NCBI GenBank assembly: GCA_030754595.1
Contig: JASLZZ010000023.1
Span: 1 to 12,314, forward strand
Length of the DNA stretch: 12,314 bases
Source: Nitrospinota bacterium
GTDB taxonomy: Bacteria; UBA8248
Reading direction: 5' to 3'
The notes under the pieces were generated by a model. It did not search any database. It was not told where the DNA came from and worked only from the letters and a program-made list of their open reading frames with translations. Numbering within the stretch: position 1 is the stretch's first letter; every line of letters begins with the position of its first letter. Positions 1 through 12,314 of this stretch are shown piece after piece. The position numbers and the translations under genes are program-made.

Positions 1-140
1 ATCGGGCCTCAGCACCTCTTTTTGGCTGCCACCATCTCCGAGCATCTGATATCCTCTCGCTCGGGCAATTTTAGCCAATTATATCATATGGTTACAAAGA
101 TTCCCGCCTCTTTTTGCTCTGTTCCGCCGCATAATGTGGG
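1..140 (-). mobile_element. Left end of an insertion sequence (probably IS1380 family), truncated by the window edge, including the transposase 5' fragment (45..1, MLGDGGSQKEVLRPD)
   Basis: Positions 2-140 are the reverse complement of 12176-12314 with one mismatch (cgggcAatt vs cgggcGatt). The inner end reads CCCACATTATGCGGCGGAAC, matching 13/20 with the ISEcp1 IRL as I recall it (CCTAGATTCTACGTCAGTAC). It is followed by TGaTATAAT, a GAGAGGA RBS and an ATG whose frame stays open to the edge. Confidence 0.7.
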
Positions 141-236
141 ATAATAGTGAATCAGGATGGGACGAGAGGTTGGACAAGTCATGTTTACTCACACAACGTT
201 GGTGGTTGTCGGGATTTCATCAGTTATATGGACCTG

Positions 237-353
237 GCTAGAAGTCATTTCATAACCCATTCCCGAGGTTTCCACCCCTGTGAGAAGGCCGATAAAATCA
301 AGGCCTTTGACGGACGAAGATTCCGCGAAAGAGGTTATGAAATGACCTCTAGC
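237..353. mobile_element. MITE-like non-autonomous element (~117 bp) with 21-bp terminal inverted repeats
   Basis: GCTAGAAGTCATTTCATAACC (237-257) and GGTTATGAAATGACCTCTAGC (333-353) are inverted repeats with 1 mismatch. CTAG at both ends (238-241, 349-352) could be a target duplication. No transposase lies between them. Confidence 0.6.
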
Positions 354-507
354 GAAACCCTCATCAAATCATCATCACCGGAAGGCAAATTTGGACAATG
401 CCTTGACCGAATAACGTTGACACCGGCCCCAACCCGCACCTTCTAGTCATAAGCCAGAACGGCGGGAGGCCGCCTTACGATTACACGGAGAGAATAAGGA
501 GGTACCA

Positions 508-1275
508 ATGCCCACCCAGGAGGCAATCCGGTACGAGGTCCGGGATCATATCGCGTGGCTCACCCTGAACCGCCCCGAAAAGAAAAACGCCATCAACTAC
601 GCCATGCGAAAAGAGGTCCAGGAAGCCTATATCGACATCAAGCACAATACGGAGGTCTGGGCGGCGATCATCACCGCCGAGGGGGATGTCTTCTGCTCGG
701 GCAAGGATATTTTGGAAACCCCGCCGGAGGAGGACGGCTCGGTCATGTCGAACGATGAGCTCTACCTCTTCCTCCGTCATATTTATAAGCCGATCATCTG
801 TGCCATCAACGGCCCCTGTCTGGCCCAGGGGGGCGGTTTCGCACTGAACTCGGATATCGTGATCATGTCCGAGCGCGCCTCGATTGGTTGGCCCCAGGTC
901 AAGCGGGGAATTTCCACGGTCAGCGGCTCCATCATGTGCGCCCAGGACATCCCCTGGGCACAGGCGATGGGCTACCTGATGCGGGGGAAATTCATCCCGG
1001 CCGAGGAGTGTCTCCGCTTCGGAATCGCCAACGAGGTGGTCCCCCACGAAGACCTCCTCCCGGCGGCCGAGCGCTTTGCGAGGGAAATTCTCGAGTCCGC
1101 CCCGGTGGCCGTCCAGGCCGTTAAGGAGGCGGCGCGCCGCAGTCAGGATATTCCGTTTGAAAGCCGGATTTTCATCGCGCGCGACGTTGCCAACCGGGTG
1201 CTCCACACCGAGGATGCCAAGGAAGGAATCCTGGCCTTCAGGGAAAAACGCCCGCCCGTCTGGAAGGGGAAATGA
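508..1275 (+). CDS. Enoyl-CoA hydratase/isomerase (crotonase) superfamily protein with atypical active site
   Basis: Motifs LTLNRPEKKNA, FCSGKD, KPIICAING, EDAKEGILAFREKRPPVWKG. AAGGAGG RBS just upstream. Confidence 0.93.
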   Translation: MPTQEAIRYEVRDHIAWLTLNRPEKKNAINYAMRKEVQEAYIDIKHNTEVWAAIITAEGDVFCSGKDILETPPEEDGSVMSNDELYLFLRHIYKPIICAINGPCLAQGGGFALNSDIVIMSERASIGWPQVKRGISTVSGSIMCAQDIPWAQAMGYLMRGKFIPAEECLRFGIANEVVPHEDLLPAAERFAREILESAPVAVQAVKEAARRSQDIPFESRIFIARDVANRVLHTEDAKEGILAFREKRPPVWKGK

Positions 1276-2498
1276 GCGTCGAAGGAGAAATGAGCGCCGG
1301 GGCGCAGGCGCCCCTGGCCGGGGTCCGGGTGCTCGACCTCACCCAGGTCATCGCGGGCCCGTATTGTACGGCCATGCTTGCGGACATGGGGGCCGAGGTG
1401 GTCAAAATCGAGAGGCCGGGCACGGGAGACGATCTGCGCTCGGTCCACCGCTACGAGGGCCGCGAGGAACACGAGGATTATTTTTATGCGAACAATCGCT
1501 CTAAAAAAAGCGTCGCGGTGGACCTCAAAAAACCGGGCGGGCGCTCGGCGGCGCACGAACTTGCCCGCCGGGCGGATGTCCTCGTCGAGAATTTATCGCC
1601 CGGAACGGCCCATCGCCTCGGGATGGGGTGGGAGGATCTTTCGCCCCTGAACCCCCGGCTGGTTTACTGCTCGCTCTCGGGCTTCGGGCAGGACGGTCCC
1701 TACCGGGATCGCCCGGGCCTTGATCCGATCCTCCAGGCCGTTTCGGGGGTAATGAGCGTGACGGGTCTGCCGGGGGAGGAGCCCCGGATGATCGGATCCC
1801 CGCTGGCCGACGTGATGGCGGGCATGTTTTCCGCGTTCGCGGTCGTTTCGGCGCTTCAGGCCGCCAGCCGCGAGGGGCGAGGGCGGCGAATCGACGTGAG
1901 CCTCCAGGACGCGATGCTGGCCGGGCTCGGGCCCCGCATGGGGGAGACCCTTCAGGCGGGAATTTCGCCGGGCCGCTGGGGCAACGAAAATCCCATGCGC
2001 GTGCCGGCGAACACCTACCGGACGTCCGATGGGCGCTACCTGGCGATCATCGTCCAAAACGATCGGTTCTGGCCCCTTTTTTGCCGGGCGATGGATCGCG
2101 AGGATTTGATCGGCGAGGAGCGCTTCGCCACCATGGCGGGCCGCCTCGAACACCGCGAGGAGCTGGACGGGATAGTGGCCCGTGTTTTTTCGGAGCGGCC
2201 TTCAGCGGCCTGGACGCCGCGCCTCGAGGCCGAGCGCATACCTTTCGCGCTCGTGAACGATTTCGCCGAGGCGCTCGACGACCCCCAGGCGAGGCACCGG
2301 GGCATCGTCTGCGAACTAACGCACCCGGCGTCGGGTCCGATCCGGGTGGTTGGCCCTCCCTGGATCATGACGGGCGCCCAAGCGGAAATGACCCCGCCTC
2401 CACTGCTCGGCCAACACACCGAGGAAATCCTGCGCGAGTGGATCGGTTGGAATCAAGCGCAAATCCAAGCTTTTTTGGTTGATCATGCCCCGGAATAA
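1272..2498 (+). CDS. Class III CoA-transferase (CaiB/BaiF/Frc family); alternative start at 1290
   Basis: Motifs PLAGVRVLDL, IAGPY, MGAEVVKIE, NRSKKS, ADVLVEN, NPRLVYCSLSGFG, GPYRDRPGLD, and the catalytic Asp region GSPLADVMAG. ATGA overlap with the crotonase stop; a second ATG at 1290 has an AAGGAG RBS. Confidence 0.95.
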   Translation: MSVEGEMSAGAQAPLAGVRVLDLTQVIAGPYCTAMLADMGAEVVKIERPGTGDDLRSVHRYEGREEHEDYFYANNRSKKSVAVDLKKPGGRSAAHELARRADVLVENLSPGTAHRLGMGWEDLSPLNPRLVYCSLSGFGQDGPYRDRPGLDPILQAVSGVMSVTGLPGEEPRMIGSPLADVMAGMFSAFAVVSALQAASREGRGRRIDVSLQDAMLAGLGPRMGETLQAGISPGRWGNENPMRVPANTYRTSDGRYLAIIVQNDRFWPLFCRAMDREDLIGEERFATMAGRLEHREELDGIVARVFSERPSAAWTPRLEAERIPFALVNDFAEALDDPQARHRGIVCELTHPASGPIRVVGPPWIMTGAQAEMTPPPLLGQHTEEILREWIGWNQAQIQAFLVDHAPE

Positions 2499-2707
2499 GG
2501 CGAATTTCATCGTTGGCTGGATCGGAGGTTTCATGGGATAGAGATTTTGGCGGTATAGACATGGAGAAGCTCCTCCGCGAAGCCTGCTCTTCACTCGGGG
2601 GCTTCTCGCTCTTCACTCGAAGCCACCTCTCGCCCCGGCGGAGCCGCCCCGTGCGTATCCAGGCCCGCCGGATTTCATCTATACTTTGAAAAAGTCAATT
2701 TCCACCG

Positions 2708-3742
2708 GTGTTCACCCCGGCCTGGAGCCAATCCGTGAAACCACCCGTCGAAGTCGGCCTGATACTCGCGCTCACTACTCAAGGCCTAGCCGTCCGCTCC
2801 TACGAGCCCATGAGCGCCTTCGCGCGGGAAGCCGAGCGGCTGGGTTTTCACTCGGTATGGCTGTGCGATCACTTTTTCACCTTGCCCCCCGGCGGGCCGC
2901 GCCAGGAGCGAATCAGGCAGGCCATGGAGCGCCCCACGGAGCCGGAATCGTCCCCGACCGATCCTCTCCTCGAGGCGTGGACGACTCTTTCCGCCCTCGC
3001 CAGGGACACCTCGAGCCTCCGGCTGGGCGCGAGTGTGCTCGCCGTGGGCTACCGGAACCCGGCGCTCCTGGCCAAGATGACCGCCACGCTCGACGTTATC
3101 AGCGGCGGCCGCGTCGAGATGGGCATCGGGGCCGGCTGGGTAGAGGCGGAATACCGGGCCTACGGCTATGAATTTCCCAAGGCCTCCGTCCGGGTCGCCC
3201 AGATGGAAGAAGCGGTCCGGATCATGAAAATCATGTGGACCGAGCCCGAGCCCAACTTCGAGGGTGCGCACTTTCGGATCGAGCGGGCCTACTGCAACCC
3301 GCCGCCTCTCCAGAAGCCGCACCCGCCGATTTGGATCGGAGGCGAGGGCCCCAAGGTGCTCGGCGTCGCCGCGCGCCACGCGGACGGTTTCAACGCACGC
3401 TACTGGCCCCCCGAGCGCTTCGCCGAGCGCGCGGCTGAACTCGCCGCCGGCTGCCGCGCGGCCGGGCGCGACCCGGCGGAGCTCCGCTCATCGGTGATGG
3501 TCCTTGTCGTTCCCGAAAAAGATCCGGCCTGGGCCGATGCCGAACGGCGAAATTTCCCCTCCACCCCGGACTCGGGCATCATCGCGGGCGATCCGGCCAC
3601 CTGCATCGAGCGCCTCTGGGCGTATATCGACGCCGGGGTGCGACGGCTGCTGATCTCCATTCCGAATCTCGACAAGAACCCCGAGCGCCTCCGCCTTGCC
3701 GGCGAGGAAATTATTCCCGCCCTCATCGAGGCGGGCGGATAG
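2708..3742 (+). CDS. Luciferase-like monooxygenase (LLM) family oxidoreductase, resembling putative F420-dependent subfamilies; start uncertain (GTG 2708 or 2735)
   Basis: Motifs AERLGFHSVWLCDHF, LEAWTTLSALA, YRNPALLAKMTATLDVISGGRVEMGIGAGW, PPIWIGGEG, ARHADGFN. Confidence 0.9.
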   Translation: MFTPAWSQSVKPPVEVGLILALTTQGLAVRSYEPMSAFAREAERLGFHSVWLCDHFFTLPPGGPRQERIRQAMERPTEPESSPTDPLLEAWTTLSALARDTSSLRLGASVLAVGYRNPALLAKMTATLDVISGGRVEMGIGAGWVEAEYRAYGYEFPKASVRVAQMEEAVRIMKIMWTEPEPNFEGAHFRIERAYCNPPPLQKPHPPIWIGGEGPKVLGVAARHADGFNARYWPPERFAERAAELAAGCRAAGRDPAELRSSVMVLVVPEKDPAWADAERRNFPSTPDSGIIAGDPATCIERLWAYIDAGVRRLLISIPNLDKNPERLRLAGEEIIPALIEAGG

Positions 3743-3746
3743 CGCG

Positions 3747-3770
3747 GGGAGGGGATTCACTCTCCCTTTT
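3747..3770 (+). terminator. Possible weak intrinsic terminator
   Basis: GGGAGGG...CTCTCCC stem (one G-U pair) followed by TTTT directly after the LLM stop codon. Confidence 0.35.
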
Positions 3771-3812
3771 CAGGGCCGAGCCCTTTTGAGGCCGAGGCGC
3801 GAGGAGTAACCC

Positions 3813-4502
3813 ATGGAATTAGACGAATACCTGAAGTCCGGTAAATACGCGGACTCCGACTCGCCGCTGGTCGCGGAAAAAGCTCGCGAGCTCGCCGAGA
3901 GCTGCGAGAGCGACGCCGAGAAGGCCGTTCGCATCCACGCCTATGTCCGTGACCTGACCTTCGACATCGCCGGCGGTTTTCGGATGCTCCTCGACGGAAA
4001 AGGCAAGGCCTCTGATTTCATCCGCGAGGGCCGGGGATTTTGCATGCACAAGGCGGCCGCTTTCGCCGCTCTGTGCCGCGCCGCGGGCGTTCCGGCCCGC
4101 ATCGGTTTCGAGATCGTCGATTGCCCCGACAAGCCTTTCCTGCCCGAGAAGATGCGCAAGGTGTACGGAACGCGCCCCCAGCCCTGGCACTCGGTGGGCG
4201 AGGTCTACCTGAACGGCGGATGGGTCGTCGCCGATTGCACAGTGGACCGTGAGCAGGGAGAGCGGACGGGGAGGCCGGTGCCGGACTTCGATGGCGTGCA
4301 CGATCTTGCGACAACCGAAGGCCCGGTCCTCAATCGGCGCGGCAGTTCGCCGGACATGCCCGACGCCGTCGTCGAACGCCACAAGCGTGCCGCCGCCGCT
4401 TTTTTCAAGCACATGGCCTCGGACGAGCCGCCCGCCCTGCTGCCCGACAACATCATCGTGGGCGAGACGGAGGATGTGGCGCTCACCCCGCCGGAAAAGT
4501 AG
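3813..4502 (+). CDS. Transglutaminase-like (cysteine protease fold) protein
   Basis: Cys-His-Asp triad context GFCMHKAAAFAALCRAAGVPAR ... WHSVGEVYLNGGWVVAD. GAGGAG RBS upstream. Confidence 0.88.
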   Translation: MELDEYLKSGKYADSDSPLVAEKARELAESCESDAEKAVRIHAYVRDLTFDIAGGFRMLLDGKGKASDFIREGRGFCMHKAAAFAALCRAAGVPARIGFEIVDCPDKPFLPEKMRKVYGTRPQPWHSVGEVYLNGGWVVADCTVDREQGERTGRPVPDFDGVHDLATTEGPVLNRRGSSPDMPDAVVERHKRAAAAFFKHMASDEPPALLPDNIIVGETEDVALTPPEK

Positions 4503-4749
4503 GTCCGCTTAATCCCCGAATTTCCCACCCTCGCATCGTAACCTTGGATGAGGTGCCCGGGAGGTCTCTTTCAGCCTCCCTGCGGGAGGCGCCGCCTTCG
4601 GGAGGCGTACCCCTCGGTAGGCGCAGACCGGGGAAGCGCAGCCCGAAAAAGGGCGAATAGGCCTAAAACTGAAAAAGGGGGGGTGTCGCCGCATAACTCC
4701 GGTTTAAAGCTAATTCGTGTTGATAGGGGCACGAGAAAAGAGTAATTTA

Positions 4750-4765
4750 TGGCCTAAGTATCGCA
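4750..4765 (+). promoter_or_regulatory. Possible sigma-54 (-24/-12) promoter upstream of the SsuD-like gene
   Basis: TGGCCTAAGTATCGCA has exact GG-N10-GC spacing after an AT-rich stretch, but only a partial match to TGGCACG-N4-TTGC. Confidence 0.25.
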
Positions 4766-4908
4766 ATGTGAGTGGTTGTGTCATTGGTGACCGGGGACAT
4801 CAGGGATTTGAATGGTAATTAGTCCGTGGGTCACCGTGGATATTCAGGCGTTTCGCCGGGGGGGTAACCGTGTTCCTCCAAAGGCCGGCGCCAATAGGGG
4901 GGAGAGTG

Positions 4909-5997
4909 ATGTCCATCGAATTGGTCTGGTATCTATCATGCGACGGAGACGCCGCCCACATCGGCCAAAAATTCGCCGACGATCCGCCGAGCTTCGAGAC
5001 GTTCAGCCGCATCGCTCAAAACGCCGAGCGAAGCGGATTTTCCACCATCCTGTCTCCCTCGCACCAATTGAGCGTTAATTACGGACGGCAGGCCCCGGCC
5101 TGGGACGCCCTCGTCAACACGACGGCGGTCGCCACGGCGACAAAAACGCTCAAACTCATCATGGCTGTCCGTCCGGGATTGATCGAGCCCGCCATATGCG
5201 CGCGCATGCTCACTTCGCTCGACCACCTGAGCGGGGGGCGGCTTCTGGCGAACATCATCACGGGCGGCTCCCCCCTCTCGATGTACGGTGAGGAAATGGA
5301 CCACGATGCGCGCTATCGCCGGATGGAGGAGTATCTCCAGGTCTTTGAAGGGCTCTGGACCCAGGAAAAATTCTCCTTCGAGGGAGAATTTTACACCCTC
5401 AAGGACGCAACCCTGTACCCCAAGCCGCTTCATAATTCGCATATTCCGATTTTAATCGCCGGTTCATCCGAGATTGCGCGCGAGATCAGCGTCCGGCGGG
5501 CCGACTATTACGTGTTCTGGGGCGAGAACCCCGATCAGTGCTCCGAGCGGGTCCAGGAGATGGAGGCCCGGTTGAGCGGCACGGGCCGGAGACTCGGATA
5601 TGTGACCCGGTTTCACATCGTCGCCCGCGAGACGGAGGAGGAAGCCTTCGAGGCGGCTCATGAGCTCGTCTCCCAGGTCGATCCCGAGTTGATGACCCTG
5701 CGGGAAGAGTCGGCCTCCAAGACCGAGAGCGTCGGGACGCTGGACCAGAAGGCGCGGGCTAACACCGCGGTGATGGAGCCGAACCTGTGGACCGGAGTCG
5801 GCAAGGCGCGCTCGGGCACGGGGGTTTCCATCGTCGGCTCCTACGAGCAGTGCGCACAAAAGATCGTCGAGTTCGAGCAGGCGGGGATCAATCTTCTGAT
5901 CATGTCCGGGTTCCCGCTTCATTCCGAGTGCGAGCGGGTCGGTCAAAACGTCATTCCGCTGGTCCGCAAGATGGAAGAAGAGCTCGGCCTCAGCTGA
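4909..5997 (+). CDS. FMNH2-dependent alkanesulfonate monooxygenase-like protein (SsuD/MsuD family of LLMs)
   Basis: Motifs SCDGD, AERSGF, LKLIMAVRPG, LDHLSGGRLLANI, HDARY, FWGE, RFHIVARETEEEA, PNLWTGVGKARSGTG, IMSGFP. ATG at 4909 after a GGGGGAGAG RBS preferred over GTG 4870. Confidence 0.88.
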   Translation: MSIELVWYLSCDGDAAHIGQKFADDPPSFETFSRIAQNAERSGFSTILSPSHQLSVNYGRQAPAWDALVNTTAVATATKTLKLIMAVRPGLIEPAICARMLTSLDHLSGGRLLANIITGGSPLSMYGEEMDHDARYRRMEEYLQVFEGLWTQEKFSFEGEFYTLKDATLYPKPLHNSHIPILIAGSSEIAREISVRRADYYVFWGENPDQCSERVQEMEARLSGTGRRLGYVTRFHIVARETEEEAFEAAHELVSQVDPELMTLREESASKTESVGTLDQKARANTAVMEPNLWTGVGKARSGTGVSIVGSYEQCAQKIVEFEQAGINLLIMSGFPLHSECERVGQNVIPLVRKMEEELGLS

Positions 5998-6100
5998 CGA
6001 GAGCGGTCGCCGAGAGGGGTTAGGGTACCCGGCGCGGAGAAGAGAAACGCTAGCGCTAATAAAGGTCGGCGGGGACGCAATCGCGCGGCCGGGGCAGCCC
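5982..6100 (+). repeat. Degenerate direct repeat, copy 1 (overlaps the last codons of the SsuD-like gene)
   Basis: Three collinear blocks shared with 7533-7656. The first block (5982-6023 vs 7533-7574) is 37/42 identical. Confidence 0.85.
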
Positions 6101-6180
6101 CCCGGCTTATGGCGGTGGATTGTCCCGGAAGGGTTTCGGCCGTCGATTCAGGTCGTCATTTCGGCTAAGGAGGGGTCACC

Positions 6181-7512
6181 ATGGAAAATATCGCTTTAGA
6201 GGACAAACATTTCAGACTCCCGGCTTCCGAGCTCGTGGGGATGGTGAATGACGCGCGCGAGCGCACCTTGGAACTGGTCGCCGATCTGTATGACGATAAT
6301 TATACCGTGCCTCTTCAGGAAAATGTGAATCCGTTCCTCTGGGAACTTGGGCATACCGCGTTTTTCTATGACGTCTTCCTCACGCGGGTTCTTGATCACA
6401 AGGAACCCGTCATGGAGGGAGGAGACGACCTGTATAATTCGTTCACGGTGGATCACGACGATCGCTGGTCATTGCCCTTGCCCTCGAAAAAGGTAACGCT
6501 GAGTTACATGCAACAAATTTACGATATGGCCATCGATCGTTTGGGTTCGCATGAGCCCAGCGCGGAGGAGACGTATTTTTATCTCAACGCGGTGCATCAC
6601 GAGGATATGCACGGGGAGGCTTTTACGTACATGAGACAAACCCTGGGATATCCCGGACCGCGGCTCAGCGCCACTCATCCGGACCCGGCCTCCGTCGAAA
6701 CGGGGCCATGCCCCGGCGACGCGGAAATACCCGGGGGCACGTTTCAACTCGGGGCCACGCCGGACCTCCCCTTTGTGTTTGACAACGAGAAATGGGCGCA
6801 CCCCGTGGAGGTCTCGTCCTTCAAAATAGCCCGCGCTACGGTGACGAATGCGGAATTTGCCGGGTTCGTCGAGGACGGCGGATATCATCGGCGGGAGTTT
6901 TGGAGCCAGCAGGGTTGGATATGGCGCACCAAGGGAGGTTTTTTGCATCCCATCTACTGGCGGCGCGGCGAGAAGGGGTGGCTGCGGCGGAATTATGAAA
7001 AAATGATTCCCATCGAGGAAAACGCCCCGGTGATTCATGTGAGTTGGTATGAAGCCGAAGCCTATTGCAACTGGGCCGGAAGGCGGCTTCCCTCCGAGGC
7101 GGAGTGGGAAATGGCCGCCGGCGCTGGGCCCGCCGATGGCGGCGGAATCTCCGAGCGTAAGCGGAGATACCCCTGGGGAGACGAACCTCCGGCCTCTGAT
7201 CGGGCCAACCTGGATTCACGTCTCCTCGGGTGCGCCGACGTCGGAGCCTTCCCCCTTGGGGACAGCGCCTTCGGATGCCGCCAGATGATAGGAAATGTTT
7301 GGGAGTGGACCGCCTCTCCGTTCTATCCCTTTCCCGGCTATATCGTGGACTTTCCCTACAAGGAGTATTCGGCCCCCTGGTTTGGATACCGGAAGGTGCT
7401 GAAGGGGGGGGCTTGGGCCACGCGCTCCCGCCTGGGGAACAATAAGTACCGCAATTTTTTCCCGCCCCATAGGAACGATGTATTCGCCGGGTTTCGCACC
7501 TGCGCAACCTAG
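6181..7512 (+). CDS. SenA-like non-heme iron sulfoxide/selenoxide synthase (EgtB/SenA family; DinB_2 + FGE-sulfatase domains)
   Basis: ARERTLEL; VNPFLWELGH and HEDMHGE (three-His iron ligands); LYNSFTVDHDDRWSLPLP; FDNE; PVIHVSWYEAEAYC; RRLPSEAEWE; GNVWEWT; PYKEYSAPWFG; YRNFFPPHRNDVFAGFRTC. These resemble the SenA clade more than mycobacterial EgtB, as I recall them. AAGGAGG RBS. Confidence 0.85.
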   Translation: MENIALEDKHFRLPASELVGMVNDARERTLELVADLYDDNYTVPLQENVNPFLWELGHTAFFYDVFLTRVLDHKEPVMEGGDDLYNSFTVDHDDRWSLPLPSKKVTLSYMQQIYDMAIDRLGSHEPSAEETYFYLNAVHHEDMHGEAFTYMRQTLGYPGPRLSATHPDPASVETGPCPGDAEIPGGTFQLGATPDLPFVFDNEKWAHPVEVSSFKIARATVTNAEFAGFVEDGGYHRREFWSQQGWIWRTKGGFLHPIYWRRGEKGWLRRNYEKMIPIEENAPVIHVSWYEAEAYCNWAGRRLPSEAEWEMAAGAGPADGGGISERKRRYPWGDEPPASDRANLDSRLLGCADVGAFPLGDSAFGCRQMIGNVWEWTASPFYPFPGYIVDFPYKEYSAPWFGYRKVLKGGAWATRSRLGNNKYRNFFPPHRNDVFAGFRTCAT

Positions 7513-7532
7513 AGACCGAAAGAGAGGATCAC

Positions 7533-7656
7533 GCTCGGCCTCGGCTGACGGGAGTGGTTGCCGAGAGCGGTTAGCCGCCGGGAGCGGTCTGAGAACTCGG
7601 CGCGGAAAAGAGAAACGGCTAGCGGCCGGGACGCAACCGCGAGACCGGGGCCGCCC
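7533..7656 (+). repeat. Degenerate direct repeat, copy 2 (between the senA-like and MFS genes)
   Basis: GCTCGGCCTCGGCTGACGGGAGTGGTTGCCGAGAGCGGTTAG, CGGCGCGGAAAAGAGAAACGGCTAGCG and GGGACGCAACCGCGAGACCGGGGCCGCCC each match blocks in 5982-6100. Confidence 0.85.
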
Positions 7657-7725
7657 TGCTTGACCCGCTCCTCTCGGGGATTTTTTAGCGGAAATTCACT
7701 CGGGCTTGCCCGCGGGAGGACGATC

Positions 7726-8949
7726 ATGGAGAGGGGCTCTCAACGCGGGCTCGCGATTGCCGCGATATATCTGACCGGGCTCGGACAGGGCGCGTGTTTC
7801 GTCACCTTTCCCGCACTGGGAAATATTTTCAAGAACCCCGAATTCCATCATTTCTCAAACGCCGATTTCGGTTCCCTGTTCGCGCCGATGATCGTCCTGG
7901 CCATACTGACCTCGATTTTCGCCGGCCCGGCGGCGAGGCGATGGGGGCTCAAGCCGGTATTGCTGACCGGGCTCATTTCCTATGTGTTTTCGATGGGGGC
8001 CCTGGCCTCGACCCAGATTATTCTCGGGGTGCATGCCATCACCTACTGGGTGACGATTCTGGCCATATCCGGTGTCGGGGTCGGAATCGGAGCCACCCTG
8101 ACCGCGCTGAACGCTTACGCGGCGGGCCTGTTCAGCGAAAAATCCGAAGCCGCCCTCTCCGGCCTCTACGGCATCATGGGCCTGGGGATGGCGCTTGCGC
8201 CGCTGATGATCGGAATATTTATCGAGTCGGGGACATGGTGGGGCGCGCCCGCCACGCTCGGAGGTATTTTCTTTATCCTCTCGCTGGGGATTTTTGCGCT
8301 TCCGCTGTGGGCGCCTCCGCCTCCGCCGGATTCCGAGACGGGTGGGGTGGCCGCCCTGATCCGGGGCCTGCCGGTGCGGGTCTGGGGATTCGCGGGCTTT
8401 ATTTTCCTCTACGGCATTTGCGAGACCGTTTTCGCCAACTGGGCGGTGATCTATCTCCACGAGGAAAAAGGGCTCACCGCCCAATGGGCCGGCTTGGCGC
8501 TGTCTTTTTACTGGGCCATGATAACGGTGGGCCGGTTTCTGGCGGCGGGCGTATCTTATTGGTTCCCGGTGCGCTGGCTTCTGGCCGCCATGCCCGCGAT
8601 GATTCTAGCGGCGTTTCTTATCCTCCCCGCCGTGGAAGGACCCCTCGCCAGCATCGCGGCGTTCGGCCTGGCGGGTCTGGGCTGCTCGGCCTGCCTGCCC
8701 ATCGCGGTCAGCTTCGCCGAGGGGGAATGTCCGGGAACCTCGGGGCTCGTCTCGGGCTGCATGATCTCGTCCGTCATGCTCGGCATCGGCGCCGGCTCCT
8801 GGGGGGTCGGGTGGATACAGGGGGCGGGCGGGTTTTCATTCTCCGCGATATACATGGGGTCGGGCGTCTTCGCCGTGGGAATGGTTATCCTCGCCTATCT
8901 GCTCGCGCGGGCGCCTTACGCCGCCGTGCCCGAGACCGCCGGGGCCTGA
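7726..8949 (+). CDS. Major facilitator superfamily transporter (FucP/TsgA-like)
   Basis: About 12 hydrophobic segments in two halves, with GPAARRWGLK, FLYGICE...NWAVIYL and FYWAMITVGRF. ATG at 7726 follows a GGGAGGA RBS; the ORF-track extension to 7558 runs through the repeat and is unlikely. Confidence 0.88.
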   Translation: MERGSQRGLAIAAIYLTGLGQGACFVTFPALGNIFKNPEFHHFSNADFGSLFAPMIVLAILTSIFAGPAARRWGLKPVLLTGLISYVFSMGALASTQIILGVHAITYWVTILAISGVGVGIGATLTALNAYAAGLFSEKSEAALSGLYGIMGLGMALAPLMIGIFIESGTWWGAPATLGGIFFILSLGIFALPLWAPPPPPDSETGGVAALIRGLPVRVWGFAGFIFLYGICETVFANWAVIYLHEEKGLTAQWAGLALSFYWAMITVGRFLAAGVSYWFPVRWLLAAMPAMILAAFLILPAVEGPLASIAAFGLAGLGCSACLPIAVSFAEGECPGTSGLVSGCMISSVMLGIGAGSWGVGWIQGAGGFSFSAIYMGSGVFAVGMVILAYLLARAPYAAVPETAGA

Positions 8950-9047
8950 TCGGCTGCCGGCGCAAGCGGCTGGAGGGGAGGCTCCTATTTCGCGGAATCC
9001 CGGCCCGACACTCTAGCCGGAAACGCGCCAACGCACACCACCGCTCC

Positions 9048-9076
9048 CCGGTTTTCACTTAGAGAGCCGGTTTTTT
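9048..9076 (+). terminator. Intrinsic (rho-independent) terminator after the MFS gene
   Basis: CCGGTTTTC-actta-GAGAGCCGG 9-bp stem (two G-U pairs) followed by TTTTTT. Confidence 0.6.
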
Positions 9077-9228
9077 GGGGGGGAGTTGATGTGATACTAG
9101 AAAATATTTGATTGGCTCTGGGTAAGGATATGCCGCCCCTTCAACTGAGGCCGAACGTCACTTTCGAGCTTAACTCGTTGAACCTTTTTTTTTAGTCTTT
9201 GGATTTATATCCCTGCAAGTGTCACTTT

Positions 9229-9531
9229 CTAACTCATCTTATGCAAAATTGAATGCGTATGTTTCAAACTGCCATCTTCTTGCCTATTAAAGATATATGT
9301 TAAATGTTTGCCTGACAAAGCGGCAATAGTGTTAAAGGTTGCATAAACCTCTCCTTTCTGTACGTTATGCTCGGTTCCATCTTTAGGAATATATTCCTTC
9401 GTAGACGATGGTCCTACAATGTGTATGGCAGGACCTTCGGTAACCGAACAAAGATTATCCATACTTGAACCCTCAATTGCACTCAAAACTTCTTGCTCTA
9501 AAGCACTGGGAACTTGTTTTTCTTGATTCAT
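9229..9531 (-). CDS. Hypothetical protein (100 aa) in an AT-rich patch
   Basis: ATG start preceded by an AGGGGAG RBS. A 100-codon open frame in visibly AT-rich DNA is less likely by chance. No recognisable motif. Confidence 0.6.
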   Translation of the reverse strand: MNQEKQVPSALEQEVLSAIEGSSMDNLCSVTEGPAIHIVGPSSTKEYIPKDGTEHNVQKGEVYATFNTIAALSGKHLTYIFNRQEDGSLKHTHSILHKMS

Positions 9532-9673
9532 ATTCAGTCTCCCCTGTCACCGGAAGGAGATGATATTCCGGCTCGACAAGGTGTCCCGGCCGGAACAATT
9601 CAAGATAAAAATTATAGCCTACTCAGCCCCATTAAACCCTCATGACTTGAATGGAGTCCGCTTTTCGCGGAAC

Positions 9674-10345
9674 TCACGATTTTCGCCACCCGGCCCATCC
9701 CGAAACGAAGGAGTACATATAGGTGGCAAGGAAGGCCGCTGTAACCACCGACGAGGCGATGGGCACTAACCATGCGGCCACCAAAGCGACATTCACAAGA
9801 CCAATCGCAGCGGCTGATTTGACCCGCTTTCTGATGAGAGCGGGCATCGGAAACGGCGCCAGCATCGATACGGAATTCATCAAGAATACCGCAACTAAAA
9901 TGTACTCATGGTCGAAGTTAAACTGCTCGGCCAATAGAAGGGTGAACAGCATGTGGCGCATCAGTTCGTTCGTCGGAGAGCCAGTTCCCTCGGTTGCCTT
10001 TGGATCGAGCCGTGTTGCAACGCGGAGAATGATCGCGCCGGCGGCTATTGCGCTTGCGGCGATGAGGAGGCTCCCGAAGTGCGCTCCGACCACCAGAGCT
10101 AGGATAACATGGGTGACTGCGTCACAAACGTTATCGAGGTTGGCGCCGAACCGGCTTCTGATGTTCAACTTGGCGGCCAATACGCCGTCAAGATCGTCCA
10201 TGATATTGTTGAAAATGATCAATGGGACTACGTACAGATAGCCGTCGTTCAGAAAGAGAACAACAAAGGGAAGTACTCCGAGAATGGACGTTACACTGGC
10301 CAAATTCCGATAGATGAAATTTCCCAGCGCACCGCGTATGTTCAA
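9674..10345 (-). CDS. CDP-alcohol phosphotransferase family membrane protein
   Basis: Signature DDLDGVLAAKLNIRSRFGANLDNVCD (DxxDGxxA[R]...GxxxDxxxD) and several TM helices. The TTG start overlaps the methyltransferase stop (TTGA). Confidence 0.9.
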   Translation of the reverse strand: MNIRGALGNFIYRNLASVTSILGVLPFVVLFLNDGYLYVVPLIIFNNIMDDLDGVLAAKLNIRSRFGANLDNVCDAVTHVILALVVGAHFGSLLIAASAIAAGAIILRVATRLDPKATEGTGSPTNELMRHMLFTLLLAEQFNFDHEYILVAVFLMNSVSMLAPFPMPALIRKRVKSAAAIGLVNVALVAAWLVPIASSVVTAAFLATYMYSFVSGWAGWRKS

Positions 10346-11154
10346 GACACTTCGGCCTCAAGAACGAAGAAATGATTTTCCAGCTTCGGAAAGGAAATAC
10401 CCAGCGCTTTGGGTATGTGGGTGATCCAGGGGTTGCAAAGGCGCAACCCGAAATACGTCAAATGGCCGACGCTCCAGAGGACATGAAATCTTTCGGGCAC
10501 CATTTCCTTCCACATTCTGACCAGTTCGCACCCCATCTGCATGAGCACATAGGGTTCGTTCCTCTCGACGTGTAGGGCACTCAAGCCACACTTTCCGAAA
10601 ATGCGCCCGTAATCCGGCACGGAACGATAGACGACCTGGTAGTCGCCCTGGCGCGTCACGGTGTCTCCCCTGACGGTAGACTCGCGGCAGAGGATCATGC
10701 CACCCGGTTCAATGCACGGCGCCAGTTTTCGCAGCAAGGCAATCACGTCGCCTTCATTGAGGTACATGAGCATACCACCGAGGAATACCAGGTCGTAGCG
10801 GCCATCGGGCTCGAACGTCATGACATCACCATGGATGGGACTGAGGTTAGGGAATGGAGAGCATCTCTTTTGCAGGGACTCGAAAAGGGTGCGGCTGCCC
10901 TCCACTGCCGTCACCCGGGAGAAACGGCGCGCGAAGTCTTCCGCCCAGAACCCGATGCCGCTGCCGAGGTCGAGGACCGCGCCGTCCCGCTTCACGTCAC
11001 CGGCCAGCCGTCGAACGATCAGGGATTCCGCCTGAAAGCGGAAATCCCCCGCGCTCGCGGGAAAGCCAAACCCGTCCATCATGTACGGTCCGAGGATCGA
11101 AGGCGTCGCTTCTTCCCAATACCGTTTGACCGATGCGTAGTCGAGCTCAGTCAT
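10342..11154 (-). CDS. Class I SAM-dependent methyltransferase, phosphoethanolamine N-methyltransferase-like
   Basis: Motif I VLDLGSGIG, VTAVE, GDV, YDLVF, LMYL, PGGMILCRES. The start overlaps the upstream gene's end by 8 nt. Confidence 0.88.
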   Translation of the reverse strand: MTELDYASVKRYWEEATPSILGPYMMDGFGFPASAGDFRFQAESLIVRRLAGDVKRDGAVLDLGSGIGFWAEDFARRFSRVTAVEGSRTLFESLQKRCSPFPNLSPIHGDVMTFEPDGRYDLVFLGGMLMYLNEGDVIALLRKLAPCIEPGGMILCRESTVRGDTVTRQGDYQVVYRSVPDYGRIFGKCGLSALHVERNEPYVLMQMGCELVRMWKEMVPERFHVLWSVGHLTYFGLRLCNPWITHIPKALGISFPKLENHFFVLEAEVS

Positions 11155-11974
11155 TAGAGGCGGCTAACGGCAACGAGTCTATCGCGGAAGTTAGAAGGTG
11201 GTGGACATCCGGCCCGACGTGGGCTTGAGACGGCTCGCTGAACATCCTATCCGCTTCGTTGAGGTCGACTATGGTGTCGATTTCATACCAGTGGTCCGGG
11301 TCGAAGAAGACCGTCTCTAAGGAAAGCATGCCGTCGGCAACCATATCGGCGAAAACGGATTCATAATATTCATTGACCCGGCCTTCCGAGATGTACTGGG
11401 CCAGCCTTTTTTTGGCCATATCCCAGGTCGGCGGGGAAAGGCTGTAGACATTTACCGTCTTGTAACGTGGCATGTTGTTCTCGACGCCCTCGACGCCGCC
11501 GACTTGGAAAGCGGTGACCCGCTGTCTCGGTCCCACCGTCACCGTGGTTCCGTTCATCCAGGAGCGGTTGTGGGAAACGGCGATTCTGTCCGGTTGGAGC
11601 ATCTCCGTCAGCATCGAGGCATCGAAGACAAGGTCACTCTCCACCAGCAGAAACGGCTCCTGGATCTGTTCACGGGCCAGCCACAGGGAATAGATGTTGT
11701 TGGTTGTCCTGTAATGAGGGTTGTAGATGTAGTCGACCTGCATGCCGCTTGCCCTGCTGTCGAGAAAATCGCAGATACGGGCGCCCATGTGACCGATAAC
11801 CACAACCAACCGCTCAATTCCTTGATCACGTAGATTGCGGACTAGGCGTTCGAGGATTGGGAGTCCACCAACCTCGGTGAAGCACTTCGGGGCATCCATG
11901 GTCAATGGACGCAAACGGCTTCCCGTTCCCGCAACGAGCAGGAGCGCCGTGGTTACATGGGCATGGATGGTCAT
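11147..11974 (-). CDS. Phosphocholine cytidylyltransferase-like nucleotidyltransferase (LicC/PntC-like NTP_transferase)
   Basis: Motifs LLVAGTGSRLRPLT..PKC, YNPHYRTTNNIYSLWLA, LVESDLVF, NEYYE, WYEIDT. ATG at 11974 with a GAGGAGG RBS preferred over 12001. Confidence 0.9.
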   Translation of the reverse strand: MTIHAHVTTALLLVAGTGSRLRPLTMDAPKCFTEVGGLPILERLVRNLRDQGIERLVVVIGHMGARICDFLDSRASGMQVDYIYNPHYRTTNNIYSLWLAREQIQEPFLLVESDLVFDASMLTEMLQPDRIAVSHNRSWMNGTTVTVGPRQRVTAFQVGGVEGVENNMPRYKTVNVYSLSPPTWDMAKKRLAQYISEGRVNEYYESVFADMVADGMLSLETVFFDPDHWYEIDTIVDLNEADRMFSEPSQAHVGPDVHHLLTSAIDSLPLAASND

Positions 11975-12049
11975 GAACGAATCCCTCCTCTGGGGCTCCA
12001 TTTGGTATTTTGTGCCGACATTTCCTATTCAATTTATTCGGAACGAACC

Positions 12050-12078
12050 ATTATACATCCCATTGATGTATCCCGCAA
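12050..12078 (-). promoter_or_regulatory. Sigma-70-type promoter of the cytidylyltransferase operon with an overlapping palindromic operator
   Basis: The minus strand reads TTGCGG-N17-TATAAT. A perfect ATACATC-N5-GATGTAT inverted repeat (12053-12071) covers the spacer and part of the -10. Confidence 0.65.
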
Positions 12079-12175
12079 AGACGAGCCCCACCTGGATTGA
12101 ATATCTTGATAAGCTCACTTGGTGGGACCCGGTCGCGGCAAAATCCCCGTCGAACTCTCTGAAAAGTTGAGTGAA

Positions 12176-12314
12176 CCCACATTATGCGGCGGAACAGAGC
12201 AAAAAGAGGCGGGAATCTTTGTAACCATATGATATAATTGGCTAAAATCGCCCGAGCGAGAGGATATCAGATGCTCGGAGATGGTGGCAGCCAAAAAGAG
12301 GTGCTGAGGCCCGA
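12176..12314 (+). mobile_element. Second copy of the IS left end (probably IS1380 family), truncated by the window edge; transposase start at 12271
   Basis: Inverted copy of 2-140. Extended -10 TGaTATAAT at 12230-12238 (alternatively TTGTAA-N18-TAAAAT), RBS GAGAGGA, and ATG at 12271 open to the edge. Confidence 0.7.

Follow-up and report, generated by a model that had tools for sequence, protein, structure and literature searches.

The window, by which we mean the whole 12,314-nt stretch of DNA analysed here, carries on its minus strand three overlapping open reading frames, the NT-MT-CPT trio. NT (11147..11974) encodes a cytidylyltransferase of the LicC/PntC clade, 275 aa from an ATG at 11974; a further in-frame ATG, upstream at 12001, would lengthen the protein to 284 aa (12001..11147), and we consider the start at 11974 likelier because a GGAGG lies 9 nt before its ATG. 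MT (10342..11154) encodes a predicted SAM-dependent primary-amine N-methyltransferase of 270 aa that resembles both the MT1 domain of PEAMT and NTM1, and CPT (9674..10345) a small CDP-alcohol phosphotransferase of 223 aa with a TTG start. The overlaps, exactly 8 nt between NT and MT (ATGACTGA) and exactly 4 nt between MT and CPT (TTGA), agree with the preliminary description of this locus, and all three proteins pass curated Pfam cut-offs. The 'one clear promoter' of that description was not confirmed. Upstream of NT on the minus strand we read a lone perfect TATAAT (12050..12055), which may be the -10 box of the operon, with a weak TTGCGG (12078..12073) that matches the -35 consensus at 3 of 6 positions, and a consensus scan reported neither a sigma-70-like site upstream of NT on this strand nor a terminator-like site after CPT. 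Unique DNA upstream of NT stops at 12175, where a multi-copy repeat of about 140 nt starts (12176..12314); it forms the upstream edge of the cassette and runs to the contig end. An inverted copy occupies positions 2..140 of the window, and the genome holds 20 matches, many of them at contig ends. RNA-library contigs of 4 runs also match the repeat, with divergence at 12174-12176. Pieces of NT, MT and CPT are contained in RNA-library contigs from 4 studies, in which the strand is unreadable and DNA carry-over is possible; one contig, 100% identical, spans the MT/CPT junction.

The trio is conserved well beyond this genome. We compared 80 related loci, drawn from about ten phyla. Wherever 750 nt or more were available after MT, CPT was the next gene (72 of 72 loci), and where 800 nt or more were available before MT, NT was the preceding gene in 66 of 71. 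Of the 42 loci in which MT aligned from residue 1, 25 have the same 8-nt overlap between NT and MT. NT, MT and CPT also co-vary in their identity to their counterparts in the window (r 0.77-0.85, n=67), and no further neighbour is conserved across the 80 loci. Of 51 genomes from the window's phylum, only 2 carry the trio, a distribution that suggests a mobile cassette. Seawater and marine metagenomes of 9 studies contained near-identical copies of the cassette in the window, and the MAG labels of many trio hosts refer to the deep sea, vents or trenches. The trio forms a self-contained cassette, spread horizontally as a unit through many marine bacteria.

NT matches PF12804 (41.8 bits) and PF00483 (39.5 bits) over their curated cut-offs and contains a nucleotide loop of the N-terminal GxGxRL type (AGTGSRLRPLT). 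When its family profile was compared with solved structures, full-length matches were obtained to LicC (1jyk, 3.5e-28, positions 14-254) and to Tde-PntC (6pd1, 3.2e-25); mannose-1-phosphate guanylyltransferase matched at 7.6e-16, and IPCT (2xme, 4mnd) at 3e-14, with the alignment confined to the nucleotide-binding N-terminus (positions 14-135). The preliminary description had counted a preference for sugar or inositol phosphates against its own proposal; judged by its family profile, NT is of the LicC/PntC type and not of that type. Residues E121 and E214 of NT align with E104 and E196 of PntC, which hydrogen-bond the primary amine of AEP according to the PntC report (PMC6697681), where the LicC counterparts are the smaller D105 and D192, for phosphocholine. 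In the NT family E121 is nearly invariant and E214 invariant, and both are kept in 118-119 of 120 fused homologues. The small Asp105/Asp192 of LicC, which leave room for a trimethylammonium group, were not found at the aligned NT positions, which hold Glu/Glu instead. As aligned, this pocket speaks against phosphocholine as a substrate of NT, and any full methylation to choline would come after activation.

MT exceeds the curated cut-off of PF13649 (52.7 bits) and those of related families, and it matches PF05891 (NTM1/NRMT) at 41.3 bits (cut-off 27) over residues 6-199. There are 958 MT homologues at E<=1e-5, and motif I (LDLGSGxG) is invariant. Against the PDB, the MT family profile matched AtPMT2 (5wp5, 1.4e-25) and AtPMT1 (5wp4, 9.4e-25) best, followed by the nematode PMTs (6wlf and 4krg, 6.4e-17 and 3.5e-12), and the next family was KsgA at 4.7e-12. 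By this comparison MT is nearest to the MT1 domains of plant and nematode PEAMTs, in keeping with its earlier label as a PEAMT-like methyltransferase; these domains convert P-Etn to P-monomethyl-Etn (PMC8353235). In the AF2 model (pLDDT 90.9), the fold is at least as close to the NTM1/NRMT protein alpha-N-methyltransferases (VIA Z 23.2-24.4, rmsd 1.9-2.3 Å, 203-216 residues aligned) as to PEAMT MT1, with VIA Z values of 24.4 for ScNTM1, 22.1 for AtPMT1 and 21.5 for HcPMT1. The operon context with NT and CPT argues for a small-molecule amine, and not a protein X-Pro-Lys N-terminus, as the MT substrate. MT is a single 270-aa domain, and a search at E<=1e-20, itself weak evidence, found no longer fused form.

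CPT matches PF01066 at 40.4 bits (cut-off 22) and is a helical membrane protein, with ten helices in the AF2 model (pLDDT 90.6). Its motif reads D50xxD53G54xxA57[A58]x8G67xxxD71xxxD75, and all of the 66 sequences compared share D50, D53, G54, A57, G67, D71 and D75. Where the DGxxAR motif canonically has Arg, the window has Ala (A58); Arg is never found at this position in the 72 of 77 trio CPTs with a readable motif, and K59, beside it, is nearly invariant. The best whole-length fold match of the model is the phosphatidylserine synthase (PSS) of M. jannaschii (7pow/7b1k; TM 0.67-0.78), compared with 0.41-0.52 for DIPPS, PgsA and PIPS and 0.26-0.28 for the eukaryotic choline/ethanolamine phosphotransferases CHPT1/CEPT1. 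A match to the NCBIfam archaetidylserine-synthase model (E 0.0013) is below its cut-off. PSS and CPT have in common the metal-binding Asp motif and a conserved Arg pair in the following helix, and they differ at Arg49 of PSS, which is Ala in CPT, and at Ser63, which is an invariant Asn in the trio CPTs. PSS joins an amino-alcohol to diacylglycerol phosphate in a reaction reported to be reversible, and its Ser63 contacts serine (PMC8633023).

Further insight into the substrate comes from NT homologues (50-59% identical) that carry a fused PF00155 or PF01066 domain. The best NCBIfam match of the fused PF00155 domain is the threonine-phosphate decarboxylase CobD, at 168-184 bits and below the cut-off of 290.55. 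The NT domains with this CobD-like fusion are 47-63% identical to the window NT and have the same pocket residues, with the exception of three Dehalococcoidia-labelled loci in which the NT domain is 35-36% identical. A CDP-alcohol transferase of about 215 aa lies directly downstream of the fused NT in 70 of 79 loci, and in 68 of these 70 it has the canonical DGxxAR with a 12-residue spacer. Most of these sister modules lack MT; six loci contain a full-length MT homologue (33-36% identical) that has the motifs FLGGxxMYL, RESTV, YQxVYRSVxxY and NHFF in common with the trio MT. Because a PLP decarboxylase needs a primary amine, methylation in the MT-bearing sister cassettes must come after decarboxylation, so that the substrate there is of the phosphoethanolamine type. 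The fusions point to phosphoethanolamine-type substrates over sugar or inositol phosphates. The sister modules, for which we found no published characterisation, own a feeder in the form of the decarboxylase, whereas the window's trio has none.

Candidate feeder genes were sought in the window, in its own genome (96.9% complete) and, of the 80 host genomes, in 50. As had been described before, the window itself contains neither a kinase nor a PEP mutase gene. In the window's genome neither licA nor pepM was present over cut-off: the LicA-type kinase family (PF01633) had no match, and the best PEP mutase match (TIGR02320) reached 131.9 bits against a cut-off of 319.55. No AEP transaminase passed its cut-off in this genome, PhnD-like matches were only weak, and no fourth CDP-alcohol transferase was found as a possible Pcs; PF04191 matches, the candidates for PmtA, are present, but this family also matches 6 of the 14 control genomes. 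The host makes PE, with PssA adjoining Psd, and possesses MIPS. Among the 50 host genomes, PEP mutase exceeded its cut-off in 12, choline/ethanolamine kinase in 4 and CobD in 9, and 28 genomes had none of the three, including the chromosome-titled records L057 and L070. MIPS is found in 26 of the 50, is missing from the chromosome-titled records L012 and L020, and lies directly downstream of the trio at one locus, L045.

Taken together, the arrangement of the genes, their families, the conserved and jointly transferred cassette and the substrate class indicated by the fusions lead us to infer, with a probability of roughly 0.55, that the trio is a mobile 'mini-Kennedy' module that makes an N-methylated head group of the 2-aminoethyl-phosphate kind; its exact substrate, step order, methyl count, acceptor and phosphobase origin are predictions. 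NT would condense CTP with a small primary-amine phospho-alcohol, most likely phosphoethanolamine. MT would N-methylate that amine with SAM, either while the phosphobase is still free, which is the plant and nematode way, or once it is linked to CDP or lipid. CPT would move the phospho-base from CMP to a membrane alcohol, for which diacylglycerol is the likeliest candidate. This would yield phosphatidyl-N-methylethanolamine, possibly with further methylation to the dimethyl form or to phosphatidylcholine; in phosphonate-making hosts the 2-aminoethyl-phosphonate analogue may take the place of this head group. The preliminary description had proposed a putative bacterial Kennedy-like operon, and the conservation of the trio and the LicC/PntC type of NT both favour this proposal. 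Its hedge between a phospho- and a phosphono-base, and between a lipid and a solute product, still stands. Our results support the view of the trio as a variant of the phosphobase-methylation Kennedy route that is bacterial and as yet uncharacterised, with the product predicted above.

The plant and nematode branch of that route uses the same three chemical steps as proposed for the trio, for example in soybean (P-Etn to P-monomethyl-Etn to CDP-MME to phosphatidyl-MME), and the RES and YRxxxxY segments of PEAMT align with MT. However, PEAMT is a di-domain enzyme and MT a single domain; the transferase is CHPT1/CEPT1 in place of a PSS-like CPT; and the trio lacks a kinase and forms one overlapping bacterial operon. 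The eukaryotic cytidylyltransferase is of the CCT/ECT type, a family other than the LicC/PntC type. LicC, the CTP:phosphocholine cytidylyltransferase of S. pneumoniae and best solved relative of NT, carries out the same activation as a CDP-aminoalcohol, but with an Asp/Asp pocket where NT has Glu/Glu. LicC systems pair with the LicA kinase, which was not found in the window's genome and was found in 4 of 50 hosts, and with LicD, whereas NT is partnered by a CDP-alcohol transferase and a methyltransferase; the Treponema LicCA-Cpt pathway is a related LicC-type system. PntC (Tde1415, Ari1348), from phosphonyl-tailoring clusters, resembles NT over its full length and in its Glu pair, but where NT is partnered by a methyltransferase, PntC is found with a PEP mutase fusion or an AEP transaminase, and it co-occurs with PEP mutase, for which neither the window's genome nor 38 of the 50 hosts has a match over cut-off. 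The donor of M. jannaschii PSS is CDP-diacylglycerol and its acceptor serine. Several observations count against the mini-Kennedy reading: no feeder lies in the trio and none is general among the 50 hosts; the closeness of the MT fold to NTM1/NRMT is no less than that to PEAMT MT1; CPT lacks the canonical Arg, does not resemble CHPT1/CEPT1 and has a closest solved relative that uses CDP-diacylglycerol and not a soluble CDP-alcohol; and the Glu/Glu pocket of NT is at odds with phosphocholine.

An unlikely alternative is a phosphonate pathway, in which AEP, taken up from seawater or produced by PEP mutase, would be converted to CMP-AEP, N-methylated and attached to a lipid to give an N-methylated phosphonolipid. 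The PntC-like Glu/Glu pocket, the marine habitat and the 12 hosts with PEP mutase over cut-off fit such a pathway, and it gains support from SAM-derived 2-(trimethylamino)ethylphosphonate, a known intermediate of a Streptomyces pathway (PMC9296572). At L012 and L092 a gene cluster for PEP mutase-NT, Ppd, a class-V aminotransferase and a CDP-alcohol transferase is found some 3.5 kb away from the trio; a Ppd-like gene sits beside the trio at L017, in a genome with a sub-threshold PEP-mutase-like match (273.8 bits); and all three loci without an adjacent NT (L007, L010, L011) have a PEP mutase-NT fusion elsewhere in the genome. These three are all alphaproteobacterial, however, and therefore not independent observations. 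Against the pathway also stand the 38 hosts without PEP mutase, the window's genome with neither this enzyme nor AEP transaminase over cut-off and with weak PhnD-like matches, and the CobD-like decarboxylase of the fused sister modules, which yields phosphate esters and not phosphonates. In a further reading, which we consider improbable, the trio would do without a feeder by editing head groups already present in the membrane. A reversible CPT would turn PE and CMP into CDP-ethanolamine and diacylglycerol, NT in reverse with pyrophosphate would release phosphoethanolamine, irreversible SAM-dependent methylation would drive the cycle forward, and the same two enzymes would put the methylated base back, for a net conversion of PE and SAM to N-methyl-PE (through to PC). 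The 28 hosts without any feeder candidate and the reversibility of the PSS reaction (PMC8633023) support this cycle, which, if true, would be a portable three-gene alternative to PmtA for any PE-containing bacterium.

We likewise doubt that the head group is an amino acid or the donor reversed. MT might act on the alpha-amine of O-phosphoserine, with NT and CPT producing phosphatidyl-N-methylserine for decarboxylation by Psd; phosphoserine is universal, which would account for the missing feeder gene, and both the closeness of the MT fold to the alpha-N-methyltransferases NTM1 and a serine-type pocket suggested by the CPT fold and its sub-cut-off archaetidylserine-synthase match are compatible with this. 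But NTs with identical pocket residues are decarboxylase-fused and so take the decarboxylated amine, and the serine-contacting Ser63 of PSS is Asn in CPT. Alternatively, CPT might work as a PSS or Pcs with CDP-diacylglycerol while NT has another role, a scheme that leaves the retention of NT in 66 of 71 loci unexplained. A soluble product seems distinctly improbable. Following the logic of DIPPS, CDP-(methyl)aminoethyl phosphate would be transferred to a small alcohol, such as glycerol-3-phosphate, to give glycerophospho-N-methylethanolamine or a glycerophosphocholine-type osmolyte or piezolyte. Small CDP-alcohol transferases of six or more helices, such as DIPPS, do use soluble substrates, NT-CPT fusions occur in this NT orthogroup as in IPCT/DIPPS, and the deep-sea, vent and trench labels of many hosts fit this reading; yet the CPT model is far closer to PSS than to DIPPS or AF2299 (TM 0.42-0.46), and no conserved phosphatase lies beside the trio. 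Least probable of all is an inositol route, of the IPCT/DIPPS kind or like the alternative PI pathway proposed in Bacteroidetes, in which NT would make CDP-inositol, MT would O-methylate, and CPT would form an inositol phospholipid or di-inositol phosphate. It draws support from that proposal, an unconfirmed route to PI with a LicC-like NT and a CDP-alcohol transferase (PMC9246714), and from MIPS in the window's genome and beside the trio at L045. The NCBIfam IPCT/DIPPS model NF041135 aligns over NT residues 18-255, but its 67.3 bits are far under the cut-off of 580; the IPCT structures match NT only in part and more weakly than LicC, MIPS occurs in only 26 of the 50 hosts, and the relatives of MT are N-methyltransferases.

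Bacteria arrive at methylated PE and PC by PmtA lipid methylation, Pcs, CDP-choline salvage or GPC acylation; methylation of a soluble phosphobase has, to our knowledge, so far been described only in plants, nematodes and Plasmodium, and not in bacteria. If the trio methylates a soluble phosphobase, it would constitute a further bacterial pathway, in a compact cassette that has moved among about ten phyla. Monomethyl- and dimethyl-PE lipids occur in marine lipid surveys, and the trio, if confirmed, would be a genetic marker for them. MT would in that case be a candidate for a prokaryotic relative of the MT1 domain in eukaryotic PEAMTs, and trio and sister modules together would represent a bacterial/archaeal Kennedy-like head-group pathway family that starts from phospho-amino acids. 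The sister module is carried by cultured strains (L119, L158, L163 and L175), which makes a direct test possible.

The three genes studied here, which encode a LicC/PntC-clade cytidylyltransferase (NT, gene 1), a SAM-dependent N-methyltransferase (MT, gene 2) and a CDP-alcohol phosphotransferase (CPT, gene 3), form a bacterial cassette, uncharacterised and widely transferred, with the three activities of the Kennedy phosphobase-methylation branch. The enzymes belong to bacterial lineages: LicC/PntC for NT, a PEAMT-MT1/NTM1-like methyltransferase for MT and a phosphatidylserine synthase-like transferase for CPT. The Kennedy-like bacterial route proposed in the preliminary description holds as a reading of the trio. 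ORF calling placed NT at 12001..11147, MT at 11154..10342 and CPT at 10345..9674 (TTG start), all on the minus strand. ORF coordinates and sequence bear out the gene overlaps described earlier, which are 8 nt between NT and MT (ATGACTGA) and 4 nt between MT and CPT (TTGA, with TTG as the CPT start). The ATG at 11974, previously taken as the start of gene 1, is also the likelier start, because GGAGG lies 9 nt ahead of it. The promoter, described there as clear, proved weak: a minus-strand consensus scan upstream of the trio returned no site, and a perfect TATAAT spotted by eye upstream of gene 1 (12055..12050) has a poor -35. A repeat of ~140 nt runs from 12176 to the contig end (12176..12314), and the cassette therefore abuts repeated DNA. 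This repeat has an inverted copy at 2..140 and 20 matches in the genome, many at contig ends, and contigs from four RNA libraries hold it with differing flanking sequence. It probably represents one end of an insertion element, present in many copies, which interrupts the assembly. The source bin comprises 3.55 Mb in 138 contigs (96.9% complete, 6.4% contaminated), the window being the whole of its 12,314-base contig C23, and GC content is 0.52-0.60 in the trio region versus 0.57-0.70 in 500-base windows between 1001 and 9000. Rfam gave no family at gathering score, its sole match in 11950-12314 being a chance miRNA (E 0.41), and a tRNA search found none.

Conservation of the trio elsewhere, a check that the preliminary description had proposed, was evident in other genomes. 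At E<=1e-5 the MT search gave 958 homologues, with identities of 64-99% among the best 120, and a scan of species-representative genomes yielded 110 confirmed stretches, from which 80 loci were kept. The locus titles name Nitrospinota, Alpha-, Gamma- and Deltaproteobacteria, SAR324, Nitrospirota, Planctomycetota, Acidobacteriota, Verrucomicrobiota, Spirochaetaceae, Sumerlaeia and Acidimicrobiales, and many of the 80 come from deep-sea or vent samples. CPT directly follows MT in 72/72 loci with room for it and a window-type NT precedes MT in 66/71; where MT aligns from residue 1 (42 loci), 25 share the 8-nt NT/MT overlap, and NT, MT and CPT vary together in their identity to the window (r 0.77-0.85, n=67). 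The five loci that lack a window-type NT are all alphaproteobacterial: the NT of L008 and L009 is divergent (21% identical, with a DAD motif in place of ESD), and L007, L010 and L011 have an MT-CPT pair without an adjacent NT. Clustering of all flanking ORFs of the trio loci gave no fourth conserved gene, and Pfam assigned unrelated functions to 60 neighbours. Scattered neighbours were rejected as general partners, with MFS transporters found in 4 loci, MIPS in L045, a class-V aminotransferase in L062 and a TauD-family gene in L010; integrases adjoining the cassette in L007 and L028 were likewise judged not general. The L010 gene (4340-5347, minus strand) encodes a TauD-family dioxygenase and lies divergently beside the NT-less pair in a Paracoccaceae MAG; enzymes that hydroxylate trimethylammonium compounds belong to TauD's Pfam family. 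Within the window's phylum, MT was present in 2 of 51 genomes, namely its own and one of the same genus (89% identity). L064, of the same phylum by title, is only 59% identical, whereas the alphaproteobacterial L007 is 79% identical. Phyla are also intermixed, with starred support, among the trio NTs of a quick tree in which just 5 NT fusions were sampled and two rows are long-branch junk, and which serves for this intermixing only and not for placing fused against unfused NTs. Taken together, the phylum distribution, these identities and the tree indicate that the cassette has moved horizontally, repeatedly and as a unit.

NT passes Pfam PF12804 and PF00483. We searched solved structures with the NT sequence alone and with a family profile of 59 sequences; the best match was LicC of S. 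pneumoniae (8.8e-17 for the single sequence and 3.5e-28, full length, for the profile), followed by the PntC domain of Treponema Tde1415 (1.7e-14 and 3.2e-25, full length). Sugar-phosphate enzymes matched at 7.6e-16, and inositol-phosphate cytidylyltransferase at 3e-14 over the N-terminal nucleotide-binding part only. In PntC, Glu104 and Glu196 are described as hydrogen-bonding the primary amine of 2-aminoethylphosphonate (AEP), and the LicC counterparts Asp105 and Asp192 as smaller, leaving room for trimethylammonium (PMC6697681). The window's NT has E121 and E214 at the positions of the PntC glutamates, unlike LicC with its two aspartates; E121 (ESD motif) is nearly invariant in our alignments and E214 (YYE motif) invariant. 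Since glutamates occupy these positions, the predicted pocket is of the primary-amine type and not the choline type.

Among longer relatives of NT are proteins of ~644 aa that join an NT part (50-59% identity to the window's) to a PF00155 domain, with one such protein named 'threonine-phosphate decarboxylase' by its source, and NT-PF01066 fusions of ~500 aa. The best NCBIfam match of the PF00155 domain is CobD (TIGR01140) at 168-184 bits, below the 290.55 cut-off, with HisC lower. We collected 79 loci with NT-PF00155-type fusions. Identity of their NT domain to the window's is 47-63%, except in three Dehalococcoidia-labelled loci (35-36%), and trio NTs from other phyla span a similar range. 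Of the 120 fused homologues listed, 118-119 retain E121, D123, Y213 and E214. A CDP-alcohol transferase of ~215 aa lies downstream on the same strand in 70/79 loci; among NCBIfam models it matches archaetidylserine synthase best, and it has a canonical DGxxAR with a 12-residue spacer in 68/70. Six fusion loci also carry a full-length MT homologue (33-36% identical, with motifs in common with the window's MT), which in L107 and L152 is on the same strand after the transferase gene. Enzymes of the CobD type turn O-phospho-amino acids into amino-alcohol phosphates by decarboxylation. Given this chemistry and the fusion, it follows that the predicted substrates of the NT orthogroup are amino-alcohol phosphates such as phosphoethanolamine. 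Because PLP decarboxylation requires a primary amine, methylation in the four-function cassettes must come later than decarboxylation. The fusion loci thus hold a sister module, in which the NT joined to a CobD-like decarboxylase is followed by a CDP-alcohol transferase, with or without a methyltransferase; on gene content, it would make head groups from a phospho-amino acid in a Kennedy-like pathway. This module of two to three genes (L104-L182, e.g. L107:484-3941 and L105:5001-6935) is widespread, its hosts including Desulfobacterota, Bacteroidota, Coriobacteriia, Methanosarcinaceae and others, with cultured strains at L119, L158, L163 and L175.

MT is a class-I SAM methyltransferase by Pfam. 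A family profile of 63 sequences searched against solved structures matched best the MT1 domains of Arabidopsis PMT2 (1.4e-25) and PMT1 (9.4e-25) and also nematode PMTs (6.4e-17 and 3.5e-12); the next family was KsgA (4.7e-12), with NTM1 at 1.7e-9 and Plasmodium PMTs at ~1e-7. Aligned stretches of MT and PMT include FLGGLLMYL versus FSNWLLMYL, CREST versus FRESC and YRSVxxY versus YREPRFY. The structure model (pLDDT 90.9) scored VIA Z values of 23.2-24.4 with protein alpha-N-methyltransferases (ScNTM1, NRMT1/2), 21.5-22.1 with PEAMT MT1 structures (20.0 with AtPMT2) and 20 with DhpI; Foldseek E-values fail to separate the candidate families. The fold comparison thus departs from the sequence comparison, with NTM1/NRMT above PEAMT MT1 in VIA Z. 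The robust statement is that MT is a primary-amine N-methyltransferase; phosphoethanolamine is its best-supported substrate, not a proven one. Clusters matched in the ESM Atlas were labelled 'methyltransferase' only, and a search for longer, fused forms of MT found none at E<=1e-20, which is itself weak evidence.

CPT passes PF01066. Across 66 aligned sequences D50, D51, D53, G54, A57, G67, D71, N72, D75, H79, R108, R112, G122, T125, N126, E127, R130 and H131 are invariant. The window's CPT has Ala where DGxxAR has its canonical Arg, and this position is never Arg in the trio CPTs with a readable motif (72/77), the last two letters being AA in 44, AV in 9, AK in 6, AT in 5, AG in 3, AI in 3 and AN in 2. 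The CPT model (pLDDT 90.6) aligned along its full length with the phosphatidylserine synthase of M. jannaschii (TM 0.67-0.78, E ~1e-4); TM was 0.41-0.52 against DIPPS, PgsA, PIPS and AF2299 and 0.26-0.28 against CHPT1/CEPT1. For phosphatidylserine synthase, PMC8633023 describes compensation of the CDP-diacylglycerol phosphates by the motif residue Arg49, a serine held by Asp62, Ser63, Asp66 and Phe105, the importance of Arg101 and Arg104 for activity (R101E abolishes it) and a reversible reaction. In contrast to Arg49 of the M. jannaschii enzyme, the window's CPT has Ala.

The window's cassette is without a feeder, an enzyme supplying the phosphobase. In the genome checks for licA, pepM and pcs suggested previously, the host's own genome gave no match to choline/ethanolamine kinase and no PEP mutase match above cut-off; beside PssA, which adjoins Psd, and two PgsA-like genes, it has no fourth transferase resembling Pcs. 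It also gave no AEP transaminase over cut-off and weak PhnD-like matches; MIPS is present, as is one stand-alone CobD-like gene (282 bits, just under cut-off). Among 50 of the 80 trio loci, those on longer contigs, the host genomes held PEP mutase over cut-off in 12, choline/ethanolamine kinase in 4, CobD over cut-off in 9 (11 at E<=1e-65) and MIPS in 26. By a hand tally from the tables, 28/50 have none of PEP mutase, kinase and CobD; these include L057 and L070, titled as chromosomes, and bin incompleteness applies to the rest. Some trio loci have links to phosphonate metabolism. The genomes of all three NT-less loci (L007, L010 and L011) encode a PEP mutase-NT fusion at another site, in L012/L092 ~3.5 kb separate the trio from clustered genes for PEP mutase-NT, Ppd, aminotransferase and CDP-alcohol transferase, and in L017 a Ppd-like gene adjoins the trio, in a genome with a sub-threshold PEP-mutase-like match. 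On these grounds AEP is plausible as another substrate for some hosts, but not as the general one. This cluster, on an alphaproteobacterial chromosome (L092:9900-15671 with L012:1-7569) and with the trio lying directly beside it, comprises the PEP mutase-NT fusion, Ppd, a class-V aminotransferase, a 199-aa CDP-alcohol transferase and a PhyH dioxygenase, and its gene content would fit phosphonolipid synthesis.

From the sequences, the product of the trio would most likely be an N-methylated phosphatidylethanolamine-type lipid. MT1 domains are described as carrying out the first methylation only, and in soybean P-monomethylethanolamine passes through the nucleotide pathway to phosphatidyl-monomethylethanolamine (PMC8353235). 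Because the NT pocket is of the primary-amine type and MT is MT1-like, we favour a monomethyl form as the putative soluble-stage intermediate. A full-text literature search, supplements aside, found no paper on the trio or on the decarboxylase-fused modules; for Bacteroidetes, PMC9246714 puts forward an unconfirmed Kennedy-like route in which a LicC-like NT and a CDP-alcohol transferase lead to inositol lipids.

The stretch recurs in environmental data, with 16 DNA runs from 9 seawater or marine metagenome studies holding at least 78% of its sampled words. Parts of each of the three genes are matched, at 0-3 differences, by contigs from four RNA libraries (four studies), and one contig of 203 nt (10224-10426, no differences) bridges the MT/CPT junction; such contigs show neither strand nor level, and carried-over DNA is possible. 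Elsewhere on the contig, the plus-strand region 508-5997 (GC 0.57-0.70) encodes enoyl-CoA hydratase, a family III CoA-transferase, an F420-type LLM oxidoreductase, a transglutaminase-like protein and an SsuD-like LLM monooxygenase. The ORF at 6181-7512 (plus strand) matches the selenoneine synthase SenA model of NCBIfam at 489 bits, above its 420 cut-off, and the EgtB model at 322 bits, under the 360 cut-off; an MFS transporter gene follows (7558-8949, plus strand), and Pfam/NCBIfam annotation of the window gave no senB- or senC-like genes. Just downstream of the trio, a 100-aa ORF without a family match (9229-9531, minus strand) lies in a 43%-GC stretch; it is partly conserved in the same-phylum locus L006 (62% over 48 aa) and is covered by an identical RNA-library contig.
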